From: a virus
Length of the DNA: 64,000 bases
Reading direction: 5' to 3' (one strand)
IMG/VR virus record: IMGVR_UViG_3300044701_002494
Location: 1-64,000 of that record
Below the pieces are notes generated by a model. It was not told the DNA's origin and ran no database searches. It saw only the letters and a program-made list of their open reading frames with translations. The position numbers and the translations under genes were made by a program. Positions 1 through 64,000 of the stretch are shown here, in pieces; within the stretch, counting starts at the first letter, position 1; the number at the start of each line of letters is the position of its first letter.

Positions 1-50
1 GTGCTCTTTCGATTATCAGTCGAATGCTTTACCAACTAAGCTATGTTTCC
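1..50 (-). tRNA. tRNA-Ile(GAU), 3' part cut off by window edge
   Basis: Revcomp GGAAACATAGCTTAGTTGGTAAAGCATTCGA-CTGATAA-TCGAAAGAGCAC: D arm plus anticodon stem with GAT. Confidence 0.85.
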
Positions 51-53
51 AAG

Positions 54-127
54 TCCAGATGAAAGGATTTGAACCTCCGACAACTCCGCCCCAAACGGAG
101 GGCTCTACCAAACTGAGCTACATCTGG
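54..127 (-). tRNA. tRNA-Pro(UGG)
   Basis: Acceptor CCAGATG/CATCTGG, anticodon arm CTCCG-TTTGGGG-CGGAG, GGTTCAAATCC T arm. Confidence 0.93.
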
Positions 128-128
128 T

Positions 129-203
129 TGGTATTCCTGAAGGGATTTGAACCCTCGTTTCCGCCTTGAAAGGGCAGCGTCCTAACCATTAGACGACAGG
201 AAC
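129..203 (-). tRNA. tRNA-Glu(UUC), CCA encoded
   Basis: Anticodon arm CTGCC-CTTTCAA-GGCGG, T arm GGTTCAAATCC, 3' ACCA. Confidence 0.93.
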
Positions 204-252
204 TTATTTGCTACAACCACCAAGGAGGGACACTCCATCGGCAGCGTAGCAA

Positions 253-326
253 CGACGATGAGGGGATTTGAACCCCCGACTTCTTCCGTGACAGGGAAGC
301 ACTCTAGACCACTGAGTTACATCGTC
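253..326 (-). tRNA. tRNA-Asp(GUC)
   Basis: Acceptor GACGATG/CATCGTC, anticodon arm CTTCC-CTGTCAC-GGAAG. Confidence 0.93.
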
Positions 327-330
327 AAGG

Positions 331-412
331 TGGGAGGAGCAGGATTCGAACCTGCGAAGGCAGAGCCGTCTAATTTACAGTCAGATTCCTTTAACCACTC
401 GGAAATCCTCCC
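331..412 (-). tRNA. tRNA-Tyr(GUA)
   Basis: Anticodon arm TCTGA-CTGTAAA-TTAGA, long variable arm GGCTCTGCC, GGTTCGAATCC. Confidence 0.93.
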
Positions 413-416
413 ACGA

Positions 417-489
417 TGGGTTTGGTGGGACTCGAACCCACGGTACGCTGGTTAAAAGCCAGATGCATTTGCCGCTATGCTACAAACCC
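417..489 (-). tRNA. tRNA-Lys(UUU)
   Basis: Acceptor GGGTTTG/CAAACCC, anticodon arm TCTGG-CTTTTAA-CCAGC, GGTTCGAGTCC. Confidence 0.92.
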
Positions 490-504
490 AAATAATGTGG
501 TAAA

Positions 505-553
505 TATTCAGTTGTCAAGGTGCTGGTGGTATCTCAACCACCCTTTAAGAATA
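505..553 (-). promoter_or_regulatory. Extended -10 promoter (TGG-TATTCT), boxB-like hairpin and rrn boxA-like antitermination element for the tRNA operon
   Basis: GGTGGT-TGAGAT-ACCACC hairpin (542-525) followed by GCACCTTGACAACTGAATA (523-505), resembling cyanobacterial rrn boxA GAACCTTGA(A/C)AA-CTG. Confidence 0.6.
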
Positions 554-611
554 CCACCATTTGGACTCTGGAGGGAGATTGGTGGACGCTTAGGAGACTG
601 TCACAAGCAAC

Positions 612-646
612 AAAAAAAGGGGAGGAAACTTTTGGTTTCTCTCCCC
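612..646 (-). terminator. Intrinsic terminator (attenuator 3:4 hairpin) upstream of tRNA operon
   Basis: GGGGAGAGAAAC-CAAAA-GTTTCCTCCCC followed by T7. Confidence 0.85.
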
Positions 647-673
647 TTTCTCTTTGCTTTTATGGATTACATC

Positions 674-775
674 TTACATATGTCTATCCATATCCACAAA
701 CAGGGGAGTACCCTCAATATGCCAATAGCGGCAATCAAGGTTACTAATCTGTTTGGTGGGCATTTGGAAAGACAT
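674..775 (-). CDS. 33-aa putative attenuator leader peptide MSFQMPTKQISNLDCRYWHIEGTPLFVDMDRHM
   Basis: Translated by hand; preceded by TTGACT-N17-TATAAATA and TAGG; followed by terminator; contains 19 of 20 amino acids. Confidence 0.75.
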   Translation of the reverse strand: MSFQMPTKQISNLDCRYWHIEGTPLFVDMDRHM

Positions 776-796
776 TGTTTTCGACCTAAGTGTTTT

Positions 797-827
797 TATT
801 TATAAGACTTTTTTGTTAAAAAGTCAA
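797..827 (-). promoter_or_regulatory. Composite sigma70 / T4 late promoter for the leader peptide
   Basis: TTGACT (827-822), 17-nt spacer, TATAAATA (804-797). Confidence 0.7.
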
Positions 828-901
828 CAGGTTAGGAGGGACTCGAACCCCCGACCAACTCATTAGAAGTGAGTGGCTCTATCCATCTGAGCTACTAACC
901 C
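828..901 (-). tRNA. tRNA-Arg(UCU)
   Basis: Anticodon arm ACTCA-CTTCTAA-TGAGT, GGTTCGAGTCC T arm. Confidence 0.93.
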
Positions 902-982
902 AAGAGACCTCCAGGTTTGTGCATCGTTGAGAGGCATAGGAGGGGTAGGTCTTACACGGAGTTTGGACCCCCGCCGCCTATG
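902..982 (-). ncRNA. Putative structured leader / small RNA upstream of tRNA-Arg
   Basis: GC-rich non-coding ~80 nt between promoter and tRNA, with CCTCC/GGAGG, AGACCT/AGGTCT and GGGGT-CCAA-ACTCC pairings. Confidence 0.35.
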
Positions 983-987
983 AGAGT

Positions 988-1017
988 ATTATAGGAGAAG
1001 GGGGGACATTTCGTCAA
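988..1017 (-). promoter_or_regulatory. sigma70-type promoter
   Basis: GGGGCTTGACG-N18-TATAAT. Confidence 0.7.
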
Positions 1018-1044
1018 GCCCCCCCCCAGACATATTTTATTGTA

Positions 1045-1695
1045 TCAAACTTCTACCGTAATCAGTTTGTTAGCATATTCGTAGGCATAATGTGTTCGGG
1101 CACCATGAATACCCCAACCAATCCAACTATATGCATAGTTCATGTAGCGATCTATTGATTTACCAGGAGTTTTCATTTTCTCCTCAATTCTTTGCCACTG
1201 AACCTCATTTGTTAGATAACGAAGTTGCGTTTGAAGTGCTGATGGATCTCCACCATACTTCTTAGCAAAATCACCCAATCCATAATATCGATCGGCAGAT
1301 GTCCATTGGATTAGTCCGTAACCACGCCAGCAGCCACGGTAACTAGTCCTACTACCACCTTCACAAATATTAGGCACGAACATAGATTCTTGCTTAATAT
1401 TTCCAAGAATAGTAGCAAGGGCGTTTCTGTCTTTTATACCATAATCCTGGAGAAATGCCAGGGTGGCATTTTCATTCTCATTACACCCTTTACAAATTAG
1501 CCTTTTCTCTTTAGGCTTTGGTGGTGCAACCTCTAGGATTGCTGTCTTCTCGGGTTCAAACTCTTTAATAACGGAATAAGGTTTATCCACCGGAGGGGGA
1601 GGACCTTGCAGTTTATAACTAGAGAAAGGCAGTGATGCCGTATTGGTTGTAACCATTGCAACAAGAGGAACGGCTACAGTAAAGAAGTTTAGCAT
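1045..1695 (-). CDS. Cell-wall hydrolase, phage tail lysozyme-like domain, with hydrophobic N-terminus
   Basis: ALATILGNIKQES and GYGLIQWT...R motifs; Pro-rich linker. Confidence 0.75.
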   Translation of the reverse strand: MLNFFTVAVPLVAMVTTNTASLPFSSYKLQGPPPPVDKPYSVIKEFEPEKTAILEVAPPKPKEKRLICKGCNENENATLAFLQDYGIKDRNALATILGNIKQESMFVPNICEGGSRTSYRGCWRGYGLIQWTSADRYYGLGDFAKKYGGDPSALQTQLRYLTNEVQWQRIEEKMKTPGKSIDRYMNYAYSWIGWGIHGARTHYAYEYANKLITVEV

Positions 1696-1854
1696 TAAAA
1701 TTGATTGAACTCTACATCCGTATAGAGAAAGGGGTACACCTCTTTCTCAAGAGGCAATCTCCACGGCTCTAAATCACATTCAAATTCTCATAATAAAAAA
1801 CCCTGCTCATAACAGGGATTTTAGCATTATAAGTTTTTATTTAGGATTTGTCAA
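1696..1854 (-). promoter_or_regulatory. sigma70 promoter, promoter-proximal terminator-like hairpin and structured 5' UTR
   Basis: TTGACA(1854-1849)-N17-TATAAT(1831-1826); CCCTG-TTATGAG-CAGGG-T6; GCCTCTT-GAGA-AAGAGGT hairpin. Confidence 0.6.
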
Positions 1855-1914
1855 ACAAATAGTTAAAAACCAAATTTTTTACTAAATACCTACAGTGTTT
1901 ATCACAACAAGAAA

Positions 1915-2406
1915 ATGAAAAGACTTCTATTAGCCTTTTCGTTATTCTTTACCATTCCAGTTAATGCTGCTGAAATTACATCAAGAATTACTGATTCTGT
2001 CCAATTAAAAGTTGATGGTGCTGCGATTCAATCTACAAGAATTGGTAGTTCATACTCAGCGTCAGGAACGAATATTAAAGTAACTACACTCGGTGGAGTT
2101 GGTTCTGGCTCTGCAACAACTCCAGCATCCATCACTGATGGAACTTATGAAATCAATACTGATGGACAAGCATTCACATTTTCAGAAACTGCTGCCATCG
2201 GTGATGTACCAGTAACCTCTCAAACTGTTACTAATGGTGTTGTTGGTTCGCCAAATCTTTATGGTGATAGTATCACTCAACCAGGTGGAGATAAAGGTTC
2301 ACTCGCAGGAACTCTCTCTGCCACAGGTGTTCCTACTGTTACTGCTGGTGGTGCTGGTACTACTGCTACAGGACAACGTAGTATTGAACTGAGCGTATTC
2401 AAATGA
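1915..2406 (+). CDS. Secreted G/T/S-rich hypothetical protein
   Basis: Signal peptide MKRLLLAFSLFFTIPVNA; first gene of an overlapping + strand operon. Confidence 0.75.
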   Translation: MKRLLLAFSLFFTIPVNAAEITSRITDSVQLKVDGAAIQSTRIGSSYSASGTNIKVTTLGGVGSGSATTPASITDGTYEINTDGQAFTFSETAAIGDVPVTSQTVTNGVVGSPNLYGDSITQPGGDKGSLAGTLSATGVPTVTAGGAGTTATGQRSIELSVFK

Positions 2407-2762
2407 AAAATATCCTAGCAGGGTTGTTCCTGCTAGGGTTTTCTTGTCCTGCCCTAGCTGAAAGTGTTGTGCCTAATTTTACTAGGGGTACAATCAATGC
2501 AACCACAGAATCAACTACAAAAGTAATAGAAACAATTCGTCAAGTTGAATATACAACTGGCGAATCGTATACTGTAACTGGAACAAACATCAACATACCT
2601 AGCATCCCGCAACGTGGTGCTAATTATACAATTATGGAACAAGGTGCCTCATTTCAGTTCAGTGAAACCTATCTTGGCCCTGGAGTGGCAAAAGAGACAT
2701 GGATAGATCGCACCACAGAAACTCAATCAACCACTACATCAATCTCTGTCTTTACGCAATAA
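2403..2762 (+). CDS. Secreted Thr-rich hypothetical protein
   Basis: Signal peptide ending ALA; ATGA overlap with upstream gene. Confidence 0.75.
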   Translation: MKNILAGLFLLGFSCPALAESVVPNFTRGTINATTESTTKVIETIRQVEYTTGESYTVTGTNINIPSIPQRGANYTIMEQGASFQFSETYLGPGVAKETWIDRTTETQSTTTSISVFTQ

Positions 2763-3268
2763 TTTCAACAGGGACTGCATTCGCACAAAGTGCTCCAGCA
2801 CCATCCAATACAAACATAGCAGGACCATCAGCATCTGCTACTGGTAACGTAACGAACCAGGCAGTTCAGGTATTACAAGGTCCTTATGCTTTAAATACTT
2901 ATGGTGGTGGAGTTAGTTGTCAAGGAGCAACATTTTCAATATCACCATTTCTATTAAAGAATGGCAACCAAAGCGATGATCCAGAAACATATCCCTCAAG
3001 AAATCATAATTGGGGGATATCTGCTGGGTTTAATATTCCTTTAGATGGTGGTTTGATGGAATTATGTAAATCAAGAGCAAAAGTAGAAATTGCTAGGCAA
3101 CAGGCAGAAACAGATAAAGCAAGATTAGATTTTGAATTAGTTAGATTATTAAAATGCGGTGAAGCAATTAAAACAGGAATTACATTTCATCCCGATAGTC
3201 CATACTATAAAATCTGTGCTGACGTAGTTGTGAGGTATCCAAATGGAACCAATACAACAACTAAGTAG
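2699..3268 (+). CDS. Secreted hypothetical protein with Cys residues and a C-terminal helix
   Basis: Signal-like ...TAFA|QSAP; overlapping operon arrangement; start uncertain. Confidence 0.7.
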   Translation: MDRSHHRNSINHYINLCLYAIISTGTAFAQSAPAPSNTNIAGPSASATGNVTNQAVQVLQGPYALNTYGGGVSCQGATFSISPFLLKNGNQSDDPETYPSRNHNWGISAGFNIPLDGGLMELCKSRAKVEIARQQAETDKARLDFELVRLLKCGEAIKTGITFHPDSPYYKICADVVVRYPNGTNTTTK

Positions 3269-4100
3269 TACTAATATAGCACCAATAAAGTCCGAAATAC
3301 CAAAAATTGGTATTAATGGTCCAAGTATTATTCCAAAAATAGAACCACCTATAACACAAAGTATAGATTCTCCAGTAACTAAGGGATTGGCATTACCAAT
3401 ATTTGAGATGCCAAGTCCAAAAATTCCTTATCCTATAATTAACGTACCAACCCAAGAAGAATTTGATGCTGCTGTAAAAGCAGATCGTGAAAAACAACAG
3501 CAAGAAGAAAAACCAAAAGAAAGAGGATTACCAGATACTAAACCACCAGAACTTCCACCTGCTGTTCAACAATTAACTCAACAACCACAAACTCCAATAG
3601 CAGAAATACCTGCGGATAAACCAACTACCCCCACATTTTCAGTTTATGGAGTCAATATTAATTTACCTGATCCTTCTCTTGTTGCTACGGCTGGTGCTGT
3701 CGCAGTAGTTACTACTGCTTCTACGATGGTGGCAACTACTACATTAAATGCACTTAAAAATGCAGCAGAACCATTAATTAAAGAAGCAACAAAAAATAAA
3801 TTTAAAATTAAAATAAAACAAGTTAAACCCGTTTTACACTATGTACTAACAGAAGGTGGTCACATTGATATCTTTGAATATTCTGCCGAAGGTACAAGAC
3901 TCATAGAGCAAGTAACTAATGTGGAACAATATATTCGAGATCAAGTCGAAATCAATGCTCTCTACGAGATTGACAATAAAATCATTATTGATGATGTAAT
4001 CAAAGATAAATTCACAAAAGAAGGCAAAGAAAGATTTAAGTCTCTCTTTGCCCCAGCTAAAAAGGTTGCTAAAAAATTATCTGCTAGATTATCAATTTAA
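3243..4100 (+). CDS. Pro-rich hypothetical protein with one hydrophobic segment
   Basis: 285-aa ORF; LVATAGAVAVVTTASTMVA possible transmembrane helix. Confidence 0.7.
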   Translation: MEPIQQLSSTNIAPIKSEIPKIGINGPSIIPKIEPPITQSIDSPVTKGLALPIFEMPSPKIPYPIINVPTQEEFDAAVKADREKQQQEEKPKERGLPDTKPPELPPAVQQLTQQPQTPIAEIPADKPTTPTFSVYGVNINLPDPSLVATAGAVAVVTTASTMVATTTLNALKNAAEPLIKEATKNKFKIKIKQVKPVLHYVLTEGGHIDIFEYSAEGTRLIEQVTNVEQYIRDQVEINALYEIDNKIIIDDVIKDKFTKEGKERFKSLFAPAKKVAKKLSARLSI

Positions 4101-4231
4101 TCCCAATTAAACTTAGAGATAATCCACATAATAATCATAACTGGTAATTGAATCAAAACGTTAGAAAGAATTTCTAGAAAGATATTATCTTTCTCTTCCT
4201 TACGTTTATCCTTTGCTGGTGCCGTGGTCAT
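4097..4231 (-). CDS. 44-aa single-TM peptide (MTTAPAKDKRKEEKDNIFLEILSNVLIQLPVMIIMWIISKFNWD)
   Basis: Hand translation; fills the gap up to the convergent + strand gene. Confidence 0.55.
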   Translation of the reverse strand: MTTAPAKDKRKEEKDNIFLEILSNVLIQLPVMIIMWIISKFNWD

Positions 4232-4439
4232 TTTGTAACACCTTAAACAAATCTTTACTATTTAATAAAGTTGTATCAAATTGTAACGATTTTTTACGAC
4301 CTCTTCGTGCGGGTCTCCTAACAAAACGAATCACCTCTGGTGGTTGTCTCTTGGGAATAGGTCTTCTATTCTCAAGCATTAGTCCATCATTCGTTAGTAA
4401 TCTTAGAACTATTAATACATCTAAGATGAGAAGTTTCAT
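4206..4439 (-). CDS. Hypothetical basic protein
   Basis: ATGA overlap with 4436..4636. Confidence 0.55.
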   Translation of the reverse strand: MKLLILDVLIVLRLLTNDGLMLENRRPIPKRQPPEVIRFVRRPARRGRKKSLQFDTTLLNSKDLFKVLQNDHGTSKG

Positions 4440-4636
4440 TTTTTATTCTTTAACTTAAAAGCAGCATCACCAAGAAAAGAACCGACTGCAAGCACAAGTA
4501 CTTTAGCATAAGCATCACGACTTGTACTTTCCAGTTCTACTTGCCCTTCTGTCCTAATCGCAACAGACTCAACAGCAGAAATCATAAATGCTGCCCAGAT
4601 AATAATGAATAATCTAACAAGGTTAAAATAAATCAT
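4436..4636 (-). CDS. Small two-TM membrane protein
   Basis: Two hydrophobic segments and basic C-terminus; overlap coupling. Confidence 0.6.
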   Translation of the reverse strand: MIYFNLVRLFIIIWAAFMISAVESVAIRTEGQVELESTSRDAYAKVLVLAVGSFLGDAAFKLKNKK

Positions 4637-5064
4637 TTTTGTCTCCTTGATTCTAGTAAAGCAAAATCTTTCTTCTTGGTTCCACCATCATATTCCCAGG
4701 CATATCCTTCATCAATCATCATCTGATTAACAGATTTTTTCTTATTGACTGATGATACTTCCTTATCACCAATAAACAAATGTCCCAGAATTCTACCATA
4801 CTTTTCAGTAGAATCTGGGAGTTCTGTTTTAACAATAATATCAGTTTGACATTCTAACTTTTTCTTGAGCCATTCTTTAACTTCTAATCCTAATACTTTT
4901 TCTTTTGCATCAGTAGTACGACTTTCAGGAGTGTCAACCCCAGCAAGGCGAATGCGTTTAGTGAGAGAAATGTCAAACCCTAAATCTATCATTGCATCTA
5001 TGGTGTCCCCATCTACAACTTTTAGAACTTGTTTGATTCTGTAAATATAAGGATCTTTATCCAT
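4633..5064 (-). CDS. Thermonuclease (SNase-like) endonuclease
   Basis: VVDGDT, RIRLAGVDTPES and KYGRILG motifs. Confidence 0.9.
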   Translation of the reverse strand: MDKDPYIYRIKQVLKVVDGDTIDAMIDLGFDISLTKRIRLAGVDTPESRTTDAKEKVLGLEVKEWLKKKLECQTDIIVKTELPDSTEKYGRILGHLFIGDKEVSSVNKKKSVNQMMIDEGYAWEYDGGTKKKDFALLESRRQK

Positions 5065-5276
5065 TAGAATGGTAATTTGAACTTCTCAGTATTTATTTTA
5101 GGAATGGGTAGTTTTTCAAATGCTTTGGTGACTTGTTTTTCTACTACAGCACCAACAAATTCCTCTGGATTATCCAAAATCTTTTGTGCTTTCTGATAAG
5201 TGATGTATGCTCCTACACCAATCGCAGCACTAATGCTTAGACTTGTGATTGATAGTATCAGACTTAAATTTTTCAT
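5064..5276 (-). CDS. Small membrane-anchored hypothetical protein
   Basis: N-terminal hydrophobic helix; TAATG coupling. Confidence 0.65.
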   Translation of the reverse strand: MKNLSLILSITSLSISAAIGVGAYITYQKAQKILDNPEEFVGAVVEKQVTKAFEKLPIPKINTEKFKLPF

Positions 5277-5382
5277 CGTTCATCTCCTCGTGTGCTAACT
5301 TTAATATGTAGTAAATGATGTATGCGGTGAAAGCAAGTCCGCAGGATAATATTATAACAACACCCCAAGGGAACTGATCCAT
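5230..5382 (-). CDS. 50-aa single-TM peptide (MDQFPWGVVIILSCGLAFTAYIIYYILKLAHEEM...)
   Basis: Hand translation; TGATG coupling to upstream gene. Confidence 0.55.
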   Translation of the reverse strand: MDQFPWGVVIILSCGLAFTAYIIYYILKLAHEEMNDEKFKSDTINHKSKH

Positions 5383-6128
5383 CAATACTTACCTTCTGTA
5401 CAATACTGGACTTTCTTATTTGGATAATAAGGATACAAACCATTTTGGGGTTTCATCCATCCACATCCAATCAACCATTCTTTTGTGAGTGGAGTTGGAG
5501 TAACCTGTTCCCACAAAGGTTTCTCTGCTGCCATTTCAAGATATCTAGCAGTCTGATTAGATTGTTCTTCTGCCCAGTTTGCATCTGCTTCCCAAGGAAC
5601 AGCACGACTTTGCATCATAGATTCATAAGTAAGTTTAGTTTGCTTCATAACCCAAGCAGGTATTTCACTATCTTGATGAACCTGTGCCATAAATGCAGTA
5701 TGTAGTCCACCACCCATAGCGTCTTGAACAACGTGCCAACCTTCGTGTCTTAAAGTTCCAAGAAACTCCCTTTCATCTTGAAGAAGAGTTTCGTTAATAA
5801 AGAAACGATTATAGTTTGGTTTATAAAGTCCTACAGTTCTTGGAGTAAAATATCTAGATGGAGCAACATAAACAGGAACTTCAAGTTTATTCAGAGCATT
5901 TACAATTCTAACTATTTCTTCTCTAAATGGATCAAAGTCTGGACTTTTTAAAAACTCAGATTCTGCTGATAATTTTTCGATACCCTCCGTACATTCCAAA
6001 AGTATCATACAACCCATTGCTTCAAGGCTATATGGTTTTACAGTTGGTTGTTTAGGTTCCAATGAACTTGCAATTGCTGGAACTGCTAATGTTAATGATA
6101 ATCCGATTGCTGTGAGGAATTTTTTCAT
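5382..6128 (-). CDS. Secreted zinc-metallopeptidase-like protein
   Basis: Signal peptide; HEGWH (HExxH) motif plus downstream EADA. Confidence 0.7.
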   Translation of the reverse strand: MKKFLTAIGLSLTLAVPAIASSLEPKQPTVKPYSLEAMGCMILLECTEGIEKLSAESEFLKSPDFDPFREEIVRIVNALNKLEVPVYVAPSRYFTPRTVGLYKPNYNRFFINETLLQDEREFLGTLRHEGWHVVQDAMGGGLHTAFMAQVHQDSEIPAWVMKQTKLTYESMMQSRAVPWEADANWAEEQSNQTARYLEMAAEKPLWEQVTPTPLTKEWLIGCGWMKPQNGLYPYYPNKKVQYCTEGKY

Positions 6129-6325
6129 TCATCCCACCATCCTTCTTGTTTATGAATCCAGACTTTCAAATCTTTTACATACTTTCTCAAGATCTGGGCC
6201 TGTTCTTCATGCCAAAAATCACCCGTCTCCATATGAAGGCGGGTGTGATTATCTATTGCTTTCAGAATGTTGTGGATTGGTCCGTTCCAACACTCTCTCT
6301 TGGGAGTATTCCATTCTCTGGGCAT
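6125..6325 (-). CDS. Hypothetical protein
   Basis: 66-aa ORF with ATGA overlap. Confidence 0.7.
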   Translation of the reverse strand: MPREWNTPKRECWNGPIHNILKAIDNHTRLHMETGDFWHEEQAQILRKYVKDLKVWIHKQEGWWDE

Positions 6326-6426
6326 TTGTATTCAACCGTGTAAAGTTGTCCATTATGAATGTAATCAACTTTGCATAAATTGGGTCCAATTATAACATTA
6401 CCAGCAATTAAAATTTCTAGTAACAT
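6262..6426 (-). CDS. 54-aa hypothetical (MLLEILIAGNVIIGPNLCKVDY...)
   Basis: Hand translation; TAATG coupling to the 6426..6533 ORF. Confidence 0.45.
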   Translation of the reverse strand: MLLEILIAGNVIIGPNLCKVDYIHNGQLYTVEYKCPENGILPRESVGTDQSTTF

Positions 6427-6533
6427 TACTTTTTCTTACCTCCATTTTTTGCCTTTTTGGCAGTAGCATTACCTTGATTTTGCTTTTTATTACCAGCAGA
6501 ACCTTTTTTACCTTTATTTGGTGATTTAGACAT
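6426..6533 (-). CDS. 35-aa Lys/Gly-rich basic peptide (MSKSPNKGKKGSAGNKKQNQGNATAKKAKNGGKKK)
   Basis: Hand translation; GAGGAG Shine-Dalgarno and TGATG coupling. Confidence 0.6.
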   Translation of the reverse strand: MSKSPNKGKKGSAGNKKQNQGNATAKKAKNGGKKK

Positions 6534-6949
6534 CATAGATCTCCTCTTTGGAATGGTTTTTCTTCATCAACTTTTGCTTCGAGTGCTTCAACTCTTTCTT
6601 CAAGAGAAGAATCTGACGCTTCAGAATATCCAGTATCAACTAAAGGTAGTTCTTCAGTTCTTGTTTGAACTGGTTCTTCCCAAACTGGTTCTGGTGGTGT
6701 AGGAGGAGTTTCTACAAACTCTTCTCTTTTTGGTTCTGCTTTTTTCTCATCATCATCGTCACCTTTCTTCATGGTATTAATACCAAAAGTAGCAGCGGAT
6801 GCTGTAAAAACAGTCGCAATAAATGTTGGGTCCATCTTAGATAAAGCACCTGCATAACTTGCAGTCAGAAGAGCAGCAGCCCAACCAAGAATAGCAACAC
6901 GGATCACTGTGTTCATACAAGTTTCCCTTTTTTTAGTTTTGTTGTCCAT
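6533..6949 (-). CDS. Two-TM membrane protein with acidic tail, holin candidate
   Basis: Two hydrophobic helices; immediately downstream of lysozyme. Confidence 0.6.
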   Translation of the reverse strand: MDNKTKKRETCMNTVIRVAILGWAAALLTASYAGALSKMDPTFIATVFTASAATFGINTMKKGDDDDEKKAEPKREEFVETPPTPPEPVWEEPVQTRTEELPLVDTGYSEASDSSLEERVEALEAKVDEEKPFQRGDL

Positions 6950-6967
6950 TTTAGGTAGTAAGTGAAG

Positions 6968-7423
6968 TTAACCTTTTTTCCAAGATTCACCTTCTGCTTT
7001 TCTCCTACGTGCAAGTCCTGCTTCTACATTTGAACCAGGATTTCTGTATAGGTATAAAGCATCGGGAACTAAGTCCCATTCTTTATTCTTCAGGCGTTTA
7101 GTAATAGTATTAAAGTTATCACCACCGTAAAAACCGGCACCAAGATTATAAGCAAAGCTGAGCAGAGCGCCTCTTTTTCCATCTGACATTTCATTCCAAT
7201 GTGGGATTTTACGGAGTGCAGGAAGGAATTGATTCTTGCACTGACTGATTAATAATTCGTCTGCTTCTTGCTGGGTAATCTTATCACCCATTTGGAATGG
7301 TTGCCCATTCTTATTTCGGGTAGAACCCCAACCGATTGTAATTGGAAGTCCACCAGTTAAGGGATCAGGATATGCTGATAAATGACATCCTTCAAATTCC
7401 TTGATTAATTTGATACCCATCAT
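6968..7423 (-). CDS. Lysozyme (glycoside hydrolase family 24) domain, probably expressed as a -1 frameshift fusion from 7704
   Basis: IKEFEG...YPDP...TIGWG catalytic E/D/T, SFAYNLG, GLARRRKAE. Confidence 0.92.
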   Translation of the reverse strand: MMGIKLIKEFEGCHLSAYPDPLTGGLPITIGWGSTRNKNGQPFQMGDKITQQEADELLISQCKNQFLPALRKIPHWNEMSDGKRGALLSFAYNLGAGFYGGDNFNTITKRLKNKEWDLVPDALYLYRNPGSNVEAGLARRRKAEGESWKKG

Positions 7424-7444
7424 AGGGACATCATCACCACCACT

Positions 7445-7489
7445 TGCGACAGCAGGAGCAGAAGCACCGCCGCCGCTAGTTACTTTCCC
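7445..7489 (-). promoter_or_regulatory. Programmed -1 ribosomal frameshift signal
   Basis: G GGA AAG heptamer (7489-7483) directly before TAA, 6-nt spacer, GCGGCGGC/GCTGTCGC stem; -1 frame open into lysozyme. Confidence 0.75.
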
Positions 7490-7704
7490 AGAGATTTACC
7501 ACAATGTGGACATACATCTCCAGCAGGAGCAGAAGCACCAGCAGATGATCCACCACCCTTACCTCTATAAATTTCCGCCCAGTCTGCGTTATCTTCAAGA
7601 TAATCATTAGGAAGATTATCTTCTAACCACTGAACTGCTTTAATATGACTTGGGTTTCTATCGTCATAAAATTTAAAAAAGTTATGTAAATCAACTCTTG
7701 CCAT
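7480..7704 (-). CDS. 74-aa N-terminal domain protein (MARVDLHNFF...CPHCGKSLGK); 0-frame product of the frameshift gene
   Basis: GGAGG Shine-Dalgarno before ATG at 7704; homologous to the N-terminus of 7803..8474. Confidence 0.8.
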   Translation of the reverse strand: MARVDLHNFFKFYDDRNPSHIKAVQWLEDNLPNDYLEDNADWAEIYRGKGGGSSAGASAPAGDVCPHCGKSLGK

Positions 7705-7831
7705 CGTTTCCTCCGAAATACTTTTGATAGAGTTCGTTTGCTTCCTTATGCTTTCCGTTATCAGCAAGATCCTTAATTACCTTAAGCATCTTAGCTTTAA
7801 AATTAGTCGAAGATCCTTCCCCACCCATCAT
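7691..7831 (-). CDS. 46-aa hypothetical (MMGGEGSSTNFKAKMLKVIKDLADNGKHKEANELYQKYFGGNDGKS)
   Basis: Hand translation; AGGAGG upstream; bridges two genes. Confidence 0.5.
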   Translation of the reverse strand: MMGGEGSSTNFKAKMLKVIKDLADNGKHKEANELYQKYFGGNDGKS

Positions 7832-8474
7832 TGCCTCCTGGACACCAACGGTGCTTAAGAACTGCTTTGGTGTAAATGGTCTTCTTACCGTTAGTTACAG
7901 GACCTGAATAATTATCATTTAAAGAACCATAAGGATCATTTACATAATATCCCTTCCCATCTGGTGTCTTACCGATTACAACACACATATGCCCACCAGT
8001 AGGTGCAGATAAAGAACCCCTGTGCAGAATACCAATAACAACAGGTTTGCCTCTATCAAGGCTTTTATCAATATCAGCAAAAGAAAGATTGTAGCTAAAG
8101 TGTGACTTAACTCCATAACCCGCCAAAACTTTTGTCTGTACGGAGTGATCAGTCGTATCACCAATTGCGAATACTTTTTTAACGTATTCATCATCACCTT
8201 TAATGCTTCCTGGCTTGAGGAATGCAAGGCACATAGCGCACGATGAAGAGTTGCAAGTTCTATGTGCATCTCTATAATTGTCTACCTGATTAAAATAAGG
8301 AACATCTAAAACTGCAGGTGTTGGTGGAGCAGTTCTAAAAATACTTACCCAATCAGATTCAGAATCATCTAAAAATTTTTCTGGTAGGTTATCTTCTAAC
8401 CACTGAACTGCTGCAACATGGTTGGGGTTTTTATCATCATAATACTTAAAAAAGTTATGAAGATCTAGGGTCAT
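7803..8474 (-). CDS. Peptidase C39-like cysteine peptidase with shared N-terminal domain
   Basis: LDVPYFNQ...CNSSSCAM, GGHMCVV and VNDP (Q-C-H-D catalytic pattern). Confidence 0.8.
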   Translation of the reverse strand: MTLDLHNFFKYYDDKNPNHVAAVQWLEDNLPEKFLDDSESDWVSIFRTAPPTPAVLDVPYFNQVDNYRDAHRTCNSSSCAMCLAFLKPGSIKGDDEYVKKVFAIGDTTDHSVQTKVLAGYGVKSHFSYNLSFADIDKSLDRGKPVVIGILHRGSLSAPTGGHMCVVIGKTPDGKGYYVNDPYGSLNDNYSGPVTNGKKTIYTKAVLKHRWCPGGNDGWGRIFD

Positions 8475-8652
8475 CTTCCTCTCCTATAAATTCTAATGAG
8501 AAAATATCATGCTCTAGAATATCAGGATTCAACCATTCACCAAATTCAGATTGAATCGCATGGGCATCTTCAATATTTTCTTCAGAGAGAGTATGAATAC
8601 GATCAATTGCCCAATCGTAAGACTCTTGAATTGTTGTTTCAAGTGTAGTCAT
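8455..8652 (-). CDS. 65-aa acidic hypothetical protein (MTTLETTIQESYDWAIDRI...)
   Basis: Likely start at 8652; the longer track ORF overlaps denA antisense. Confidence 0.65.
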   Translation of the reverse strand: MTTLETTIQESYDWAIDRIHTLSEENIEDAHAIQSEFGEWLNPDILEHDIFSLEFIGEEDDPRSS

Positions 8653-8736
8653 AGTATTTAGAAGATTCGTTATTTTTTTAACTCTACCATGTTTGGGATT
8701 TGAAGCCAAGTCTAAATAATTAAATAAAGAATTATT

Positions 8737-9162
8737 ATGGATTGGCAATATAATGGAGAAGTCTTTACCGATGTTCCCAAAGGAATGGAAGGGTTTGTTT
8801 ACATAATTACAAATCTTACGAATAACAAAAAATATATTGGTAAAAAACATTTTTGGACTAGACAAAAGAATAAAAAAACAGGAAGAAGAAAGACAGAAGA
8901 ATCTGATTGGAAAAATTACTTTGGTTCTTGTGATGAACTCAATGAAGATGTAAAAAAAATAGGTAAAGAACATTTCCTTAGAGAAATTCTTTACCTATGT
9001 CCTCATAAGAAATCTATGAGTTATTATGAAACTTATGAACAATTTAATCGTAATGTATTATTAAGTGAAGAATATTATAATACCAATATTGGTGGAACCT
9101 TTTATATGAGTGAATCTGAAAGAATTTATGGTGTGGTTCTTAAGTCTTCTAAGATTAGCTAA
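8737..9162 (+). CDS. denA: GIY-YIG endonuclease, T4 endonuclease II-like
   Basis: GFVYIITN...KKYIGKK, ESDWKNYFGS, YYNTNIGG. Confidence 0.75.
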   Translation: MDWQYNGEVFTDVPKGMEGFVYIITNLTNNKKYIGKKHFWTRQKNKKTGRRKTEESDWKNYFGSCDELNEDVKKIGKEHFLREILYLCPHKKSMSYYETYEQFNRNVLLSEEYYNTNIGGTFYMSESERIYGVVLKSSKIS

Positions 9163-9165
9163 AGC

Positions 9166-9240
9166 CTCATCTTCAACCAGAACAAAGGTATTCTAGCAAT
9201 AAAAAAGGGTCTTGTCAAGACCCTTTAAGTGTGTTATGAT
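9166..9240 (-). promoter_or_regulatory. Terminator with embedded back-to-back sigma70 promoters; copy 1 of a 30-bp element
   Basis: GGGTCTT-GAC-AAGACCC-T6; TTGACA-N17-TAGAAT followed by ACCTTTGTTCTGGTTGAAGATGAG. Confidence 0.65.
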
Positions 9241-9248
9241 TCTTTATA

Positions 9249-11201
9249 TCAGACACCTTGTATCATAGATCCTGGGGATTGCTTCAGATTAGGAAGATCA
9301 ACCCCAGCAGCTTTTTTCTTTTGAAGTTCAATTGCCTTTTGACCCAATTGAGCAGCTGCAGATGGTGTTAATGCACCTGCTCCTGTAGATCTTTTAATTT
9401 GAAAACTTGGATCACCTTCAACAATACTTTGAATACACGTGGCATCCATTTCCATCATCACATAAAGTGCTTCCTCTAAAGTATCTACGTGTCCCTGTGA
9501 AAAAAGATATTCAAGGACAATATCGTAAGATTCCATCTTAACTGGTTTTATGCCTTCTTTTTCAATACGCTCTCTTGTTGCCTTTAACTCTTTTGCCTGA
9601 GAAACTAGACTTTCTCTTTTTTTAAGTGTTTCCGGTTTTAGAGAAGGAGTTGGAGAAGTTGCAGCAATTTTATTAGACTTAGCAACATCAACTGCTGCTT
9701 TTATACCTGCCTCACCCCCACCAGCTTTCTTAGATGCTGCCATTTCAGCAGAAGTGGGAGTTCTTCTTTCATAAGAAGTTCCAGTAGCAGTCACATTTTT
9801 GGACTGAATAGTTGATGGTTGGGGTTTTGGTGTAGAAACAACTGGTTTTGGAGAAATTCTAGGTGTAGTTGCGGCAGGTTGTGCAAATGTTCTTGTATTT
9901 TTACGAGCACCTGCAAATTCATCACCAGGTGGTTGATTTACCCCATATTTTCTATCAATTGCAGCATCAGCAGCAGCATCTCTTCTTGCCTTATCCTTCA
10001 TTGCACGATTTGCAAGATTGTCAATTTGTAATTGATCACGACCACGAACAGTTACATATCTATCAATGTTCTGCCTTCTGAAGGCATCAGAACCTGGCGC
10101 ATATCTTTGCCAGGTTTTTGGTTTTCCTGGTTCCATAGTTCCAACTATACCACCTCTTGGTGCAATTACACCAGTTGCACGAGATTGATCCTTTGCTGAT
10201 GGATTATATGTTCTTCCAGTATTAGGATTATATGATGCACCAGAACCAGTGGCAGTTGATTTTACCTTTTCTACTTCTTTTTCTCTTTTTGTCATAAAGA
10301 CGCCAGCAGGATCCCACCAAGCACGCTCTTGAATAATGTTGTTAATATTTTCACTATTCATTTCCATCATCACATAAAGTGCTTCCTCTAAAGTATCTAC
10401 GTGTCCCTGTGAAAAAAGATATTCAAGGACAATATCATAGGCATCATACTGTTCTTTAAATCCAAGAATGTTTTTAGTTCTTTGAGACATTAGTTTAGTA
10501 GCAGACGAAGAATAAGGACCGCCAGAAAGTTTTGACTGTGCTTGAGGAGCAGTAGGAGTTGGAGGACCAGAATATCCTGATTTTTCATTACCTGGTGCTT
10601 GAGGTGCAGGTCTTAAAGCACGAAGTTGGGCAGATTGTTTTGCCATTTCACTCTGACCGGTTCCAAGTTGCTGACCAGTTGGACTTACTTTTTTAGCAAG
10701 AGTATCCTTATACTTTGCTTTCCAAATATCCATACCCATATCCCTTACCTTTGCCATCTCAGTGGGATCTCCACTCTTTCTAGCAGCAGATGCAGCTGCC
10801 ATATACTTAGAAACCTGATCGGATGCTTTTATTGTTGCTGTTGGTAAAGCAGAAGGTCTCTGTACTTGTGGTTTTTGTACTTGTGGTTTTTGTACTTGTG
10901 GTTTTTGTACTTCGGGAGGTTGTACTTGTGGTTTTTGTGTTCCGGAAGTACCAACTCCCTTTAATCTTTGTTTTTCTGCGTCAATTTGTGCTTGTCTATC
11001 TTTATTTCTTTTTTCCGCAGCAGCAAATTTAGCAGGGTCTAAGTATTTTAATGCTTTTTCTGGAACTTCTGCCTTTGGAACCCAAGTATCTGGAATTGGT
11101 TTTCCAGTTTTTGGGTCAATCATAACAGCCCCTATTTCACCTTTTCTACGAGCAATTACTGGTTTCGGTTTACTTTGTTCTATTATATTATCAGAAGCCA
11201 T
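9249..11201 (-). CDS. Large low-complexity basic protein, putative internal head/ejected protein with a duplicated helical module
   Basis: Late promoter at 11222-11229; two copies of YDIVLEYLFSQGHVDTLEEALYVMMEM; QKPQV repeats. Confidence 0.7.
   Translation of the reverse strand: MASDNIIEQSKPKPVIARRKGEIGAVMIDPKTGKPIPDTWVPKAEVPEKALKYLDPAKFAAAEKRNKDRQAQIDAEKQRLKGVGTSGTQKPQVQPPEVQKPQVQKPQVQKPQVQRPSALPTATIKASDQVSKYMAAASAARKSGDPTEMAKVRDMGMDIWKAKYKDTLAKKVSPTGQQLGTGQSEMAKQSAQLRALRPAPQAPGNEKSGYSGPPTPTAPQAQSKLSGGPYSSSATKLMSQRTKNILGFKEQYDAYDIVLEYLFSQGHVDTLEEALYVMMEMNSENINNIIQERAWWDPAGVFMTKREKEVEKVKSTATGSGASYNPNTGRTYNPSAKDQSRATGVIAPRGGIVGTMEPGKPKTWQRYAPGSDAFRRQNIDRYVTVRGRDQLQIDNLANRAMKDKARRDAAADAAIDRKYGVNQPPGDEFAGARKNTRTFAQPAATTPRISPKPVVSTPKPQPSTIQSKNVTATGTSYERRTPTSAEMAASKKAGGGEAGIKAAVDVAKSNKIAATSPTPSLKPETLKKRESLVSQAKELKATRERIEKEGIKPVKMESYDIVLEYLFSQGHVDTLEEALYVMMEMDATCIQSIVEGDPSFQIKRSTGAGALTPSAAAQLGQKAIELQKKKAAGVDLPNLKQSPGSMIQGV
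9447..9524. repeat. 78-bp exact direct repeat, copy A
   Basis: Identical to 10359-10436 by base-by-base comparison. Confidence 0.9.
10359..10436. repeat. 78-bp exact direct repeat, copy B
   Basis: Identical to 9447-9524; offset 912 bp (in frame). Confidence 0.9.
10861..10935. repeat. 15-bp tandem repeat (TGTACTTGTGGTTTT), 4 perfect plus 1 degenerate, encoding QKPQV
   Basis: Seen directly in sequence. Confidence 0.9.
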
Positions 11202-11221
11202 TTTTACTTTGATTTTTTAGT

Positions 11222-11255
11222 TATTTATAAAAAAAGAGGGTAGTTATACCCTCTT
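11222..11255 (-). terminator. Intrinsic terminator merged with a TATAAATA late promoter
   Basis: GAGGGTA-TAAC-TACCCTC-T run continuing into TATAAATA; same arrangement at 13707-13739, 20100-20137 and 41705-41742. Confidence 0.75.
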
Positions 11256-11278
11256 GAGTGACGATTTTGAAAGTAATA

Positions 11279-12238
11279 TTAAACTCCTTTTACACCAGAA
11301 GCATTAGGAAATCCATTTGGGTAAGGCTTTAGTTTATCTAAAGTCTTTCTAGTTTTATTAAGGTCATCTGCCATTCCGTGAGAACCTTTTCTTTGATCAT
11401 CTACAACAGAAGCGGCTCTTTGTGCAATAGCACTCTGCTCAATAATACTCTCTCTCCACTCTTCACTCATATTTACCATAATCTTGAGTGCTGCTTCTTC
11501 TGTATCGGCATAACCTTCATCAAGAAGATGACCTTTGACTAAATCAAAGAGGTCTACTGATTGCAACTGAGCCCAAGCATTCTTCTTTTCATCTTCTGGT
11601 TTAGGTTGGGGGGGTTTTTTAGTTGTTGGTGTTGTCAATGCTTGACCAGCTTTTTGAAGTCTACCAGCAGTTTCCCCAGCAGCTGCACCAGGATCTTGTT
11701 TCGCACTCCACCCAAGAAGTTCTGAACCTTTTTGTAAAGCGAATTGTGTTGGACTTTGTGGCAATGCTCTCGAAAGTTCCATACCAGTCAGAACAAGACC
11801 AGCTTTTTTTAATGGTTGTCCTGGTTTGGTTATAACATCTTTTAAAGCACCGGGTATTTTGGGAATATTTTTCACCACTTTACCAGCAACTTCCGCACCA
11901 CCACCAATTGCTCTTTTAGTTAATTGGGATGCAATATTAGAACCTGCAGGAAGATTAGCACCTGTTCTGAAACGTTGAGCTACATATGATAAAGCTGGTT
12001 GTGCAACTTGCTTTGCTCTCTGCATTCTAGAAAGTAGAGAAGTAACCTGAACCGGATTCTCAGTCAAACAAAATTCATAAAAATCAACTTGATCATCTTC
12101 ATTGATATCATACCCCTCTTCAATAAAAACATCCATCAAAATCTGTGCAAGTTTTCTTGCATTTTCTTCAATATTTTTTTCCAAATAAATTGAATTATAT
12201 GCCTCTAATAATTCCGCTGTTACTTTATTGGATATCAT
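11279..12238 (-). CDS. Putative internal head protein with LLEAYNSIY leader and DLFDLVKGHLLDEGYADTEEAALKIMVNMSEEW module
   Basis: Late promoter 12267-12274; module shared with 39944..40645. Confidence 0.7.
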   Translation of the reverse strand: MISNKVTAELLEAYNSIYLEKNIEENARKLAQILMDVFIEEGYDINEDDQVDFYEFCLTENPVQVTSLLSRMQRAKQVAQPALSYVAQRFRTGANLPAGSNIASQLTKRAIGGGAEVAGKVVKNIPKIPGALKDVITKPGQPLKKAGLVLTGMELSRALPQSPTQFALQKGSELLGWSAKQDPGAAAGETAGRLQKAGQALTTPTTKKPPQPKPEDEKKNAWAQLQSVDLFDLVKGHLLDEGYADTEEAALKIMVNMSEEWRESIIEQSAIAQRAASVVDDQRKGSHGMADDLNKTRKTLDKLKPYPNGFPNASGVKGV

Positions 12239-12310
12239 TTTAAAAAACAAAAATCTTATTTAAAAATATTTATAATCATTTTATATTAAAGGTTTTACTA
12301 AAATATATTA

Positions 12311-12652
12311 TCAATTATATCCAGATAAGTATTTTTCCGCAGGATTCATTTTACTAAATTCTTTCTTCGCTCTTTCTTTTCTTTGTTGAGCAGCCCAATT
12401 TGAAAATGGTTGATAAGCAGATGCTCCAATAGTTACAGGGTTATATGGAGCAACGGTTCCCAAAGCACCAGATAATCTGTTTGCTGGTGTTTCTTTTGGA
12501 TCTAATGCTTGTGTTGCATAAAGACCCCTAGTAAGTAATCCACCCACTCTTTTCACTATTGGATTTTGAGTTACTTTTTTTACTAGAGGATTTGAAATTT
12601 GAAACTCATTTATCTGATATGCTTCCACACAAAATTGCTTAAAAGTTTTCAT
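12311..12652 (-). CDS. Putative internal head protein with capsid-targeting-like leader MKTFKQFCVE
   Basis: GGAGG Shine-Dalgarno, ATGA overlap; resembles T4 CTS MKTYQEFIAE. Confidence 0.7.
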   Translation of the reverse strand: MKTFKQFCVEAYQINEFQISNPLVKKVTQNPIVKRVGGLLTRGLYATQALDPKETPANRLSGALGTVAPYNPVTIGASAYQPFSNWAAQQRKERAKKEFSKMNPAEKYLSGYN

Positions 12653-13689
12653 TTGTTTCCTCCTTGTTGAGATTTCTGCCAATTGCCATAGACTTTACCT
12701 GCCTGAGCAACAAAATCTCTATATGATTTCCTAACTTCAGAAGGAATTTGTTTTCTTATTTCATAAGGAACTGTCTTTCTTACATTTGAAAGAACATCTT
12801 TAGTTGTTAACTTTTTACCATAATCACCTCTAATTGCCTTTGCCGCCGCTTCCCCTGCTTTAGAACCCAGAGTATATCCAGCAACACTACCACCAATCGC
12901 CCCAGGAATACCAAGAACACCCCCCACAGCGCCCCCCAGAGCGCCACCAGCAAGTGCTCCAGCAGATTTAAGAGCAGCAACACCAGCAGCAGTCTTTTTG
13001 CTTGCCCCTGCTGATCTTGCTGTATCATATCCAGTCTTTGCTTCTAATCCAGCACCAATAATTCCTGCAGTTTTACCAAGATTGCCTAAGGTTTTTTTAG
13101 CACTTGAAGCAAATGCTGCTCGTTGTGCAGATTTTGCTGCTTGATTAGTTTTTAATATATCCTTTAATGCATCGGCAGACGATTGAGTTCTTGATGCTGC
13201 TGATACTTTTTCTACACTGGTGGAAAGTTTTGTAGGTCCTTGCCATGCTTGAGTTCTATTGGAGGATGTTACTTTTGGTTTAGATAATGTAGAAACAGGT
13301 GCTGGTAATGATTTTGGAGTAGTAGAAGTAGATTGAGATATAGAAGTTGTTTGGGTTTTTACAGGAGTTTTTACAATCCTAGTTTTAATTGACTTTTTAG
13401 GTTTACTTTTAATCTCTAATCTAGAAATTATTTCCTCCGGAGTTGTGGATCCTTTTGGCATATTAGTTATAATTATTGACTCTGGAGTCTTAATTGCTTT
13501 TACTTTTGCTTTTTTTCTAGCAACTTCTTTTTCATAAGCAGCAGTTGCTTCAGGATTTTGTGCTCTCATTTCATCATCAGAAAGCACGGGGGTTTGTGCA
13601 AGTTTTTTTCTTGCTGCTTCTACATCTATCTTTTGCTTCTCCAAAAACTCTTTTCTACCTTCGTTTATAAATTTCCTAAAACTTTTCAT
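12649..13689 (-). CDS. Putative internal head protein with leader MKSFRKFINE and a glycine-zipper segment
   Basis: Late promoter 13707-13714; GALAGGALGGAVGGVLG motif. Confidence 0.7.
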   Translation of the reverse strand: MKSFRKFINEGRKEFLEKQKIDVEAARKKLAQTPVLSDDEMRAQNPEATAAYEKEVARKKAKVKAIKTPESIIITNMPKGSTTPEEIISRLEIKSKPKKSIKTRIVKTPVKTQTTSISQSTSTTPKSLPAPVSTLSKPKVTSSNRTQAWQGPTKLSTSVEKVSAASRTQSSADALKDILKTNQAAKSAQRAAFASSAKKTLGNLGKTAGIIGAGLEAKTGYDTARSAGASKKTAAGVAALKSAGALAGGALGGAVGGVLGIPGAIGGSVAGYTLGSKAGEAAAKAIRGDYGKKLTTKDVLSNVRKTVPYEIRKQIPSEVRKSYRDFVAQAGKVYGNWQKSQQGGNK

Positions 13690-13727
13690 CTTACAGATTT
13701 TTTAGGTATTTATAAAAAAAGAGGGGA

Positions 13728-13880
13728 TCAAGTCCCCTCATTACCTAACCATTCTTTTTTATAATCATAATCACCAAACAGAAATTCATCACTTTCTGCT
13801 GCTTCTTTGTATGCGTTCAGGATTTCCTGTTCGCACCATTCATCATAGTTGGAATCCTGAGAAAGTATCTTTGGTAACAT
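13728..13880 (-). CDS. 50-aa acidic peptide overlapping the nrdB 3' end (MLPKILSQDSNYDEWCEQEILNAYKEAAESDEFLFGDYDY...)
   Basis: Hand translation; ends at the terminator. Confidence 0.55.
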   Translation of the reverse strand: MLPKILSQDSNYDEWCEQEILNAYKEAAESDEFLFGDYDYKKEWLGNEGT

Positions 13881-15024
13881 CTTGCTTAATCCCACCTACT
13901 ATGTAGGACTCAACTTCCGTTTCCTGGGGTGCCACTTGAAGTCCTTTAGAAGAAATCCAATGATCCGTCCAAGGAAGTGGATTATTCTTCGCAGGAATAT
14001 CATAAAGTGGGCGAAGACCAATTGCCTTCATTCTACGATTTGCAATCCATTCAACATATTGCTGAAGAAGTTTATCATTCAGTCCAATCATTGATCCATC
14101 TTTAAATAGATACTCTGCCCAAAGTTTTTCCTGATTGACTGCAGTTTCAAAAGTCTTGTAAACCCATTGCTCTTCTTCTTTAGAAATCTTTGCCATCTCA
14201 GGGTCATCACCTTCTTTCCACTTATTCAGGATATTTTGAGTGATGACCAAGTGCTGATTCTCATCTCTAGCAATCAGAGAGATGATTTTTGCACTTCCTT
14301 CCATAAGTTTGAGTTCGCCAAAAGCAAAACTGCAAGCGAAACTGACATAAAAGCGAATACCTTCAAGAATATTAACGTTTGCAACTGCTCGGAACAGTTT
14401 ACGTTTGAGTTCATATCTTGCCTCTTGTGCATAAGGGACTTGTTCTAATGCATGAACCCACTCATTTGAATTGTCATAACGATGAGCACTATTGATGAAG
14501 TCGTTGTATGCCTGAGTTACACTCACGGCACGTTCTAAAATACGGTCATCTCTGAGAATAGTATCAAAAACTTCAGATGGGTCTGAATAAACGTTTTTGA
14601 TGATATATGTGTATGAGCGACTATGAATCATCTCCATAAATTCCCATACCTTCATACACGCTTCCAGTTCGGGAAGGGAGCAGTATGGAGAAAATGCCAT
14701 ACCGGGACCTCTTCCCTGAACAGAATCCAACATAACCTGATATTTTAGGTTGCTGGTAAAGATATGTTTTTGCTCTGGGCGTAGCATATGATAGTCGCTA
14801 CGATCTTTTTGAAGAGAAACCTCTTCTGGTCTCCAGAAATAACCAAGTTGCTGTGTTGTTAGTTTATCGAAGATTGGATATTTGTAAGAATCATATCTTT
14901 GAATTCCTAATGGTTGTCCAAAAAACATTGGTTGCTTTTTAGTGTCTACTTCTTTGGAATTAAAAACGGTCATAGAATCAACCATTTTCTTATCCTGTGA
15001 ATTGGTTTTGAAACTAAATGTCAT
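13843..15024 (-). CDS. nrdB: Ribonucleotide reductase class Ia beta subunit
   Basis: FWRPEEV, EMIHSRSY, LEGIRFYVSF, RDENQH, QVAPQETEVESY. Confidence 0.97.
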   Translation of the reverse strand: MTFSFKTNSQDKKMVDSMTVFNSKEVDTKKQPMFFGQPLGIQRYDSYKYPIFDKLTTQQLGYFWRPEEVSLQKDRSDYHMLRPEQKHIFTSNLKYQVMLDSVQGRGPGMAFSPYCSLPELEACMKVWEFMEMIHSRSYTYIIKNVYSDPSEVFDTILRDDRILERAVSVTQAYNDFINSAHRYDNSNEWVHALEQVPYAQEARYELKRKLFRAVANVNILEGIRFYVSFACSFAFGELKLMEGSAKIISLIARDENQHLVITQNILNKWKEGDDPEMAKISKEEEQWVYKTFETAVNQEKLWAEYLFKDGSMIGLNDKLLQQYVEWIANRRMKAIGLRPLYDIPAKNNPLPWTDHWISSKGLQVAPQETEVESYIVGGIKQDVTKDTFSGFQL

Positions 15025-15066
15025 AATTTTTCTACTAAACTATCTCAACTGTTATATTTAACGGGA

Positions 15067-17367
15067 TTAGATTTTGCAACTTTCACAGTCGTCCTCTTCG
15101 GCACTCATAATATCATCAAGAAGAGATTCAAGTTTTTGCTTTTTCTCTTCAACGACTTCATCAGTTTTATTATCATAAGTATTTTGATAGTATGCTGTTT
15201 TCCATCCCATCTTCCAGCACATAAGAAGGTCCTGCGCCATTACTGAAGTCGGGACTTCATTATCTGGATAATTTTCTGGATTATAAGACCAGTTTCCAGA
15301 AATTGCTTGGTCAAAGAACTTTTGCATTACAGCAACCACATTGATATAACCACGATTGCTAGGCATATCCCACAGAAGCGTATAATTGTTCTTAAGTGTT
15401 TGATACTGGGGAACAATCTGCTTAAGTGGTCCTTTCTTCGATTTTTTAATGGACAAGTATCCTCTAGGTGGTTCGATTCCATTAGTTGCATTTGACACAA
15501 CGGAACTGCTCTCCGAAGGCATCTGTGCGGACAGTGTTGAGTTCCTAACTCCGTACTGTTTAACCAATACTCTAAGTGCTTCCCAATCATACTTCAATTC
15601 GTTTGGTACAATTTCATCAACATCCTTTTTGTATGTATCGATTGGGAGAATACCCTGAGCATACTTAGTGCGATGCGAATATTCACAGGCACCTTTCTCT
15701 TTCGCAAGATTTACGGTTGCTTGAATCAGGTAATATTGAAATGCCTCAGTAAGATTATGGACTAGTTTCCAAGCACCAGGATCATCATAATGCTCACCAT
15801 GCTTAGCAAGATAGTGAGCAAGACCAATATAACCTACACCAAGCGAACGGCGTGCTCTGGTGGCAATTTCTGCTGCTTTAACTGGGTATCCTTGAAAATC
15901 AATGAGTTCATCAAGAGAGCGAACAGAAAGATCGCAGAGAACTTCAAGATCTTCAAGGTCTCTGAGTTTTCCGACATTAATTGCACTAAGGATGCACAAA
16001 GCGATTTCACCATCAGTATCATCAATGTGCTGAAGTGGTTTAGTTGGCAAAGTAATCTCTTGGCAGAGGTTACTCATTTCAACCTTATCAAGGAATGATG
16101 AGTGAGAATTGCAGTGGTCGATATTCATAATATAAAGACGACCAGTTTCTGCTCGTTCTTTCAGGAGATCCAGAAAGAGTTCTTGAGCACCGATAGTTTT
16201 TCTTGGAATAGACTCATCTCGTTCATAACGAACATATAAGTCGTCAAATCCATCAGTGCCAAAAGCATCATACAGACCAGGAACGGAGTGGGGAGAGAAG
16301 AGAGAAATTTCTTCGTTACGGATGAATCGTTCATAGAAGAGTTTAGAGATTTGGATAGAATAGTCTAACTTACGAACGCGATTATCTTCGGTTCCTTTGT
16401 TGTTTTTTAATACTAGGATATCTTCTATTTCTTGGTGCCAGATTGGGAAGTGGACTGTCGCGGATCCACCTCGTATGCCATTTTGCGTGCAACATCTGAC
16501 AGTTGCTTCAAACTTCTTGAGAAATGGTACAACACCCGTGTGTTGAACTTCTCCACCTCTGATTTTGCTGTTGATGCCACGGATTCGACCAGCGTTGATG
16601 CCGATTCCCGCCCTCTGTGCAACGTATCTGCCAATAGCCATATCACTAGTAAAGATACTATCGAGGGTGTCATCAACATCAACAAGAACACAACTAGCAT
16701 ATTGTCTAAGCGGTGTTCGCACTCCTGCCATGATTGGTGTTGGAATGTTGATTTTGTGTTTGGAGATTGCGTCATAATACCTCTTAACGTAATCTAGGCG
16801 TGTTTCCTTTGGATATTTTGAGAAAATAGTTGCAGCAATCAATAAGTACATGAACTGTGGTGTTTCATAAAGTTCTCCAGTACTTCTATCTTGCACTAGG
16901 TACTTATCAACGACTTGACGTAGACCTGCATAAGTGAACATATAATCACGACTATGATCAATGAACGACTCAAGTTTATCAAACTCTTCGTCAGTATACA
17001 TGTCAAGAATTTCTGAATCATAGACACCTCTACCAACGGCAAGAAGTACATGCTGCTTAACAGTAGGACAATCGTGCATACGACCAAACAACTGCTTGCG
17101 AAGAGCGAAAAGAAGCAAGCGAGCAGCGACGAACTGATAGTTGGGATGCTCCAAATCAATAAGATCAGAAGCAGAACGAATTAAAATCTCCTGAATTTCT
17201 GCAGTTGTAATACCATCATAAAATTGGATACCTGATTGCATCTCTACTTGAGATGCCGATACACCTGCCAAGTCTTTGCAGGATTCTTCCACCATAACGT
17301 GGAGTTTATTTAGATCGAGGGGTTCAGTTTTACCATTTCGTTTAATAACTTTTGTTCCGTTACTCAT
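15067..17367 (-). CDS. nrdA: Ribonucleotide reductase class Ia alpha subunit
   Basis: ATP cone, TPIMAGVRT, SNLCQEI, C-terminal CESC. Confidence 0.97.
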   Translation of the reverse strand: MSNGTKVIKRNGKTEPLDLNKLHVMVEESCKDLAGVSASQVEMQSGIQFYDGITTAEIQEILIRSASDLIDLEHPNYQFVAARLLLFALRKQLFGRMHDCPTVKQHVLLAVGRGVYDSEILDMYTDEEFDKLESFIDHSRDYMFTYAGLRQVVDKYLVQDRSTGELYETPQFMYLLIAATIFSKYPKETRLDYVKRYYDAISKHKINIPTPIMAGVRTPLRQYASCVLVDVDDTLDSIFTSDMAIGRYVAQRAGIGINAGRIRGINSKIRGGEVQHTGVVPFLKKFEATVRCCTQNGIRGGSATVHFPIWHQEIEDILVLKNNKGTEDNRVRKLDYSIQISKLFYERFIRNEEISLFSPHSVPGLYDAFGTDGFDDLYVRYERDESIPRKTIGAQELFLDLLKERAETGRLYIMNIDHCNSHSSFLDKVEMSNLCQEITLPTKPLQHIDDTDGEIALCILSAINVGKLRDLEDLEVLCDLSVRSLDELIDFQGYPVKAAEIATRARRSLGVGYIGLAHYLAKHGEHYDDPGAWKLVHNLTEAFQYYLIQATVNLAKEKGACEYSHRTKYAQGILPIDTYKKDVDEIVPNELKYDWEALRVLVKQYGVRNSTLSAQMPSESSSVVSNATNGIEPPRGYLSIKKSKKGPLKQIVPQYQTLKNNYTLLWDMPSNRGYINVVAVMQKFFDQAISGNWSYNPENYPDNEVPTSVMAQDLLMCWKMGWKTAYYQNTYDNKTDEVVEEKKQKLESLLDDIMSAEEDDCESCKI

Positions 17368-18335
17368 ACTTTTTTCCAATTGTTAAACTTAATTTTTGCT
17401 TTTAAACCTGAATAGATATTTGATTGTAACACATCCATAACATTAAGTCCAGAGAGCACCATATCATTAATATCTTTTTGCTCAATGAATGATGGCCAAA
17501 TAATCACCTTATCACCTCTGTTGATTGTTTTTGATATTCGATTGACGATTTCTCGATTACGTGGTTCGTTATCAAAAACGTAAATATAATCGCTCCAACC
17601 AAACGACCTAATATCAACATCGGACCCACACATAGCAACAGCATTTTGTACAAACGTGGAGTCGAAGGGTCCTTCAACGATGTAAATGGATTTCGAAGTA
17701 TCGATTTGGTCCAACCCATAAATCTTCGGTGCGTCATCAGAAAGCATCACAGTAATATATTTAACAGAATTTGGACCTAATGCTCTTCCTTGAAACCCGA
17801 TTAAGTTTGAGTCAGTATCGTACATTGGTATAATAATGCGACTCTCATCTCTATCAATATTATCAAAAGTGTGTTTTTGAGTATTAGTCCACTCTTTAAA
17901 TTTATCAGCAAAGTAAAACTTTTCTGGATTCAGTTTCCTTTTTTCCAGGTATTCTCTAGCAGCAGGATTTTTAGATGCCTTTACCAAATCTAACTTCCTC
18001 TTGAAAGTTGGTTTGGTAAATTCAAACTTCGGTTCTTCCACTACAAAGTTTTTACCTGTATGTCCTTCCTTAAATTTCTCCAGAGTATATTGCTTATGAA
18101 GAACTGGATCTAATTCTTTAAGGAAGTTATTGAAAGATAAACTAGCACCACAGTTATGACACTTGAAGTTGGTGTTATTCTTGACAGGATAGATATATCC
18201 TCTTGTTTTATTTTTATTTTTTTGAGAGTCACCACATAGTGGACATCGGAAGTTGTAGAGATCTGCCTTGACTCTCTTGAATTTTTGTAGTCGTGATGAA
18301 ACGAGTCCAATATACTTGGAGTCAATCAAATCCAT
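17364..18335 (-). CDS. gp61: DNA primase (T4 gp61)
   Basis: RCPLCGDS...CHNC zinc finger, VEGPFDS TOPRIM, KDINDM. Confidence 0.93.
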   Translation of the reverse strand: MDLIDSKYIGLVSSRLQKFKRVKADLYNFRCPLCGDSQKNKNKTRGYIYPVKNNTNFKCHNCGASLSFNNFLKELDPVLHKQYTLEKFKEGHTGKNFVVEEPKFEFTKPTFKRKLDLVKASKNPAAREYLEKRKLNPEKFYFADKFKEWTNTQKHTFDNIDRDESRIIIPMYDTDSNLIGFQGRALGPNSVKYITVMLSDDAPKIYGLDQIDTSKSIYIVEGPFDSTFVQNAVAMCGSDVDIRSFGWSDYIYVFDNEPRNREIVNRISKTINRGDKVIIWPSFIEQKDINDMVLSGLNVMDVLQSNIYSGLKAKIKFNNWKKV

Positions 18336-18348
18336 TCTAAAGAGTTTA

Positions 18349-18735
18349 TTAGTTCGTTCTCTCTATTGTAGCAGGAGTTGGAGATGGAGTCAATAACCTT
18401 GGAACAAATGCGTTTATGATACCAATTAAAGCGACTATGACAGCAAGAACTCCACCTGCTTGCCAACGAAACTTATATAATCCATCAACCTTTAATTCAA
18501 TATTATCAACTTTTTTACAAATATCTTCATCTGCTTTCGCTTGAACACTTATTCTTTCATCATGAACAGCAAGCATTTTGCAAATATTTTGGTTTGTTTC
18601 ACTCAAAGTTTGAATAGCAGTATCAACTTTATCAATAATTTGTTCGTGTGCTTTAAATCGTTCTTGGAGTACAGCTAATTGAATTTGAGAATTATTGCCA
18701 AACATCTTTATATCTGCGGAGGGTTTCTCATCCAA
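18349..18735 (-). CDS. Coiled-coil protein with C-terminal TM helix
   Basis: Heptad pattern, MLAVHDERI, hydrophobic C-terminus; start uncertain. Confidence 0.7.
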   Translation of the reverse strand: MDEKPSADIKMFGNNSQIQLAVLQERFKAHEQIIDKVDTAIQTLSETNQNICKMLAVHDERISVQAKADEDICKKVDNIELKVDGLYKFRWQAGGVLAVIVALIGIINAFVPRLLTPSPTPATIERTN

Positions 18736-18917
18736 CGTTTTCTAGATCCTATACCAAGATATATATTTTTTTTCTTTTTCTTAAAAACTGGTGGTGTTTC
18801 GGTTTGCGGATCAAACCCCAATCCTGCAGCATTTGCAACATTAATTGGTCCAGAAGAAATAACACCTTCTTCTTTCAAATTCCGAATAAGTTGAATTAAT
18901 TTATCTAATTTATCCAT
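18708..18917 (-). CDS. Small basic hypothetical protein
   Basis: TAATG coupling at 18917. Confidence 0.6.
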   Translation of the reverse strand: MDKLDKLIQLIRNLKEEGVISSGPINVANAAGLGFDPQTETPPVFKKKKKNIYLGIGSRKRWMRNPPQI

Positions 18918-19288
18918 TAAATTGATTGCAACTGCATTAGGCATTGTTTATCTTCCAAAATATCATGAATTTGAGTTTTTGGATATTCTGGAAGACGATT
19001 TAAAAATATTAAAAAACTTTTTACAGATGGCCACAAATCCTTTTCAAGATTGTAAAAAAGTAAAGGAACTGTGGCATCATTAAAAACATTAAAGAGTATA
19101 ATTAAATGATTTAAAATTAAATGGGTTTTCAGTTCACCTGTATTTTTATATCTTTTTAATAATTTTTTAACATAACGAATTCTTTTCAAATCAACCTCAA
19201 AGTCATCCATTGTCAATGCTTGAGGATTATCATAGAATTTTATAGCAAATAACAAATAGTTATCTTCATTCAACTCATCAAATCTCAT
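18917..19288 (-). CDS. Conserved T4-like phage hypothetical protein
   Basis: MRFDELNEDNYLLFAIKFYDNPQ...HLILNHLIILFNVF. Confidence 0.75.
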   Translation of the reverse strand: MRFDELNEDNYLLFAIKFYDNPQALTMDDFEVDLKRIRYVKKLLKRYKNTGELKTHLILNHLIILFNVFNDATVPLLFYNLEKDLWPSVKSFLIFLNRLPEYPKTQIHDILEDKQCLMQLQSI

Positions 19289-19297
19289 ATCATATTA

Positions 19298-20068
19298 TCA
19301 GCTATCTGGGAATCTTGCGTCGTCACTAGCATCGGTTGTTGTTGAAATTCCACCGGCAACCAATACTTCACTCTTTACTCTCAGATTTCCATGAGTATCA
19401 ATATAAGTCATAATTCCTACCCATCCACTGTGAGCGACAGCATATTTAGTTGTTCTAGCAACACCAACTTCAATTTGGTCTACACCAAAAACATCTCTAA
19501 AATACCCATCTGTCCTTCTTGTAAATTGAACAGTATCTCCAGTAGCAATACCGACAGAAATTGTTGAGGCAAGACTTACGGTAGTTGCACCAATTGTCGA
19601 AATAACAAGATTGCTTCCACCATTTACAATTGCATCTCCTACAATTACATCTTTAGTTCCAATAACAACTGGAATAATATTAGTACCAATACCAGCATTA
19701 GTGGTAGCAGTTCCAGTTACTCCCAAATTAGCAAATGATGAACTAACATCATTTCTATTATTAAAAGTACTATCAAATAAAGTGTAAATTGGTTGTTGAT
19801 TGATATTATATACTGCTGCAGGAATGGTAGAGATTGCAACAAATGTTTCAGTACTAGCAATTGAAATTGTAGTAGATGTGAATCCAGTAATAACAGCCTG
19901 ACCGTAAGTTCCACCAGTTCCTACAGTTATAATATCTCCAGTTTTAATTCCAGCACTGGTAAAATTTGCAGAAATTGGACCTGGATCGGCAGTTACTGTC
20001 TTAGTTCCCAGATTAACGGAAACTAATCCCATTGAATAAACCGAATCGTTATTGCCCCAAAGAGCCAT
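19298..20068 (-). CDS. Putative virion structural protein
   Basis: MALWG N-terminus, HSGWV...RVKSEVLVA C-terminus; late promoter 20100-20107. Confidence 0.7.
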   Translation of the reverse strand: MALWGNNDSVYSMGLVSVNLGTKTVTADPGPISANFTSAGIKTGDIITVGTGGTYGQAVITGFTSTTISIASTETFVAISTIPAAVYNINQQPIYTLFDSTFNNRNDVSSSFANLGVTGTATTNAGIGTNIIPVVIGTKDVIVGDAIVNGGSNLVISTIGATTVSLASTISVGIATGDTVQFTRRTDGYFRDVFGVDQIEVGVARTTKYAVAHSGWVGIMTYIDTHGNLRVKSEVLVAGGISTTTDASDDARFPDS

Positions 20069-20121
20069 GTTCCCTTACCTATAAATTCTTTTCTAGAGAT
20101 ATTTATAAAAAAAAGAGACCT

Positions 20122-20286
20122 TTACTTTTTAGTCTCCTTTCGTAACACAATTTTTAGAAAATGTGTAATGAGGTCAAGCAATCCATTCTCTTCAAATCTT
20201 TTTGTTTTTGCTAACCACTCAGATGCAGTTAGTAATAGACCAAGAGCAATGGTTACTCCCCAGTTAGTTGCAAAACACGTAATCAT
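20122..20286 (-). CDS. 54-aa membrane peptide (MITCFATNWGVTIALGLLLTASEWLAKTKRFEENG...)
   Basis: Hand translation; ATGA overlap. Confidence 0.6.
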   Translation of the reverse strand: MITCFATNWGVTIALGLLLTASEWLAKTKRFEENGLLDLITHFLKIVLRKETKK

Positions 20287-20456
20287 ACTTGTGGTTTAAA
20301 GAGAAGTTCTTTAACAACCTTAAGAATTTCATTATCAATACTGTTATCTGTAGAATCTACATACTTCTCAAGAAGAGAAATAACAAGATTCTTAACTGCT
20401 GGATGTGTAGCAATATGTAGAAGAATTGGCTTTACAACTGTTACTACTGCTCCCAT
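20283..20456 (-). CDS. 57-aa hypothetical (MGAVTVVKPILLHIATHPAVKNLVISLLEKYVDSTDNSIDN...)
   Basis: Hand translation; GGAGG Shine-Dalgarno. Confidence 0.65.
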   Translation of the reverse strand: MGAVVTVVKPILLHIATHPAVKNLVISLLEKYVDSTDNSIDNEILKVVKELLFKPQV

Positions 20457-20495
20457 GATGTCCTCCGTGTGAAGAGTATCCTGGGATATTTAGTG

Positions 20496-21974
20496 TCAGT
20501 CAAACCTTGAACTTTGCATATCCTGCGATCTTTGAGCAGCAGCACGTCGAGCAGCAACTTTTTGAGCAGGGGATCTTGGTCCACCATATTCACCAGCAGT
20601 GGGTGGTTTTTTGCCAGGAACTTTTTTACGCTGCCCTTCTGGTTTACCTTGCATTCCACGAATGGTTTTCTTTACTGCACGATATGCTAAATCCGAACTT
20701 CCACCACTTTCTTTACCCTGCTCCCTTTCAAGACGATTTAACTCGTCAAGTTGGTCGCCATCTGGTTCATAAGAAGATGCCATAACAATAGGATTTTTAG
20801 CACCCATTGCCCTTAATTTATTCTTCACTAAATTTATTTTAGCATAATCGCCACGAGTGTCTCTTTCATTTTCTTTATCACTACCTTTATCATCACAACC
20901 ACATTCTGCTGCCTCTCCCACATTTTCAGGAAGACCTTTGTGCTTTGTTTTAGCAAATTTCTTTGCTTCTTTTTTAGTTATACCCTTTGCAGCTGCTGCC
21001 ACCTCAGGAGATGCTGGATCTTCACCTTTCTTAGCAGCATAAACCATTCCCATAAAACGTTGCTGAGCCTTACTTACCGCCTTTTCAACAATAACTTTAC
21101 CTTCCAATTCAGTATGTGCTACCTGAAGACCTGGATATCTTTTTGAACTTCCACTACCAGGAATTTCGGGAGCAATAACTATTTTATTTTTTCCCTTCAT
21201 AGGTTTAATTTGAGAATTATTTGAATCCTCCGTTTTGACCTCACCAATAAATTCCTCACCTAATCCTTTTCTTTTTGCAATTTCAGAACCACGAACCTTT
21301 CTACGATTTAATAGATACTTATCAGTTTTATCATGATCACCATCATTATCAATATCCTTATCTTCTTTTCCTACTGGGTCTAATGATTTTCCTGCCTTTG
21401 CTCTTGCAGTCATTTCACCCTTGTTTTTTTCACCTTCATAAGGTTCGCCATATCCAGTCATTTCAACAGACTCAATGTTTGGATTTGCACGAAGAGAGCT
21501 AATTTTATCACGGGTTGCATATCTTACATATGATCTACCACTCTTATCAACGACCTTAACTTTATACTTTCTATGCTCTGCAGTTTCTAACTTTTCCATA
21601 TAAGTTAGACGGATTGGTTCTTCAACCTTAATATTTTCTACAAAAACTTTATATAATGCATTTGCTAAATTATCAGAAGCAAAATCTCCAATATTAAAAT
21701 CTTCCGCTTGCATTCCACCCTTACCAAAAAGTTTTGCCTTTACCATTGTTTTTTCCTGTCCACTCATACTACTGTTTTGCATATATTGAGAATACGCTTG
21801 GCGAAGAGGGATTTCTTCTCTTCTTGCCCTATAACGAATGTCATAAATTGCTTGCTTTACTCTTTTTTCGGGAGACTTCCCACCTTCTTCATGACCAAGT
21901 TTTCCACCTTTAGAAGCATCTGCAGCTTGTGGGAACTTTCTTGCAGGAAGTTCCTCAGCAATATGTTTTTTCAT
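20496..21974 (-). CDS. Multi-module basic protein, putative internal head protein
   Basis: DIDNDGDHDKTD Ca-loop-like motif; AVSKAQQRFMGMV...TKHKGLP module; YEPDG/TELEG spacers. Confidence 0.7.
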   Translation of the reverse strand: MKKHIAEELPARKFPQAADASKGGKLGHEEGGKSPEKRVKQAIYDIRYRARREEIPLRQAYSQYMQNSSMSGQEKTMVKAKLFGKGGMQAEDFNIGDFASDNLANALYKVFVENIKVEEPIRLTYMEKLETAEHRKYKVKVVDKSGRSYVRYATRDKISSLRANPNIESVEMTGYGEPYEGEKNKGEMTARAKAGKSLDPVGKEDKDIDNDGDHDKTDKYLLNRRKVRGSEIAKRKGLGEEFIGEVKTEDSNNSQIKPMKGKNKIVIAPEIPGSGSSKRYPGLQVAHTELEGKVIVEKAVSKAQQRFMGMVYAAKKGEDPASPEVAAAAKGITKKEAKKFAKTKHKGLPENVGEAAECGCDDKGSDKENERDTRGDYAKINLVKNKLRAMGAKNPIVMASSYEPDGDQLDELNRLEREQGKESGGSSDLAYRAVKKTIRGMQGKPEGQRKKVPGKKPPTAGEYGGPRSPAQKVAARRAAAQRSQDMQSSRFD

Positions 21975-21982
21975 GAGAAAAT

Positions 21983-23290
21983 TTACTTTTTACTCTTTTT
22001 TCTATACTTATTTATGAATTTTATACCATACGCTATAGCGCCTGGTTGAAGATTTTTACTACCAACACCAATTGCTCCAGGAGTCATGTCTGAAAAATGT
22101 TTAAATGCCCCTAAAGTTCCCACTAAAGTATTTGGATGAATAGCATCTCGCATTCTTCTATCCATTCTAACTTCACTATATTCTCTCAAATCTTTAATCC
22201 AAGATTTAAACATTTGCCCAGACTCAGTTACACATATAAGATAATTTGTTCCTCTACGAATAATATTACCAACCAATCCGGTATTTAAATTTTCAACTTT
22301 TTCACCAATTCTAAAAATTGATTCTGCAAGATAATTTTCTCGAAGATTTTGATAATCAAATTTGGGAGCAATTTCCCATAAATTCCAACCTTCTTTAATA
22401 CTCATCGAACCACGAAGAATATCAAATAATTCTTTTGCTTCTGAACGTTTTACTTCTGGAGGAAGACCAGATCTAAAAGTTTTAAAGTCATTCTCTGCTG
22501 CAGCAAGCCTCATTCTTGAAGCAGACATTCCTTCTACGCCAGTCGCATCAGGGTCTCTGTCTCCTGCAGAAACTACTTCAATATTATCAAACTGATACAA
22601 CTTTCCATTATAGTTGTTAGAAAGTTTTTCAAACTCTTTAACTCTGTCAGCACCGCCAATAATTCTTACATTTGTATATCCATCATTGTGTGCCATTCTT
22701 AAGACATCAAAGATGGTTTTAGTATTAGGATCATTTACAATATTACCAGAGTGAGAGGGATAAAACCTCTGCATATATGCAATCTTAGTATCAGGGTCTA
22801 ATGGATTCTTTTTCTTATCTTGACTTCTTGATGGGAATATTAAATATTGACCATCCTCATCTTGTGATGCTGATTGTGCAGCAACATCCATCAGTTGCTG
22901 GTGTCCAATTGTAGGTGGATTAAATCTACCAAAAGCAATAGTCAATGTGCCTTTAGTTTTTTCAACAGGTGGAGGTCCTACTTGTTGAGGAGGTTCTTGT
23001 GCTGCTGCTTGCTGCTCTGGTGCAGGTGCCTGTTGTTGTGTCGCTTGCTGTTTTAACTCTGGATCATTATATCCAGGAGAAGCGATAGTTTTTTCCTTTT
23101 CAGTCTGCTTTGGATCTTTTGCACCAACTCTTTGACGCTTATTGTAAAACTTTAATTTCCCACCTTCCGTTTTAGCAACAAACTCACCTTGACGATCATA
23201 CCAACCACCGTGCCCATCACCAACGAGTCCAAGACGCTGTGCTTGTTGGGATGCAGACGCTTCTGTTAGGAATTGGAAAAAACTTTTCAT
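21983..23290 (-). CDS. Cytidylyltransferase-family (HxGH) nucleotidyltransferase with capsid-targeting-like leader
   Basis: FGRFNPPTIGH, GADRV, GMSASRMR; N-terminus MKSFFQFLTE. Confidence 0.85.
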   Translation of the reverse strand: MKSFFQFLTEASASQQAQRLGLVGDGHGGWYDRQGEFVAKTEGGKLKFYNKRQRVGAKDPKQTEKEKTIASPGYNDPELKQQATQQQAPAPEQQAAAQEPPQQVGPPPVEKTKGTLTIAFGRFNPPTIGHQQLMDVAAQSASQDEDGQYLIFPSRSQDKKKNPLDPDTKIAYMQRFYPSHSGNIVNDPNTKTIFDVLRMAHNDGYTNVRIIGGADRVKEFEKLSNNYNGKLYQFDNIEVVSAGDRDPDATGVEGMSASRMRLAAAENDFKTFRSGLPPEVKRSEAKELFDILRGSMSIKEGWNLWEIAPKFDYQNLRENYLAESIFRIGEKVENLNTGLVGNIIRRGTNYLICVTESGQMFKSWIKDLREYSEVRMDRRMRDAIHPNTLVGTLGAFKHFSDMTPGAIGVGSKNLQPGAIAYGIKFINKYRKKSKK

Positions 23291-23339
23291 TATTTACTTT
23301 AAATTATTTCGCTTAATGCTCTTATATAATGTATTTATT

Positions 23340-24263
23340 CTAAACAAATCTTGAGACAGTTCTTCCTCCAATAGGATTGATTGTAATCCTAGCACCCTTT
23401 ATTCCATGATCACTCCTATCTCCTTTATATACTGCTAAAAAAATAGGTTCATAAGATCCAGTTATCCTATCACCATTATAGAGTTTGTGTCCAGAAGAAG
23501 TTAATTCATAATATGTCCCCCTTGACTGTATATCTAAAATTCCTTGCATAGTGACATCTACATTGTTTTCACTATAAGGACCACCATAGTCCTTACCATA
23601 AACTGCTAGTTTTTTTAGATTTTCATCTTGAATTTTTCTCCCAACTGTTGTTGTTGGTGGCATACCATTAGGAAACATATCCCTTAGAGTGTTTATAAAT
23701 GCTTGAGTTTCTGGATGTTCATATATTGTAGGCTCTACTCTTTGAGAAGTTCCAGACCATTGCTGAAATCCTCGTGGACCTTGTCCAGCTTTATGAGAAA
23801 CGTGACCAACATAACCTCCCATACCCAAAAAATGAAAATCACATTTTGGGGTTCCTGGCGTACTCTCACAAAGACCAGTTTGATATGTATTTTTTCCCAC
23901 TTTTAATGGTATAAAATCTTTACCCAACTTATCCATTATTTTTTTTAATTTCTCATTTATTCTTATAACTTCAGCATCTTCTTTTGCAGTAGTTGCTTGC
24001 GTCCTTCCGGAAAACTCAGAGTCTTTATACAATTCAGTCAATCTTATATTTTGCCCATTTTCGGTCAATAAAATTATCGACTGCCCCTGTTTAAATTTAT
24101 TAAAATTCGATATAGAAGTTAAATCTTTTAAAATATTTTTATTTAATTTAACACCTTGCCCGTTACCATTGTCTATCTTAAATTCTTTACCATTACGAAT
24201 TCTAGATATAAAAATATTAAAATTATTCCTCTTCGCAAGTTCAGATATTGATAGAGAAGCCAT
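23340..24263 (-). CDS. Hypothetical protein, possible PD-(D/E)xK nuclease fold
   Basis: E...PKCD...SHK arrangement; weak support. Confidence 0.55.
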   Translation of the reverse strand: MASLSISELAKRNNFNIFISRIRNGKEFKIDNGNGQGVKLNKNILKDLTSISNFNKFKQGQSIILLTENGQNIRLTELYKDSEFSGRTQATTAKEDAEVIRINEKLKKIMDKLGKDFIPLKVGKNTYQTGLCESTPGTPKCDFHFLGMGGYVGHVSHKAGQGPRGFQQWSGTSQRVEPTIYEHPETQAFINTLRDMFPNGMPPTTTVGRKIQDENLKKLAVYGKDYGGPYSENNVDVTMQGILDIQSRGTYYELTSSGHKLYNGDRITGSYEPIFLAVYKGDRSDHGIKGARITINPIGGRTVSRFV

Positions 24264-24282
24264 TTTTTATTTTTATTTAGAA

Positions 24283-24355
24283 TGGAAGCATCGAGTCTCG
24301 AACTCGAAACCTCTTGAATGCAAATCAAGTGCTCTACCAATTGAGCTATGCCCCA
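24283..24355 (-). tRNA. tRNA-Ala(UGC)
   Basis: Anticodon arm CTTGA-TTTGCAT-TCAAG, G3:U70 pair, T arm TCGAG-TTCGAGA-CTCGA. Confidence 0.85.
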
Positions 24356-24378
24356 AAAACCCCCGAAGGGTTTAATAT

Positions 24379-24564
24379 TTAGACTCCAAATACTGTAGCG
24401 ATGTTATCATCGATATCTTGAATTACATTTCGAATATCAGTAATACGAGGAGGCACACTCACTTCATCATAAGTGTATCCTTTCTGCGATTCGAAAAGAA
24501 TTTGACGCACTGCTGCGGCACAGCGAGCATCCATTTTTATTGTTACTTGTTTTTCTTTAGTCAT
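24379..24564 (-). CDS. Hypothetical protein
   Basis: ATGA overlap with mazG. Confidence 0.7.
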   Translation of the reverse strand: MTKEKQVTIKMDARCAAAVRQILFESQKGYTYDEVSVPPRITDIRNVIQDIDDNIATVFGV

Positions 24565-24977
24565 CGGTCATCAGCAGCACGGTTTTCGGAGAAGTAAACA
24601 TCAAAAGCACCTTCAGGATAACGCTTCAAGAGTTTTTGAACGTTACGAGCAACGACATCATCCAGAGTTACATCAAGTGCCATACATGCTTGAGCAACAT
24701 ACCACATAATATCTCCTAATTCAATGATCAGGTGCTCACGATTATCTTCATTATAAGGTTTTCCTTGAAATACCATTTTCTTAACAATTTCCATAAACTC
24801 ACCACCTTCGGCATTGATACCAACAGCGGCAGTCAGAAGACGTTCAATGTTTGCACCCTTTTCATCAAGAGCAACCAAACGATCAGAAAGAGCAAGAAAG
24901 TCTTTGGATGCATCAGAAGTTACGGCATCCACAAACTCGGCATACTTATCAAAATTAACGTGTTTTGCAGTTTCCAT
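24561..24977 (-). CDS. mazG: MazG-like nucleoside triphosphate pyrophosphohydrolase
   Basis: AEGGEFMEIVKK...ELGDIMWYVAQ. Confidence 0.9.
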   Translation of the reverse strand: METAKHVNFDKYAEFVDAVTSDASKDFLALSDRLVALDEKGANIERLLTAAVGINAEGGEFMEIVKKMVFQGKPYNEDNREHLIIELGDIMWYVAQACMALDVTLDDVVARNVQKLLKRYPEGAFDVYFSENRAADDR

Positions 24978-26356
24978 TAAAATTTAAATCCTTCAAACGA
25001 CTTTTTGGGTTTTTTGTCTTCATTATCATTATACTCATCATCCTGCCCACTGTCAAGTATGTCATTCTGGGCAGTCTGCTCACAATCATAAAGACGCATT
25101 TTAGCACGGTCAATCCCAACAATAAATCTCTTGTAAATTGTTGGGTCATTATAACGGTTTTTCAATTGCTTTACCATAATTTGACCAAGTTGCTCTAACT
25201 CTTCCGTGCTAATCAGAGCAAACATAAGGTCGGCAGTAGCAGGCAAACCAAATGATTCGGAAGTATCAGTCAATTCCACATCAGAAGACCCAAAACCACT
25301 TCTTGTAGTTTGTGTCGCACTAACAATAGGCACATTGAATTCTACTGCCAAACCACGAAGTTCTTCGGCAATTGCCTTGATATAAGAATAAGAATTCACG
25401 GAAAGGTTTGACTTATACCTACTGGAAGCACATATATTAAGGTAATCAATGAAAATAATATCAGGTCTAAATGACTTCTTGAGAGAAAGTTCATTAAGAA
25501 GTGCCTTAAAGTGTCCTGAATGTGCAGAAGCAGTTGGATATTCTTTGATGACCAAAGAACCTTGTGTCTTCTTTGCAATATTATTTACTTTGTTCTCAAA
25601 CGTTGATCGTGGAAGATCAACCAGTTGCTGAATTGGGATATTGAGAAGATTTGCATCAATTCTTTCTGCAATTCGCTCTTCCGCCATTTCAAGAGTGATG
25701 TAGAGAACGTTCCTGCCTTGCAGTAAGACTGAAGAAGCAACATGGCACATAAAGAGACTTTTTCCAACACCCGTACCAGCAAGAGCGATATTGAGAGTCT
25801 TGCTAGGGAGACCACCTTTAGTGATTTTGTTGAAATATTCCAGATCAAATTCTATCTTATCTTCTTTTCTGTGATAAAACTCATAACGCTCTTCATAATT
25901 TTGTAAGTAATCGTGACCAATATTATTATCAAAACTTACAGAAAGAGCATCAGATAGAATACTAGGAATCGCATCACGATTCTTATTTTCATTATTGCCG
26001 TCTGCAATATGGATTGATTCCATAAGTGCCAAATAGATAGCACGATCTCTACACCACTTTTCAGTCGTATCAAGTAACCATTGCTTTTCTATAGGCGAAT
26101 CATCCAGAGACTTATTGATTTCTCTGACTTCTTTTACTTGCTCTTCAGTTAAATCTGTGCGATTTTCTACCTCAATATTGAGTGCTTCGATGGTGATTGC
26201 TGAACCATATTTGACAATGAATTGAACAATCTCCTCAAAAATGACCTTCTCGGATTTGCTCTCAAAATAATCTGGTTGAATGAAAGGAATGACTTTGCGG
26301 GAATAATCTTCATTGTATATTAAGTTTCTGAGAATTGTAGTCTCAATTCGTTCCAT
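24977..26356 (-). CDS. gp41: Replicative DNA helicase (T4 gp41, DnaB-like)
   Basis: AGTGVGKS, ITLEMAE, IDYLNI, SATQTTR, KNRY. Confidence 0.95.
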   Translation of the reverse strand: MERIETTILRNLIYNEDYSRKVIPFIQPDYFESKSEKVIFEEIVQFIVKYGSAITIEALNIEVENRTDLTEEQVKEVREINKSLDDSPIEKQWLLDTTEKWCRDRAIYLALMESIHIADGNNENKNRDAIPSILSDALSVSFDNNIGHDYLQNYEERYEFYHRKEDKIEFDLEYFNKITKGGLPSKTLNIALAGTGVGKSLFMCHVASSVLLQGRNVLYITLEMAEERIAERIDANLLNIPIQQLVDLPRSTFENKVNNIAKKTQGSLVIKEYPTASAHSGHFKALLNELSLKKSFRPDIIFIDYLNICASSRYKSNLSVNSYSYIKAIAEELRGLAVEFNVPIVSATQTTRSGFGSSDVELTDTSESFGLPATADLMFALISTEELEQLGQIMVKQLKNRYNDPTIYKRFIVGIDRAKMRLYDCEQTAQNDILDSGQDDEYNDNEDKKPKKSFEGFKF

Positions 26357-27350
26357 AAGAGAATTGTTGTTTTGCGGCAGCATCAAGTTGCTGCATTACT
26401 TCTTCCGTAAAATACTGCTCTGGGTTTTTGAGAATTTCCTTACCGTAAATTTTCTTCCCATTGATTTCATATCGACCAGCGACATTCTTCCACATTCCTG
26501 CCTCTTCACCAAGTTCAAGAAGACCATAATACCGATCAAGTCCTCTTTCATCATAGAAAAGACGAATTTCCACATCTTGGTTTTCTTTACTCAAACGAGA
26601 CTTGGCAGTCTTTGCTTTAATAATATTTCCAACAATTTCAGTGCCGTCCTTTTCCTTTTTCTTTGAAAGGTGAATGATTGTAGAAGCAGCATACTTGAGT
26701 CCACTACCACCACCCATTTCTTTTGTGGGTACATAAGCACCAATAACATCATAAGTATGATTTGTCACAATCATTGGAATATTTGCTTGACCCAACTTAA
26801 GAGTAAGCATACGGAAAGCACCCTTAATCAATTGAGATTTAGTCATATCCCTAACTTCTTTATCATTCAAAGCATCATTAATCTCCTTACTTGTAGAAAG
26901 CATTCCTAGAGAATCTAACACAAACATACAAGGATTGCGTTCTCCTTCAGGTTTCTTCATATACAAATCAACTGCTTTTAGTGCCTTACCACGAAACTCT
27001 TCAACAGTAACTACATTAACAACAACTAAACGAGATGTATCAACACCACGACTTTCTAGAAGAGATTTAGTGATAGCAGCCTCAGTGTCAAAGTAGAGAC
27101 AGTAACCATTGGGATTAGAATCAAGAAAGTTCTTAACCACGGCGAGAGAGAAAAAAGTCTTTCCAGTAGAAGACTCTCCAGCAATAGCAGTAATCTTATT
27201 CCCAGATACACCGCCAAATACACTACCTGAAACCAGTGCATTAAGAATGTACGAACCTGTGTCAACATAACTCTCAGTCTCATCAATATCCGATGCTATT
27301 TTAGTATAGTCATCACCAATTTCTTTTACAATATCTTTAAGAAAGTCCAT
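26343..27350 (-). CDS. uvsX: RecA-like recombinase
   Basis: GESSTGKT, YFDTE, DSLG, MGGGSG. Confidence 0.95.
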   Translation of the reverse strand: MDFLKDIVKEIGDDYTKIASDIDETESYVDTGSYILNALVSGSVFGGVSGNKITAIAGESSTGKTFFSLAVVKNFLDSNPNGYCLYFDTEAAITKSLLESRGVDTSRLVVVNVVTVEEFRGKALKAVDLYMKKPEGERNPCMFVLDSLGMLSTSKEINDALNDKEVRDMTKSQLIKGAFRMLTLKLGQANIPMIVTNHTYDVIGAYVPTKEMGGGSGLKYAASTIIHLSKKKEKDGTEIVGNIIKAKTAKSRLSKENQDVEIRLFYDERGLDRYYGLLELGEEAGMWKNVAGRYEINGKKIYGKEILKNPEQYFTEEVMQQLDAAAKQQFSYGTN

Positions 27351-27477
27351 TATTTTTTTCCTTATTCAAGTAATTTAATTTATATGCCCAAAGTTTGGCG
27401 TGTAAACTAGGATTAGAATTCTTTAATAATAAAATAATTGATTCCAATTCTTGATCATTTATAGGAAGTTTTATCAT
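27337..27477 (-). CDS. 46-aa hypothetical (MIKLPINDQELESII...)
   Basis: Hand translation; ATGA overlap. Confidence 0.55.
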   Translation of the reverse strand: MIKLPINDQELESIILLLKNSNPSLHAKLWAYKLNYLNKEKNNGLS

Positions 27478-27638
27478 GCCACCATCCCATATTCTTCACG
27501 GAGAATTTTTTTATAGGGTAAATTTTTTTCCCTAAGTTCTTTTACAAGCTTAAGTTTTTGATAAAGTGCAGTATCTCCTCCCAAATACATGGCATTGACA
27601 ATTGTTTTCAGTTCTTCATCATTAATAGGCAAATCCAT
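27474..27638 (-). CDS. 54-aa hypothetical (MDLPINDEELKTIVNAMYLGGDTALYQKLKLVKEL...)
   Basis: Hand translation; TAATG coupling to gp43. Confidence 0.65.
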   Translation of the reverse strand: MDLPINDEELKTIVNAMYLGGDTALYQKLKLVKELREKNLPYKKILREEYGMVA

Positions 27639-30145
27639 TATGAAAAAAATGATTCAAGGTTTACAGTATGGTGAGTTTTCCATCCAATGGCATCAAGAAT
27701 AGATTTCAAAGGTTCCACGAAACTCTTTTCAAATTGTAATTCATAGTCAATGTATTTGTCAAGACCAAGTTCTTTTGGAAAATCTTGAATGAATGAGATA
27801 ATATTCTCTTGAATGATATTTGGTTTTTTCAAGTATATAAACTTAATTTTTTCACCATTACCAATCAAAGAATACTTATTAGTGAGTTTTTTCTCCTTTA
27901 TATAATGATTAAAAAGAAGTGCTCCACGAATATGAATCGGAGTTTTATGAGCATAGATTGTAGAGGATGATTGATACTTACGCACATCAGAAGCAGTTCT
28001 TGGGAAAGCAATTTGCTCTGGTGGAAGTTTTTTGAATTCTTTCCGACATTTATCGATGAAGTTAATCACATCTTCTTCAGTGCTACTCATCATCAACTTC
28101 AAACCATCTTTAATCATTTGGCGGCAAGGTGCTGGAGTAGAAGATTTAACTGCTTCAATACCCATCATTTTCAGTTTAGGTTCTTCATATCGAACACCCT
28201 CACTGTCCCACACATTAAGAATGTATCGTTTCTTTGCGGTCCAAATTCCACGCTCAGCAATGTTCTCACGCTTCATTTGCATCTTTTGATCATAGGCATT
28301 CACATACTCAGCCAATTCTTTGTAGCAACCTTCAATATACTTTTCAAGTTCCACCTTACAGACCTTATCAAGGAACGAAACAATGCCTTCAGTAGTTTTC
28401 TCTCTTCCTTTGTATATACATTCAACCAAAGGGCCCATATTAAGATAAACAGAATCAGTATCTGAAGCAATAACATAATCTTTACCATCCGTTTTTAGAA
28501 TTTTGTTAAGATATTGATTGAGTTTATTTTCAATCCAGCGAATTGCAACCTGTCCTGAAAGTGTAATTGCTTCAGCATTTGCTAATTTGTAATAACGAAA
28601 ATACTGATTACCAATGGCACCATAAGCAGAGTTAAGTTGAATCTTTCTTGCCATCTGAATATTATTACATCTGGCAATCTCTTTTTCTAATTCCTTAGTT
28701 TTTTTCTTTTCATATTCTTGCTTAGCAGCAAGCATTTTCTTTTTGTAAATTGTACGATCTTTATAGATCTTATCCATCAATTCTGGAAGAAATCCACGCA
28801 CATCCTTACGAAACATTGCCCCATTGGCACAGACAGAATAATCTTTGTAAAGTTCAAATGTAATTTCCTGATTGAGAATTTTATCAACAGTTACCGTTGG
28901 ATGTTTTTCTTCGACAAGAGTTTCTGGACTTACATTAAACTGCATAATCAAATGAGGATACAGAGAGTTTAAGTCAAAGTTGACAACCCAATCATACATT
29001 CCAGGAACAGGTTCTTTAACATAAGCACCCGCATATTTTGAATCCTTTTCAGACTTTTCTTTGGGAGGAATTACAATGTTTCTCTTTTTGAGATAATTGT
29101 AAATAATAGTATCCCACATTCTAACCTGAGAAAATACATCAACATAGTTTACCTTAGCATCATATGCCATCGTAATTGCCAACTCAATTAGTTTCATCTT
29201 GTCTTCCAAACGGTCAACAAGTTCCACGTCAATGATGTTATATTCTACAAACTTTTGCCAACCCCTTGTGTAGAAGTCTTTAAAGGTATCAAACTCAGAG
29301 TGGTCTAGTTTTTTCTGTCCTAACTCTACACTTGCGATGTAATCAAGTCGATAAGATTCTTGTGCTTTATAGGTAAATTTCTTGTAGAGATTAAGATAAT
29401 CGAGTTGAGTAATTCCGCCCACATCATATGAAATATGTTTGCGCCCAGCAATATATGTTTCCCTTTCAGTCACAAGACCCCAAGGAGACAACCGCTTCAT
29501 CAACTTTTCACCAAGAATTCTATCAATCCTACGTACAAGATATGGAATATCGTAAAGTTCACTATTCCATCCAGTCACAACTTCTGGAGTATTTGTTTCA
29601 ATCATCCACCAGTTAATAAAGTCATCAAGTAATTCACGCTCTGTCCGGAATCCTTTGTATATGACATTATTCTGTTTATTTGTGAATGGTCCTTTACCCC
29701 AAGTGCGAATTTGTTTTGTAGAATAATCCTGAATAGTAATCAACAATACTTCCTCTGATGCAGATTCTACATCAGGGAATCCATTTTCTGATGCAACCTC
29801 AATGTCCAAAGTCGAAATTTTAACCTTACTAGTGTCAAATTTAATTTCTTCTTCAGGATAGTTTTCTGAAATATATTGGTAAATATACCCAGTGTTTCCA
29901 TAGATTTTAAAGTTTTCTACACCCTCATACCTTTTAATGAATTCACGACAGTCTCTAACACACCCTGGTTGAACTGCTTCAACATATTCACCTTCTAGAG
30001 TTTGATATTTGGTTTTTTTATTAGAGGGAACAAAAAGAGTCGGGTCAAACTTCTCACGAGTCATGAAATGATTTCCATTTTCATAACCACGAACCAAGAA
30101 GTGGTCCCCGACCATTTGCACATTTGTGTAAAATCTTTGAGACAT
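27638..30145 (-). CDS. gp43: Family B DNA polymerase (T4 gp43)
   Basis: LDIE exonuclease, DLNSLYPH, KIQLNSAYG, SDTDS, KKRY. Confidence 0.97.
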   Translation of the reverse strand: MSQRFYTNVQMVGDHFLVRGYENGNHFMTREKFDPTLFVPSNKKTKYQTLEGEYVEAVQPGCVRDCREFIKRYEGVENFKIYGNTGYIYQYISENYPEEEIKFDTSKVKISTLDIEVASENGFPDVESASEEVLLITIQDYSTKQIRTWGKGPFTNKQNNVIYKGFRTERELLDDFINWWMIETNTPEVVTGWNSELYDIPYLVRRIDRILGEKLMKRLSPWGLVTERETYIAGRKHISYDVGGITQLDYLNLYKKFTYKAQESYRLDYIASVELGQKKLDHSEFDTFKDFYTRGWQKFVEYNIIDVELVDRLEDKMKLIELAITMAYDAKVNYVDVFSQVRMWDTIIYNYLKKRNIVIPPKEKSEKDSKYAGAYVKEPVPGMYDWVVNFDLNSLYPHLIMQFNVSPETLVEEKHPTVTVDKILNQEITFELYKDYSVCANGAMFRKDVRGFLPELMDKIYKDRTIYKKKMLAAKQEYEKKKTKELEKEIARCNNIQMARKIQLNSAYGAIGNQYFRYYKLANAEAITLSGQVAIRWIENKLNQYLNKILKTDGKDYVIASDTDSVYLNMGPLVECIYKGREKTTEGIVSFLDKVCKVELEKYIEGCYKELAEYVNAYDQKMQMKRENIAERGIWTAKKRYILNVWDSEGVRYEEPKLKMMGIEAVKSSTPAPCRQMIKDGLKLMMSSTEEDVINFIDKCRKEFKKLPPEQIAFPRTASDVRKYQSSSTIYAHKTPIHIRGALLFNHYIKEKKLTNKYSLIGNGEKIKFIYLKKPNIIQENIISFIQDFPKELGLDKYIDYELQFEKSFVEPLKSILDAIGWKTHHTVNLESFFS

Positions 30146-30399
30146 CAGGCAGTTAATTCAAAATACTTTTCAATAATTTCTTCTTTAGGATCTACGATAG
30201 TAAGTATACTATCAGAATGAATCATCATTTCTCTTTGATCAGTAACATCTGGCCAAGGAGTTAGATTTCCTTCAACATCGATTTTGAATGGATTAATCAG
30301 TTTGCAGTCTGGTTCTCCAAGTTCTGATCCAATTTCAATAATCTCAGTAACAATTACATTATTAACTTTCAATAATAGACATTTGATTGCTTTGTCCAT
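30145..30399 (-). CDS. Hypothetical protein
   Basis: GEPDCKLINP; coupled to gp43. Confidence 0.7.
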   Translation of the reverse strand: MDKAIKCLLLKVNNVIVTEIIEIGSELGEPDCKLINPFKIDVEGNLTPWPDVTDQREMMIHSDSILTIVDPKEEIIEKYFELTA

Positions 30400-30691
30400 T
30401 TATTTTTTCCTCATACATTTGTTTAAGAGAACTAATTGGGTCTACTAAAGTTATAACCCAATCCATTGTTACTAACATTTGCTTGTCTTCTGTAAGGAGA
30501 ATCCAAGGGGTTAACGAAACCTCTACTTTTCCATCATATTCTGGTTCTTCAGATAGAAGAATGCCTTTTTCAGTTAATACTCTGTATGGGTTTTCAAAGA
30601 TATATCCACAAACTTTTTCTTCTGAAATTAGTTCCTTTATATTAGAAAGAACTGTTTCTCCAGATTTTAATAGTGCAAGTTTAATTGACAT
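30362..30691 (-). CDS. Hypothetical protein (Sm-like beta fold suspected)
   Basis: IKLALLKSGE...LTPW...DWVITLVDP. Confidence 0.7.
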   Translation of the reverse strand: MSIKLALLKSGETVLSNIKELISEEKVCGYIFENPYRVLTEKGILLSEEPEYDGKVEVSLTPWILLTEDKQMLVTMDWVITLVDPISSLKQMYEEKINGQSNQMSIIES

Positions 30692-30713
30692 TTTTTAGTT
30701 TCTCCTTCAACTC

Positions 30714-30781
30714 ATTATACCCAAAAAAAGAGGAGGTGTCAACTGGATTGTGCCAGTTACCTCCCCGTCTGCGCCGACGAT
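30714..30781 (-). terminator. Long terminator hairpin containing a sigma70 promoter, preceded by a small GC hairpin
   Basis: GGGGAGGT-AACTGG...CCAGTT-GAC-ACCTCCTC-T7; TTGACA(30742-30737)-N17-TATAAT(30719-30714). Confidence 0.7.
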
Positions 30782-30837
30782 ACAAACTATATAGACAATT
30801 CTTTCTGATAGATTGCGGTCAAATTAGGTATTATTAT

Positions 30838-31278
30838 TTAGAGATAATCCTTACGAGCATGATGCTCTGGAACTATTTTCCCAAGTACGATCCGTAAAAG
30901 TCCGTCTTCGAATACAACCTCCCTGACTTCTGTGTCGTCGGATAAAGTCCACGCTCGTTTAAAACTTCTGCTAGCCACTCCCTTGTGGATAAACGTCCTA
31001 TCCGATTCGGTATCTGCTTTTTGTCCTTCGACAAAAAGTTTTCCATACTCTGTGTATACATTTACTTCTCCTTTTTTGAATCCTGCAAGTGCAAGTTCCA
31101 GATGGGATTCAACATTATTTATTTGAATAAGATTATATGGTGGATAATTTGTTGTAGTTTCGTGAAGATTGAATAGACGATCAAAATATTCATCCATTCC
31201 AATGCTATTGCGGGTGATTCGTTCCATCAGTGCAGGAAGATCAGACGCAGTAAACCGTGATGTTGCAAGGTTAGTCAT
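30838..31278 (-). CDS. hsp20: Small heat-shock protein (Hsp20 family)
   Basis: NYPPYN, LALAGF, HKGVASRSF, DGLLRI. Confidence 0.93.
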   Translation of the reverse strand: MTNLATSRFTASDLPALMERITRNSIGMDEYFDRLFNLHETTTNYPPYNLIQINNVESHLELALAGFKKGEVNVYTEYGKLFVEGQKADTESDRTFIHKGVASRSFKRAWTLSDDTEVREVVFEDGLLRIVLGKIVPEHHARKDYL

Positions 31279-31385
31279 TATGGTATCTCCTTTAAAAGCG
31301 AGTTATTTTTTGTGGACCCTTAGGGCATCCGTATATAATTATAATACTTCTTACAAAAAAAAGCGGGTGTAAAACCCGCTCTTTA

Positions 31386-31826
31386 TCATTCGGCATCCTC
31401 TACTCTTTTTTTCTTAGATCCAATATTATATTTACTTTCAAGAATCCAATCACCCTTATCTTTATAAGCAAGAACTTTAATTTGATTCAGAGGAGCGATG
31501 TCTTGAATTTTTTTAACATCCACAATCTCAATCAGACCCCAGTCTGCAAGAAGTTGGGCAATACGATTACGACGCTGAACATCATTCACGGTCAGGTTTG
31601 CGTGTTTGCCATCTAGAGCAAACAGTTCCTTAAAGTGAACGAGATAATACCTACCTTGCTTGTGCAGAATATGGCAAGACTGATAGATTTTCTTTTCCTT
31701 TCTTGAAGCAACTCCGATACGGGTCAAAGTCTCACGAACCTTCAAAAAATCGTCGGGTTCGTTGAGAATCACTTCCACCATTTGATCGGGCGTCCACTTC
31801 ACTTCAGGTTCTTGAACGACACTCAT
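31386..31826 (-). CDS. regA: Translational repressor RegA
   Basis: DFLKVRETLTRIG, QSCHILHKQG, HFKELF. Confidence 0.95.
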   Translation of the reverse strand: MSVVQEPEVKWTPDQMVEVILNEPDDFLKVRETLTRIGVASRKEKKIYQSCHILHKQGRYYLVHFKELFALDGKHANLTVNDVQRRNRIAQLLADWGLIEIVDVKKIQDIAPLNQIKVLAYKDKGDWILESKYNIGSKKKRVEDAE

Positions 31827-32203
31827 TTTGTTCCTCCAGTTTCAAATTTCGATTTTATAAAATTAAGTTGTTCTTTTGTAAGAATCCTCAAAGCTTGTTT
31901 TGCCTTTTCATTACTATAACCATAATAACGTTTGACATAATCAAGGTCTTTGATTTTATCTTGACGGAGCCAGGGAGAATATCTCTTCTTTTTCCTCAGA
32001 CTATTTATAAAAAAGTCATATTGCATCTTTTTTGGGAGGAAATGATATTGATTCATTTCATTCGCAAACATAATACAATCAATGTGCCCAGAGAGGCAAC
32101 GATTGATAATGTAAGGTGCATATTCCTTCTCAAGTGAAGGATCTTCGTCAATCAGATGTTGCTTCGTCTGATTGATCGAGTTTAACCAGTCCTTCAATTC
32201 CAT
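31823..32203 (-). CDS. gp62: Clamp loader small subunit (T4 gp62)
   Basis: WLNSINQTK, YIINRCLS, YYGYSNEKA. Confidence 0.9.
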   Translation of the reverse strand: MELKDWLNSINQTKQHLIDEDPSLEKEYAPYIINRCLSGHIDCIMFANEMNQYHFLPKKMQYDFFINSLRKKKRYSPWLRQDKIKDLDYVKRYYGYSNEKAKQALRILTKEQLNFIKSKFETGGTK

Positions 32204-33026
32204 AATTAAAAAGCAGTAGTTCTTTACGTTGTTTTTGCTCACGCATATATTCACCAACGGAACGCATTGTATAAGTCAGATCAAACTCAGCAGCATTCCA
32301 GTTCTTAAACCGATCCTTTACAAGTTGATCAGAATTATAACTCACTAACTGATCCATATCGTTAGAATCGCAATCAGCAGCAAACTTATCGTGATCAAAT
32401 CCTTTGTGCATTGATCCCTTGTTCCCATAGAGATTATCCTTAATATCATAAGGAGGATCGAGATACACAAAGGCACCCATATTTCCATCCAACAAATAGT
32501 CGTAGGAATAATTAGTTATACGCCAATTTTTAATTAACGCAGAATATTCAGGCAACTTTTCAATCCCACGCATTGAGAAGTTGGAGACGGATGCCTGTTG
32601 CGAAAATGAAGAACTCTCTGTGAGACCACTGAAAGAACACTTATTGACAATATAGAAAGCCACAGCACGATCAATGCTTGGCAAATTTTTGTCATTGATA
32701 TGCTCCTTTGACTTGAGAAACAATTCTTTTGCCAAATCGGGAGTATTGTTTGCTGTCTTTAATTCTACCAGTTTATCTTTAAAATCAGTACCAAACATCT
32801 GGAGTTGTTGCCAGAAATTTACCAGTGGTTCGTATAAATCATTTACCCAAATATTTAACGATGGATACTTCTTAGTGATATAAATCGCAACACTTCCTCC
32901 ACCAATAAATGGTTCACGGAATTCATCATAGTTGCGAAGATCTGGAAAGTAGGGGTCCATTTTAGTAACCGCTCTACTCTTGCCACCAGGATATCTTAAA
33001 CAGGTTTTCAGGGACTTTGTGCTCAT
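32148..33026 (-). CDS. dam: DNA adenine methyltransferase (Dam/D12 class)
   Basis: LRYPGGKS, EPFIGGGSV, YLDPPY. Confidence 0.92.
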   Translation of the reverse strand: MSTKSLKTCLRYPGGKSRAVTKMDPYFPDLRNYDEFREPFIGGGSVAIYITKKYPSLNIWVNDLYEPLVNFWQQLQMFGTDFKDKLVELKTANNTPDLAKELFLKSKEHINDKNLPSIDRAVAFYIVNKCSFSGLTESSSFSQQASVSNFSMRGIEKLPEYSALIKNWRITNYSYDYLLDGNMGAFVYLDPPYDIKDNLYGNKGSMHKGFDHDKFAADCDSNDMDQLVSYNSDQLVKDRFKNWNAAEFDLTYTMRSVGEYMREQKQRKELLLFNYGIEGLVKLDQSDEATSD

Positions 33027-33541
33027 ACCAATTCCTCAATCAATTCATAAAGTCTAACAGAAAAATCTTGCTTCTCTGTAGGAATAACATCTTTTGCCAA
33101 GAAAGTAATATCAGAATAGTCAACTCTAAAAGAAACGGTTGCATCCTTCATTACAGTATGCTTCATACAAGCATCCCAACTACAAATTCCAACTGTATAA
33201 TTTTTAGTATCCCAAAGAAACATATAATCAAAAGTTTTTTGAGGAAGACCTAAATTCTTACCTTGAAAATTTTTTAGTGTAATTTCTTTTGTATATGGGA
33301 CAGTTTTTTGAAACAATCCATCCATTCCTTTCGACTCATAAAAAAGATTATCAGTTAAACCATAAAAATCTTTACCATTTTCTTTATCTCCAATATATTT
33401 CAATTGCCCCCCACTATACTTGGCAATGGCAATTTCCTGTACTTCTGCTCGCAAAGGGCGAGTTTGATTTCTTTTAAGTCCTTCAGTAGATTTTATTACA
33501 CCAAAAATAGAAGGAAAGTCAAATAGTTCAGGATTGATCAT
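33023..33541 (-). CDS. Hypothetical protein, possible PD-(D/E)xK endonuclease
   Basis: E...GKDF...YESK spacing; coupled to dam. Confidence 0.55.
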   Translation of the reverse strand: MINPELFDFPSIFGVIKSTEGLKRNQTRPLRAEVQEIAIAKYSGGQLKYIGDKENGKDFYGLTDNLFYESKGMDGLFQKTVPYTKEITLKNFQGKNLGLPQKTFDYMFLWDTKNYTVGICSWDACMKHTVMKDATVSFRVDYSDITFLAKDVIPTEKQDFSVRLYELIEELV

Positions 33542-33737
33542 AATTAATAGGATGATACTTCAAATATTCTCTAAAAGTGAGTTTCATTTCTTTCTGCGTC
33601 ATACCACAATGCTTTGCGGCAGCAGGAAGAGTCATTTTAGCACGAAAGAGACCTTCATTTGCCTCTTTCACATTCTGTGGTGTTGTTTTGACTGGATACT
33701 CTACCAGTAACGCCTTGTTGATTTTATATGGATTCAT
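33528..33737 (-). CDS. Small HTH-like hypothetical protein
   Basis: MTLPAAAKHCGMTQKEMK. Confidence 0.7.
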   Translation of the reverse strand: MNPYKINKALLVEYPVKTTPQNVKEANEGLFRAKMTLPAAAKHCGMTQKEMKLTFREYLKYHPINYDQS

Positions 33738-34678
33738 TGAAATTCACACTCACACATAATTTCAGTTAAACAGGCAAGTATATTGATTTCTTGATCTGCT
33801 ACAAATGCTGACTGATACTGATACTTAGCAAGAACAAGCACAGCAGCAGGAATGCTATTGTTTTCAAGGGCATTATAAAGAGCATCGTAAATACGACGCA
33901 GAAGTACAGTGACATCATTATCAAGATTAGATACCACCCACTTACGGACTTCAGAAAAGTTCTTTTCCCTAAGGTTTTTGATAAGTTCATTTACAGATAC
34001 ATCAGAGAAAGTTGCAAGGATACCAGAGTCAATTTTACCACCCGTAGAATACCTCTGAATTTCGTTTAGAACTCTTCGGAAATCAGGGAAATGTTTTGAT
34101 ACCAGTTCCGCAACGACTTTTTGATCATACTCAATCTTTTCCGCATCCAAGATTTGCTGGAGTCGTTTGAAGAAACTTCCTGCAAGTTGTGCTTTTTGCT
34201 TTCCCTTAATTGTGAAGTCGATGACGGCACATCGTGAGTGGAGGGGTTCGATGATCTTGTTCTTGTAGTTGCAGGTGAAGATGAATCGGCAGTTGTTATA
34301 AAATGCCTCAATATTCGCCCGTAGTAGGAGTTGAACGTCGTTGCCTGTGTTATCTGCCTCATCGATGATGATGACTTTGTGTTTAGAAGATCCCGTAAGT
34401 GAGACGGTCGAAGCGAAGTTCTTCGCTTGGTTCCGTACAGTATCCAAGAAACGTCCTTCGTCGGATCCGTTGATGACATAATAATCTGCTCCTAATTCGT
34501 TACATAGTGCCTTTGCAATTGTAGTTTTACCAATACCAGGAGGTCCAGCAAGAAGAAGGTTTGGAATCTCCCCCTTCTCCACAAACTCCTTAAATGTTTT
34601 TTTAGTTTCATCAGGAAGAATACAATCGTCAATTACTTGAGGACGGTATTTTTCCGTGAGAAGAAATTCACTTGCCAT
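33734..34678 (-). CDS. gp44: Clamp loader large subunit (T4 gp44)
   Basis: EKYRP, GPPGIGKT, DEAD, SRC. Confidence 0.95.
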   Translation of the reverse strand: MASEFLLTEKYRPQVIDDCILPDETKKTFKEFVEKGEIPNLLLAGPPGIGKTTIAKALCNELGADYYVINGSDEGRFLDTVRNQAKNFASTVSLTGSSKHKVIIIDEADNTGNDVQLLLRANIEAFYNNCRFIFTCNYKNKIIEPLHSRCAVIDFTIKGKQKAQLAGSFFKRLQQILDAEKIEYDQKVVAELVSKHFPDFRRVLNEIQRYSTGGKIDSGILATFSDVSVNELIKNLREKNFSEVRKWVVSNLDNDVTVLLRRIYDALYNALENNSIPAAVLVLAKYQYQSAFVADQEINILACLTEIMCECEFQ

Positions 34679-34681
34679 AAT

Positions 34682-35197
34682 TTAATTTACCCATTCTGGT
34701 TTGCGTTGTGGCATACGAAGATAGTTATCAGACACCCAAGGTTTGGATGCAATGTACCTTTTGTATGCTTCAAATGTGTCAATAGTTTTGTCAAACTTCC
34801 ACTCCTCGGGCATAGCACGAGCAAATGGAGTCACTTCTGTAATCTTACCCTTGGGAAACAAATAGTATGCATCCACAAGAGTTTTATAACAGGAGTGAGT
34901 TTTATTATACCTCAGGCAGTATTCATCGGACAAGTTTAATCCCCACTTGATTAACCAGTAGGCATTATGGATACTCTCCATTGCCCACTTGGTGCAGGGA
35001 TGATTGCGGAATGCTCCTTTGTCTGTCTTGTAGGGGGTCCCATCTGCCTTAGGGAGAGTGCCGTACCCGTGTCCCCACTTCTCTGATGCCACGATAGAGA
35101 GCATTTGGCACGTTTCAACTGGCATCTTCACTATTAATTTGTCCGGAAGTACTATTGCACTTTCTGCCGGAAATTGATTTGTCACAAAAATGTTCAT
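34682..35197 (-). CDS. Pyrimidine-dimer DNA glycosylase-like protein
   Basis: MNIF...DK..VKMPVETCQMLS...HPCTKW. Confidence 0.7.
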   Translation of the reverse strand: MNIFVTNQFPAESAIVLPDKLIVKMPVETCQMLSIVASEKWGHGYGTLPKADGTPYKTDKGAFRNHPCTKWAMESIHNAYWLIKWGLNLSDEYCLRYNKTHSCYKTLVDAYYLFPKGKITEVTPFARAMPEEWKFDKTIDTFEAYKRYIASKPWVSDNYLRMPQRKPEWVN

Positions 35198-35247
35198 AAT
35201 AAAAAAATTAAAGTTTAATTCAATTATATAATAGAATACTTTGGAAA

Positions 35248-35940
35248 TTATCCAAATTGACTATCTGGTTCTAATGCAATCCAATAGCACAAATCGTGGT
35301 TCTTAGATTGGAATCGTGACAGTAGTTTTTCTGACACAACCACGTCGTAAGAACCAGGAATAATCTTGATGTTTTCTACCTTGAAGTTGAAGGTAAATTC
35401 AGAATCAGTTTCACCAACAACGATGGCATACTCATTAGAAGTATCATTCTTCTTATCACGAACCACTAGTTTGATGACACCATTCTCACCAACAGCAGAG
35501 AGGTCGGGAAGTTGATACACTGCTGCTGCCTTGACCAGTTTTTCTAGAGAAGTACTGTCCAATTGGAAGCAAACATCTTGTGAAGGAAGTTGAATGTTCT
35601 TATCGGGAGGAGAGATAATCACATTGGGGTCGGCAAAGAAATATTTTACACGACGCTTACCTTCTTTAATACTGAGATGCGATTCTTCAGTAAAGTCAAG
35701 GTCGGGGTCTTGGTGAAGACTCAGACCATTGAGAAACTGATTGAGGTCATAAATCGCAAAGTCACGAGGAAATTCTTCACTAATTTCTGCTTCAGCTAGT
35801 ATATTTTTTGCCACAGAAATGGTACGAAGACGATTACCCTGCTTTACAAGAATGGAATTGTTAATGCCAGCAAAGTTCTTGAGAAGAGCAAGAGTATTAT
35901 CAGAGAGTTTCATAGTTTTATCTTGGAGTTTCATAATCAA
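35248..35940 (-). CDS. gp45: Sliding clamp (T4 gp45); start may be 35913
   Basis: LKNFAGINNSI, FAIYDLNQFL, YWIALE. Confidence 0.93.
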   Translation of the reverse strand: MIMKLQDKTMKLSDNTLALLKNFAGINNSILVKQGNRLRTISVAKNILAEAEISEEFPRDFAIYDLNQFLNGLSLHQDPDLDFTEESHLSIKEGKRRVKYFFADPNVIISPPDKNIQLPSQDVCFQLDSTSLEKLVKAAAVYQLPDLSAVGENGVIKLVVRDKKNDTSNEYAIVVGETDSEFTFNFKVENIKIIPGSYDVVVSEKLLSRFQSKNHDLCYWIALEPDSQFG

Positions 35941-36263
35941 CGAAATTCAGAGAGACCATTATCTTTGCGGGAATAATGTTTGTCAAAGTGAAGCAATAGC
36001 ATAGCATAGTGAATGACTTTCATCAAATCACGCTTATTACGTCCATCCTTGTCTCCATAACGAGAACCATACTTTAGGATGTTTGCTTGACAAAAACCTG
36101 CTGCCAGTTTCTTTGCTGCCATCAGATCAATTGTTTGGATATCAGCATAATCTTCTTCATCACCACAATAGTGACCGTGATAGGTGCTGGTTACATAATC
36201 CTCAACATCTTTGAGGATTTTATCTTCGTTATATTTCCAAAGATGATTTGTTGTTTCACTCAT
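35937..36263 (-). CDS. DUF3310-like protein
   Basis: HY...IQTID...FCQANILKYGSRYGDKDG..DLMK. Confidence 0.7.
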   Translation of the reverse strand: MSETTNHLWKYNEDKILKDVEDYVTSTYHGHYCGDEEDYADIQTIDLMAAKKLAAGFCQANILKYGSRYGDKDGRNKRDLMKVIHYAMLLLHFDKHYSRKDNGLSEFR

Positions 36264-36326
36264 AGTAATATTAAAAGTTGTTTCAGTCATAAAAAGAGGA
36301 GGCACTTTTTACCTCCTTATATTCTA

Positions 36327-37454
36327 TCAGTTTGCTTGCTGCTCGTCAAGGTTATAAGTTACATGTTCGCCTTCTGGCATTTGGAAATCAGCATCCACTT
36401 TATCATACAATTCGAGGAATGCTTGCTTGGTTTCATCATCAAAGCGGTTTACACACACTTGGATTGCCTTTGCCTTATCTTGGAAAATGCTATAGGCACG
36501 GATGATGTGAACCAGACGGCGGGTGCTGATGATTTCTTCAATACCACCATCATAAAATGTTTTACGAATAATATCACTCCAATCAACCAAACTCTTGCAG
36601 AAATCACGATCCTCAACACCAAGATCCAGAGCAACGCCTTCAAGGATCTTCTGCTCGGTTGCAGGGGCAGGATACTGCTGCTCAAATGTCACAGGGAAAC
36701 GCTCCAGGAACGCCTCATTGAGCACGTTGGTGCCGATGAACCTACCGTCATCAGAACCCTTACCTTTAGTGTTTGCAGTGGCAATCACGTTGAAACCTTC
36801 ATCAGGTTTTACAAACTTACCAATCTTTTTCAAGAATACACCCTTACCCTCTAGCACGGATTGTAGGCAAAGGATTTTGTTGGAGGCAAGGTCAATCTCG
36901 TCAAGGAGCAGGATTGCTCCACGCTGGAGTGCTTCGATGACTGGACCATTGTGCCAGACAGTAGCACCATCCACAAGACGGAAACCGCCGATAAGATCAT
37001 CTTCATCAGTTTCAATCGTAATGTTTACACGAATTAGTTCACGCTTAAGTTGAGCACACGCTTGCTCCACCGAGAACGTTTTACCGTTACCCGAAAGACC
37101 CGTAATGAACGTAGGGTAAAAGAGACGGGACTGAATAATTTTTTTAATATCGTTAAAGTTACCAAACTTGACGAAGGTATCATCTTTTTCGGGGATAAGA
37201 TTTTGCTCAACTGCAGGGAGAACAGAAGGTGCTTGATAAGAACGCTCAATCTCTTCAACACGTTCTTGAGTCACTTCCAGATTCCAACGCCCACGAGCGG
37301 TCTTAAAAGATTCCAAGCGACGGGTCACGGTCTGATAGTTGAGACTACGAGAAGCACAGAAACCTTTCAGGTCACCAGAAGTAATTTTAGAACCGTACAG
37401 TTCTTTGATAGATTCGATCAATTGAGCGTCGTTCACAGAAGATTTGCGAGACAT
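36327..37454 (-). CDS. cobS: CobS/MoxR-type AAA+ ATPase
   Basis: GLSGNGKT, LLDEID, ATANTKG, AFLERF, STRRL. Confidence 0.88.
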   Translation of the reverse strand: MSRKSSVNDAQLIESIKELYGSKITSGDLKGFCASRSLNYQTVTRRLESFKTARGRWNLEVTQERVEEIERSYQAPSVLPAVEQNLIPEKDDTFVKFGNFNDIKKIIQSRLFYPTFITGLSGNGKTFSVEQACAQLKRELIRVNITIETDEDDLIGGFRLVDGATVWHNGPVIEALQRGAILLLDEIDLASNKILCLQSVLEGKGVFLKKIGKFVKPDEGFNVIATANTKGKGSDDGRFIGTNVLNEAFLERFPVTFEQQYPAPATEQKILEGVALDLGVEDRDFCKSLVDWSDIIRKTFYDGGIEEIISTRRLVHIIRAYSIFQDKAKAIQVCVNRFDDETKQAFLELYDKVDADFQMPEGEHVTYNLDEQQAN

Positions 37455-37486
37455 AATGTAGTTAGGTGGTTTGTTTCAACAGACTT

Positions 37487-37544
37487 ATTATACACACAAA
37501 AAAGGGGCAACCGAGTGCCCCTTGTGACGGTTTGGAAAGTGGTT
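37487..37544 (-). promoter_or_regulatory. Operator-like motif plus terminator hairpin plus -10 TATAAT
   Basis: AACCACTTTCCAAACCGTC, AGGGGCA...TGCCCCT-T run, TATAAT; near-identical motif at 39924-39942. Confidence 0.65.
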
Positions 37545-37684
37545 CAGGAGGACTTTTTCTTCTTGACTACTTTTACTGGTTTTTCATCAAAAACTTTCTC
37601 AACCTTGTCTGGTTGTGGTGCTACTTGTGGGACTGGTGCTACTTCAGGTGCAGTTTCCTGAAATAAATTGGTAAATCTACTCAT
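37544..37684 (-). CDS. 46-aa low-complexity peptide (MSRFTNLFQETAPEVAPVPQVAP...)
   Basis: Hand translation; late-like ATAAATA upstream. Confidence 0.5.
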   Translation of the reverse strand: MSRFTNLFQETAPEVAPVPQVAPQPDKVEKVFDEKPVKVVKKKKSS

Positions 37685-37714
37685 TAGACCTAGTATAACT
37701 CTTTGAAGTATTTA

Positions 37715-39865
37715 TCAGGCAACCAATTCCACAAACTCACCCAGAATTTTCTTGTTCATTTTTTTAGTTTTAAGGCTCTTCACAAAGGCAGATTTGATTT
37801 GCGCCTTTGTTGCATCGTCAGCAACAGAAAACTCAGAATCCTGAGAAAGAGTGGTAGAAGACAGACCAAAATAGGAATGATACCCAGAGTTCTTGAGAGT
37901 AAATGCCTTCTGTTTCTTCCAAGCACCCATCACCTTATCATACTCAGAACCATAGAATCCACAATAACGGCGAATGAATTGACCGGCATCACGGGATTCA
38001 AGAACACGAATACCAATAAAATTGATATCAGTAAACTTGTCCCTCAGATTGTGAAGAAGAACCTCAGTAAATTCCTGCTTCTCAGAGTCACAAGAATAAG
38101 TCATTCCAGTCTTACGGTCACGGAGGAAGGCATTAAAACCAATGTGAGCGGTACCCATATATGGTTCATCTTCCCAACGACGCTGAACCTCATGATGATA
38201 TTTCACAAGGCATCCCTCACCATCAGTCAGAACCACACACTGAACTTTCTGAAGTTTGTTCTCCTTCTTGAACTTAGGCAAAATCTGATGAAGAGAAATC
38301 AGTGCCTCATTTAAGGGAGTTCCTGAAAGACCCATTCCAAGAGGAGCAGAATAATAGCAGTGAGAATTGTAACAGAAAGACTTAGCAAGACGGAAAATAT
38401 TCTTCATATGCTCCTCCAGAGTGTTCACATTCACTTTGCTGGTGAGAAGATTCATCATAGAGAACCATTCACCAACCTGAACAAGACCATCTTTCTTCTT
38501 ATAGGCAAGTTCACGAATGTTTGCCTTACCATCTTCACCATATTTCACCAGAGGATAATCAGTGGTGAAAGCATAAACCTCAAACGGAATTGAAACTTTC
38601 TTACAGAACCAAATCAGGTTGAAGAGTTGCTTGACCGTATCCAGCATCACATTAGACATAGAACCAGACCAGTCCAGAACAAATACCAGACCGTGATTTT
38701 TACCATCAGCAAAAGTCGTAACCTTCCTGAAGATATCTTCATTATACTTGTAGGTATGAAGTTTAGAACAATCCAATACACCAGTGCGGGAAGTTGTGGC
38801 ACGAGCATAGGAATCTGCTGCCTTGCGACATTCAAACTCTTTCACCAGATAGTTGACTTCCTTCTGAGCAGAACGCTTGAATTCCACATACTGCTTATCA
38901 ACTTCACCAAAGATATCCTCTTGCTTATATTCACGCTCGGAAAGAAAAAGTTCCCAACTGATTTTACACTTGGAATGAATCTCCGAATTAGGAACAATCA
39001 CCTTATCCAAGTCAAGTTGAGGCAGTTCAAGATAAACATTCTCAGAAGAATCATTACCTACAAGTTCTTTCAGTGCCTCTTCCAGAGACTCCATCGTCTT
39101 GACTTCAGGTTCTTCATCATTCTCACCACCTTCATTTGTAGGTTGCTGTTGCTGCTGAGAATTTTCATCAGAAGTAGCAGCACCATCAGAACCTTCAGAT
39201 TCAGGTTGCTCACTCTCACCTTGCTCCTGGTCAGTAAAATCAGAAGCGGGTTGATTATCATCACCACTCTGCTGCGACTCAAGATTGTCCAGAGAAGTCT
39301 TGGTTTCTTCCTGTTGCTTCTGCTTACAATACTTATAGAGTGCCTCTGCGGCAATCAGAACATCGGCAAAGGTCTCAGTATCGGCAATCAGATTGATGAT
39401 TTCAGTCTCTTCACCAGGTTCAACAGGAATATCTACATAATTACCAACCTTGAACCACAGGTTTGCACGGTCGGCAAGATTATAAGTTTCTACATTATCA
39501 TCTTTGATTTGAAAGAAGTCATCATCAACAAGTTCCTTATAACCGTTATAGAAGGTCTTGGCGAGACCAGCATAACGACGCTTCATCAGTTTCTCAATAC
39601 GAGCATCCTCAACCACATTCACAAACTGCGGCGGGATCTTGTGTTGCTTCAACCAGTCCTCATCAGGCGTATAGAGAGCGTGACCGACCTCGTGACCCAC
39701 CAGAAGGTCATACACAGTGTTGCTTGCCTTCTCCCACATAGGAAGCGTGAGCACACGGGTATGAACGTTAAAGCAGGCAGTCTCCACTTTCTTGTGCTCA
39801 ACCACAAGGTCTTCGGTAGCAAGAAGTTTGGCGAGTTGAGACTTGATTTCGTGGCGGACAGGCAT
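37715..39865 (-). CDS. CobT-like protein: N-terminal HExxH peptidase-like domain and C-terminal vWA domain
   Basis: HEVGH, VEDARIE, acidic linker, LDWSGSM MIDAS, LTDGE. Confidence 0.85.
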   Translation of the reverse strand: MPVRHEIKSQLAKLLATEDLVVEHKKVETACFNVHTRVLTLPMWEKASNTVYDLLVGHEVGHALYTPDEDWLKQHKIPPQFVNVVEDARIEKLMKRRYAGLAKTFYNGYKELVDDDFFQIKDDNVETYNLADRANLWFKVGNYVDIPVEPGEETEIINLIADTETFADVLIAAEALYKYCKQKQQEETKTSLDNLESQQSGDDNQPASDFTDQEQGESEQPESEGSDGAATSDENSQQQQQPTNEGGENDEEPEVKTMESLEEALKELVGNDSSENVYLELPQLDLDKVIVPNSEIHSKCKISWELFLSEREYKQEDIFGEVDKQYVEFKRSAQKEVNYLVKEFECRKAADSYARATTSRTGVLDCSKLHTYKYNEDIFRKVTTFADGKNHGLVFVLDWSGSMSNVMLDTVKQLFNLIWFCKKVSIPFEVYAFTTDYPLVKYGEDGKANIRELAYKKKDGLVQVGEWFSMMNLLTSKVNVNTLEEHMKNIFRLAKSFCYNSHCYYSAPLGMGLSGTPLNEALISLHQILPKFKKENKLQKVQCVVLTDGEGCLVKYHHEVQRRWEDEPYMGTAHIGFNAFLRDRKTGMTYSCDSEKQEFTEVLLHNLRDKFTDINFIGIRVLESRDAGQFIRRYCGFYGSEYDKVMGAWKKQKAFTLKNSGYHSYFGLSSTTLSQDSEFSVADDATKAQIKSAFVKSLKTKKMNKKILGEFVELVA

Positions 39866-39886
39866 AGATTTGTTGCGTATGAAGTC

Positions 39887-39942
39887 ATTATACAAAAAAA
39901 GGAGGTCTTGCGACCTCCCAGTGGACAGTTTGGAAAGTGGTT
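39887..39942 (-). promoter_or_regulatory. Operator-like motif plus terminator hairpin plus -10 TATAAT
   Basis: AACCACTTTCCAAACTGTC, GGAGGTC-GCAA-GACCTCC-T7, TATAAT. Confidence 0.65.
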
Positions 39943-39943
39943 T

Positions 39944-40645
39944 CTAGTCGTGCTCACCCATTGCTTTTTGCTTACGGAGTTTCTTAGGATTCTTGGTTAC
40001 ACCACCAGAACCCTCTGAAGGATAATCGTGGTCTTGACGAGTACCTACACCATGAGCAGCACCTGCTCTTGCTCTTTCTCTATCGTCAGCAGTCAAACCC
40101 TTTCTTGGTGAATCATCTGGAGTTCTATTAGCAGGATTAGTTCTACTCTTCATTGCCTTAAGAAAAGGCTTTCTCTTTGCAGTCATCTTGGTTTTTGATG
40201 CTGCACTGTATGCCTTCGGTGTAGCACCATATGAACCTTCTGCTTCATCTAGAACTTCTTCAACAATACTCTGCTTCCACTCTTCACTCATATTCGCCAT
40301 AATAGCAAGAGCTGCCTTATTGGTGTCTGCGTAACCTTCGGCAACTAGGTGCTCCAAAATATGCTCAAACATATCTTTTCCACCCTTTTGCGGAACTTTT
40401 CCCCTATCTCTGAGTCTTTCACGACCACCTTCGGATCTCTCTTCTTTAGAAGCACTTGGACTAAACTTACCTAGCATTAATCTGCCATGTGTTTCAGCCT
40501 TAGTTTCTGGTCTTCCTCTTTTCTTATCCGCTTCACGCTGTTGAGATTCCCGAGAAAGAGCACTCAAACTAGTTCTTCTACCTTCATCAAGTTGATAAAC
40601 CTGATTATATGCTTCTTGTAAATTGCGAATTTCTTTTGCGTCCAT
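39944..40645 (-). CDS. Putative internal head protein with LQEAYNQVY leader and HLVAEGYADTNKAALAIMANMSEEW module
   Basis: Module shared with 11279..12238. Confidence 0.7.
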   Translation of the reverse strand: MDAKEIRNLQEAYNQVYQLDEGRRTSLSALSRESQQREADKKRGRPETKAETHGRLMLGKFSPSASKEERSEGGRERLRDRGKVPQKGGKDMFEHILEHLVAEGYADTNKAALAIMANMSEEWKQSIVEEVLDEAEGSYGATPKAYSAASKTKMTAKRKPFLKAMKSRTNPANRTPDDSPRKGLTADDRERARAGAAHGVGTRQDHDYPSEGSGGVTKNPKKLRKQKAMGEHD

Positions 40646-40672
40646 TTTTATGAATACTTTTTTTTTATTTAT

Positions 40673-41683
40673 TTATGCATAATCCCCCTCTGTTGGAGAT
40701 CCATATTTCTTCAACCAGATCTTATTTCCAAGTTCTTTTGCTTTTGCAGGATCCTTAGTTCTTAGTTCTTGATATCTTTTAATATCAGGATCAACTGATT
40801 TAGTTTTTGTTGCAACTGTTTTTGAAGTATCTTTTATAACTGGATTTGGTTTAACTTTTTTTACAGTATCTTTTGTAACTGTATTTTGTGTAGGTTTTTT
40901 CGCTTTTTGAGGGGTTGGAAGTTTAGGTGCAGGTAAAGCAACGTCTCCACGCTTCATTGCAGCAGTTAAAGTTCCATCAGCAGTTGGTCTTGGTGCCATA
41001 ACAGCAGCTGCAGCGCCAGCAGGAGTAAGATTTCTTAGAGTAGCGATAGTAGATGCAGTCTTGGCAACAGGTTCTGCAATTTTTCTTCCTTGGTCAGCAA
41101 ATCTTGCAAGTTCTGGAAATTTATCAAGATTCGGACCAGTTGCTCTAAGTGTAGCACCAGGTCTATATGGATTTGGTTTAGTTGTAGTTGGTTTTGCTGC
41201 TGGAGAAGAAACTTTTGTAACTTTTGGTGTTGGTGGTTTTGGTGCCTTTACTTCTACTGGTTTATTGGGATAAAGCATTTTTCTCAAACCCTGTGCAAAT
41301 ACTTGCGTGGGATGTGGTTTATCAAGACCAAGAATATTAGCAATACCACGAGCAACAACTTCTTGCGGATGCATTCCTTGCTCCACAACATAAGTCATAA
41401 TGTAATTTGACTCTTCTACTGTACATCCCTCATTTAAAAGAAAATTAAAAACTTCATCATAAACATCTTCAATAACAACTTCACCCTCTGGTTCATAATG
41501 TGCTTTTTGAATATTTGCACTTTTAGTTGGTTTTAAAGGAACTACTTTTCCCCCACCATACTTCGGATTACTGTCTATTATTTTTTGAAGGGTTTCATCA
41601 GGATTATCAGTAGGAACTCCCATTCTTTGTTCCAAAATTATATTATATGCATCTCGTAACGATTTATATTCTTTAAAATTCAT
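40673..41683 (-). CDS. Low-complexity basic putative internal head protein
   Basis: Late promoter 41705-41712; LRDAY leader, HYEPEGE, DVYDEVFNFLLNEG module. Confidence 0.7.
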   Translation of the reverse strand: MNFKEYKSLRDAYNIILEQRMGVPTDNPDETLQKIIDSNPKYGGGKVVPLKPTKSANIQKAHYEPEGEVVIEDVYDEVFNFLLNEGCTVEESNYIMTYVVEQGMHPQEVVARGIANILGLDKPHPTQVFAQGLRKMLYPNKPVEVKAPKPPTPKVTKVSSPAAKPTTTKPNPYRPGATLRATGPNLDKFPELARFADQGRKIAEPVAKTASTIATLRNLTPAGAAAAVMAPRPTADGTLTAAMKRGDVALPAPKLPTPQKAKKPTQNTVTKDTVKKVKPNPVIKDTSKTVATKTKSVDPDIKRYQELRTKDPAKAKELGNKIWLKKYGSPTEGDYA

Positions 41684-41699
41684 TTCTAAAAAAATCTTT

Positions 41700-41843
41700 T
41701 TAGGTATTTATAAAAAAAGAAGCACCTCCAGAGAGGCGCTTCTTGAGTGCTTGGCGACGTGCCTTTGCTTGTCGGAGTGCTTGCGGTTTTAGTTTCCGCT
41801 TCTGCTCCTTTTTAGAGTGGTGTTGCCAATTTGGAAGTTTCAT
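41700..41843 (-). CDS. 47-aa highly basic peptide (MKLPNWQHHSKKEQKRKLKPQALRQAKARRQALKKRLSGGASFFINT) with terminator inside the CDS
   Basis: Hand translation; own promoter TTGACT(41893-41888)-N17-TAATCT. Confidence 0.7.
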   Translation of the reverse strand: MKLPNWQHHSKKEQKRKLKPQALRQAKARRQALKKRLSGGASFFINT

Positions 41844-42005
41844 TAGTCTTGTGTTGATGGGGACAGATTACTATCTATATTTGCAGAAGTCAAGGAGTCC
41901 AGTTGAGAAAGTGTCCCTGTTCTTATTTTTTTCATAATATCACTTCTTCTTTTTCTTTCATTATCACTTATATTCAATTTTGTTCCAACTTCTAGTCTAA
42001 ACTAT

Positions 42006-43721
42006 TTATATCGGTTTAATTCTAGAAAATCCTTTTATTTTTTCAAATGAAATAACATTATCAAATTTATCCTGTAAGTCTGTTTTATGAGAAATTACAA
42101 AAACATTTGTGTCTTTTACAACATACTTAATAATTTTTAAAAACTCATCAGCACCAAATCCATCAAGAGAAGAGTCAAAAACTTCATCAAATAAAAGAAT
42201 ATTACAATTTACAGAATTTTTGACTCTTGCCACTTCACGCCAGGCAAACAACAGGGCAAGGTCAATTCTTGCCTTTTCACCTTCAGAAAATGAAGAGTAT
42301 GAGAAATCTTCGTGAATAGGTGATTTAACATTCTCATTGAATTCAGAATCCAATTCAAAATTGATATAAAAGTCCATCATCTGAAGATAACGATTCACCT
42401 GCTGATTTATGAAAGGAAGATACTTTTTAATAATCTTCGTTTTTACACCATCATCCTTGAGTAATGAATAGGCAAAATCATAATAAACGATTTCTTCTTT
42501 TTTCTTTGAAAGGTCTTCAAATGTTTTTTGGAGATTTTCTTTAAATTCTTCTAGTTTCTCATGCTCAGTATTTCTGTTTTTAAGTTTCTCGGTAATTGTT
42601 TGAATTTCAGTTTCAAGATCTCGGATTTGTCTCTGGTTGAGGGAAATCCTAGTATTGTTTTGAGAAATCTCATGGTTGAGTTTTGTAATCTCCTTAGATA
42701 GAGCAATGAATTGACGCTCTCGTTCTTGTTCTATCTTTATAGTCTCTTCCAGGTCTTCATAACCCTTCTTGAGTTCCTTTGCTTTATTTTGAGCGTCTGT
42801 AATTCTATTTAACCGAAACTCTTCCTCAATTGTCTGAGTACAAGTAGGGCACACCGTATTTTCAGTGAAAAACTTATGCTCTTTCGTAATGACAGATACT
42901 TTCTGGGAGATTTTACCTCTGAGATTGTTTAGTTTTACTAACTTTTCACTGGCACCAACAACTTCTTCCTGCTCCTTTGTATATTGAACAATACCCTCTT
43001 CAGTCTTAGCATTTTCAATCATATAAATGCCAACTTCTTTGTCTAAATTGGCAATCTTTTCTTTATTGGCATTTATATTGGCATTTCCACGATTCTCAAG
43101 TTCTTCGATGAAGTTTTTCTGCATCTTCATCTTCTCTTTCAAATTCTCCTTACGCAACTCAAGAGATTTCACTTGGTCTTTCTGTGTGCGAATTCTATCC
43201 TTGATGAGATTATTCATCGCAGAGAAAATACGAATATCCAAAAGATCTTCAATAACTTCCCGACGATGTGCCGTTGGAAGTTGCATAAAAGGCACAAAGG
43301 TACTACTACCCAGAATAACAATCTGAGTAAAAGACTTATAATTTACCTTGAGAATGTTCTCCTCTAGAATTCTCTGATTGGCACGGTCGTCTGCTTCCTT
43401 GTGCAGAGGACTGCCATTTACCTCAATATCAAATACATTTGGTTTAATTCCACGACGGACAAGATAATCTCTACTATTCGTTGAGAATTCAATTTCAACT
43501 AAACAATCTTTTTCGTTTGTAGTATTGACTAATTGTGGTTTATTGATTTTCCGAAACGGTTTATTGAAAAGAGCAAAGGTAAGAGCATCCAATACCGTTG
43601 ACTTTCCAGCACCGTTTGTACCGATGATTAGATTGGTATGATTTTTTTCAAAGTCAATCTCAGTAAATTGATTCCCCGATGAAAGGAAATTCTTGTATCT
43701 AATCTTGTGAAATACTAGCAT
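42006..43721 (-). CDS. gp46: Recombination endonuclease ATPase subunit (T4 gp46, SbcC/Rad50-like)
   Basis: GTNGAGKST, CPTC zinc hook, FSEGE, FDEVFDSSLD. Confidence 0.95.
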   Translation of the reverse strand: MLVFHKIRYKNFLSSGNQFTEIDFEKNHTNLIIGTNGAGKSTVLDALTFALFNKPFRKINKPQLVNTTNEKDCLVEIEFSTNSRDYLVRRGIKPNVFDIEVNGSPLHKEADDRANQRILEENILKVNYKSFTQIVILGSSTFVPFMQLPTAHRREVIEDLLDIRIFSAMNNLIKDRIRTQKDQVKSLELRKENLKEKMKMQKNFIEELENRGNANINANKEKIANLDKEVGIYMIENAKTEEGIVQYTKEQEEVVGASEKLVKLNNLRGKISQKVSVITKEHKFFTENTVCPTCTQTIEEEFRLNRITDAQNKAKELKKGYEDLEETIKIEQERERQFIALSKEITKLNHEISQNNTRISLNQRQIRDLETEIQTITEKLKNRNTEHEKLEEFKENLQKTFEDLSKKKEEIVYYDFAYSLLKDDGVKTKIIKKYLPFINQQVNRYLQMMDFYINFELDSEFNENVKSPIHEDFSYSSFSEGEKARIDLALLFAWREVARVKNSVNCNILLFDEVFDSSLDGFGADEFLKIIKYVVKDTNVFVISHKTDLQDKFDNVISFEKIKGFSRIKPI

Positions 43722-43974
43722 TTTTAGGAGGAATTACGATATCGTCAGGAGTGATCACAGCATACTTGTAATTATACAATTTACAAGTCTTTATGGCAAG
43801 GTCGTCGTCAACTTCAACAACATCCATTTCTTGGTCTTCTTGGTCTTCAAGCATCAAAGCATATCGAGTAGCATCATCTTCTTCTTCAAAGAGAAATAAA
43901 ACTTTATGTCCATATTGGTCTTGGACAGCATAAGCACCATCGTCTTTTCTATCTTTGAGCGTGAGAAGAAACAT
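43699..43974 (-). CDS. Conserved acidic hypothetical protein
   Basis: Between gp47 and gp46; GAYAV...FEEEDDATRY. Confidence 0.75.
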   Translation of the reverse strand: MFLLTLKDRKDDGAYAVQDQYGHKVLFLFEEEDDATRYALMLEDQEDQEMDVVEVDDDLAIKTCKLYNYKYAVITPDDIVIPPKNASISQD

Positions 43975-45009
43975 TTACTCTACCTCGCAAGCTTGTCGAT
44001 AAAGATCTTGAAAAATACCTTTGATGATGTTTTTATCAAATTCAAACTCTGCTTCGTCAATATAACGATTTAGAATTGACATTGTATTTTCTTCTTCATC
44101 AATCTCAAAATCTTCGTTTTCCTGAATATCAAAGTTTTCTACAATCTTGAGATCTTGGATTCCTGCCGTGTAAAGTTTGTCGATAAACTTCTCAAAATCT
44201 TTTTGTTTAGATTTTTTACGAACGATTACTTTGACAATCTTGTTTTCATATTCGGTAGTGTCGAATAGTTGGTAAGGAGTATCCTCATAATAAATGTTAT
44301 AGAATAATTTATAAGGATTGTTGATTGGAGTATGCTCTAATGTTTCCGTATCAAAAATATGAAATCCCCGAGTATCGTTCACATCAGTCCAATACATCTC
44401 ATAAGGATTACCTAGATAGAAAACTTTTCCGTTATTTGATCGAGTGTGATAGTGTCCCGAGTAGACCCTATCGAACTTCTCAAATAGTTTGCTCTCCAAA
44501 CCATGCTCCATGATGAGTTGTCGATTAACTCTAAATCCTTGGAGTTCAAGATGCCCCATCGCACATTTGCTAGTCGTCTTTTCAATAATTTTAAGAGTTT
44601 TTGTTTCATTTTCTTGATTAATCCATGGTAAAAATAAAATCTTTAATCCACCAATATTAACTTCAGTCGGGTCACTATAAGTCTTTATATTAGAATACGT
44701 CTGAAGGAGAAGTTCTGGAGAATTTACACTATTGGTATTCTTATAGTAAGTATCGTGATTACCAATAATCATATGGACTTCATACTTTTTAAGAGGGTCA
44801 AATACAACCCTCTTTGCCCATTCAAGACTTTGATAGTCAATCGACTTCCGACTATCAAAGGCATCTCCCATATGAATCACTGCCTCTACATTATTTTCTT
44901 CAAGGGCAGGAAAAAATACATTCTTGTAAAAAAGTTCGAAATAATCGTGGAGATGTTTAGACCCTTTTTTGGCACCATAGTGACTATCGGTGATAATTGC
45001 TACCTTCAT
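43975..45009 (-). CDS. gp47: Recombination endonuclease nuclease subunit (T4 gp47, SbcD/Mre11-like)
   Basis: DSHYG, GDAFD, GNHD, SGHYH. Confidence 0.95.
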   Translation of the reverse strand: MKVAIITDSHYGAKKGSKHLHDYFELFYKNVFFPALEENNVEAVIHMGDAFDSRKSIDYQSLEWAKRVVFDPLKKYEVHMIIGNHDTYYKNTNSVNSPELLLQTYSNIKTYSDPTEVNIGGLKILFLPWINQENETKTLKIIEKTTSKCAMGHLELQGFRVNRQLIMEHGLESKLFEKFDRVYSGHYHTRSNNGKVFYLGNPYEMYWTDVNDTRGFHIFDTETLEHTPINNPYKLFYNIYYEDTPYQLFDTTEYENKIVKVIVRKKSKQKDFEKFIDKLYTAGIQDLKIVENFDIQENEDFEIDEEENTMSILNRYIDEAEFEFDKNIIKGIFQDLYRQACEVE

Positions 45010-45521
45010 TTGTTGCGGTATTGAATAGCATCTTTAATCCCATTATACTCTGAACTGTGCCCAGAAAGCAAGCTATCATCAACAACCATAACCTCATCAA
45101 ACCCAGTGCGTTCAATGATCTTGGTCTTAATATCCAGTTGCTTCTTTTCCTTTTGAATTCTTCTCAGGAATGCGTAGTGAATAATCTGAGTGAAATAAGC
45201 GAAAGGATTCTTAGACTTTTCTGGATCAAAGTTATGAATGTACTGAACACAGTTTTCAATGCCATCAGAAATCATATCCTCACGGAACATATAATTCACA
45301 AAGTTTGGTTTATATGAAAGGTGAGTGGCAATCTTCAGAAAACACTCTCCAAGATAATTCGGAATGGGTGGTTTACCTTCCCAATGCTTGCCTCTATCTT
45401 CTTTAGTGGGGTTTCTATCGAACTTCTCATTGAATGACTTTTCGACCTTGGATCGATACACAATCATTGCTTCTAGAAGTTCTTTGTTGTTTACATAATG
45501 TTCTGTCTTTTTCTTAGGCAT
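45006..45521 (-). CDS. gp55: Late transcription sigma factor (T4 gp55); ORF-track coordinates
   Basis: HYVNNKE, DMISDGIENC, NPFAYFTQI. Confidence 0.93.
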   Translation of the reverse strand: MPKKKTEHYVNNKELLEAMIVYRSKVEKSFNEKFDRNPTKEDRGKHWEGKPPIPNYLGECFLKIATHLSYKPNFVNYMFREDMISDGIENCVQYIHNFDPEKSKNPFAYFTQIIHYAFLRRIQKEKKQLDIKTKIIERTGFDEVMVVDDSLLSGHSSEYNGIKDAIQYRNK

Positions 45522-45553
45522 AGCATTGGACTTATATAATATAGGTTATGCTT

Positions 45554-45629
45554 ATTATACCACAACATAGGGGGGCTTGACAAGTTATAATATTGTGTGT
45601 AGAATACCTTTGTTCTGGTTGAAGATGAG
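45554..45629 (+). promoter_or_regulatory. Back-to-back sigma70 promoters; copy 2 of the 30-bp element
   Basis: + strand TTGACA(45577-45582)-N17-TAGAATACCTTTGTTCTGGTTGAAGATGAG; - strand TGG-TATAAT for gp55. Confidence 0.65.
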
Positions 45630-45632
45630 AGT

Positions 45633-46040
45633 TTAGCTTTCTTTAAGACCTTTGAATATTCTTTCAAGTCTTTTGCGGGCATCTTCAACGGAAGAGAGAT
45701 ATCCCATCTTAGGAGACGGTTTTACTTGACCTGAAGGATTGTAAACATCAATACTATCATCATCTTCAATGTAGTTATTGTAAATATCAATCATTCTTTT
45801 ATCTGTAGTTTCAGTCATAGTAATAATCTTATCAAGTTTTATAATAAAGAAATCATCATTAGATAATTCTATCCAAGGTTTAACCTTAAGGTAAGTTCCA
45901 TGTTGATTACTATAAGATTTCATAGTTACTGGATTTTGAAGCACTAAGACTGGATCTCCATCATTCTCATCAATTAAGACTAACGATAGAATTTCTTCAC
46001 CAGATATTAGTTTTATAATTGCGTAAAATTCATCTCCCAT
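45633..46040 (-). CDS. Conserved hypothetical protein (Sm-like fold suspected)
   Basis: IKLISGEEI...KPW; between uvsW and gp55. Confidence 0.75.
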   Translation of the reverse strand: MGDEFYAIIKLISGEEILSLVLIDENDGDPVLVLQNPVTMKSYSNQHGTYLKVKPWIELSNDDFFIIKLDKIITMTETTDKRMIDIYNNYIEDDDSIDVYNPSGQVKPSPKMGYLSSVEDARKRLERIFKGLKES

Positions 46041-47503
46041 TAGTTTTTAAACGGTATATTTACAATATCATAATTAAAGTTTTCTTCATTATAGACTTTG
46101 ATCCTTTCAATTAAGTGATTGAGGGTATAGTTCTTTCTTGACTTATAGCTGATATCATCGGCAATGTCATATAGAGTTGCTTTTGTCTTATTATTTCCTT
46201 TTCTTAAAACTCTACCAATTGACTGGAGATTACGGATTCTAGATTTCGAAGGTGATGCAAAAATAACATTATGTAAATTCTTAATGTTAATTCCTGTACT
46301 AAACGTTCCATAGGATGCCACAATAATTGCATTATTTTCTTTTTCAGTAATTTCACGTACTTTTTCTCTATCTTCAGTATCAACACCACCATGCACAAAG
46401 AATACATGGCGATCATCACTGATACTTTTATTTATTAATTCGTATAAGGGTTGTCCGTGACCTTCAACACGGGCAAAGAGAATTAGAGTGTTTCCTTTTA
46501 AATCGAGAGCAAGATTCTTAATAAATTTATTTCTTTTTTCATGATTAATAATATATTGAACTTCATCTTCAAATGTTTCAAAACGGTTGGGTGGGTGTTT
46601 CAATAGAAGAATGTTAATGTCTAATGTAGCAACATGACCTTTCTTCATTAACTCATCAGTTTTAATAATCTTATAAGAAGGACCAAATAATCCCTCTAAA
46701 ACCCATTTATGAGTTTGTGATCCATCTAAAGTTCCAGTAAATCCAAATCTATATTTGCAGTCAGAAAGTTTTGTCATTATAGATACTAATGACTTTGATT
46801 TAAACTGGTGTGCTTCATCTCCTACTACCACATTAAATCGTGAGAAATATTGTCGGGGAAGTTTGTAGATGGACTGCCAGGTAGTGATAATTACCTGAGA
46901 GTTTGTTTCTCTTTCTTTTCCAGCATATATTTTGTGGCAGTATGATCCCACATCAAACCCATAATCTTCAAAATCTTTATACATCTGTTCTACAAGGGAT
47001 GTCGTTGGGACAACTACGAGAATACTTTGTCCTTTCTCAACGTAATATCTCACAATTGAATATATCATCAACGACTTTCCAGAGGCAGTTGGAGATATCA
47101 ACAACTTTCGATTATGTTTTAAAGCGTCGTATACTCCCTCAACTTGGTACTCACGGGGAGCGTACTTGCAAATAGAAGTCATATAGTCTTTCACACCTTC
47201 CTTTGAGATGTGCTCATTTACCTCAAAAGGAAGACCATAATACTTATTGTTTCGAAACTCATAAGTGTATTCGTGCTGCTCACAGAATCTTATGAGTTTA
47301 TCTAATAGACCAACGTATATTTCTCTCGTATTAACGTTAAACAAATAAATGTAACCATCCCACCACTTATTTTTGTAGGCTGGTGCAAATTTAGCATTTG
47401 GAACTTCAAATTGAAATGCGTCTCTTAACTCATAGTAGACGTGTGGATCTGCTTCAACTTGAAGAAATACCTCGTTCTTCTTTGAAATAATCAAATGTGA
47501 CAT
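46040..47503 (-). CDS. uvsW: SF2 helicase UvsW
   Basis: PTASGKS, DEAH, TGT, QSIGRVLR. Confidence 0.95.
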   Translation of the reverse strand: MSHLIISKKNEVFLQVEADPHVYYELRDAFQFEVPNAKFAPAYKNKWWDGYIYLFNVNTREIYVGLLDKLIRFCEQHEYTYEFRNNKYYGLPFEVNEHISKEGVKDYMTSICKYAPREYQVEGVYDALKHNRKLLISPTASGKSLMIYSIVRYYVEKGQSILVVVPTTSLVEQMYKDFEDYGFDVGSYCHKIYAGKERETNSQVIITTWQSIYKLPRQYFSRFNVVVGDEAHQFKSKSLVSIMTKLSDCKYRFGFTGTLDGSQTHKWVLEGLFGPSYKIIKTDELMKKGHVATLDINILLLKHPPNRFETFEDEVQYIINHEKRNKFIKNLALDLKGNTLILFARVEGHGQPLYELINKSISDDRHVFFVHGGVDTEDREKVREITEKENNAIIVASYGTFSTGINIKNLHNVIFASPSKSRIRNLQSIGRVLRKGNNKTKATLYDIADDISYKSRKNYTLNHLIERIKVYNEENFNYDIVNIPFKN

Positions 47504-47536
47504 TCATAACATATCAGTTATGATTATTTATTTCTG

Positions 47537-47974
47537 TTAATTAAACCCTGCTTGGAAACGGTTCCATTCAATTGCGTTCTTGATTTGAAAAGTTCTATTA
47601 GAAACTGTCTTGATAATCTCCTCAAGAAACTTCAACATAATGTCATAGTATCTGATTTTAAGATCTATTTTATTCAGTCTCTCATCAGCATCCAGATGCC
47701 TCTGTAACGCCTCTTTGTCTCTAACTTTATATGGGAATGGTTCTTCAACATAAACCTCTGCTGGTGCCTTTCCTGTGTAGTAGTTGTATCTTTCTAATTT
47801 GGCCCTACTATAAGTTTCTCTTGCCTTTTCTCTCAGGAGAGTGATTGTATTGTATATGGTATAATATTTGGAATGAAGTTGTGGAATTTTTAAAGATTCA
47901 TCGTGCAAGTTATCAGGATCAATGACAGAATCTTTCTGCCACATTTCCTGAAGTTTTTCCAAATCAATTGACAT
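47537..47974 (-). CDS. uvsY: Recombination mediator UvsY
   Basis: ESLKIPQLHSKY, RTFQIKNAIEW. Confidence 0.9.
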   Translation of the reverse strand: MSIDLEKLQEMWQKDSVIDPDNLHDESLKIPQLHSKYYTIYNTITLLREKARETYSRAKLERYNYYTGKAPAEVYVEEPFPYKVRDKEALQRHLDADERLNKIDLKIRYYDIMLKFLEEIIKTVSNRTFQIKNAIEWNRFQAGFN

Positions 47975-48644
47975 TTAATAATTTCCCCAAACACCATTCT
48001 TCTCCTGGACATTCTACATTTCTTTTGTTTATTTGTCCATTATTCCACCATTTTGTTCCTTTTTGTGAGGGTGGATAATGTTTTTTATCTTTATGTGCTC
48101 TACTTATTTTATCTTTGGTTTTTTGACTGCAAGTACCTTTTTTAATACCTATGTGAGATTCAGTTAATTTTTTCTTATGTTCTTCTGTGAGTTTTTTTCC
48201 TTTATGTGCTTTACTTATTTTATCTTTAGTTTCTTGTGTGTGAGGTTTTCCTCTTTTATTACCTCTCATAATTTGGGATAATTTTTTCCTACCCTCTTCA
48301 CTTATTACAGGACCATTTCTTCCCTTCATTTTTTCACTTTGTTTCTTTTTTTGATTTTCTGTTGCTATTCTTCCAGAAGATCCATCCCCACCATTAGTTC
48401 TGTTATGAAGAATACCTGTTTCTAAATCTTTTCTACCAAAAACAGCAATCATATAGATCTCGTGTTTGAATGCTTGTTCTTCTGTAAGATTTTTCTTTAA
48501 AAATAAAATTCTATTTTTTGGTGGGACATATACATTATTATGGTTTTTATTATATGCTCTAGATTTCTCACCTTTTCCAACATAGTACGGAGTACCGTTT
48601 TTACGCAAATATGCGTAGGTATAGAACCTTTTTTGGTCTTTCAT
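47964..48644 (-). mobile_element. Free-standing GIY-YIG-type homing endonuclease gene with NUMOD3-like repeats
   Basis: YTYAY...PYYVGKG..R, NRTNGGDG, HTQETKDKIS / TEEHKKKL repeats, KWWNNG. Confidence 0.8.
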
Positions 48645-48646
48645 CT

Positions 48647-48745
48647 GCTTCTATTTTGGTTGGCATTACTATTTATAATAAAATAGGGTAGATTTCTCTA
48701 CCCATCTCTAAAAAGCGCCAACCAATTAGAGCAAAATTATTTATA
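48647..48745 (-). promoter_or_regulatory. Twin late promoters with inverted repeat and internal terminator controlling the homing endonuclease
   Basis: TATAAATA at 48745-48738 and 48677-48670; arms 48732-48717 / 48664-48647; GGGTAGA-GAAA-TCTACCC. Confidence 0.7.
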
Positions 48746-48750
48746 AAGAT

Positions 48751-49296
48751 TCATAAAGGATTTCCATCAGTTCCTAGAATATTATATACAGTATACTTGA
48801 AAGTTACCTCTGCTGTAAAGTATTGAATGTCAGTTTGTGTTGCATCAAATTCTAAAGATGATAAAGAAAAGGGAAATAAATCTTTAAATTTTATAATTGA
48901 TATTGTATTGAAATTACTATTTAAAATGTAAAGACTTCCGTCACTAAATGCTTCTTTTGAATCTTGAACTCCATTTTCTGTAATTAAATCTCTATATTGC
49001 TGTGTTGTTTCTGGGAAACCCAAACCAGTAATCCAATTATGTATTGACACATAATTTTCCATATTTTCATCAACTAAAAATCTAATGTTCAAATCACCAT
49101 AAGTTGGTTTTGTTCCTGGAACATCAAGATCCTTAAGGTATGATGGTTGAATAACAGATGTTAAAGAAATCTCTGGAATTCTAGCTGAATTGCAAAAAAA
49201 TCCAACCTTAGGATATTTTGCAATGGTAAGTTTAAATCCTACAGGAGAAAGAAAATTTCTATTTGCAATTTGATTTGGAAAATTACAATTCGCCAT
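48751..49296 (-). CDS. gp3: Tail completion / sheath stabiliser (T4 gp3-like)
   Basis: NFLSPVGF, FLVDENMENY, FKDLFP.SLS; position after gp23. Confidence 0.85.
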   Translation of the reverse strand: MANCNFPNQIANRNFLSPVGFKLTIAKYPKVGFFCNSARIPEISLTSVIQPSYLKDLDVPGTKPTYGDLNIRFLVDENMENYVSIHNWITGLGFPETTQQYRDLITENGVQDSKEAFSDGSLYILNSNFNTISIIKFKDLFPFSLSSLEFDATQTDIQYFTAEVTFKYTVYNILGTDGNPL

Positions 49297-49718
49297 TATT
49301 TTTTCTTAGTTGGAACTATTTTTGGAATATTCATATTCACTTTAACTCCTAAATCAGGAATTTTTGGTTTTGGTTTTTCTTTTGGTATTGGTGTAACATC
49401 AAGATCTCTTACACCAAACTGTTTATAATCTTTATATCCAAGATCTTTTGTTGTTTGTGTAGTTAAGTCAAATTTACGATCTCCGTGATATGGACCCCTA
49501 TCAACAACAGGTGCAACAACAGATCTGCCGCTTTTAGGATCGGTAATTTTTACTTTGCTTCCCAATGGCAATGTTTTATGAGCAACTCCCCTAGTTGTGG
49601 GTGATAATTTTATACCAGAAGCAGTTGGATTTCCATATAATCCTGGACCATAAGAACTTGTTGATACTATTGCACCAAAAGGAATTGCTTCTTTTAAAAA
49701 TTCCTTAAAAGTTTTCAT
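49296..49718 (-). CDS. RlpA-like double-psi beta-barrel lytic transglycosylase with capsid-targeting-like leader
   Basis: GNPTASG, AHKTLPLGS, VVDRGPY, DLT; N-terminus MKTFKEFLKE. Confidence 0.85.
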   Translation of the reverse strand: MKTFKEFLKEAIPFGAIVSTSSYGPGLYGNPTASGIKLSPTTRGVAHKTLPLGSKVKITDPKSGRSVVAPVVDRGPYHGDRKFDLTTQTTKDLGYKDYKQFGVRDLDVTPIPKEKPKPKIPDLGVKVNMNIPKIVPTKKK

Positions 49719-49740
49719 TCTTTTTTATTTCTATTTAGAT

Positions 49741-49768
49741 AAAAAAAGACCCTCCCAAAGGAGGGTCT
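49741..49768 (-). terminator. Intrinsic terminator after gp23
   Basis: AGACCCTCC-TTTG-GGAGGGTCT followed by T run. Confidence 0.85.
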
Positions 49769-49788
49769 GATGAGTGTGTGAATTTAAA

Positions 49789-51174
49789 TCACATAAGGTT
49801 AGCAACCTTAACTCTTCTGTAGTAAACGTTAGCGTTGGTGGTAAGAGCACCTACACCAGCGTCAATACCCTGAGCGAATGGGTTAGCAACCATACCATAA
49901 CGAGTCTTAAATCCGATCTTGGGCTGGAAGGTGTTCTCTCCAACTGCACGAACCATCTGCAGAGGAACATATGGGCAGTAGAAAATACCTGCATCATATG
50001 GGCTAGAACCCTTATATCCAACAACGTAGAACTGGTTAGCAGCAACGTTTGCAGAATATGGATCAATATAAACGCGATACTTACCTTGGAGAACACCAGC
50101 AAAGGTGTTACCAGTGTCATCAACGTTCAGGTTAGCGTTGAGAGCTGGGGTGTAATCGAGAACACCAGCCATTGCAAGTGCTGAAGCAACGTCAGCAGAG
50201 CAAAGGATAGTGTTGCCCTTTCCTCTACGAGTTTGCTGTGCAATTGCGTTTGCATCACGCTCGATTTGGAAAATAAGACCCTTGAACTTCTCAACAGACC
50301 AACGACCGTTAGAGTCAACGTCGAGGTCAAAAGTTCCTGCGGTAGCAGTATTTACTTGAGCACCAGGCTTAGCAACCTTATAGATTGTTCTGATAACTTC
50401 ACGGTTAATTTCAGCAAGAATTTCAGTGCTGAGGATGTTAGCAAGCTCAGCTTCTGCATTCAGACCATGAATTGCTTTCAGATCCTGAGCAAGCTCAAGG
50501 CTGTATTCTGCTTTCAGAGCACGACTCTTAGCAGTAACAGTAACCTTCTCGATTGAGAAAGCCATCTGGTTGAACTGATCAGATTCGCCAAGCGATTCTG
50601 CATTGTCAGTTCTCATACCCTGACCAACATTATATGCTTGTTGGTTGGCGTTGGTAGCATCAAGGATTGAAGGGTTGCTGCCAGCTTGTGCAGTAGTACC
50701 CATACCAACAGTGCCATTTGTCCATCCTTCGGTTTGATCGAACGATGCACTCTGACCAGAGAATGCCGAATCTACTTCATTGTAGAAGGTTTCGGTTCCA
50801 GACTGGTTGGTATAACGTGAACGCATTGCGAAGATCAGTCCGGTAGGACCGTTCATTGGTTGAACGCCACAAAGATCGTAAGCGATCAGATTGGGCATTG
50901 AGCGGCGAATTAAGGAAATTAGAACAGGGTCGAAACCTTGCATTGCGCCAGTTGAAGCACCACTTAGACCTGTACCAGATCCAGTTGAAGTACTGGTGAA
51001 GTTGGTTGGTGCCTCGTAAAGAAACTCACGCTCTTCGCGGAGTGCTCTCTCTTGGTTTTCGAGCAGAATAGCGGTTACAGCTCTACGATGAGAATCTTTG
51101 ATTGAATCAAGACCTTCATAGTCAAGGAGCGGTGCCCACTTCTCCTGCAGTTGTTCGGTATTGAACATTTGCAT
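49789..51174 (-). CDS. gp23: Major capsid protein (T4 gp23)
   Basis: LLENQE, DPVLISLIRR, VQPMNGPTG, YCPYVPLQM, GFKTRYG. Confidence 0.98.
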   Translation of the reverse strand: MQMFNTEQLQEKWAPLLDYEGLDSIKDSHRRAVTAILLENQERALREEREFLYEAPTNFTSTSTGSGTGLSGASTGAMQGFDPVLISLIRRSMPNLIAYDLCGVQPMNGPTGLIFAMRSRYTNQSGTETFYNEVDSAFSGQSASFDQTEGWTNGTVGMGTTAQAGSNPSILDATNANQQAYNVGQGMRTDNAESLGESDQFNQMAFSIEKVTVTAKSRALKAEYSLELAQDLKAIHGLNAEAELANILSTEILAEINREVIRTIYKVAKPGAQVNTATAGTFDLDVDSNGRWSVEKFKGLIFQIERDANAIAQQTRRGKGNTILCSADVASALAMAGVLDYTPALNANLNVDDTGNTFAGVLQGKYRVYIDPYSANVAANQFYVVGYKGSSPYDAGIFYCPYVPLQMVRAVGENTFQPKIGFKTRYGMVANPFAQGIDAGVGALTTNANVYYRRVKVANLM

Positions 51175-51221
51175 TTGATTTTACCTCTTTAAAAATTTAA
51201 GTTTGACCTATGATTTAAAAA

Positions 51222-52394
51222 TCACTTTTTAGAAGCTCTGCTGAGAACTGATAGATATGCCCCCATTGAACCCTCAATTGGTTGAGGATTTAATGTAGTT
51301 TCCTCAGAAAGATTTTCAGCAGTATTTCTTTGAGTACCAGCAGTTCTGGTTGGGAAATATGATTCCCTTAGAGTTACTAGTTTCTCACGATAGTTCTCTT
51401 CACCATCAAACTCAACATTTTCAGCAAGAGAAGCGAGTTTGTCCTTCTGAGAAAGTGCAAGACCCTCAGCGACATCTGCAAAGATTACATCAGCAACAGA
51501 CTCTGCTAATCTTCTATTTAGAGCAACGTTTCTTTCGATTTGCTCGTTGAGTTTTTCTTCCATTTCATCAAGTTTATCTACCATACTCTCGATTACATCA
51601 TATCTATCTTCAGGGATTGTTACATAATGATCTTCAAAAAGTTGCTTCATTCCATTGAGGAATGACTCAGTCATTTCAGTCTTAAGACCGTGCTCAACTG
51701 CAAGTGCATTCTCTTGAATCCACTCATCAGCAACATACTCAAGGTATGCATCAACACGATCAGTTAAACTTTCTTTAATATCTTGTAGTTCTTCTACAAG
51801 AGCAACAGCATATGATTCTTCAAGTTGCTCTTTGATTTCCGAAACTTTTGAGCGAATTGCTGCTTCAAAAATAGTGCGTGCTTTCTCTTGGAATTCCTCG
51901 GAAAGATCTTCACCGGCAAGAAGAGCATTTACATCTTCTTCGATGTCAAAGTTTTCTTTAACTTCTTTCTCATCCTCTTCATCCTCATCCTCTTCCTCCT
52001 CATCCTCTTCCTCTTCTTCTTTCTTTTTAGCTTCTGCTACAACCTCTTCCCCATCCTCAGAAACTTCATCTTCAGAAACTTCGTCTTCGACAAGTTCATC
52101 TTCGTCTTCGACTTCTTCTTTAGCAAGAGTATGCATTGGTTCAGCAGCAGATGCCTTAGCATTAACAACATCTCTTACTTGAGCAAGAGTTGCTCCAGGA
52201 GTTTTTAATTCTGCTGAAGAATCATCTGGACGATAATTTTCTGGAGTAGGACCACCTAAATCTTCCCAACCACCAGTTTGTCCTGGAGTAGCAACTCCAG
52301 AAGCATTTTGGGCAATGTTATGCATTGGTTCGGCAGGTGCAGCCCCTTTGGTTACTACGTTTTCCATTTCTTGTAAATTTCTACCAACGGACAT
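51222..52394 (-). CDS. gp22: Prohead core scaffold protein (T4 gp22)
   Basis: LSEEFQEKARTIFEAA, YLEYVADEW; acidic. Confidence 0.92.
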   Translation of the reverse strand: MSVGRNLQEMENVVTKGAAPAEPMHNIAQNASGVATPGQTGGWEDLGGPTPENYRPDDSSAELKTPGATLAQVRDVVNAKASAAEPMHTLAKEEVEDEDELVEDEVSEDEVSEDGEEVVAEAKKKEEEEEDEEEEDEDEEDEKEVKENFDIEEDVNALLAGEDLSEEFQEKARTIFEAAIRSKVSEIKEQLEESYAVALVEELQDIKESLTDRVDAYLEYVADEWIQENALAVEHGLKTEMTESFLNGMKQLFEDHYVTIPEDRYDVIESMVDKLDEMEEKLNEQIERNVALNRRLAESVADVIFADVAEGLALSQKDKLASLAENVEFDGEENYREKLVTLRESYFPTRTAGTQRNTAENLSEETTLNPQPIEGSMGAYLSVLSRASKK

Positions 52395-52436
52395 TTGTTT
52401 TAGATTGTGAATATTTAATCTATATTTATTTATAAA

Positions 52437-53087
52437 TTATAGATTTGAAAGAAATTCTTGGAACAATTGAACTTTATGTTCTTGAAGAATTCTTTCATCA
52501 ACTAGAGTATTAATTCTACGCTTTGTTGACTCTACAAATTGCTCACGGAGAATTCCGCCATCCCAAATCCATTCCTTTCCTTCCATAATTCCCTGAACAA
52601 ATGCATCAGGAGCAGAAGGATCGGCAACAATATCAGCAGCAGTTGCTAACATAAAATCTTCACCAACGATCTTATGACCTTCATTGGTTATTTTAAGTGA
52701 GCCTACACCACGAGAAGAAACACCAAGACAAACTCCTTCACTGATAAGAGATTTTGCAATCTTACCCATTGGTGTTTCAAGAAGTTTTGCTTTTCCAATA
52801 AAGTTGTTACCATCTCTATAAAGCTCACAAATTTTATGTGAAACACGATCAAGATTTACGGTAGGTCCATCAGGGTGTCCAAGTTCTCCAAGAGCACGAC
52901 CTTTTACAACAAAATTTTCATTATAACGATTTACTTCTCTTTCCATAACAGAAAGAGGATACATTCTACCATTTCTGTTAACTTGTTCTGCTTGCAAGAA
53001 AATGCCTTTGATATAGCACTGTTTATTAGTGCCTTTACCTTCGGTAATAAATTCTACTTTTTGAATTTCTTCTGTGATGAGTTTCAT
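52437..53087 (-). CDS. gp21: Prohead protease (T4 gp21)
   Basis: NRNGRMYP, GELGHP, GVSSRG, DIVADPSAP. Confidence 0.95.
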   Translation of the reverse strand: MKLITEEIQKVEFITEGKGTNKQCYIKGIFLQAEQVNRNGRMYPLSVMEREVNRYNENFVVKGRALGELGHPDGPTVNLDRVSHKICELYRDGNNFIGKAKLLETPMGKIAKSLISEGVCLGVSSRGVGSLKITNEGHKIVGEDFMLATAADIVADPSAPDAFVQGIMEGKEWIWDGGILREQFVESTKRRINTLVDERILQEHKVQLFQEFLSNL

Positions 53088-53089
53088 TT

Positions 53090-53617
53090 TTATTCGGAAA
53101 CTAATTGAACTACTTCTGATATACTTATACTTGTTGCAGTGCTTGCTGCAAGTGCAGCAACTTTTACACTTCTAGATACTGTTGCACCAGTTACTGTAAT
53201 GACACCAACTACCGATGAGGTATTTGCTGCGATTGTTATTGAAGAATCAGTTGCGGATGTAATTTCTTGGTGAACTGTATTAATTCCAGAAGGTTGTGCA
53301 TTTTCAATGGTAACATAATCACCAATCAAGAAAGGATTTCCTGCATTGTTTGAAAAAGTAATTACTGTGCTTGTTCCAGTTGTAATTCCAGAAATTTGTT
53401 GCCTAGCAATTCTTTCTTTTATAACTTCAGCATTATATGGCGGTATATGAAAAGAATCTGATGTTACTGTAGGATTTGAACCAATATCTACATAAACTGA
53501 TGTTAATCCTGTAGAAACTCTAATATATCCACTTTTTAATGCAATAGGATTACTAGTCGCAGCTACAGATACTGTGGGAGAAATTGCACCTACATTTTGA
53601 ACTATTTTAATTGCCAT
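53090..53617 (-). CDS. Putative virion structural protein
   Basis: T/S/V-rich, lies in head operon. Confidence 0.7.
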   Translation of the reverse strand: MAIKIVQNVGAISPTVSVAATSNPIALKSGYIRVSTGLTSVYVDIGSNPTVTSDSFHIPPYNAEVIKERIARQQISGITTGTSTVITFSNNAGNPFLIGDYVTIENAQPSGINTVHQEITSATDSSITIAANTSSVVGVITVTGATVSRSVKVAALAASTATSISISEVVQLVSE

Positions 53618-53784
53618 TATTCAGCATCTCCTTCGTTTGAATTATCTCCAAACATAATATTTGCAACCTCTGGACGAAGATAATTAATTCTATCTGCCGC
53701 TTTAGCAAATAAAATATTTTTAATGCCGTCAGAAATTTCTGAGGCACTACTGTCAGTTGCAATCAAATCGATAAGATCTTCCAT
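53617..53784 (-). CDS. 55-aa small prohead-core-like protein (MEDLIDLIATDSSASEISDGIKNILFAK...)
   Basis: Hand translation; late promoter 53809-53816; T4 gp67 position. Confidence 0.65.
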   Translation of the reverse strand: MEDLIDLIATDSSASEISDGIKNILFAKAADRINYLRPEVANIMFGDNSNEGDAE

Positions 53785-53811
53785 AAATTATTTTTACAAA
53801 TATGAAACTAT

Positions 53812-55509
53812 TTATATTTTGCCACCTTTAGGTTCTGGCAACTCTACTTGAGATACATCTACAGATGGTTCTATAGGAACTTCTCCACCAGCACCTTGCT
53901 CTATTGCTTGACCTGCACCTTCTCCACCACCGGGAGGTAATGGATTACCCATTTCATCTACTGGGGCATTTGGATCTGGAAGTATTCCTTTTGAAATTTC
54001 ATCTTCAATTTGCCCATCAATGTCAATGATTTCAGAGTCAGTTTGGCGAAGAATTTTCTTACGAACGTATTCAGTTGAAAAATATTTTCCAATGTATGGT
54101 TCAGCAGTTGTCAAAAGCGTCAATCGGTTTGTAAGAATTTCTGCTTCTTTAAGTTCAGAAAAATGATTATCATACAGAAAATCATATTGAATATGATCTT
54201 CCATTTTTTCCCAATCATCTGGAGAAACAATATTCTTCAAAATAAGTTGAGTTCTTAACATATCGTTAAACATCAACGCAAATCTTTTTCTAAGTCTCCC
54301 AACAAATTTGGAAAATTTTAATTCATCTCTTAGAATTTCTGACGATCTTCCAAGATTAAATCCATCTCCACCACCAGCAATTCTTGTTTCAGGAACACCT
54401 AATGCACGATATAATTTTTTTTGAAAATATTCAATATCAGCAAGTTCTCCTAGATTTTGACCTCCTGGGAGAGTTGTGATCTCTGTTCCTCTACCACCCT
54501 CTCTTCTGGGCAGCCAAAAATCTTCAAGCATAGACATATATTTTCTATCATCACGAATTTCTCCAGTATTTGCGTCATAAACTAATTTGTTACGATAACG
54601 ACTCATAACTTCTTTCAAATATTGTTCTGCCTTTACTTTAGGTAGATTTCCAACATCAATGTAAAAAATACGACGCTCTGGTGCTCTAGATAATCTATAA
54701 ATTACAAGAGAGTCTTCAATCATTCTTAATTGATTGAGAGCTTTAATTGCCTTGTGGAGATATGAAAGGACCGTTCCTTTATTTCTATCAACTAATCCGG
54801 AAGTGCAATATGTTATAGAGTCTTTAGCAATCTTAATGGAACCTTTTGAAGAACCACTCAAAGAACCCATTGGATAATTTGGTGCTGGTGAGTAAATAAA
54901 ATACTCTTCAATTTCCGAATAAGATAAATCTGTATTTGTCGAATTAATATTATTTGGTAGTTTACTTCCAATGATATTATTACCCTTATCGTTCGACCTA
55001 ATTTCTTGTCGAACGTGTTTCATTTTCATTGGATCAATATATCTCAACTCCTTTATCCCTTCTTCAGGTTTTTTAGTGTCAATTACCTTTAGATAGTATA
55101 ACCTTCCATCAATATACCAATTTCTAAAAATTTCGTGCGATTTTCTATCAAAGTCTAACATTTCTTTGATAGATCTAAACTCATTTCTAATAATTGTTTT
55201 GAGTTTTTCACTAGCATTTAAATTAGTTAATTCAATTTCAACAGGAGAGTCATATAAGTCACTTACAATTGCTTCATTTACAACGTCTTCAATTGCACCA
55301 TCACACTCTGGGTGTAAAGCCATTTCACGGTAGCGGCGCATTAAATCAAACTCAGTTCTATAGACACCTTCAATATCTACATATTGTCCATAAAATCCAG
55401 ATTGAATATAATAATCAACCCCGTCCTCATCTGATGGTGGAACGGGGGAAATTATAGATTTGGATTTTTCTTCTTTATTTTCAATCGAAAAACCAAAGAG
55501 TCTCGCCAT
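53812..55509 (-). CDS. gp20: Portal vertex protein (T4 gp20)
   Basis: YRLSRAPERRIFYIDVGNLP, EDFWLPRREG, RDELKF. Confidence 0.97.
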   Translation of the reverse strand: MARLFGFSIENKEEKSKSIISPVPPSDEDGVDYYIQSGFYGQYVDIEGVYRTEFDLMRRYREMALHPECDGAIEDVVNEAIVSDLYDSPVEIELTNLNASEKLKTIIRNEFRSIKEMLDFDRKSHEIFRNWYIDGRLYYLKVIDTKKPEEGIKELRYIDPMKMKHVRQEIRSNDKGNNIIGSKLPNNINSTNTDLSYSEIEEYFIYSPAPNYPMGSLSGSSKGSIKIAKDSITYCTSGLVDRNKGTVLSYLHKAIKALNQLRMIEDSLVIYRLSRAPERRIFYIDVGNLPKVKAEQYLKEVMSRYRNKLVYDANTGEIRDDRKYMSMLEDFWLPRREGGRGTEITTLPGGQNLGELADIEYFQKKLYRALGVPETRIAGGGDGFNLGRSSEILRDELKFSKFVGRLRKRFALMFNDMLRTQLILKNIVSPDDWEKMEDHIQYDFLYDNHFSELKEAEILTNRLTLLTTAEPYIGKYFSTEYVRKKILRQTDSEIIDIDGQIEDEISKGILPDPNAPVDEMGNPLPPGGGEGAGQAIEQGAGGEVPIEPSVDVSQVELPEPKGGKI

Positions 55510-55540
55510 TTTATAATTCTAGTTTGTTATGATATATTAT

Positions 55541-56131
55541 TTAGTTAATGTCTGCACCACCAGCATTTGCAGCATTACCTTTAATCGCTTCCCACCAGTG
55601 AACTTGTAGTTCAACAGGAAACTCTTGAATACTTTCATTTCCATAATCAAGAGGAATACTTCCAACACTAGTTGGAAAAACATCATAGAAATGATATGCT
55701 CTTAGAGTTTCTCCAGTACGATCTAATTGATAAACAAAAGCATCTGCTTGGTAAGCGGCTGGATCCGTAACACCTGTATTATCGGAAAGGCGATTAATTT
55801 TATTCATCCAATTTTCAAAAGCAGAACGAATTGAAAAATCGGTGTCATTAATGATTGTAATAGTCCAAGTTTCAAAAGTTCTATCTCCAGCAACTTTAAG
55901 AGTTCTACCTCTAAATGCAACTTCAATTGAAGATACATTTGATGCTGGAAGAGCAGCTGCTTTGACTAGAAATCTTGATTTGTCAAGAATTTCGGAATCA
56001 ACTTTTGCAATGTCTGGAAATGAGAGAACAACTTCAAAAAGATTGCTTCTTGTACCTCCACCAGTTAGCTTACTTTTGAAGTCAGTAATCTTTCTTAAAG
56101 GTGGTGGATTGATTTGATTTCTGGTTGCCAT
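55541..56131 (-). CDS. gp19: Tail tube protein (T4 gp19)
   Basis: RSNLFEV, FRGR.LKVAGDRTF, WTITIIND. Confidence 0.93.
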   Translation of the reverse strand: MATRNQINPPPLRKITDFKSKLTGGGTRSNLFEVVLSFPDIAKVDSEILDKSRFLVKAAALPASNVSSIEVAFRGRTLKVAGDRTFETWTITIINDTDFSIRSAFENWMNKINRLSDNTGVTDPAAYQADAFVYQLDRTGETLRAYHFYDVFPTSVGSIPLDYGNESIQEFPVELQVHWWEAIKGNAANAGGADIN

Positions 56132-56150
56132 AGTTCTTTAAACCTCTAAA

Positions 56151-58313
56151 TTAAAAGTTGCCGATTACTTCTTGGAAATCAACACCAGTCTTAGTGGCGA
56201 TGAAGGTTAGACCGATAAAGTTAATCGATCTGGATGGTTTAATATAAATGTCAGCAACAAACTCATTAGCATCAATAACTGCTGCAGTGTTGTTTGTTTC
56301 GTCGCAAACCACAACATAATCAAAAATTCCTCTCTTTGCCTGAACATCACGAAGGAAAGGTTCAATTGTGTTTACAAAATTAGTTCTAGTAATCTCATCA
56401 TTAAATTCGAAGAGTTGATCTTTTGCTGCTTGTGAAATTGCTTCCTCAAGGTATAAGAACAAACGACGAACATTAATTCGGTCAAACGCCGATGATTTTC
56501 CATAACCTGTTCTATCACCAAATAGAATAATTCCAGCGCCAGGTGAGAAGATAACTGGATTAATTCTATTTGTATATAAACGATCTCTTTGAGATTTGGA
56601 AGGATTGTATGGAAGTTTTACTGCGTTTAAGATTGCTCCTCTTGCAGTTCCGGCTGGGGAGAACCAGGGGAAATTATTAATGTCGGTTCTAGCGCAAAGA
56701 CCCGCAATATCACCATTCAATGGAACATATCTGAAGGTATTGCTAAATCTATCATACATATACTTATAACCGGAGTCAAATACTGCATAAGTAGTTGATG
56801 CAACGGAAGCAAAGAAACTTAAAACATTCGTTGTTGTAGTTTCTGCAGAATTAATATTTACTGCTGTTTGTGATGATGTATCTGTCAATGCAGAACCTCT
56901 ATAAGGTGAAATAAATGCAACTGCATCTTTCCTCAACTCCGCTACAGAAATAATTTTATTCGCAAGTTCTTGAGCAGTTTCTTTTGTATATGCTGCAGAA
57001 CCCATTAATAAGAAATCAATCTGGAAGTTTTCAGTATTCTCGAATAAATCATATCCAGACTTCAGTGAAGTAAGAGTAGCAGTTAATGCTCCAGTTGAAG
57101 TAATTCCAGTTTTTCCACCATAATTTAGACCATCATTTAATTTGTAGGTAGGAGCGCCTACAGAACCAAATATAATTCCTTCAGTTGCTTGATCCCACCC
57201 ATTATCAGTTGTTAAATCAAACTCCCCAGCATCAAATCCAGTTGTCGTTAATCCTGTTGGAGCACCTCCACCAAATACATAAAGCGAATTCTCTGCCAGA
57301 TACTTTCTCCAATAAGATGTAGAACCTACTGAATATTCTGCATCAGTTCCTTTAGAAAGATTTAGATGCTTTTCTAAAATTGTTCCAGCATTTCCTGTAA
57401 CTGTTCCTAAGTCATCAATTACAACAACATGAACTTCATCAAATCTTGAACCTCTTGATTCTGCAAATGCTGAGGTTACTGGTTTTGGAGCGAGATTATT
57501 CCAATTAATAGTAGAATTTGTTAACGTAATTGTTTGTTGGTCAAACCAATCAGTTTCTGATGTGTAACTAGTTACTCCATAGGAAACTGATTGTCCACTA
57601 GTATGAATTGCTACACTTCCAGTTTCAGTGAAACAATATACACCATTCTTCTGATAGTCAACATTAACTTCTGTTCCTTCTGCAGAAACTCTACTTAAAA
57701 TCTTTACATCAATTAAACTTACACCAATTCCTGTAACAACTCCTTTTAAGAAATAATCTGTAAGTGCTAATCCAACTCCAGTAGTAGAGTCTATTTTTCC
57801 ACTTAAAGATTGAGTTACTCCATATCCAACATAAATTCCTGTTGTAGTAATTCCACCAATAGTTTGATCTGCTTTACCATCAATGATTGCAACCTTTATA
57901 CCATTTGCCCAAGTTCCAGGATTTCTTGCAACAAAAGTTACATCAGGAATAATGTTTTCATCATAACCTAACTGATTATAATGATCTAAACTCTTTATTT
58001 TTACACTTGAAGCTGCTCCAACAAAAGCATTTTTTAGATCAGAGTCATCCGATCTAATTACTCTTAAATTTCCACCATAAGCAAGGTATGATGATGCAGT
58101 CAACCAAGTTTCATACTGCTTATCTGTTGTATAAGATTGTCCGAAAACTTGCAGTAAATCATTTTCATTTTCTACTAAGGTTGGCGAATCTACAGGGCCC
58201 TTAGCAAAAGGACCAACAATTGCTCCAGTAATATTTGCAGAGGGTCCAACTCTACCAATAGTTAGGTCAATTTCCTTTACTACAATTCCAGGAGATGCTA
58301 AATTTAGCGGCAT
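56151..58313 (-). CDS. gp18: Tail sheath protein (T4 gp18)
   Basis: SPGIVVKE, WFSPAG, FDRINVRRLF, KPSRSINFI. Confidence 0.96.
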   Translation of the reverse strand: MPLNLASPGIVVKEIDLTIGRVGPSANITGAIVGPFAKGPVDSPTLVENENDLLQVFGQSYTTDKQYETWLTASSYLAYGGNLRVIRSDDSDLKNAFVGAASSVKIKSLDHYNQLGYDENIIPDVTFVARNPGTWANGIKVAIIDGKADQTIGGITTTGIYVGYGVTQSLSGKIDSTTGVGLALTDYFLKGVVTGIGVSLIDVKILSRVSAEGTEVNVDYQKNGVYCFTETGSVAIHTSGQSVSYGVTSYTSETDWFDQQTITLTNSTINWNNLAPKPVTSAFAESRGSRFDEVHVVVIDDLGTVTGNAGTILEKHLNLSKGTDAEYSVGSTSYWRKYLAENSLYVFGGGAPTGLTTTGFDAGEFDLTTDNGWDQATEGIIFGSVGAPTYKLNDGLNYGGKTGITSTGALTATLTSLKSGYDLFENTENFQIDFLLMGSAAYTKETAQELANKIISVAELRKDAVAFISPYRGSALTDTSSQTAVNINSAETTTTNVLSFFASVASTTYAVFDSGYKYMYDRFSNTFRYVPLNGDIAGLCARTDINNFPWFSPAGTARGAILNAVKLPYNPSKSQRDRLYTNRINPVIFSPGAGIILFGDRTGYGKSSAFDRINVRRLFLYLEEAISQAAKDQLFEFNDEITRTNFVNTIEPFLRDVQAKRGIFDYVVVCDETNNTAAVIDANEFVADIYIKPSRSINFIGLTFIATKTGVDFQEVIGNF

Positions 58314-58396
58314 CTTTACTCTCCGTTATCCCGAATTATTCTAAAAGTATTTATTAAAATGATTATTTTAAACGGGGAAACAATACGTGAACAAAT

Positions 58397-58633
58397 TTAC
58401 CAATCCGGATATTGCCATTCTGAAATAACTACACCCTTCTTGTTAGATCTATTTCTTATAATTCTTTTCATAGTACACTGTTTACATTCATATGAATATG
58501 ATGATGGATATCCTTTTCTATCCTTGTGAGTCAAATAGAAGTCATTAATAAGATCTTTAGTTTTTCCACAAACCCTACATTTTCTTTCAGTGAATAGTAA
58601 ATGCTCCAGATCTATCTGATCTTCAAAGTCCAT
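58397..58633 (-). CDS. Small zinc-finger hypothetical protein
   Basis: CRVC...YECKQC, WQYPDW; TAATG coupling. Confidence 0.7.
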   Translation of the reverse strand: MDFEDQIDLEHLLFTERKCRVCGKTKDLINDFYLTHKDRKGYPSSYSYECKQCTMKRIIRNRSNKKGVVISEWQYPDW

Positions 58634-60330
58634 TACATATAATCCCACATGTAGGAACGGTCACCATATTCATCTAAATTCCAAACCTCTAGAGGGTTAT
58701 TTTGATTTTTTAAGTCTGCAGACAACCATCTATCTCCGGTTTTATGTTCAAAAAATGTATCAATATCATCAAAACCATCTGAAACAAATCCAAAAGGTGC
58801 CATATCCTGTTCAATTTGGTTTTTTTGCTCTTCATATATTCTTTTACGGACATCATTGTCCGTCATTTCTTTAAAGTATGGTTGTGCTACTAACCAAGAA
58901 AAAATAACCAAGCACATTGCCAAATCATCGTTACAACCCTCTTCAGCCTCAAAAGAATTGTGCCTTTGTGAAAATGTTGTAAGTTCTGATATAATGTCAT
59001 AATCGACAGTTAGTAACTTATCATCTTCCAATAAAGTTTTTAGATTAGAACATCCTAATTTTTTAACTGCGGCAGTCATTCTAACTCCAAGTTGAGATTT
59101 CTTTCCACTAAACCCAGAACCAACTAACTGACCAGCACGACCACGCATAGCACACATTAAAACATTGTCATACTCTAAATCAAAGTGAAGAATATTTGCT
59201 ACCTGGTCCCCAATATCATTAACTTCAATCAATAACCAAGAGTTATTGTATCCTCTTGCCACTTCGTTAATTATATTTGGAAATAACATTGGTTTTATTT
59301 CATTATTTTTATATTTTGCTACAATCCTATAAGGAAAATTAGTTATGTCGAAAACAACAAATGCAGAATAATCATTGCCAAGTCCCCTTGCAACGTCGAC
59401 AGTCATTAAGTAATTGTGATCTTCTTTGGGATGTTCGTAAACATCTAATCCAGCGTTCCTCTTTATTGGATCATCATATACAAGATTTTTAAGTTTTGCT
59501 GGATTAATAAGAGTGTTAATGGATCCTAAAAATTCACAATTAAACTCCACATTAAACTGCTGTTCGGAAGTATTAGCAATAGTCTGTGCCTTCCAATTTT
59601 CATCTCTACCTGGAACTTCAGACCAATGAACATCAGTGGGAATATATTCATTTCTACCACGCTCAGCATCGTGCCACATACGGTAGAAGTGGTTCATACC
59701 ACGTGGGGTAGAAACAATAATTACTTTCGTGCTTTGTCCAGAAGAAATAGTAGGATAAACAGAGGCAAAGAAGTCATCAGCAATGTGATTCGGGATGAAA
59801 GCGAACTCGTCAAGAAAGATAACATTATAGGATCCGCCTCGGACAGCAGATGAAGAAGTAGAGTTAGATGAAATCTTGGAGCCATTTTCTAATTCTAGAC
59901 TACCTTTATTCCAGGATATAATACCCTGTTGCATCCATTTAGGCAAGTTTTCGTAAGCAAGTTGCAATCTTCCAAGAAGGTCTCTTGCAGTAGATGCTTT
60001 GTTTGCCAGAATAGCGATATTTACATTATCGTTGAATACCGCATAATGTAAAAGATATGAAACAACAGTTGTAGACTTACCCGTCTGGCGGGGCATCTTA
60101 CAAATGTTGAAACGATTGTCATGGAAGTTTTGAATTAACCTTTCTTGGAATGGATACATCTCGAAAGGAACTAGACCATGATCAAGAGAAACAATCTTAA
60201 TGTAGTTTCTAGCAAAATAAACAGGATCTTCTTTACACCTTAAAAACTCAATAATTTGTTCTTCTGTAAACTCAATTTGCGTATTCGCTTTTTTGAGTAG
60301 AGGATTGCCAAGATATACATCACTAGACAT
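58633..60330 (-). CDS. gp17: Terminase large subunit (T4 gp17)
   Basis: YLGNP, PRQTGKST, FLDEFAF, STPRG, VDVARG, NDDLAM. Confidence 0.97.
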   Translation of the reverse strand: MSSDVYLGNPLLKKANTQIEFTEEQIIEFLRCKEDPVYFARNYIKIVSLDHGLVPFEMYPFQERLIQNFHDNRFNICKMPRQTGKSTTVVSYLLHYAVFNDNVNIAILANKASTARDLLGRLQLAYENLPKWMQQGIISWNKGSLELENGSKISSNSTSSSAVRGGSYNVIFLDEFAFIPNHIADDFFASVYPTISSGQSTKVIIVSTPRGMNHFYRMWHDAERGRNEYIPTDVHWSEVPGRDENWKAQTIANTSEQQFNVEFNCEFLGSINTLINPAKLKNLVYDDPIKRNAGLDVYEHPKEDHNYLMTVDVARGLGNDYSAFVVFDITNFPYRIVAKYKNNEIKPMLFPNIINEVARGYNNSWLLIEVNDIGDQVANILHFDLEYDNVLMCAMRGRAGQLVGSGFSGKKSQLGVRMTAAVKKLGCSNLKTLLEDDKLLTVDYDIISELTTFSQRHNSFEAEEGCNDDLAMCLVIFSWLVAQPYFKEMTDNDVRKRIYEEQKNQIEQDMAPFGFVSDGFDDIDTFFEHKTGDRWLSADLKNQNNPLEVWNLDEYGDRSYMWDYM

Positions 60331-60808
60331 ATTCGTACCCCCTTTCTGGACCCCAATGTTTCATTCTGTATGATAATCCCTGTATAGTTATTCCCACATC
60401 ATCTGCTGCTTCTTGTTGAGAAACATAAACCTTTCCATTTACAGAAACTTTTTTACTATTAGGATGTTTTTCTCCACCCTCATACTTATGACCAAAAGAA
60501 CGACCTTTTAATGCTTCACTCTTTTTCTTACAAGTTTCTTTGCTGTGCTTTCTACCTATATTTTTTTGAGTTGCCTTATTTAAATTTTCCATAAACCAAG
60601 CATCACTATGCCACCCATACTTATGTATTTCTCTACTACAAACATATAAATGCTCTGGAATATCTTTACCACCTTCGCATCTTGGTGGGAAGTGATGGGC
60701 ATCCATTCCTTTCATTTGTTCCCAAGTTAATCCCCAATTCTTACGGGCAATATTTCTTACCACCTTTGGAGATAATCTTTTGTCTGGAACTTTGATAATT
60801 GCGGGCAC
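60323..60808 (-). mobile_element. Free-standing HNH-type homing endonuclease gene
   Basis: DAHH...GG.D..HL...H variant HNH, HSKETCKKKS NUMOD3-like repeat, C-terminal HTH; GTG start; late promoter 60830-60837. Confidence 0.7.
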
Positions 60809-60832
60809 ATTTCAATCCCAATCTAAAAATAT

Positions 60833-60859
60833 TTATATAAGATAAATGTTATCACTCAT
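60833..60859 (-). pseudogene. Stranded remnant of the original gp17 start (MSDNIYLI*)
   Basis: Matches present gp17 start MSSDVYL|GNP; sits just after the upstream gene with GAGCAAAGG. Confidence 0.55.
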
Positions 60860-60865
60860 AATAAG

Positions 60866-62140
60866 TTACCTTTGCTCAATCCAGTTCAATACTGCAAGTG
60901 ATTTTTTATTAGTATTGGGACTTGCACAAACAAGTGTATAAGTGTCACTAATTGTTCCAATGCCACTTCTACCTAACTGAAGTGCTGCTTTAATATCAAG
61001 ATCAACTAACGCACCACTACCATTAATTACAAAACCACTCAAAAGATCACTTCCACCAGATACTGCAGTTTGAGTGATATTATACTGCATAAAAGAGTTT
61101 GGATCGGGATGATCTACCCAAGTTCCTCCAGTCAGTGTTGCATTTTGTAGAAGTTGCCAATAAACATTCGTATTGTCATCAGTTGCTGCCTGTAATGATC
61201 TCAAGAGCATTACACCAGTTAGATTATTGGATTTTAAACGAATGCTTATAATCGGATAGAATGTATTTGCTGATGTCATTGTTGTCCCTGTGATGGGATT
61301 TGATATGCTCAAAAGAGTTCCGAGTTTTTCTGGTTCTCCTTCCTGAATAAGAGAATTAGAACCCTGATACATGTAATGAGTTCCTGCAACACCAGTTACA
61401 TTTTCTATCTCAAGTCTAATAGGCAAGAAAGGAGTGGAACACCAAACTCCTGGGTTGGTATTTGCATTATCAAAAGTATGAGATGCAACAGTCTCATTCT
61501 TCATTAACCAAGCAAATTGAATTATACCTGCACCATACCATTCATAATTGATGGAAATCATTTGTTGTTTTGTTGGATCTGCAGTTACTCCAGTCCAACC
61601 ATTTCCATCAAACTTTTCACCATTCCAATCATCTCTGTATACTCTTGTTTCCGTAACAATTCCAGTTACACTACTGCGAATTACATAAGAATATGTTCCC
61701 CCATCATCCTCAAAATAAACACCATTATTTTCATCGAACAATCCAAATCTTCTACGAATACCTACTTTTGGTTGTTCTAGACGAACTGCAAATGCAAGAG
61801 TTGCACCCCTACCAGGAATGTATCTCATTACATTCTTGGTTTGACGAATTACTTTGCTTCCTGTAGTAGAACCAACTTGCATTATAATATTACTGGCATT
61901 TGCATTAAATGTTGCAGTCCCTACTCCAACTATTCTTTCATCCCATACATCAGTCTCTTTACCATACTGGAAGGTGTTGAAGAATACTGTTTGGAACGGA
62001 GATATTTTAAATCTGTTGTTGTTGGTGAATTGAGGTCTCCAGTCCGTCTGGTTTCCCCAGTGATCTGCGATATTGAAAACTTCAAATAAAGTTCTTTCTT
62101 GATTTAGAAAGTCTTGGTCATTCTTATTCCATTGTGCCAT
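60866..62140 (-). CDS. Putative virion structural protein, beta-rich
   Basis: 424-aa ORF in late region; RQTK..MRYIPG, YEWYGAG motifs. Confidence 0.7.
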   Translation of the reverse strand: MAQWNKNDQDFLNQERTLFEVFNIADHWGNQTDWRPQFTNNNRFKISPFQTVFFNTFQYGKETDVWDERIVGVGTATFNANASNIIMQVGSTTGSKVIRQTKNVMRYIPGRGATLAFAVRLEQPKVGIRRRFGLFDENNGVYFEDDGGTYSYVIRSSVTGIVTETRVYRDDWNGEKFDGNGWTGVTADPTKQQMISINYEWYGAGIIQFAWLMKNETVASHTFDNANTNPGVWCSTPFLPIRLEIENVTGVAGTHYMYQGSNSLIQEGEPEKLGTLLSISNPITGTTMTSANTFYPIISIRLKSNNLTGVMLLRSLQAATDDNTNVYWQLLQNATLTGGTWVDHPDPNSFMQYNITQTAVSGGSDLLSGFVINGSGALVDLDIKAALQLGRSGIGTISDTYTLVCASPNTNKKSLAVLNWIEQR

Positions 62141-62143
62141 TAA

Positions 62144-62452
62144 TCAATCACTCCACGATAGTCTTTCTGGTCTGTATCTTTGTGCGTTTTTAACTGTTAC
62201 TGAATTTGATGTTGAAGGGTAAATATTATGAACAATTGCTCCAGGATACTCTCCTTGTAGTTGTTCAGCAAGTTCATTTTTGCTCATCATTTTCCCTTCA
62301 AGTTCCATACGATATAATCTTCCTTGCCAGACTACATCTGCAAGAAAAGATTCGGTTGCTGTCTCTGGTTGGGATGCATTCATATAAAGATTTCCATTGA
62401 AATCTCCGGCAATATTGATGCTTTCGGAAATAAACTGTTGAAAGGATTTCAT
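62144..62452 (-). CDS. Hypothetical protein with capsid-targeting-like leader MKSFQQFISE
   Basis: ORF track; leader motif. Confidence 0.7.
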   Translation of the reverse strand: MKSFQQFISESINIAGDFNGNLYMNASQPETATESFLADVVWQGRLYRMELEGKMMSKNELAEQLQGEYPGAIVHNIYPSTSNSVTVKNAQRYRPERLSWSD

Positions 62453-62453
62453 T

Positions 62454-63887
62454 TTAGTTACAGTTCCAACGACGAAGTGCTTTGTTTATTCTTGAATCTG
62501 GATCTCTTGCAGTTTTTGTAGAAGTAAGTTTTGATTTCATTCCGGACATACGACGACAGAATGAAGCACGACGTTTTGCTCTTTTACCTTTTGGTTTCTT
62601 TTCAGTTACTGCAGTTTGTAATTTTGAACCAGGATTCTCACGCCGATAAGCATTAACTGCTTTTTGACTTAATCCATCAGTTTTATCTTGGCGATTAACT
62701 TTTTGCCAATCTTCAGACAATCCAAAATCTGCTCTCCAGTTTGAATATTCTTCGGTTTTCATCTCACCACTGTCGATATAATCTGCAGCAGAATCTAAAT
62801 AATCTGCGGCTTTTGTAATTTTTGATTGAACCCACGCTTCAATATTACCTTCACCCTTCATTTTTTTACGAAGTCTTTTTGCTGCGGAAATAATAGTAGA
62901 GATTTCCGAGCGAGCCATTGAATATTCATGGTCTTTCTCTTCGTTTGCGGGGTGTACCTGAGCAATATTAAATTTCATTTGATTTGAAGTAAGTGCTGGA
63001 GGTATTGAGAACATATCCCAAAACTTTGGTCCATACTTACACTCACTTCTAGTTTCATCTTTTTGACACTTTGGACAATATCTAATCATATCCACCGCTT
63101 CAGATTTTGTTCCCCAATTATCTGCACCAACTTTACGACACTTAACCAATGCTCCAGATGCATATGCACTTGGCCAAACATCATATCTTGACTTTACTTT
63201 ATGATAGCAAGCATCTTTTTTACCACTACCTTTTCCAGGTTTGTCTTTTATTTCTTGTAAATCCATTTCTTCTGTTCTAACATTAGTTGGCTTTGCACCA
63301 CCAGTTTTTTCTGGTTGATTTGGATCTAAACGATTTTTTCTTCTTCTTGCCGCCTCTTCTTCATCTTTGGAAAGTGCTCTTTTCATTTTAGAACTTCCAC
63401 ATTTTGGTGTTGAAGTTTGACCTGGTTGACGAGCACAAGGTTTACCTGCCCATTTACCACCTAATTGAACCCACCCTGCTTTTCCATCCGATGATTTAGA
63501 TTTTCCAAACCAATCATGAAGTCCTTCATCTCCAGATCTGGTTTCTTCTTTCACATCCTTAAATTTTTTATGATGCTTTTTGGCATCAGACTCCATTTTT
63601 TTTAGGCGAGTGTAATAATCTGGAATTTCATCAAGATGCTGAAGAGCAATTTCTCTTGCCAATTCACGATTTTTGGTGTGTTCATGTTCAATGGGTTCAC
63701 CCATTTGAAGTTGCTTTTCAATGAAAGAAACATCTAAACGATGCTTCTTTGCAATTTGCTCGGCGGTTTTAAATGCCTTTAATTGCTCTTTTAATTTTTT
63801 AATCTTACCTTGACAATGAGCTCTTTGAGAAAATCCCTTTGGATTGTCGCAATCAATTAACTTTTTATATTTTTCCGACCAACCCAT
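62454..63887 (-). CDS. Multi-module basic protein, putative internal head polyprotein
   Basis: String of short modules (DCDNPKGFSQRAHC; EHEHT...HLDEIPDYY; DACYHKVK...WPSAYAS; WVQSKITKA; RRASFCRRM). Confidence 0.75.
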   Translation of the reverse strand: MGWSEKYKKLIDCDNPKGFSQRAHCQGKIKKLKEQLKAFKTAEQIAKKHRLDVSFIEKQLQMGEPIEHEHTKNRELAREIALQHLDEIPDYYTRLKKMESDAKKHHKKFKDVKEETRSGDEGLHDWFGKSKSSDGKAGWVQLGGKWAGKPCARQPGQTSTPKCGSSKMKRALSKDEEEAARRRKNRLDPNQPEKTGGAKPTNVRTEEMDLQEIKDKPGKGSGKKDACYHKVKSRYDVWPSAYASGALVKCRKVGADNWGTKSEAVDMIRYCPKCQKDETRSECKYGPKFWDMFSIPPALTSNQMKFNIAQVHPANEEKDHEYSMARSEISTIISAAKRLRKKMKGEGNIEAWVQSKITKAADYLDSAADYIDSGEMKTEEYSNWRADFGLSEDWQKVNRQDKTDGLSQKAVNAYRRENPGSKLQTAVTEKKPKGKRAKRRASFCRRMSGMKSKLTSTKTARDPDSRINKALRRWNCN

Positions 63888-63900
63888 TAGAATATTGACA

Positions 63901-64000
63901 TTACTCCTTATTATTTAGAAAACCTTTTTTTAGTAGTTTTGATAATTCTGAAGTAGATCCTACAAAAACAGCATTATTTGTCACGTTATTAGTCGTTTTA
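63901..64000 (-). CDS. gp16: 3' end of probable terminase small subunit (gp16-like), partial
   Basis: ...TTNNVTNNAVFVGSTSELSKLLKKGFLNNKE*; position upstream of gp17. Confidence 0.75.
   Translation of the reverse strand, partial: KTTNNVTNNAVFVGSTSELSKLLKKGFLNNKE

Follow-up and report, generated by a model that had tools for sequence, protein, structure and literature searches.

The window, i.e., the whole stretch of DNA analysed, comprises positions 1 to 64,000 of the virus record IMGVR_UViG_3300044701_002494 (IMG/VR). On the minus strand, positions 827 to 612 hold, in this order, a promoter, a leader ORF of 33 codons (775-674) and a strong terminator (646-612), after which tRNA genes follow; every coordinate given for this unit in an earlier note on the same DNA was confirmed on that strand, to which all positions below refer. 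Directly upstream lies tRNA-Arg(TCT) (902-827; ARAGORN and Rfam), and its 3' end is abutted by a -35-like hexamer read in the sequence, TTGACT (827-822), which stands 17 nt upstream of the T4-type late promoter motif TATAAATA (804-797). An AT-rich, covarying hairpin with arms at 825-818 and 813-806 sits between tRNA-Arg and the late promoter, and TTGACT doubles as one of its arms. The distance from TATAAATA to the leader ATG (775-773) is 21 nt, and the 33 codons end with the stop codon TAA (676-674).

Several paired elements overlap the ORF. In the MFE fold, region 1 (core CCACCAAACAG, 759-749) provides the 5' strand of a protector helix (1:2), the complete strand spanning approximately 789 to 741. 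Folding placed an apical hairpin common to both conformers at 739-713, where clades 1 and 2 of the homologues encode DCRYWHI. Region 2 (712-694), which includes CTCCCCT (708-702) and CTGTTTGTGG (703-694), pairs with region 1 or with region 3 according to the folds and the alignment. The stop codon is enclosed by the inner hairpin of the antiterminator (691-662; constraint folds), in which ATGGAT (691-686) pairs with ATCCAT (667-662) and ACAT (683-680) with ATGT (672-669). Region 3 (657-641), made up of GCAAA (657-653) and AGGGGAG (647-641) by the pairing in alignment A3, serves the antiterminator as its 3' strand and the terminator as its 5' arm. The intrinsic terminator (helix 3:4, 646-612) consists of a stem (646-635 and 629-619), a loop (634-630) and a run of seven T (618-612); its stem carries one bulged A, because of which a simple terminator scan missed it on the minus strand. 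A conserved spacer (611-491) with a boxB-like hairpin (542-525) and, at its end, the boxA-like motif GCACCTTGACAA (523-512) leads to the tRNA array (490-1; ARAGORN and Rfam). The six tRNA genes counted earlier after the terminator were recovered as Lys(TTT) (490-415), Tyr (412-329), Asp (327-252), Glu (203-129), Pro (127-53) and a sixth that is cut by the contig end.

IMG/VR contigs together with phage S-PM2 yielded approximately 150 homologous loci, which divide into three sequence clades, all aligned with MAFFT (alignment A3, 91 sequences). The unit is always located directly 5' of an array led by tRNA-Lys(TTT), or of the next tRNA of that array, and the arrays comprise 12-28 tRNA genes; the upstream neighbour differs among homologues (Arg, Ala, Asn or Gly tRNA, or none). 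Among cultured phages, a BLAST match to the leader was obtained in S-PM2 only. The marine cyanophages S-CAM9 and ACG-2014d possess tRNA-Arg and carry neither the leader unit nor a large array. The degenerate motif, allowing up to two mismatches, was not found in S-CREM1, S-SZBM1 or S-SRM01, and in S-CREM1 abiF/tRNA-Gly is followed by ordinary small CDSs. Full invariance of a 20-nt core was rejected as being in part an artefact of the initial search pattern: a degenerate core pattern brought in only a change from CGC to CGT, and the use of boxA as an independent anchor uncovered true core variants as well as the third clade.

Regarding the promoter region, TATAAATA is invariant in 84 of 84 aligned homologues, and 55 of these 84 have a hexamer that agrees with TTGACA in five or more of its six positions at a spacing of 16-18 nt. 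This contig contains 15 copies of the TATAAATA motif, all on the minus strand and none on the plus strand; of the 14 scorable copies, nine are followed after 17-32 nt by the ATG of a minus-strand ORF with 50 codons or more. The published late promoter of cyanomyoviruses is NATAAATA (PMC2984593). In 63/84 homologues the stretch from tRNA-Arg to the late promoter contains an inverted repeat of 6 bp or more, and compensatory variants of the 825-806 hairpin were seen in L090 and S-PM2 (alignment A2). The earlier placement of a promoter at TTGACT-N17 stands, but not its assignment to the plain sigma-70 type, since the invariant part is the late motif. TTGACT and TATAAATA together form a predicted overlapping early/late promoter, with a predicted transcription start near 791, and no convergent promoter was predicted inside the unit.

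The spacer between terminator and array was examined for the two known types of cyanophage promoter: in 39 unique spacers neither an ATAAATA motif nor a consistent sigma-70 site was present, and the promoter proposed earlier near 553 was not found there; a promoter of some other type may still lie in the spacer. The sequence TTGACA at 517-512 was rejected as a promoter, belonging as it does to the boxA-like motif and lying too close to tRNA-Lys; in S-PM2 the boxA-embedded TTGACA is only 12 nt from tRNA-Lys. A boxB-like hairpin plus a boxA-like motif precede tRNA-Lys in the 39 unique spacers that were aligned or read, from three clades, and the boxA of cyanobacterial rrn operons is GAACCTTGAAAA (PMC8461337). 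Because this boxB/boxA-like signal sits just before tRNA-Lys, transcription appears to arrive from upstream. In clade 2 a sigma-70-like sequence (TTGACA or TTGCAA, N17, TATTGT or TATGAT) overlaps the terminator; if real, this promoter may serve as a second, unattenuated input to the array.

The leader ORF is intact, with 31-34 amino acids, in the approximately 150 loci except for L085, which has a 2-nt insertion, and a few that are cut by contig ends. Its ATG is invariant across the homologues, its indels are multiples of three (3, 6 or 9 nt), whereas the flanks show indels of 1-2 nt, and synonymous changes occur at K, Q, I, R and G codons. The ORF that the earlier note had drawn is conserved by these measures, the frame being open with in-frame indels only. 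A Shine-Dalgarno-like AGG is missing in some homologues. More than 70 distinct leader peptides were counted, in which the N- and C-terminal residues vary freely provided that the RNA pairing stays. The DCRYWHI core is conserved in clades 1 and 2 at both the nucleotide and the amino-acid level; clade 1 takes non-conservative changes in it (R to Q, Y to D), the unbiased anchor having revealed the variants DCQYWHI and DCRDWHI along with a different sequence in clade 3. Such conservation is atypical of classical leader peptides, and the peptide itself could matter. PHROGs returned no families for the leaders of the three clades, and tblastn of the leader peptide against 50,697 phage records yielded nothing at E <= 1. 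The translation of 775-677 contains no hydrophobic stretch, which makes the peptide unlike a type I toxin; a hok-like toxin was also rejected in that no antisense RNA was evident.

The amino-acid composition of the leader is unusually diverse. Among the 72 unique leaders, 47 hold 19 or 20 different amino acids; in random 33-mers the probability of at least 19 kinds is 0.006 and that of 20 kinds is 0.0003, and only 0.3% of real 33-aa windows in the phage's own proteins reach 19 kinds. The coding frame has a mean of 18.7 kinds, compared with 14.1-16.6 for each of the five remaining frames, and the leader shows no run of any single regulatory codon. Of the leader codons, 69% are readable by tRNAs of the array itself, versus 59% of phage ORF codons genome-wide. 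This enrichment is only weak, for which reason the idea of a leader written in the codons of the array was set aside as a main argument. The 'universal' sensing proposed earlier gains some support from a leader that is unusually non-redundant, in the coding frame only, whereas the match to the array's tRNAs is weak.

The MFE of 797-605 is -73.9 kcal/mol, as compared with -37.9 +/- 3.7 kcal/mol for dinucleotide shuffles (z = -9.8). The MFE structure consists of a long hairpin, which joins the regions of the start and stop codons, plus the terminator, and in this fold (fold A) the start codon is sequestered. A cmscan of 1-1600 gave no match to an Rfam leader family or a T-box (E <= 1), and within 612-827 yielded only chance-level matches (sraA, E 0.84; mir-H20, E 0.11).

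The three helices drawn in the earlier note (1:2, 2:3 and 3:4) are kept in the homologues. In alignment A3 the proportion of paired cells, a value inflated by the derivation of the tested structures from one aligned sequence, was 84.9% for helix 1:2 (28-42% with the partners slid), 90.2% for helix 2:3 (37-53% when slid) and 85.5% for helix 3:4, i.e., approximately 85-90% overall versus 28-74% for slid partners. Cells changed on both sides numbered 131 in helix 1:2 (versus 42 +/- 5), 93 in helix 2:3 (versus 18.6 +/- 3.4) and 50 in helix 3:4 (versus 16.4), with 0/500 shuffles reaching the observed figure in each case, and this covariation amounts to perhaps 5-10 independent events rather than 91 sequences, the homologues being closely related within clades. 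The CTCCCC/GGGGAG pairing at the heart of the earlier proposal belongs to the well-paired helix 2:3 and has its complementary counterpart in each clade. Coupled changes link the alternative folds. A column in the C-terminal codons has one partner in each fold, an N-terminal column in fold A and a post-stop column in fold B, and the three columns change together in L031-type sequences (three-way covariation of N-terminal codons, C-terminal codons and post-stop segment in L031, L041, L119, L120 and L128); in L125 only the fold-B partners are switched. One position of the terminator 5' arm likewise covaries both with region 2 and with the 3' arm.

The terminator is found at the same place in all three clades, with a different sequence in clades 2 and 3, and the region 2 of each clade, inside the ORF, is complementary to the 5' arm of its own terminator. 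In the three clades region 3 finds its best duplex partner in region 2, at ORF offset +56 to +71; the duplexes between region 2 and the terminator arm have energies of -16.3, -15.5 and -26.8 kcal/mol, compared with -8 to -10 kcal/mol for shuffled controls. Folding with and without a ribosome constraint was carried out for 12 sequences on transcripts ended before the terminator 3' arm, with a ribosome footprint masking codons ~8-12. As the earlier note had anticipated, the masked transcripts switched to helix 2:3, fold B being the MFE structure in 12/12; without the mask it was the MFE structure in 10/12.

On this evidence, a ribosome-mediated leader-peptide transcription attenuator likely heads the main tRNA operon of the phage. 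A terminator stands between the ORF and the tRNA genes, an antiterminator exclusive with it is available, and a protector helix overlaps the ORF. The trp/his-type architecture recognised in the earlier note was thereby recovered with its ORF, three helices, two competing folds and a stop codon within the antiterminator. Transcription would begin at the overlapping early/late promoter or enter from an early promoter upstream of tRNA-Arg, and the nascent RNA, of which the 33-codon ORF is made first, would adopt either of two folds. In fold A the first half of the ORF would pair with the second half (1:2), so that region 3 remains available for the terminator (3:4). In fold B the terminator 5' arm would be taken up by region 2 together with the final codons and the segment after the stop (2:3), which would block the terminator, and RNA polymerase would continue via the boxB/boxA-like leader into tRNA-Lys and the remaining array. 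Because the stop codon lies inside fold B, smooth translation to the stop would occlude this fold and result in termination. A ribosome held in approximately codons 3-19 would instead cover region 1 and leave region 2 free, so that fold B would form and the tRNA genes would be transcribed. Because fold B is favoured without a ribosome in most homologues, the untranslated state may read through, unlike in trp. That the ORF is translated, in which direction control runs and what is sensed are predictions drawn from these features, as is the steric argument from ribosome position.

A different reading takes the unit as a stand-alone late microgene with the 33-aa peptide as its product, the folds governing its own translation or mRNA stability in a hok-like manner and the array being expressed independently or by constitutive leak-through. 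The geometry is indeed that of a late gene, TATAAATA preceding the ATG by the same kind of distance as for other late ORFs of the contig, and the unit's own strong terminator, the DCRYWHI conservation in two clades, the hiding of the start codon in fold A and the possible terminator-embedded promoter of clade 2 would all fit a microgene. Nevertheless, this reading is unlikely: the alternative fold specifically uses the terminator 5' arm and tracks three different terminator sequences, and the link to the head of the array is invariable. The core motif of the peptide is also replaced in clade 3 and altered in clade 1, its terminal residues are free to change while pairing is kept, and its sequence lacks a PHROG family, a tblastn relative and the hydrophobic stretch of a type I toxin.

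An attenuator could also sense the nascent peptide, with arrest on the conserved motif and perhaps a small-molecule co-factor, as in TnaC or SpeFL. The 7-residue core conserved at the amino-acid level in two clades points in this direction, and a leader of 31-34 codons is similar in length to known arrest peptides. Peptide arrest is nonetheless quite improbable here, since clade 3 keeps the switch but not the core, and the nucleotide invariance of the core is equally explained by the apical hairpin; moreover, with the motif in the exit tunnel the ribosome would stand on region 2, blocking both 1:2 and 2:3 and favouring termination. A reading in which the ORF is incidental and the unit acts as a non-coding small RNA, or serves the tRNA cluster as a module for processing or termination, is highly improbable. 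The very stable fold, the unit's own promoter and terminator, the homologues devoid of a Shine-Dalgarno-like AGG and the precedent of T4, in which stable RNAs whose function is unknown lie between tRNA genes, would suit it. However, the frame stays open in approximately 150 loci (L085 and contig-end cuts excepted) with in-frame indels, the amino-acid diversity is confined to the coding frame, and a simple small RNA would have no use for a second conserved fold in which the terminator is lost.

Regarding the attenuator reading, the closest known relatives in design are the enterobacterial amino-acid attenuators trpL, hisL, leuL and pheL and the multivalent thrL and ilvL. Shared with these are a short ORF (translated there, predicted here), the protector 1:2, antiterminator 2:3 and terminator 3:4, a terminator exceeding the antiterminator in stability (for the phage unit, in clades 1 and 2), and a stop codon placed such that a finishing ribosome would block the antiterminator. 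Unlike the enterobacterial leaders, to which it has no relationship in sequence or in Rfam, the phage unit is viral, is driven by a T4-type late promoter and precedes tRNAs rather than biosynthetic enzymes; its leader contains 19-20 amino acids, each about once, with no codon run, and its fold B is often the more stable one even without a ribosome. In E. coli, pheST is a tRNA-synthetase operon attenuated through decoding of cognate codons in the pheM leader. As proposed for the phage unit, it places a leader-peptide attenuator over a component of the translation apparatus, but it senses one amino acid, controls a protein-coding operon and is non-viral. T-box riboswitches bind uncharged tRNA directly and do not need an ORF; they resemble what is proposed for the phage unit in coupling tRNA charging to terminator read-through via an antiterminator. 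Because a conserved ORF is present here, sensing by a ribosome rather than by a T-box is suggested. The hok mRNAs have alternative folds, coupled (three-way) covariations and a 5'-3' pairing that hides the start codon. A short ORF, alternative mRNA folds, coupled covariation and such a start-codon pairing recur in the phage unit, in which, unlike in hok, the alternative fold competes with a transcription terminator and not with a translational activator element. The trn operon of Anabaena sp. PCC 7120 is an array of 26 tRNAs induced by translational stress (PMC8421152, PMC10272220); it resembles the phage operon as a long accessory tRNA array and is switched on when translation is impaired. 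Unlike the phage unit, it is controlled at the promoter level by the RHH repressor TrcR on direct repeats, and 'attenuat', 'leader' and 'terminator' are absent from the text of PMC8421152. No publication was found that describes the present element or such control of tRNA genes, in line with the earlier note, to which no described phage attenuator of this kind was known.

As a mini-gene and a switchable stop stand ahead of the tRNA genes, the phage probably makes its tRNAs according to the smoothness with which ribosomes decode. Since almost all amino acids appear a single time in the leader, what is sensed is probably general decoding capacity; this could correspond to the supply of aminoacyl-tRNA in the current host and not to one amino acid, for example when an AT-rich phage is in a GC-rich Synechococcus. 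The leader may, as a tentative proposal from sequence whose chances are put somewhat short of even, act as a 'pan-amino-acid' gauge of host decoding capacity that switches on the operon of 12-28 tRNA genes when needed; mismatched codon usage, starvation or the cutting of tRNAs by defence nucleases could each lower that capacity. The earlier proposal that the purpose is to replace tRNAs cut by PrrC, PARIS or retron nucleases gained no support from these results.

Among the roles proposed for large tRNA sets of phages are codon-usage compensation, supply in late infection and escape from anticodon nucleases. If the attenuator reading is true, phage tRNA supply would be demand-regulated rather than constitutive, and classical attenuation would come to include tRNA genes, viruses and a sensor for many amino acids; the pan-amino-acid gauge, if true, would represent a general, undescribed mode of viral tRNA gene regulation. 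S-PM2, which carries the element, is a cultured model cyanophage, and its host Synechococcus WH7803 is tractable. The S-PM2 annotation is without the leader ORF, a missed gene that the present analysis flags, and contains at this place an antisense ORF of 118 aa, S-PM2d160, which overlaps tRNA-Arg and is probably spurious.

The leader unit, a 216-nt segment (827-612) comprising a promoter, a 33-codon ORF (775-674) and a terminator (646-612), is probably a ribosome-mediated transcription attenuator ahead of a tRNA array. All features described here are located on the minus strand. The unit directly follows tRNA-Arg(TCT) (902-827) and is separated by a 120-nt spacer from an array with the order Lys(TTT), Tyr, Asp, Glu, Pro and a sixth tRNA, truncated where the contig stops; since the 96-kb contig begins at window base 1, the remainder of the array is missing. 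The coordinates assigned to the unit in the earlier note were all correct on re-reading of the sequence. Spacing within the array is 1-2 nt, except for a 48-nt gap between tRNA-Asp and tRNA-Glu (204-251), a position at which homologues carry gaps of 75-270 nt.

BLAST against cultured phages yielded S-PM2 as the only one with the whole tRNA-Arg to tRNA-Lys interval, which has 72% identity to the window, an unchanged layout and a 34-codon ORF differing by in-frame indels. This conserved ORF (1620-1724 of the S-PM2 locus L001) is missing from the S-PM2 annotation; S-PM2d160 (118 aa, L001 1443-1799), annotated antisense over tRNA-Arg and the leader, is probably a spurious CDS. Searching IMG/VR with a 20-nt core gave 108 contigs, and a codon-degenerate core 24 more, the sole difference being CGC to CGT. 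Because such patterns favour an invariant core, a boxA-like motif beside tRNA-Lys was used as an extra anchor, which retrieved leaders whose core differs non-conservatively (R to Q and Y to D) as well as a sequence clade, clade 3, with a different central peptide but again 33 codons in length; a further search gave 12 contigs of clade 3. In total, about 150 loci with more than 70 distinct peptides were collected, falling into three clades.

The reading frame is open in all of these loci except L085 and a few truncated at contig ends. The ATG is invariant, indels inside the ORF are 3, 6 or 9 nt long, 1-2 nt indels abound in the 5' UTR and after the stop codon, and several codons vary synonymously; judged by this pattern, the ORF is under coding constraint. 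AGG is missing upstream of the ORF in some homologues, so initiation is presumably not Shine-Dalgarno-dependent. The sole broken frame (L085, 442-686) has a 2-nt insertion after codon 5, which may reflect misassembly or decay of this copy; the array of this locus is atypical (Lys, Tyr, Asp, Trp, then a long gap).

Three helices were scored in an alignment of 91 sequences from the three clades, using slid partners and 500 shuffles as controls. In the protector 1:2 (fold A, which pairs the two halves of the ORF; 46 pairs), 84.9% of cells were paired (slid 28-42%), with 131 both-side changes (shuffles 42 +/- 5). The values for the antiterminator 2:3 (fold B; 26 pairs) were 90.2% (slid 37-53%) and 93 (shuffles 18.6 +/- 3.4), and those for the terminator 3:4 (18 pairs) 85.5% and 50 (shuffles 16.4), with high slid values (59-74%) because the terminator arms are homopolymeric. 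For each helix the observed cell count and covariation score were reached by 0/500 shuffles, although the structures were derived from the window sequence itself and close kinship within clades leaves few independent covariation events, perhaps 5-10. An earlier 84-sequence alignment gave an agreeing picture. As far as sequence comparison can tell, two mutually exclusive folds are thus both conserved, and the attenuator architecture claimed in the earlier note is backed by the comparative data on the ORF and all three helices.

In L031, L041, L119, L120 and L128 the C-terminal codons, their N-terminal fold-A partners and the post-stop fold-B partners have all switched together; in L125 the switch is limited to the fold-B partners. 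One position of the terminator 5' arm (region 3) covaries both with region 2, inside the ORF, and with the 3' arm. Clades 2 and 3 have unrelated terminator sequences, and region 2 is complementary to the 5' arm of its own clade. The energy of the region 2-region 3 duplex is -16.3 kcal/mol in clade 1, -15.5 in clade 2 and -26.8 in clade 3, compared with -8 to -10 when sequences are shuffled; in every case region 3 finds its best partner window at ORF offset +56 to +71.

The MFE of the 797-605 RNA was -73.9 kcal/mol, compared with -37.9 +/- 3.7 for shuffles (z = -9.8), and in its fold one long hairpin joins the regions around the start and stop codons, with the terminator following. When transcripts were cut 5' of the terminator 3' arm and a ribosome was represented by a 30-nt footprint mask, fold B was the MFE structure in 12/12 sequences with the mask at codons ~8-12, and in 10/12 without any mask. 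In each of the three clades the inner hairpin of fold B includes the stop codon. A ribosome reaching this codon would occlude fold B and lead to termination, and one delayed at about codons 3-19 would cover or sterically block helix 1:2, leaving region 2 free and permitting read-through. Unlike trp, an untranslated leader RNA may also read through.

Arrays behind the leader contain 12-28 tRNA genes. Among 47 arrays uncut by a contig end, Arg-ACG, His, Ile-GAT and Lys occur in 46, Gln and Asp in 45, and Met and Glu in 44. The earlier note had proposed 'universal' sensing, in which destruction or lack of charging of any host tRNA would be registered. A match to the tRNAs of the array argues little for this, 69% of leader codons being readable by them versus 59% of phage ORF codons (weak enrichment). 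Stronger evidence on what is sensed is the non-redundancy of the peptide, noticed post hoc: 19 or 20 kinds of amino acid are represented among the 31-34 residues of 47 of the 72 unique leaders (random peptides: P = 0.006 for at least 19 kinds and 0.0003 for 20). In real proteins of this phage, only 0.3% of 33-aa windows reach 19 kinds. Runs of at least 15 all-different residues occur in 49/58 clade-1 leaders (P = 0.0016), and typical runs are 14 in clade 3 (P = 0.007) and 13 in clade 2 (P = 0.024). The effect is confined to the coding frame (mean 18.7 kinds; the five remaining frames of this DNA average 14.1-16.6); the S-PM2 leader has only 15 kinds. A putative sensor of overall decoding capacity fits these data. 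Compensation for differing codon usage in GC-rich hosts (PMC3152331) would be no less plausible a role than the proposed replacement of nuclease-cleaved tRNAs.

The T4-type motif TATAAATA (804-797), the published late promoter of cyanomyoviruses (PMC2984593), is invariant in 84/84 aligned homologues and lies 21 nt upstream of the leader ATG. Within the full contig, which extends 32 kb past the window, the minus strand, which bears the genes, has 15 copies and the plus strand none. Of the 14 scorable copies, 9 are followed at a distance of 17-32 nt by the ATG of a minus-strand ORF with 50 or more codons; the copies form a clean predicted late-promoter map of the phage. Several of these nine come right after a terminator hairpin and T-run. 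The TTGACT box, found in 55/84 homologues, fits the overlapping early and late promoters of S-PM2 (PMC2984593). An AT-rich hairpin (806-825) between tRNA-Arg and TATAAATA overlaps this -35-like box, has compensatory variants in L090 and S-PM2, and may act as a signal for processing or pausing. Neither a late motif nor a consistent sigma-70 site was present in the 39 unique terminator-to-tRNA-Lys spacers. In clade 2, where only ~25 nt separate the U-tract from the boxB-like hairpin, the leader terminator may contain a sigma-70-like promoter, so the array there may have additional unattenuated input.

Every spacer examined (39 unique, three clades) ends with a boxB-like hairpin (GGTGG...CCACC) and a boxA-like motif, in the window GCACCTTGACAA (together 512-543, 21 nt before tRNA-Lys) and in L004 exactly the cyanobacterial rrn boxA GAACCTTGAAAA (PMC8461337). 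This suggests Nus-type antitermination or processing taken from host rRNA operons, and such a signal before tRNA-Lys implies polymerase arriving from upstream.

No leader or T-box model of Rfam matched the leader region, and a full-text literature search found no paper linking attenuators or leader peptides to tRNA arrays of phages. The closest system in the literature is the Anabaena trn array, which is induced by translational stress and controlled at its promoter by the repressor TrcR (PMC8421152, PMC10272220).

Upstream, a lysozyme-like CDS ends at 1045 and is followed by a sigma-70 promoter (1017-988, 11/12 match) carried by a G-run/C-run hairpin. This G9/C6 hairpin (988-1027) has the -35 box TTGACG in its loop and TATAAT just after it, the layout of a fused terminator-promoter; a similar design is seen in the leader terminator of clade-2 loci L040 and L023. 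Between this early promoter and tRNA-Arg lies an abiF-motif RNA (Rfam RF03085, 943-907; 50.2 bits, gathering score 37) with no adjacent AbiF gene; in the S-CREM1 record an abiF motif is annotated beside a tRNA-Gly.

Follow-up and report, generated by a model that had tools for sequence, protein, structure and literature searches.

A conserved leader reading frame ahead of cyanophage tRNA arrays, a candidate variant of the ribosome-mediated transcription attenuator

Leader-peptide attenuators are known in enterobacteria as trpL, hisL, pheL, leuL, thrL, and ilvL, together with the pheST leader. These systems have a short leader ORF that overlaps region 1 of the transcript, a run of codons for one amino acid, and alternative helices 1:2, 2:3, and 3:4, with a U-tract after the last. 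They respond to ribosome stalling, and the genes downstream code for enzymes. T-box riboswitches couple the supply of charged tRNA to a choice between terminator and antiterminator by binding uncharged tRNA directly, without an ORF. The tRNA arrays of phages are usually treated as passive codon-usage patches.

The only published tRNA array found to answer to translational stress is the trn operon of Anabaena sp. PCC 7120. This operon has more than 20 tRNA genes, its expression goes up when translation is impaired, and its control lies in direct repeats of the promoter that are bound by the repressor TrcR (PMC8421152, PMC10272220). Attenuation, a leader, and a terminator are nowhere mentioned in the Anabaena trn paper (PMC8421152). 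In a limited literature search, no description was found of attenuation of tRNA genes or of the cyanophage ORF reported here.

The window, meaning here the whole stretch of 64,000 nucleotides that was analyzed, covers the first 64 kb of an IMG/VR virus record that is 96 kb long. It codes for a T4-type DNA polymerase, a gp46-like nuclease subunit, and a tail sheath. A run of tRNA genes on the minus strand reaches the contig end, and within this run a frame of 33 codons extends from an ATG at position 775 to a TAA stop codon at positions 676 to 674. The leader ORF (674 to 775, minus strand) sits between tRNA-Arg(UCU), at 902 to 827, and tRNA-Lys(UUU), at 490 to 415. The candidate regulated genes occupy positions 1 to 490 of the minus strand and are tRNA-Lys(UUU), Tyr, Asp, Glu, Pro, and, truncated at the end of the contig, a sixth tRNA. 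The upstream tRNA-Arg(UCU) (827 to 902, minus strand) does not belong to the switch; the neighbor at this place differs between members of the family. The antisense frame in the window is also open (416 to 805, plus strand). The closest cultured relative around the locus is Synechococcus phage S-PM2 (Kyanoviridae).

The translation of the frame matches exactly the 33-residue peptide quoted in an earlier note on this DNA, which called it a pangram. It contains 19 of the 20 amino acid types, lacking only alanine, and a run of 15 residues without a repeat. That note took the ORF to be a leader selected to sample one codon per host tRNA species. The leader interpretation is retained below and the codon-sampling interpretation is not.

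The ORF is read here, with moderate confidence, as the translated leader of a ribosome-mediated (trp-type) transcription attenuator that would head a cyanophage tRNA array. Four of the five structural features of leader-peptide attenuators were found. The short leader ORF has a start codon and has retained its frame, an intrinsic terminator lies between the ORF and the candidate regulated genes, and a 2:3 antiterminator is mutually exclusive with that terminator. The fourth is a 1:2 anti-antiterminator, the 5’ strand of which could, on the folding model, be covered by a translating ribosome. The fifth feature, clustered or over-represented regulatory codons, is absent; no repeated codon is conserved and region 1 spans about 14 residues. 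The locus is classed as a candidate attenuator variant rather than a classical member because these clustered codons are missing.

The cyanophage leader has in common with the enterobacterial attenuators the short ORF overlapping region 1, helices 1:2, 2:3, and 3:4 with a U-tract, and a predicted response to ribosome stalling. It differs from them in that the downstream genes are tRNAs and not enzymes, and in lacking a codon run for one amino acid, with 14 different residues specified by codons 2 to 17. Its ORF spans all of region 2, with the stop codon in the 2:3 loop. The leader is also phage-encoded and has a T4-type late promoter in front of it. Like the Anabaena trn operon, which answers to translational stress, the array downstream is a long one from the cyanobacterial world, but what is conserved is an ORF with a candidate terminator/antiterminator switch in place of a promoter repressor. 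The coupling of charged-tRNA supply to a terminator/antiterminator choice that is proposed for the leader is shared with T-box riboswitches. Unlike these, the leader has an ORF, and it matches neither the T-box nor any other Rfam family at the gathering or the E-value threshold.

The conserved unit consists, in order, of a TATAAATA promoter, an in-frame ORF, an intrinsic terminator, a boxB/boxA-like element, and tRNA-Lys followed by an array of 10 to 28 tRNAs. It is conserved in S-PM2 and in more than 140 IMG/VR contigs of T4-like cyanophages. The S-PM2 counterpart is a 34-codon frame on the minus strand (L002:1675-1779) between tRNA-Arg and tRNA-Lys, and it has start, stop, promoter, and terminator in common with the leader of the window. 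This frame is unannotated. The record has instead a CDS on the opposite strand, S-PM2p160, which overlaps tRNA-Arg and is very probably a spurious annotation.

IMG/VR was scanned with the back-translated DCRYWHI core, and at least 119 loci were recovered. An intact frame of 31 to 34 codons is present in 117 of the 119 core-motif loci among the matches listed. Because this collection fixes the core by construction, a second scan was done with a 16-nucleotide motif of the 5’UTR and start. It also recovered at least 119 loci, about 27 to 32 of them new, and a variant core is present in about 24 of the new loci among the matches listed.

Small homologues are few. A profile search of 1.84 billion representative proteins returned only six (P0001-P0006), which are 32 to 38 amino acids in length, and the back-translated core patterns of P0005 and P0006 had no match in IMG/VR. 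A tblastn search had been proposed as a check of the peptide; run with the 33 residues against cultured phages, it returned noise only and missed even S-PM2 at E ≤ 10. With blastn of the leader alone against cultured phages, S-PM2 is the sole match. The leader is absent from phage S-SRM01, which has in common only a module of an abiF-like RNA and tRNA-Arg.

The position of the unit ahead of the tRNA genes is fixed. As the earlier note had expected, the leader precedes a tRNA array, with tRNA-Lys(UUU) and a long array present in 106 of the 119 loci among the matches listed, and another five cut by the contig end. According to ARAGORN, tRNA-Lys(UUU) begins 176 to 340 nucleotides downstream of the core in these 106 loci (119 matches listed) and is followed by 10 to 28 further tRNAs. 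The upstream neighbor in the matches listed is tRNA-Arg in 73 loci, Ala in 14, Asn in nine, and Gly in three, and in 16 no tRNA was found by ARAGORN within 400 nucleotides. Since the tRNA-Lys array is fixed downstream and the upstream neighbor is variable, the unit is linked to the start of the main array.

The promoter region (797 to 827, minus strand) contains TATAAATA at 804 to 797, a T4-type late-promoter motif, and TTGACT at 827 to 822. TTGACT lies 17 nucleotides upstream of TATAAATA and forms with it an overlapping sigma-70-like −35/−10 pair, the −10 being TATAAA. The −35-like box overlaps the 3’ end of tRNA-Arg, and the TTGAC box is retained in most clades whichever tRNA is upstream. 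The ATAAAT portion of TATAAATA, about 23 nucleotides before the ATG, is invariant in all 80 aligned sequences among the matches listed. For S-PM2, the late-promoter motif is NATAAATA, and overlapping early and late promoters have been described (PMC2984593). The terminal A of the −10 keeps the promoter scan from calling the TATAAATA site. Not all clades retain a Shine-Dalgarno-like AGG. A strong sigma-70-like promoter at 1017 to 988 also reads into the region, so the leader need not begin its own transcript.

Downstream of the terminator, a boxB-like hairpin (542 to 525) is followed by the boxA-like sequence GCACCTTGACAA (523 to 512). The element as a whole spans 512 to 542 of the minus strand and lies about 20 to 30 nucleotides before tRNA-Lys. 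A hairpin followed by G[AC]AC[CA]T[TCA]GA[CA]AA recurs in most of the 81 unique terminator-to-tRNA-Lys spacers among the matches listed. The arrangement recalls the boxB/boxA leaders of rRNA operons, with a hairpin and then a boxA-like dodecamer between the terminator and the first tRNA. The cyanobacterial boxA is GAACCTTGAAAA (bioRxiv 10.1101/2021.01.08.426015). The cyanophage dodecamer has one to three mismatches to GAACCTTGAAAA, a motif resemblance only, and Nus binding is hypothetical. The boxA-like element comes only after the attenuator terminator and so cannot account for readthrough there.

By motif search, which cannot exclude a promoter, TATAAATA occurs in none of the 81 unique spacers among the matches listed and a sigma-70-like motif in few of them. 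A motif scan of the window likewise made no minus-strand promoter call within 491 to 612. The boxA-like element and the scarcity of promoter motifs in the spacers argue for transcription that enters the array from upstream, which a motif search cannot prove. Two other interpretations of the spacer were rejected. The conserved TTGACA just before tRNA-Lys was considered as a sigma-70 −35 box, but S-PM2 leaves no room for a −10 and the boxA-like assignment fits better. A tRNA remnant was also considered, and none was found in the spacer by ARAGORN or Rfam.

Three mutually exclusive helices can be formed by the leader transcript. Helix 1:2 (667 to 789, minus strand) is a long imperfect hairpin in which the 5’UTR and the 5’ half of the ORF pair with the 3’ half of the ORF. 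The start codon is buried in this helix, and the apical stem-loop is the DCRYWHI core (736 to 717). The segment from 793 to 664 has a minimum free energy of −44.3 kcal/mol compared to −25.8 ± 3.3 kcal/mol for shuffled sequences (z = −5.62), and none of 200 shuffles was as stable. The tip hairpin is present in the alifold consensus as well.

Helix 2:3 (641 to 708, minus strand) is the candidate antiterminator. In this helix, the 3’ half of the ORF (CUCCCCUGUUUG...AUAUGGAU...ACAU) pairs with the spacer that follows the stop codon and with GGGGAG, which is part of the 5’ arm of the terminator. The stop codon lies in the apical loop. The fold in the window has a ∆G of −24.7 kcal/mol. Over 80 sequences among the matches listed, the 2:3 duplex has a mean of −19.5 kcal/mol, compared to −8.0 kcal/mol with region 2 shuffled, and a mean z of −4.6; the automatic terminator finder chose the wrong hairpin in seven of the 80, and these rows were kept, so the means are conservative. 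S-PM2 uses a different 2:3 register (UCCCUCC with GGAGGGA) with the same outcome.

Both helices are supported by compensatory change on the alignment of 80 sequences from the matches listed (A2). Helices 1:2 and 2:3 were derived from the window’s own sequence, so the percentages of cells paired, 88.5% for helix 1:2 (27 to 45% in controls slid by one to three columns) and 90.7% for helix 2:3 (39 to 58% in slid controls), are inflated, and the compensatory counts are less affected. For helix 1:2, 16 pairs change on both sides, with 76 both-side cells compared to 24.8 ± 3.7 after shuffling (0 of 500). For helix 2:3, there are eight compensatory pairs and 39 both-side cells, compared to 8.0 ± 2.2 (0 of 500). 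As an example from helix 1:2, a lysine codon AAA paired with a phenylalanine codon UUU in the window is AAG paired with CUU in S-PM2.

Helix 3:4 (612 to 650, minus strand) is the intrinsic terminator, composed of a 5’ arm at 646 to 635, a 3’ arm at 629 to 619, and a U7 tract at 618 to 612. It is G+C-rich, with a ∆G of −20.4 kcal/mol, six compensatory stem pairs, and a conserved tract of six or seven U. The terminator scan reports this hairpin for the plus strand; on the minus strand, it contains a bulge of one base.

The reading frame of the leader is preserved. The ATG is invariant in all 70 unique ORFs among the core-motif matches listed. In 99 unique sequences of the matches listed, the distance from the ATG to a TGGCAT landmark is only 45, 48, 51, or 54 nucleotides. 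For the non-coding spacer after the stop codon, all lengths between 24 and 29 nucleotides occur in the matches listed, and its modulo-3 classes hold 30, 22, and 34 sequences. Indels inside the ORF come only in multiples of three, also in the hairpin loop, where one codon is lost in L150 and two are gained in L141 and L143. The expectation that the frame would be conserved as in a leader ORF is thus borne out by the invariant ATG and the 3n-only indels.

The constraint on residue identity is only weak. The three codon positions have entropies of 11.7, 13.0, and 17.5, with much change at the first and second positions. Radical replacements are frequent (P/Q, T/N/I/K/E, D/N/K/S/C, E/V, and R/G). 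The exceptions are K8, Q9, and the seven-residue core, which are invariant in the core-motif matches listed, where the core is fixed by the design of the scan. A frame that is preserved while its residues mostly are not would be the signature of obligatory translation with a product of little importance, and the peptide probably has no function as a product.

An ordinary small phage protein of a DCRYWHI family, with an mRNA that happens to fold and has its own terminator and with the tRNA array expressed independently, is an unlikely reading, though the rival that survives best. It would account for the conserved ORF, start, and stop, for the promoter and terminator of the unit, for the invariance of K8, Q9, and the core in the core-motif set, and for the calling of P0001-P0006 as genes in public data. 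The core, however, is conserved at the nucleotide level and coincides with the tip of the RNA hairpin. Only the third positions of Arg and Ile vary among its six synonymous sites in the core-motif set; the varying Arg position is in the loop, the Ile position pairs with G either way, and two of the four fixed sites are stem-paired. In the collection gathered independently of the core, about 20% of the loci among the matches listed change mainly the loop residues, and do so radically (R16 to Q or L; Y17 to D, E, or deleted), and retain most stem nucleotides; a stem codon is altered in one variant (C15 to M). Radical substitutions elsewhere preserve pairs, such as the K codons AAA and AAG changing together with the F or L codons UUU and CUU. 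Conserved 2:3 pairing with the arm of a terminator would have no purpose in a plain protein gene, and the unit is bound to tRNA-Lys arrays in 106 loci of the matches listed.

The attenuator reading was modeled by folding the nascent RNA as far as the terminator loop while a ribosome footprint of 28 nucleotides was blocked. With no ribosome, GGGGAG is free in the constrained fold and the terminator can form. With the P site at codons 4 to 16, GGGGAG is sequestered, mostly by the CUCCCC of region 2, and antitermination is predicted. With the P site at codons 18 to 26, GGGGAG is again free in the constrained fold and the terminator can form. For codons 28 to 33 the thermodynamic model is ambiguous, and at the stop codon GGGGAG pairs weakly with the free 5’ end. 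The full transcript at equilibrium always prefers the terminator, so any switch must be kinetic. Classical attenuators are likewise kinetic switches.

Under the attenuator reading, transcription would start at the conserved TATAAATA promoter. With no ribosome on the leader, regions 1 and 2 would pair, the 3:4 terminator would form, and the transcript would end after about 180 nucleotides. A ribosome stalled at about codons 4 to 16, where any of about 13 charged tRNAs could be short, would block region 1. Regions 2 and 3 would then pair and hide GGGGAG, and the polymerase would read through the boxB/boxA-like element into tRNA-Lys and the array. A ribosome in the second half of the frame and nearing the stop codon would occupy region 2, and the terminator would form again. 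Slow decoding would in this way lead to a higher output of phage tRNAs. Leader translation, termination with readthrough, and the direction of the response are all predictions of the scheme.

A translated switch of another logic is quite unlikely. Here, passage of the ribosome would set the stability or processing of the transcript, or the timing between early and late expression, and would not answer to tRNA charging. The dual promoters of the unit, of a kind described for such phages (PMC2984593), would fit this logic, as would the lack of codon enrichment for one amino acid. So would the sequestered start codon, because of which initiation must be co-transcriptional. It is harder to reconcile with a helix 2:3 that overlaps specifically the terminator arm and with the fixed position before the tRNA genes, which suggests a link to decoding.

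Least likely is a non-coding structured RNA with an open frame incidental to a near-palindrome, whether a stable small RNA, of which the T4 tRNA region contains extra examples, or an RNase III-type processing site: the very stable, covariation-supported fold, the start codon buried in a helix, and the antisense frames open in the window (416 to 805, plus strand) and in S-PM2 (annotated as S-PM2p160) would suit it, but indels inside the frame are only multiples of three compared to an unrestricted 24 to 29 nucleotides just downstream, the ATG never changes although 13 sequences differ in its pairing partner, no stop interrupts the frame even where the N-terminal segments of different clades can hardly be aligned, every clade has its stop codon at the 2:3 hairpin tip, and Rfam has no match.

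The composition of the peptide was compared to chance. The estimate of 6e-4 given in the earlier note for one given 15-mer is arithmetically correct but ignores the 19 possible start positions and the amino acid composition. Simulated 33-mers with the phage composition have a longest no-repeat run of at least 15 with a probability of 0.23% (0.85% with uniform composition). All 20 types occur in 0.06% of such 33-mers, and independent draws from the phage composition give at least 19 types in 33 residues with a probability of 0.9%. Real sequence reaches 19 types less often, in 0.32% of 15,665 windows of 33 amino acids taken from the long ORFs of the 64-kb window. There are 66 ATG-started ORFs of 30 to 36 amino acids in the 64 kb, and by chance about 0.6 of these are expected to reach 19 types and about 0.15 a run of 15. 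Judged on this window alone, the pangram is close to what chance would give; it is suggestive and not significant.

The pangram is raised above the level of chance because it is conserved across a homologous family. Among the 62 distinct core-motif peptides of the matches listed, all 20 types are present in four, 19 in 36, 18 in 17, 17 in two, 16 in two, and 15 in one. High residue diversity is thus common to the family, with a median of 19 types in the matches listed. Members with a variant core have 18 to 19 types, and the S-PM2 clade is down to 15 to 19. Sixteen types come from conserved columns, and the variation is confined to A, N, T, and V.

No sign of active selective upkeep of a near-complete residue set was found. 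The observed mean diversity is 18.56 compared to 18.49 ± 0.07 after residues are shuffled within alignment columns (P = 0.19; main clade P = 0.28), a test of low power because the sequences amount to about one independent lineage. The pangram was also considered as a by-product of coding in a hairpin. Random ORFs constrained to pair average 15.8 types and reach at least 19 with a probability of 2%, so this explains little.

The remarks on codons in the earlier note, that several end in C or G and that early repeats of a residue use different codons, are correct as read. The third base lies inside a predicted helix for 14 of the 16 leader codons that end in G or C. Codon identity, proposed there to be conserved, is not. 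Synonymous alternation occurs at 10 or more codons (TAC/TAT, CCA/CCG, ACA/ACC, AAA/AAG, CAG/CAA, CGC/CGT, ATT/ATC, GGT/GGA/GGC, and GCG/GCT/GCA), and the synonymous sites that are fixed lie in or beside the hairpin tip, with two of the four stem-paired. Ordinary synonymous drift together with a loss of residue diversity had been named as signs of a normal small protein; drift is seen in the codons, and the diversity is not lost.

The leader does not mirror the tRNA set of the phage. S-PM2 lacks only Cys and Phe tRNAs (PMC9964418), and its leader has 15 types, without F, G, P, T, and V, yet contains Cys. Valine is missing from most leaders, and tRNA-Val is present in 34 of 47 large arrays among the matches listed. 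Mapping codons to the phage’s own tRNAs gives a slight positive result, with 75% readable by these tRNAs in the leader compared to 67% in other phage genes.

The near-pangram make-up nevertheless suits a general sensor. An array can include tRNAs for as many as all 20 amino acids, and the part of the peptide with the fewest repeats is the predicted stall-sensitive segment. A further possibility, and a doubtful one, is that the leader is a pan-amino-acid decoding gauge, a repeat-free sensor spanning nearly all 20 residues in which a shortage of any one charged tRNA would stall the ribosome and open transcription of the array.

A cautionary lesson comes from the pangram claim. The striking composition is inherited across the family, yet for most of the nucleotide peculiarities noted in the pangram there is an explanation in RNA structure. 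The attenuator reading is directly testable, since the cultured phage S-PM2 carries the leader unit. If that reading is true, a textbook mechanism is newly used on tRNA genes, and the decoding speed that is sensed would be a direct function of the regulated product, the tRNAs themselves. If the doubtful idea of a gauge also held, the leader would be a homeostatic loop of tRNA supply for a virus whose AT-rich codons outrun the tRNA pool of its host.

Two small elements flank the leader, a 33-codon minus-strand ORF between tRNA-Arg(UCU) and tRNA-Lys(UUU). The first is an AT-rich hairpin (GACTTTTT-AAC-AAAAAGTC; window 806-825, minus strand) located between the upstream tRNA and TATAAATA. This hairpin is conserved downstream of different tRNAs, and in Synechococcus phage S-PM2 it is altered on both sides (GAGTTT...AAACTC). 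Possible roles include RNA processing and promoter function. The second element (window 512-542, minus strand) lies approximately 20-30 nucleotides upstream of tRNA-Lys and is similar to the boxB/boxA of cyanobacterial rrn operons, with a hairpin and then the sequence GCACCTTGACAA. It is found again in most related loci, with a hairpin sequence that differs among them.

The distance from the leader stop codon to tRNA-Lys is usually about 180 nucleotides. It is 260-280 nucleotides (about 270) in several loci and approximately 660 nucleotides in four (L017, L035, L045, and L082). These longer spacers therefore contain additional sequence inserted between the proposed attenuator and the tRNA array. 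The leader region of one relative (L127, IMG/VR contig 3300032270_001483) contains additional sequence at the hairpin tip. This sequence shifts the frame past the DCRYWHI core, so that the ORF has 42 codons and its C-terminus is unrelated. The L127 leader may have decayed or been rewired.

Long open frames overlap the tRNA genes and the leader on the opposite strand, both in the window (416-805, plus strand) and at L003:1600-1956 (plus strand). They arise incidentally from the near-palindromic character of the leader. In S-PM2, the CDS annotated on the opposite strand at the leader (S-PM2p160/d160) is very probably spurious; the true 34-codon leader frame of S-PM2 has no annotation.

A sixth tRNA of the window (1-50, minus strand) is cut by the contig end, and the tRNA array of the phage is thus incomplete in this record. 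The 48-nucleotide gap between tRNA-Glu and tRNA-Asp (window 204-251, minus strand) gave no match.

A full-length match to the abiF RNA motif (Rfam RF03085) was identified at window 907-943 on the minus strand; it scores 50.2 bits, above the gathering score of 37. This match is followed directly by tRNA-Arg(UCU) and preceded by a promoter-like site of near-consensus sequence (TTGACG-18-TATAAT; window 1017-988, minus strand). In the freshwater phage S-SRM01, a stretch with 92.6% identity to this module of abiF-like RNA and tRNA-Arg stands at the head of another, short tRNA run. The motif is also annotated in S-CREM1 (PMC9964418). Because no abiF-type toxin gene was found near the window copy, the abiF-like RNA may be a phage-borne antitoxin-like RNA.

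Follow-up and report, generated by a model that had tools for sequence, protein, structure and literature searches.

Known cases of programmed -1 ribosomal frameshifting in tailed phages concern tail chaperones, transposases and some capsid proteins. The frameshift in the tail assembly chaperone gene G/GT of phage lambda was reportedly described by Levin et al. in 1993 and by Xu, Hendrix and Duda in 2004, the second of these being cited in PMC5506516. In lambda, the heptamer GGGAAAG gives a few percent of frameshifting; tens of percent are reached at sites assisted by a hairpin. Sites of the X XXA AAG type with a 3' hairpin located 5–9 nt downstream represent the standard bacterial -1 signal. 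Both Escherichia coli dnaX (tau/gamma) and orfAB of the IS3 family rely on an X XXA AAG-type site, tRNA-Lys(UUU) and a 3' hairpin a few nucleotides downstream.

Endolysins present as two isoforms include Lys170, LysIME-EF1, CTP1L/CD27L, LysP7951 and phi2638A (PMC9430671, PMC4777826, PMC7098653, PMC12203907). In these genes an in-frame internal start frees the C-terminal wall-binding domain, and all of them belong to phages of Gram-positive hosts (PMC9430671). The isoforms assemble in ratios of 1:1, 1:3 or 1:5, thus controlling the activity of the enzyme (PMC9430671, PMC4777826). Two-isoform arrangements were judged unlikely for Gram-negative hosts, and frameshifting is unmentioned in this survey of two-polypeptide endolysins (PMC9430671). 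Full-text literature searches revealed no endolysin gene or other lysis enzyme for which frameshifting has been reported, in agreement with the statement in the initial annotation of the DNA analyzed here that phage frameshifts are not known for lysins. Comparison of the sequences described below indicates that a T4-like cyanophage from fresh water very probably has a programmed -1 ribosomal frameshift in its two-domain endolysin gene, within the stretch coding for the linker.

Organization of the endolysin locus

The analyzed window covers the initial 64 kb of an IMG/VR viral contig of 96 kb. The source is a metagenome-assembled T4-like freshwater cyanomyovirus (Kyanoviridae) with a CheckV completeness of 46%. 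Its closest named genomes are those of Synechococcus phages DSL-LC02 and DSL-LC03, with about 81% DNA identity across this region. All features of the endolysin locus are located on the minus strand of the window.

The 0-frame product, ORF1 (7480..7704), starts at ATG 7704, with the Shine-Dalgarno (SD) sequence GGAGG 5 nt upstream. It is 74 aa long and comprises, as evidenced by an alignment of 25 variants, the N-domain, a Gly/Ser/Ala linker and the tail DVCPHCGKSLGK followed by TAA. The 3' end of ORF1 reads CTG GGA AAG TAA. The candidate slippery heptamer G GGA AAG (7483..7489) has the X XXY YYZ form in the 0 frame, and the stop codon directly 3' of it (7480..7482) is TAA here and TAG in other variants. 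The -1 frame contains a TAA at 7498-7496, is open from position 7495, two codons before the heptamer, and ends with a stop at 6968-6970; its translation, GKVTSGGGASAPAVASGGDDVPMMGIKLIKEFEG..., continues into a GH24 lysozyme. The overlap of the 0 and -1 open frames is only about 13 nt long and has the heptamer inside, as expected for a -1 frameshift site. The predicted transframe product of 245 aa would consist of the N-domain, the knuckle described below, the linker and the lysozyme, with the junction peptide VTSGGGASAPAVASGGDDVPMMGIK. The ORF from 7704 with its GGAGG and its CTG GGA AAG TAA end, the position of the heptamer, the stop-free passage of the -1 frame into the GH24 lysozyme and the 245-aa size of the fusion had all been proposed in the initial annotation, and re-reading of the sequence, the PF00959 match and translation bear them out.

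The lysozyme domain (6968..7423) comprises 151 codons from ATG ATG (7423-7418), located at its start, plus the stop. It matches Pfam PF00959 over profile positions 1-125 of 125 (E 3.1e-22; 79.7 bits with a cut-off of 22.3), as well as PHROG endolysin families. The linker VTSGGGASAPAVASGGDDVP, encoded in the -1 frame (7424..7483), joins the tail to this domain; it is stop-free in every variant, and its length is a multiple of 3.

Residues 1-47 of ORF1 (7564..7704) form the N-domain, a small helical module assigned to PHROG 10051 and 3617. It is related by the direct repeat D1, with 77% identity, to the N-terminus of the neighboring gene (7803..8474), which lies upstream of the lysozyme gene. 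This neighbor codes for a second lysin, where the N-domain is fused in frame to a C39-like cysteine peptidase (PF13529, E 1.3e-14; PHROG 10051, annotated as endolysin). In phage S-CREM1, a single protein of 393 aa carries lysozyme, N-domain and C39 in this order. The occurrence in the C39 neighbor and in the S-CREM1 protein indicates that the N-domain is a module of cyanophage lysins. It was found only beside lysin catalytic domains, and profile searches of Pfam, PDB and the ESM Atlas revealed no relatives of it. The AF2 models of ORF1, showing three short helices (pLDDT 57), and of the in-frame fusion (pLDDT 45) are of low confidence because of shallow alignments.

The N-domain and its linker are followed by the CPHC knuckle tail VCPHCGKSLGK (7483..7515), present in both predicted products. 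Its 0-frame peptide is conserved, with codons varying synonymously. The knuckle CPxCGK weakly resembles DUF7575 and C2H2 zinc fingers, the latter in their first half. Two copies of a 19-nt perfect direct repeat, specific to the lineage of the window, are located 71 nt apart and bracket the knuckle, the heptamer and the stop codon; the upstream copy occupies positions 7521..7539, and the downstream copy (7450..7468) overlaps the hairpin. Recombination between these repeats would produce an in-frame fusion without the knuckle.

Conservation of the slippery site and the downstream hairpin

Among the 80 closest IMG/VR lysozyme loci, 16 have the N-domain and the lysozyme out of frame by 2 mod 3, and in the other 64 the domains are in frame or a nearby N-domain match is absent. 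In all 16 out-of-frame loci ORF1 ends with VCPHCGK[S/P]LGK and contains [C/T]TGGGAAAGTA[A/G], and the -1 frame reads into the lysozyme. Scanning of IMG/VR with a degenerate pattern combining the tail and the heptamer revealed 37 independent contigs from many samples, with 27 unique variants and always the same gene pair. The same layout in 37 independent contigs is more than chance, and its recurrence in many independent assemblies excludes an indel error. The ESM Atlas cluster of the 74-aa ORF1 protein comprises 110 members. The frameshift cassette was not found in GenBank phage records, where the matches end at residue 47. The check proposed in the initial annotation, whether homologues keep a slippery heptamer and a stop at the same junction, has a positive outcome for these 27 variants. 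Most homologues, including the nearest named phages, are simple in-frame fusions, and the frameshift is thus characteristic of a subgroup.

The heptamer is invariant in the 27 variants. Ten of them were obtained by a lysozyme-similarity search that did not require the heptamer, and the remainder by the pattern scan, which required it; only the ten similarity-found variants are therefore an unbiased sample. Among codons whose residue is invariant in these ten, 20 of 25 in the N-domain and 90 of 121 in the lysozyme vary at the third base (74–80%). The codons of the tail vary synonymously as well (TGT/TGC, CCA/CCT/CCG, CAT/CAC and GGT/GGA/GGC), while the three third positions inside the heptamer (Leu-NNG, GGA and AAG) are the same throughout, and the stop codon always adjoins. 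This pattern points to selection on the heptamer. Across the variants, the frameshift site shows no conserved SD-like element. On both strands of the 64-kb window GGGAAAG is under-represented, with three copies versus 9.2 ± 2.8 expected. A second in-frame G GGA AAG, at 34205-34199, has neither an adjoining stop nor a hairpin and is taken as a chance occurrence.

The distance from the heptamer to the lysozyme is 51, 54, 57, 63, 66 or 69 nt in the 27 variants, always a multiple of 3, and none of them contains a stop codon in the -1 frame between the two. The N-domain protein diverges by up to about 23% among the frameshift loci, and both domains are under purifying selection. The -1 frame downstream of the heptamer is thus coding and kept open into a GH24 domain under purifying selection, and comparison of the variants indicates that it is translated.

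A putative stimulatory hairpin with a 10-bp GC-rich stem (7446..7476) is predicted by folding and by a covariance model. The initial annotation had placed a hairpin 6 nt past the heptamer, and this distance holds; the 8-bp stem GCGGCGGC/GCTGTCGC described there is part of the 10-bp stem. Folded with its flanks, the window hairpin has a minimum free energy (MFE) of -22.3 kcal/mol and a z-score of -2.2 against dinucleotide shuffles, so that taken alone it is only modest. A stem of 7–11 consecutive pairs, with the first base exactly 6 nt past the heptamer, is present in 23 of 23 unique junctions, and these stems are built from different sequences in different variants (GCGGCGG.., GGGGCAGC.., GGGACAGC.., GGGGGTAGTGG..). 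In the GGGGCAGC/GCTGCCC class, compensatory replacements of G-C by A-U (variant L083) and of C-G by U-A (variant L093) keep the pairing despite amino-acid changes.

MAFFT and RNAalifold gave no meaningful consensus structure for the junctions, since the loop lengths differ and the 3' arms are misaligned; the hairpins were compared by anchored folding and covariance-model alignment. A covariance model built from five junctions was run against 21 unique junction variants, all of which it matched, and against 15 in-frame loci, with no match. Paired cells amount to 97.8% versus 92.1 ± 1.2% in shuffles, and the covariation score is 0.270 versus 0.183, with none of 500 shuffles reaching either value, for an alignment fitted to the model and sequences that are related. 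Slid-register controls gave 31–85% paired cells. Frameshift stems have 10.1 bp with 6.3 GC pairs versus 8.0 bp with 3.6 in the linkers of in-frame relatives, and the MFE is -19.4 kcal/mol for the junctions versus -15.3 for these linkers. The latter also fold fairly well because Ala and Gly codons pair among themselves, and composition therefore accounts for part of the structure. Inspection by eye for a pseudoknot revealed no conserved complementarity of the loop to the downstream sequence. The locus thus has a stem 5–9 nt downstream of the heptamer with covariation support, as expected for a -1 frameshift site, and the elements of the predicted frameshift signal are conserved among the variants compared. 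An intrinsic terminator is ruled out by the absence of a U-run after the stem.

In-frame relatives and alternative explanations

Most relatives, including DSL-LC02, DSL-LC03 and many uncultured Kyanoviridae, encode a plain in-frame fusion of N-domain, linker and lysozyme with no slippery site. The fusion proteins of DSL-LC02 and DSL-LC03 are 222-223 aa long, with linkers such as GKKSSAAPASAPAAAAPVVGGDDVPQMGIK, and the linker of the window is longer than theirs by about 65-68 bases. In IMG/VR, 53 unique genes encode the fusion in frame. Those IMG/VR in-frame genes that carry CPHCGK are, among the matches listed, from unrelated contexts only, and in-frame knuckle variants were found solely as proteins from sources other than IMG/VR. 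One of these (P0011) has the in-frame junction ..VCPHCGKPLTGEVEG.. versus ..VCPHCGKPLGK/VEG.. in frameshift variants; its fuller reading is ..GSVCPHCGKPLTGEVEGTSPS.., as compared with ..GSVCPHCGKPLGK/VEGAVSS.. in the predicted transframe product of L093. A second protein (P0008) reads ..VCPHCGKPLGESPSP.. across the knuckle, and three others (P0005, P0027 and P0106) contain CPKC, CSKC or CSEC knuckles in frame. The presence of such near copies of the junction in frame indicates that the fusion is the functional form of the lysozyme and that the knuckle belongs to both products.

When the flanking domains are placed in a tree, the frameshift genes are interspersed with in-frame genes, which requires at least two changes on strongly supported branches and six by parsimony; one row of the tree (L116) is an artefact of a contig end. 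This topology gives no support to a single origin of the frameshift allele. The mixture of alleles suggests that the cassette was gained, lost or exchanged repeatedly. As relatives thrive with the plain fusion, the short product should be regarded as an addition without which phages of this group can still lyse their hosts.

The broken frame could also be read as two ordinary genes, with an ancestral fusion interrupted by an insertion and the lysozyme produced from ATG 7423 via a weak ribosome-binding site or reinitiation after the ORF1 stop, with no frameshift product that matters. Such a reading would account for the ATG ATG at the lysozyme start, for the stand-alone lysozyme without the N-domain in phage S-SRM01 and for the extra linker DNA relative to the nearest named phages, bounded by the 19-nt direct repeats. 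However, there is no clear SD sequence at the proper distance before ATG 7423, and the Met-Met pair is equally conserved in in-frame fusions and is therefore uninformative on initiation. In two variants from two samples (L107 and L108) no ATG, GTG or TTG is present between the heptamer and the catalytic EFEG motif, so there the lysozyme would be made only by reading through from ORF1; in L092, a TTG is the sole possible start in this interval. Likewise, a non-coding spacer would not keep a length that is always a multiple of 3 and free of stops in the lysozyme frame, and a split gene needs neither an invariant heptamer nor the hairpin pairing and the 6-nt spacing. Two independent genes are accordingly very unlikely. 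That the broken frame stems from faulty assembly or sequencing, or from decay of the gene, is scarcely credible: although the window is a metagenome-assembled fragment of an incomplete genome, the layout recurs in 37 contigs from many samples, and purifying selection acts on both domains despite the divergence of the N-domain. The conserved layout, signal and spacing, together with the start-less variants, make a sequencing error, a pseudogene or a simple split gene unlikely.

Frameshifting may also be combined with internal initiation, giving three products: the free N-domain, the full fusion and a free lysozyme from Met 7423. This combination is compatible with all of the evidence for frameshifting, and the ATG ATG of the window may allow some independent initiation. 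A Met at the border of the two domains is retained by most variants, whether the domains are in frame or out of frame; moreover, internal starts are frequent in endolysin genes of Gram-positive phages (PMC9430671). Nevertheless, this Met is missing in L092, L107 and L108, no SD-like sequence is located at the proper distance, and no observation requires a third product, so that this version is rather unlikely, if less so than two separate genes. Two other mechanisms were considered and ruled out: transcriptional slippage, as there is no long homopolymer run, and bypassing of the T4 gene 60 type, as no matched take-off and landing codons that would give the lysozyme frame were found.

Predicted products and comparison with known systems

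In the favored reading, that of a -1 frameshift with two products, ribosomes would initiate at ATG 7704 and translate the N-domain, the flexible linker and the CPHC knuckle. At G GGA AAG, tRNA-Gly would occupy GGA in the P site and tRNA-Lys AAG in the A site, with the stop codon next and the GC-rich hairpin from 6 nt downstream, a combination that corresponds to the textbook -1 signal of bacteria. Most ribosomes would terminate, releasing the 74-aa protein with the N-domain and knuckle. A fraction would slip back by one base (GGA to GGG, AAG to AAA), then read GTA and pass through the Gly/Ser/Ala linker into the GH24 lysozyme, yielding the 245-aa protein. The two proteins would share the N-terminus, their ratio would be set by the RNA signal, and the catalytic form would need the slip. 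Frameshifting is probably the minority outcome. The decoder of the A-site codon AAG is tRNA-Lys(UUU), and the phage encodes its own tRNA-Lys(UUU) at 415-490, on which the efficiency of frameshifting could depend.

The purpose of this arrangement may be to limit the dose of lysozyme or to supply free N-domain, which could associate or compete with the two enzymes carrying the same domain, the lysozyme fusion and the C39 peptidase. The initial annotation had offered dose limitation, or an oligomer with few catalytic heads, as possible roles. Only tentatively can it be suggested that frameshifting determines the proportion of subunits in a multi-part lysin composed of the abundant 74-aa form and the rare fusion, possibly along with the C39 peptidase, and thus bearing few catalytic heads, or that the free domain keeps the enzymes inactive until late infection. 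Assembly of such a lysin would perhaps proceed through a metal ion shared at the CPHC half-zinc-site; with a free domain that keeps the enzymes inactive, frameshift efficiency would control the dose or timing of lysis. If the ratio or timing reading is true, this would be the first lysis enzyme controlled by recoding; among phages of Gram-negative-type hosts, it would also be the first endolysin with two isoforms. Close relatives differ in their allele, some having the frameshift and others an in-frame gene, the latter either with or without the knuckle, and represent a natural experiment in which lysis timing and burst size are directly comparable. The annotation of freshwater cyanophages is affected as well, since gene prediction programs break this endolysin up into a lysozyme and a hypothetical protein of 74 aa.

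The endolysins of DSL-LC02 and DSL-LC03 are similar to that of the window in the N-domain (83-85% identity), the lysozyme (92-93%), the type of linker and the gene neighborhood, including the C39 peptidase. Unlike it, they lack the CPHC knuckle, the heptamer, the stop and the frame change, and have a single product.

With lambda G/GT the locus shares the identical heptamer G GGA AAG, the -1 shift and its conservation by position across phages, as well as, presumably, an abundant short product accompanied by a rarer longer one with the same N-terminus. However, the genes are not those of tail chaperones; they encode the N-domain of a lysin and a GH24 lysozyme, with a C39 peptidase gene as their neighbor, so that host lysis rather than tail assembly is concerned and the extension is an enzyme. 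In lambda, there is no need for a strong 3' structure and the stop does not adjoin the site, whereas the endolysin gene has a stop directly after the heptamer and a conserved hairpin 6 nt downstream. In the type of site, the decoding tRNA and the nearby 3' hairpin, the locus resembles dnaX and IS3 orfAB, and, like in IS3, the fusion enzyme would be made only by frameshifting. In contrast, dnaX has an upstream SD-like stimulator, for which no conserved counterpart exists in the endolysin variants, and its frameshift product is the shorter one; the proteins of dnaX and IS3 orfAB are unrelated to the endolysin.

As in two-isoform endolysins, which are the nearest parallel in function, one lysin gene is predicted to give the full-length enzyme and a free copy of a non-catalytic domain. 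The free piece is, however, N-terminal here and would arise from termination versus frameshifting, and the host is a cyanobacterium. Lys170 and CTP1L are characterized by an internal start and a common C-terminus, whereas the short isoform of the cyanophage enzyme shares the N-terminus and ends beside the slippery site. The cyanophage lysin thus resembles the Lys170/CTP1L family in the predicted outcome only and is not a member of it. Internal initiation is able to liberate nothing but a C-terminal part of a protein; for a module at the N-terminus, the mirror-image solution is a stop codon coupled to recoding. The mechanism itself is known; its predicted use in a lysis enzyme, yielding a free N-terminal module, is new.

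Direct repeat and knuckle variants of the probable frameshift cassette

The cassette comprising the CPHC knuckle, the slippery heptamer and the adjacent stop codon is bracketed by two copies of a perfect 19-nt direct repeat, located at 7521-7539 and 7450-7468 with a spacing of 71 nt. The codon phase is equal in both copies, each being read in its own frame, and the repeat is restricted to the close lineage of the window. Recombination between the copies would eliminate the cassette, leaving an in-frame fusion of the N-domain to the lysozyme.

Variant knuckles CPKCGK, CSKCGR and CSECGK are present in P0005, P0027 and P0106, respectively, in-frame endolysins from other metagenomes, and occupy the same linker as the CPHC knuckle. 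Their presence in in-frame proteins indicates that the CxxCG motif predates the frameshift and has a wider distribution.

Decoding of the slippery site and a second heptamer

The phage encodes a tRNA-Lys(UUU) (415-490, minus strand) within a cluster of six tRNA genes, and the A-site codon of the slippery sequence, AAG/AAA, is decoded by this tRNA species. The heptamer G GGA AAG occurs a second time in slippery register at 34199-34205 (minus strand), within a 314-aa ORF (33734-34678). Neither a stop codon nor a GC-rich hairpin follows this heptamer, and the -1 frame ends after 24 codons; it is probably a chance occurrence.

Neighboring genes and lysin architecture in named cyanophages

The gene immediately downstream of the lysozyme (6533-6949, minus strand) codes for a 138-aa DUF6450 protein with an acidic tail and one hydrophobic helix; this protein possibly belongs to the lysis cassette as a membrane component. 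A 46-aa ORF (7691-7831, minus strand), weakly matching PHROG 4698, overlaps the end of the N-domain-C39 peptidase gene and the start of ORF1, which encodes the 74-aa zero-frame product. The corresponding place in Synechococcus phage DSL-LC02 is taken by a hypothetical gene of 127 aa.

In Synechococcus phage S-PM2 (locus L324) the lysozyme homologue (2574-2984) seems to be truncated at its N terminus: the longest ORF starts past the region of the catalytic EFEG motif, and the annotation lists no more than a "putative lysin" of 72 aa. The adjoining N-domain-C39 gene is intact. Synechococcus phage S-CREM1 (locus L325) encodes a single 393-aa protein (1015-2196) with the order GH24 lysozyme, N-domain, C39 peptidase; the N-domain is therefore able to occupy a place between two catalytic domains.

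What the first reader, a model, noticed from the sequence alone, without database searches (positions are those of the whole stretch)
41700..41893. Basic micro-ORF whose terminator precedes its stop codon: a nonstop mRNA with ArfA/BrfA-like logic
Seen: a promoter (TTGACT-N17-TAATCT) drives a K/R/Q-rich 47-codon ORF. The strong hairpin GAAGCGCCTC-TCTG-GAGGTGCTTC plus T7 (41742-41712) lies inside the reading frame, and TAA comes ~10 nt after the U-tract. Established: arfA and brfA are made from stop-less mRNAs, so tmRNA tags and destroys the product unless trans-translation is saturated; these rescue factors are small and basic. Inference: a phage ribosome-rescue or ribosome-binding factor that accumulates only when host trans-translation fails, complementing the tRNA attenuator as a second translation-stress sensor.
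Basis: partly seen in the sequence, partly recalled or inferred. Interest (0 to 1): 0.7.

Follow-up and report, generated by a model that had tools for sequence, protein, structure and literature searches.

The report
Cyanophage micro-gene ending inside its terminator
A 37-residue, very basic protein conserved in hundreds of cyanobacterial T4-like viruses is encoded by a gene whose last conserved codons form its own transcription terminator. Terminated messages therefore carry no stop codon, as in the bacterial ribosome-rescue genes arfA and brfA, but its function is unknown.

Summary
The 47-codon ORF (41843-41700, minus strand) runs through a 12-bp hairpin and U-tract (41744-41712), and its TAA lies about 10 nt past the predicted RNA 3' end.

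The ORF is a real gene: phrog_3309, 469 short protein clusters, 574+ viral loci. Residues 4-37 are almost invariant, with pN/pS 0.12.

The tail is a by-product of signals. The hairpin's right arm gives GGAS, the T-run gives FF, and a TATAAATA late promoter gives INT.

Of 197 unique loci, 129 keep a hairpin plus U-rich tract inside the ORF with the stop beyond it. A second clade uses an unrelated hairpin. In two loci a tRNA-Leu gene starts inside codon 37.

About a quarter of loci have ordinary stops, and some marine phages fuse the peptide to a secreted protein. Stop-less expression is therefore common but not obligatory.

No similarity to ArfA, BrfA or any cellular family was found, so a rescue function is untested. 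The proposed promoter lies in a homing-endonuclease remnant and is unproven.

First readers of this scan noted the same layout in two other genomes.

The parts
42006..43721 (-). gp46 / SbcC-like recombination endonuclease subunit; the upstream gene of the transcription unit
   Evidence: Pfam AAA_23, SMC_N. Same position as gp46 in S-SRM01 and P-HM2.
41846..41977 (-). 3' remnant of a GIY-YIG/NUMOD3 homing-endonuclease gene; its TAA overlaps the micro-ORF ATG (TAATG)
   Evidence: BLASTP to the intact 218-aa gene of L042: 69% identity over 36 aa, E 1e-13. Pfam GIY-YIG and NUMOD3 on L042:668-1321.
41865..41893 (-).
   Evidence: Read. Not listed by the promoter scan. Lies within the endonuclease remnant.
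41733..41843 (-). Conserved core of the micro-protein, codons 1-37 (phrog_3309)
   Evidence: phrog_3309, E 2.3e-15. Residues 4-37 nearly invariant. pN/pS 0.12 for codons 4-33. AF2: residues 1-20 coil, helix 21-45, pLDDT 81.
41700..41732 (-). Unselected tail (SGGASFFINT) plus TAA, read from the loop, right arm, T-run and late promoter
   Evidence: Tails differ in length, frame and sequence among relatives.
41717..41744 (-). Intrinsic-terminator hairpin; the left arm is codons 34-37 (K K R L)
   Evidence: Terminator scan. Compensatory changes at stem positions 6-9 and 11 across 33 unique hairpins. Fold z-score -3.1.
41712..41721 (-). U-rich tract TTCTTTTTTT; predicted RNA 3' end at about 41715-41712
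   Evidence: Sequence. The 3' end position is inferred from the general rule of 7-9 nt after the GC-rich stem.
41697..41712 (-). T4-type late promoter TATAAATA plus CCTAAAAA leader of the next gene
   Evidence: Motif found 3 times in the window against 0.12 expected. It follows the terminator in most relatives, ahead of different genes.
40673..41683 (-). Downstream late gene (336 aa, Pro/Thr/Ala-rich); it has its own promoter and does not depend on read-through
   Evidence: ORF list. No Pfam or PHROG match.

Best explanation
This is a real, translated micro-gene of T4-like cyanophages. It encodes a 37-residue, strongly basic protein (net charge about +13): an N-terminal PNWQHHSKK motif followed by an amphipathic helix.

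The gene sits at the 3' end of the middle-expressed gp46 unit. Its last four conserved codons (AAG AAG CGC CTC) are the left arm of that unit's intrinsic terminator, and a late promoter for the next gene follows immediately.

Transcripts that end at the terminator stop at about codon 43-44 and contain no stop codon. Ribosomes on them must be resolved by the host's non-stop machinery: tmRNA tagging and degradation, or ArfB-type release. Only read-through transcripts give a normally terminated 47-aa product.

The yield of free peptide is therefore coupled to terminator read-through and to how busy trans-translation is. This is the same gene logic as brfA and arfA.

What is shown: the gene is real, the terminator is embedded and selected, and the tail is unselected.

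What is inferred: the RNA 3' end, the stop-less translation and the tmRNA coupling.

The molecular target is unknown. An RNA or ribosome partner is only a guess from composition.
For: - Coding and selected: 469 short clusters and 574+ viral loci. Non-consensus fraction by codon position is 0.08, 0.03 and 0.26, and pN/pS is 0.12. A Shine-Dalgarno AAGGAGG is present in P-HM2.
- Transcribed in culture: the P-HM2 homologue PHM2_134 is classed 'Mid (B)' (PMC5082946, supplement 3).
- Terminator selected: the hairpin starts exactly at codon 34 in about 60 loci, and the arms covary, including a K35N change compensated in the right arm.
- Tail dictated by signals: right arm, T-run and TATAAATA.
- Distribution: 129 of 197 unique loci have a hairpin plus U-rich tract inside the ORF with the stop beyond.
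- Independent routes to the same outcome: an unrelated embedded terminator in the P-HM2-like clade, and tRNA-Leu beginning at the third base of codon 37 in L136 and L145.
- In-frame stops before the predicted 3' end occur in 1-2 of about 95 loci, against 10-20 in the other frames (Fisher p about 1e-3).
- Other genes in the window stop before their terminators.
- Experimental precedent for this layout: brfA (PMC6881298).
Against: - No transcript 3' end, SsrA tagging or protein was measured. The only RNA data were low-share assembled contigs.
- 45 of 197 loci have ordinary stops without a hairpin, 11 have a stop before or inside a hairpin, and marine phages such as S-RIM8, S-RIM2 and Syn9 fuse the core to phrog_767. 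Stop-less synthesis is therefore not required for function.
- In the window-type hairpin the arms cannot contain a stop codon, so an open frame is partly forced. Only the short loop could hold one.
- The frame test is not corrected for shared descent.
- A ribosome translating into the left arm could suppress termination.
- The loci sampled are the best 80 hits of each of three queries, not a random sample.
Confidence: 0.5

Rival explanations
1. Ordinary small phage protein. The tail after residue 37 is dispensable, so genome compaction has pulled the operon terminator into the 3' end of the ORF. The functional product comes from read-through or longer transcripts. Stop-less messages are a tolerated cost with no regulatory role.
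For: Many homologues have conventional stops (45 of 197) or are fused to a longer protein, with the core equally conserved. The window-type hairpin arms cannot encode a stop, so the open frame is partly forced. Terminator followed by TATAAATA is the usual boundary in this phage.
Against: A single loop mutation gives a stop, as in L049, yet this is nearly absent. Three unrelated 3'-end-forming elements abut the core. Other genes in the window keep their stops upstream of their terminators.
Confidence: 0.35
2. One reading: an ArfA/BrfA-like, release-factor-dependent ribosome-rescue factor, or another ribosome-binding factor, that accumulates when host trans-translation is saturated during infection.
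For: The gene layout is identical to brfA. The protein is small and very basic, with a helical K/R-rich C-terminal half. ArfA/BrfA are restricted to proteobacteria and the B. subtilis group, so cyanobacteria are not reported to have one (PMC11633108). BrfA itself has no similarity to ArfA, so lack of homology is not decisive.
Against: No sequence or profile similarity to ArfA, BrfA, ArfB, SmpB or any solved or cellular protein. At 37 aa it is shorter than the active forms of ArfA (~55 aa) and BrfA (~62 aa). Fused and normally terminated homologues exist. Basic composition alone is not specific.
Confidence: 0.08
3. A cis-acting leader ORF of the pyrBI type. Translation through the left arm masks the terminator, so read-through into downstream genes reports how closely ribosomes follow RNA polymerase.
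For: The ORF runs through the terminator, and a ribosome on codons 34-37 would prevent hairpin formation (sequence).
Against: The downstream gene has its own TATAAATA promoter right after the terminator, and this gene differs between phages. Leader peptides are not conserved over 34 residues under pN/pS 0.12. The core is equally conserved where there is no terminator.
Confidence: 0.04
4. Not a gene: a conserved non-coding RNA or DNA element, for example a homing-endonuclease target, that happens to be open.
For: About 100 nt are conserved at 75-82% nucleotide identity in different genomic contexts. A homing endonuclease sits next to it in relatives. Synonymous variation is lower in codons 19-33.
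Against: Variation is concentrated at third codon positions, the ATG and frame are kept in about 200 unique loci, and there is no Rfam hit.
Confidence: 0.02

Closest known systems
brfA (yqkK) of Bacillus subtilis
   Same: A small basic protein gene with a typical rho-independent terminator inside the coding region. The last codons and the stop are encoded by the gene but not by the mRNA (PMC6881298).
   Different: No sequence similarity. 37-43 aa against about 62 aa. A phage gene rather than a host gene. RF2 recruitment and SsrA control are shown for BrfA and untested here. The stop-less layout is not universal in this family.
arfA of Escherichia coli and other proteobacteria (PF03889)
   Same: The product is made from a stop-less mRNA, and the read-through tail is hydrophobic and dispensable.
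   Different: No Pfam or NCBIfam match. E. coli arfA uses RNase III cleavage. ArfA's KGKGS motif is absent (from memory, not tested).
phrog_3309 / T4-like gene cluster 587 (e.g. PHM2_134 of P-HM2)
   Same: This is the family the ORF belongs to (E 2.3e-15). It has the same position after gp46 in P-HM2 and S-SRM01.
   Different: The family is annotated only as hypothetical. The gene is not annotated at all in S-SRM01 or S-RSM4. I found no paper that describes it or its embedded terminator.
pyrBI-type leader peptide attenuators
   Same: A short ORF reads through an intrinsic terminator.
   Different: Here the peptide sequence itself is under strong purifying selection, and the downstream gene has its own promoter.

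Membership tests
phrog_3309 (cyanomyophage micro-protein) | Profile match over the whole 42-position model | tested here: met
   E 2.3e-15, residues 1-38 on profile positions 1-39 of 42.
ArfA (PF03889) | Sequence or profile similarity to ArfA | tested here: not met
   No Pfam hit at E<=0.1 and no NCBIfam hit at E<=10. An HMM search of 1.84 billion representatives found only short proteins, nearly all under 125 aa, and no link to a cellular family.
ArfA/BrfA-type rescue factors | A 3'-end-forming element inside the ORF, so that the mRNA lacks the stop codon | tested here: met
   At sequence level only: the hairpin and U-tract occupy codons 34-44 and TAA lies 9 nt beyond the T-run. Seen in 129 of 197 loci. 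RNA ends were not measured.
ArfA/BrfA-type rescue factors | Product tagged by tmRNA and accumulating only when trans-translation fails | not testable with these tools
   Needs infected cells or a heterologous ssrA mutant.
ArfA/BrfA-type rescue factors | [quoted passage not shown] | not tested
The basic helix at residues 21-45 is compatible but not specific.
Intrinsic (rho-independent) terminator | GC-rich stem-loop followed by a U-tract, kept by compensatory change | tested here: met
   12 pairs with 6 GC, plus T7. Double changes at stem positions 6-9 and 11. A second hairpin type also covaries.
pyrBI-type attenuator leader | Downstream gene expression depends on read-through, and the peptide sequence is unconstrained | tested here: not met
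   TATAAATA lies directly after the terminator. pN/pS is 0.12.
Sigma-70-type early promoter | -35 and -10 hexamers conserved independently of coding | tested here: inconclusive
   The hexamers are present but lie in a homing-endonuclease remnant. The -10 matches at 3 of 6 positions.

The most novel reading that the evidence does not exclude
Cyanomyophages carry a trans-translation-gated ribosome factor. It is a 37-aa basic peptide made only from stop-less messages (terminator- or RNase P-truncated). It escapes SsrA tagging when infection floods the cell with broken mRNAs. It then acts on stalled ribosomes, either releasing them as an ArfA/BrfA analogue in a phylum that lacks one, or blocking tmRNA-SmpB.
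Probability: 0.1. Interest if true: 0.9.

Novelty: new variant of a known kind. Interest (0 to 1): 0.6.

Why it matters
Genes deliberately made from stop-less mRNA are so far known for bacterial back-up rescue factors (arfA, brfA). Finding the same architecture, kept by covariation, in a different and far more conserved micro-protein across hundreds of cyanophages would mean one of two things. Either viruses of the ocean's main primary producers read or manipulate the host's ribosome-rescue state, or phages tolerate stop-less synthesis of a core protein. Either case is directly testable in cultured systems (P-HM2/MED4, S-RSM4, S-SRM01). The work also adds a widespread gene that several reference genomes do not annotate.

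Tried and rejected
- Public RNA runs: only three metatranscriptomes held small shares, and only as assembled contigs. One contig covers 41758-41966 and another 41481-41695, but contigs cannot show RNA ends, so nothing can be said about termination.
- Rfam, at gathering and E-value thresholds: no RNA family at the locus.
- PDB sequence search, protein atlas, NCBIfam and Pfam: no informative relative.
- Genome-contig scan for a host homologue: seven hits, on contigs of single-cell or metagenome-assembled genomes of unrelated taxa. I read these as phage DNA and did not inspect them. There is no evidence of a cellular gene.
- Tat-signal idea: RRQALK resembles RRxFLK, and in the fused forms the core precedes a signal peptide. 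It was dropped because the RR pair is not conserved in divergent members.
- Lambda-N-like idea (an arginine-rich peptide binding its own hairpin): dropped because the loops are not conserved.
- phrog_767 in the window's own genome: none found.
- Two related-loci runs failed because the queries were too short. They were replaced by alignment queries.

Full report
**What is in the window.**
All features are on the minus strand.
- A 47-codon ORF runs from ATG 41843 to TAA 41702-41700.
- Codons 34-37 (AAG AAG CGC CTC, 41744-41733) pair with GAGGTGCTTCTT (41728-41717) across the loop TCTG. The T-run continues to 41712.
- The terminator scan lists this as a 12-pair hairpin with 6 GC pairs.
- TATAAATA follows at 41712-41705, and the next gene starts at 41683.
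- With the usual 7-9 nt between a GC-rich stem and the RNA end, a terminated transcript would end at about 41715-41712, in codon 43-44. That is 10-13 nt before the stop.
- The window is a T4-like cyanomyophage. gp46/SbcC lies upstream, and the closest cultured relative is the freshwater Synechococcus phage S-SRM01.

**It is a real gene.**
- About 100 nt (41850-41739) are 75-82% identical in 123 cyanophage records.
- The protein search found 469 clusters of 25-83 aa, and a scan of viral contigs found 574 or more loci.
- Residues 4-37 are almost invariant, while everything after L37 varies.
- Across 66 unique coding segments, the non-consensus fraction by codon position is 0.08, 0.03 and 0.26. 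pN/pS is 0.12 for codons 4-33.
- The ORF belongs to phrog_3309, of unknown function.
- In P-HM2 the homologue is PHM2_134 (T4-GC 587). It has an AAGGAGG Shine-Dalgarno and an ATG overlapping the gp46 stop. It was classed as a middle transcript, 'Mid (B)', in infection transcriptomes (PMC5082946, supplement 3).
- AlphaFold2 predicts a coil for residues 1-20 and a helix for 21-45, with mean pLDDT 81.
- An HMM search of 1.84 billion representatives returned 142 proteins, almost all under 125 aa and none assignable to a cellular family.
- There is no match in Pfam, NCBIfam or PDB.
- Seven hits in prokaryote assemblies lie on contigs of single-cell or metagenome-assembled genomes, several from unrelated taxa. 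I read them as phage DNA but did not inspect them.

**The terminator is selected and the tail is not.**
- In about 60 of 72 close loci the hairpin starts exactly at codon 34.
- Across 33 unique anchored hairpins, stem positions 6-9 and 11 show compensatory changes. One is a K35N substitution (AAG to AAC) matched by C to G in the right arm.
- The tail residues follow from the signals. The right arm gives G(G/D)AS, the T-run gives F or FF, and ATAAATA gives INI or INT. The stop is often the TAA inside TATAAATA.
- Tail length shifts between 44, 45, 47 and 48 aa as the T-run length changes.
- The motif TATAAATA plus CTAAAAA occurs three times in the window against 0.12 expected. In relatives it precedes many different genes.
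- The hairpin therefore marks the boundary between the middle gp46 unit and variable late genes.
- Of about ten strong terminators in the window, only this one has a conserved ORF through it. gp23 stops before its terminator.

**Family-wide survey.** I examined 197 unique loci.

| Class | Loci |
|---|---|
| Hairpin plus U-rich tract inside the ORF, stop beyond the predicted 3' end | 129 |
| Hairpin inside the ORF with a U-poor tail | 7 |
| In-frame stop before or inside a hairpin (e.g. L049, TGA in the loop) | 11 |
| tRNA-Leu gene starts in the ORF or at its stop | 3 |
| Long fusions | 2 |
| Ordinary stop, no adjacent hairpin | 45 |

- The marine P-HM2-like clade uses a different hairpin placed after KKRHM: GACCTCGCC, loop AAAA, GGCGGGGTT, then CTTTTGTA and TAA or TGA. 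Its arms covary and the tail peptides change with them.
- In L136 and L145, base 1 of tRNA-Leu(UAA) is the third base of codon 37, and the ORF's TAG lies in the tRNA D-loop. RNase P processing would therefore also leave a stop-less message. In S-RSM4 the TAG abuts the tRNA.
- Between codon 37 and the predicted 3' end, an in-frame stop occurs in 1-2 of about 95 unique regions, against 10-13 and 13-20 in the other two frames (Fisher p about 1e-3).
- Two caveats apply to this frame test. It is not corrected for shared descent, and in the window-type hairpin the arms cannot encode a stop.
- The sampled loci are the best hits of three queries, not a random sample.

**Counter-evidence.**
- Roughly a quarter of sampled loci terminate normally. 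Some overlap the next gene's ATG.
- 49 protein clusters are 84 aa or longer.
- In S-RIM8, S-RIM2 and relatives the core is fused in frame to phrog_767. The record labels this 'cAMP phosphodiesterase', but it carries a signal peptide, a His-rich stretch and a glycine-zipper domain, PF05433. Syn9 gp5 carries the core and the signal peptide but lacks the glycine-zipper end.
- The core stays conserved in all of these, so the peptide functions when made conventionally. Stop-less synthesis is frequent and probably favoured, but not obligatory.

**The promoter.**
- TTGACT-N17-TAATCT is present, but it lies in the last ~36 codons of a decayed GIY-YIG/NUMOD3 homing-endonuclease gene.
- The intact 218-aa gene sits between gp46 and the micro-ORF in L042, and its stop overlaps the ATG just as gp46's does elsewhere.
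- Conservation of the hexamers in window-type loci is thus explained by descent.
- In most relatives the ORF has no promoter of its own and is coupled to gp46 or gp32 through TAATG or TGATG.

**Comparison with known systems.**
- The layout is that of brfA, where an internal rho-independent terminator gives a non-stop mRNA. The product is SsrA-tagged and accumulates only without trans-translation (PMC6881298).
- ArfA works in the same way.
- ArfA/BrfA are restricted to some proteobacteria and the B. subtilis group (PMC11633108).
- Membership in either family is not met by sequence. The shared feature is gene logic, not homology.
- A pyrBI-type attenuator is unlikely, because the downstream gene has its own promoter and the peptide is under strong selection.

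**Limits.**
- No RNA ends, tagging or binding could be measured.
- The only RNA runs were low-share contigs.
- I found no paper describing this gene or its architecture.
- First readers of this scan noted the same layout in two other genomes; neither note had been followed up.

**Verdict.**
- The stop-less gene logic is well supported at sequence level and plausibly selected.
- A ribosome-rescue function remains speculation.
- The promoter is unproven.

Noticed in passing
window 41846-41977 (-); L042:668-1324: A GIY-YIG/NUMOD3 homing endonuclease sits between gp46 and the micro-ORF in relatives (218 aa in L042). The window keeps only its last ~36 codons. The endonuclease ends ...SQAQD with TAATG, the same as the gp46 C-terminus it displaced.
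   Followed up: yes
window 42003-42010 (-): A perfect TATAAATA overlaps the gp46 stop codon. It may be a late promoter left from the endonuclease insertion, and could also drive the micro-ORF late in infection.
   Followed up: no
L136:1501-1694 and L145:1501-1695; L003 (S-RSM4):1492-1702: tRNA-Leu(UAA) starts at the third base of codon 37 of the micro-ORF, and the ORF's stop is the TAG in the tRNA D-loop. In S-RSM4 the stop abuts the tRNA. The micro-ORF is not annotated in S-RSM4 or S-SRM01.
   Followed up: partly
L002 (S-RIM8):1508-2017, and S-RIM2, S-WAM2 and others: The gene annotated 'cAMP phosphodiesterase' (phrog_767) has no such Pfam domain. It carries a signal peptide, a His-rich region and a glycine-zipper 2TM domain (PF05433), with the micro-protein fused to its N-terminus. 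The label looks wrong.
   Followed up: partly
window 907-943 (-): Rfam abiF RNA motif (RF03085, 50 bits against a gathering score of 37), next to the tRNA cluster at 1-902.
   Followed up: no
window 41745-41789 (-), codons 19-33: Synonymous sites vary less here than in codons 4-18, hinting at an extra nucleotide-level constraint such as RNA structure or an endonuclease target.
   Followed up: no
window 40673-41683 (-) and 39944-40645 (-); L042:1488-3662: The late genes downstream of the cassette share N-terminal M..KE[YI]..L..AYN motifs. The 336-aa protein shares its C-terminal end (DPDI.RYQELR.KDPAKAKELG.KIWLKKYG) with a 724-aa Pro/Thr/Ala-rich protein in L042. This looks like a length-variable late protein family with no Pfam or PHROG match.
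   Followed up: no
window 13721-13739 (-) and 11234-11255 (-): Two more terminators are followed directly by the TATAAATA plus CTAAAAA late-promoter motif (13699-13714 and 11214-11229), the same middle/late boundary layout. At 13739 a 55-aa ORF has its stop inside the hairpin.
   Followed up: no
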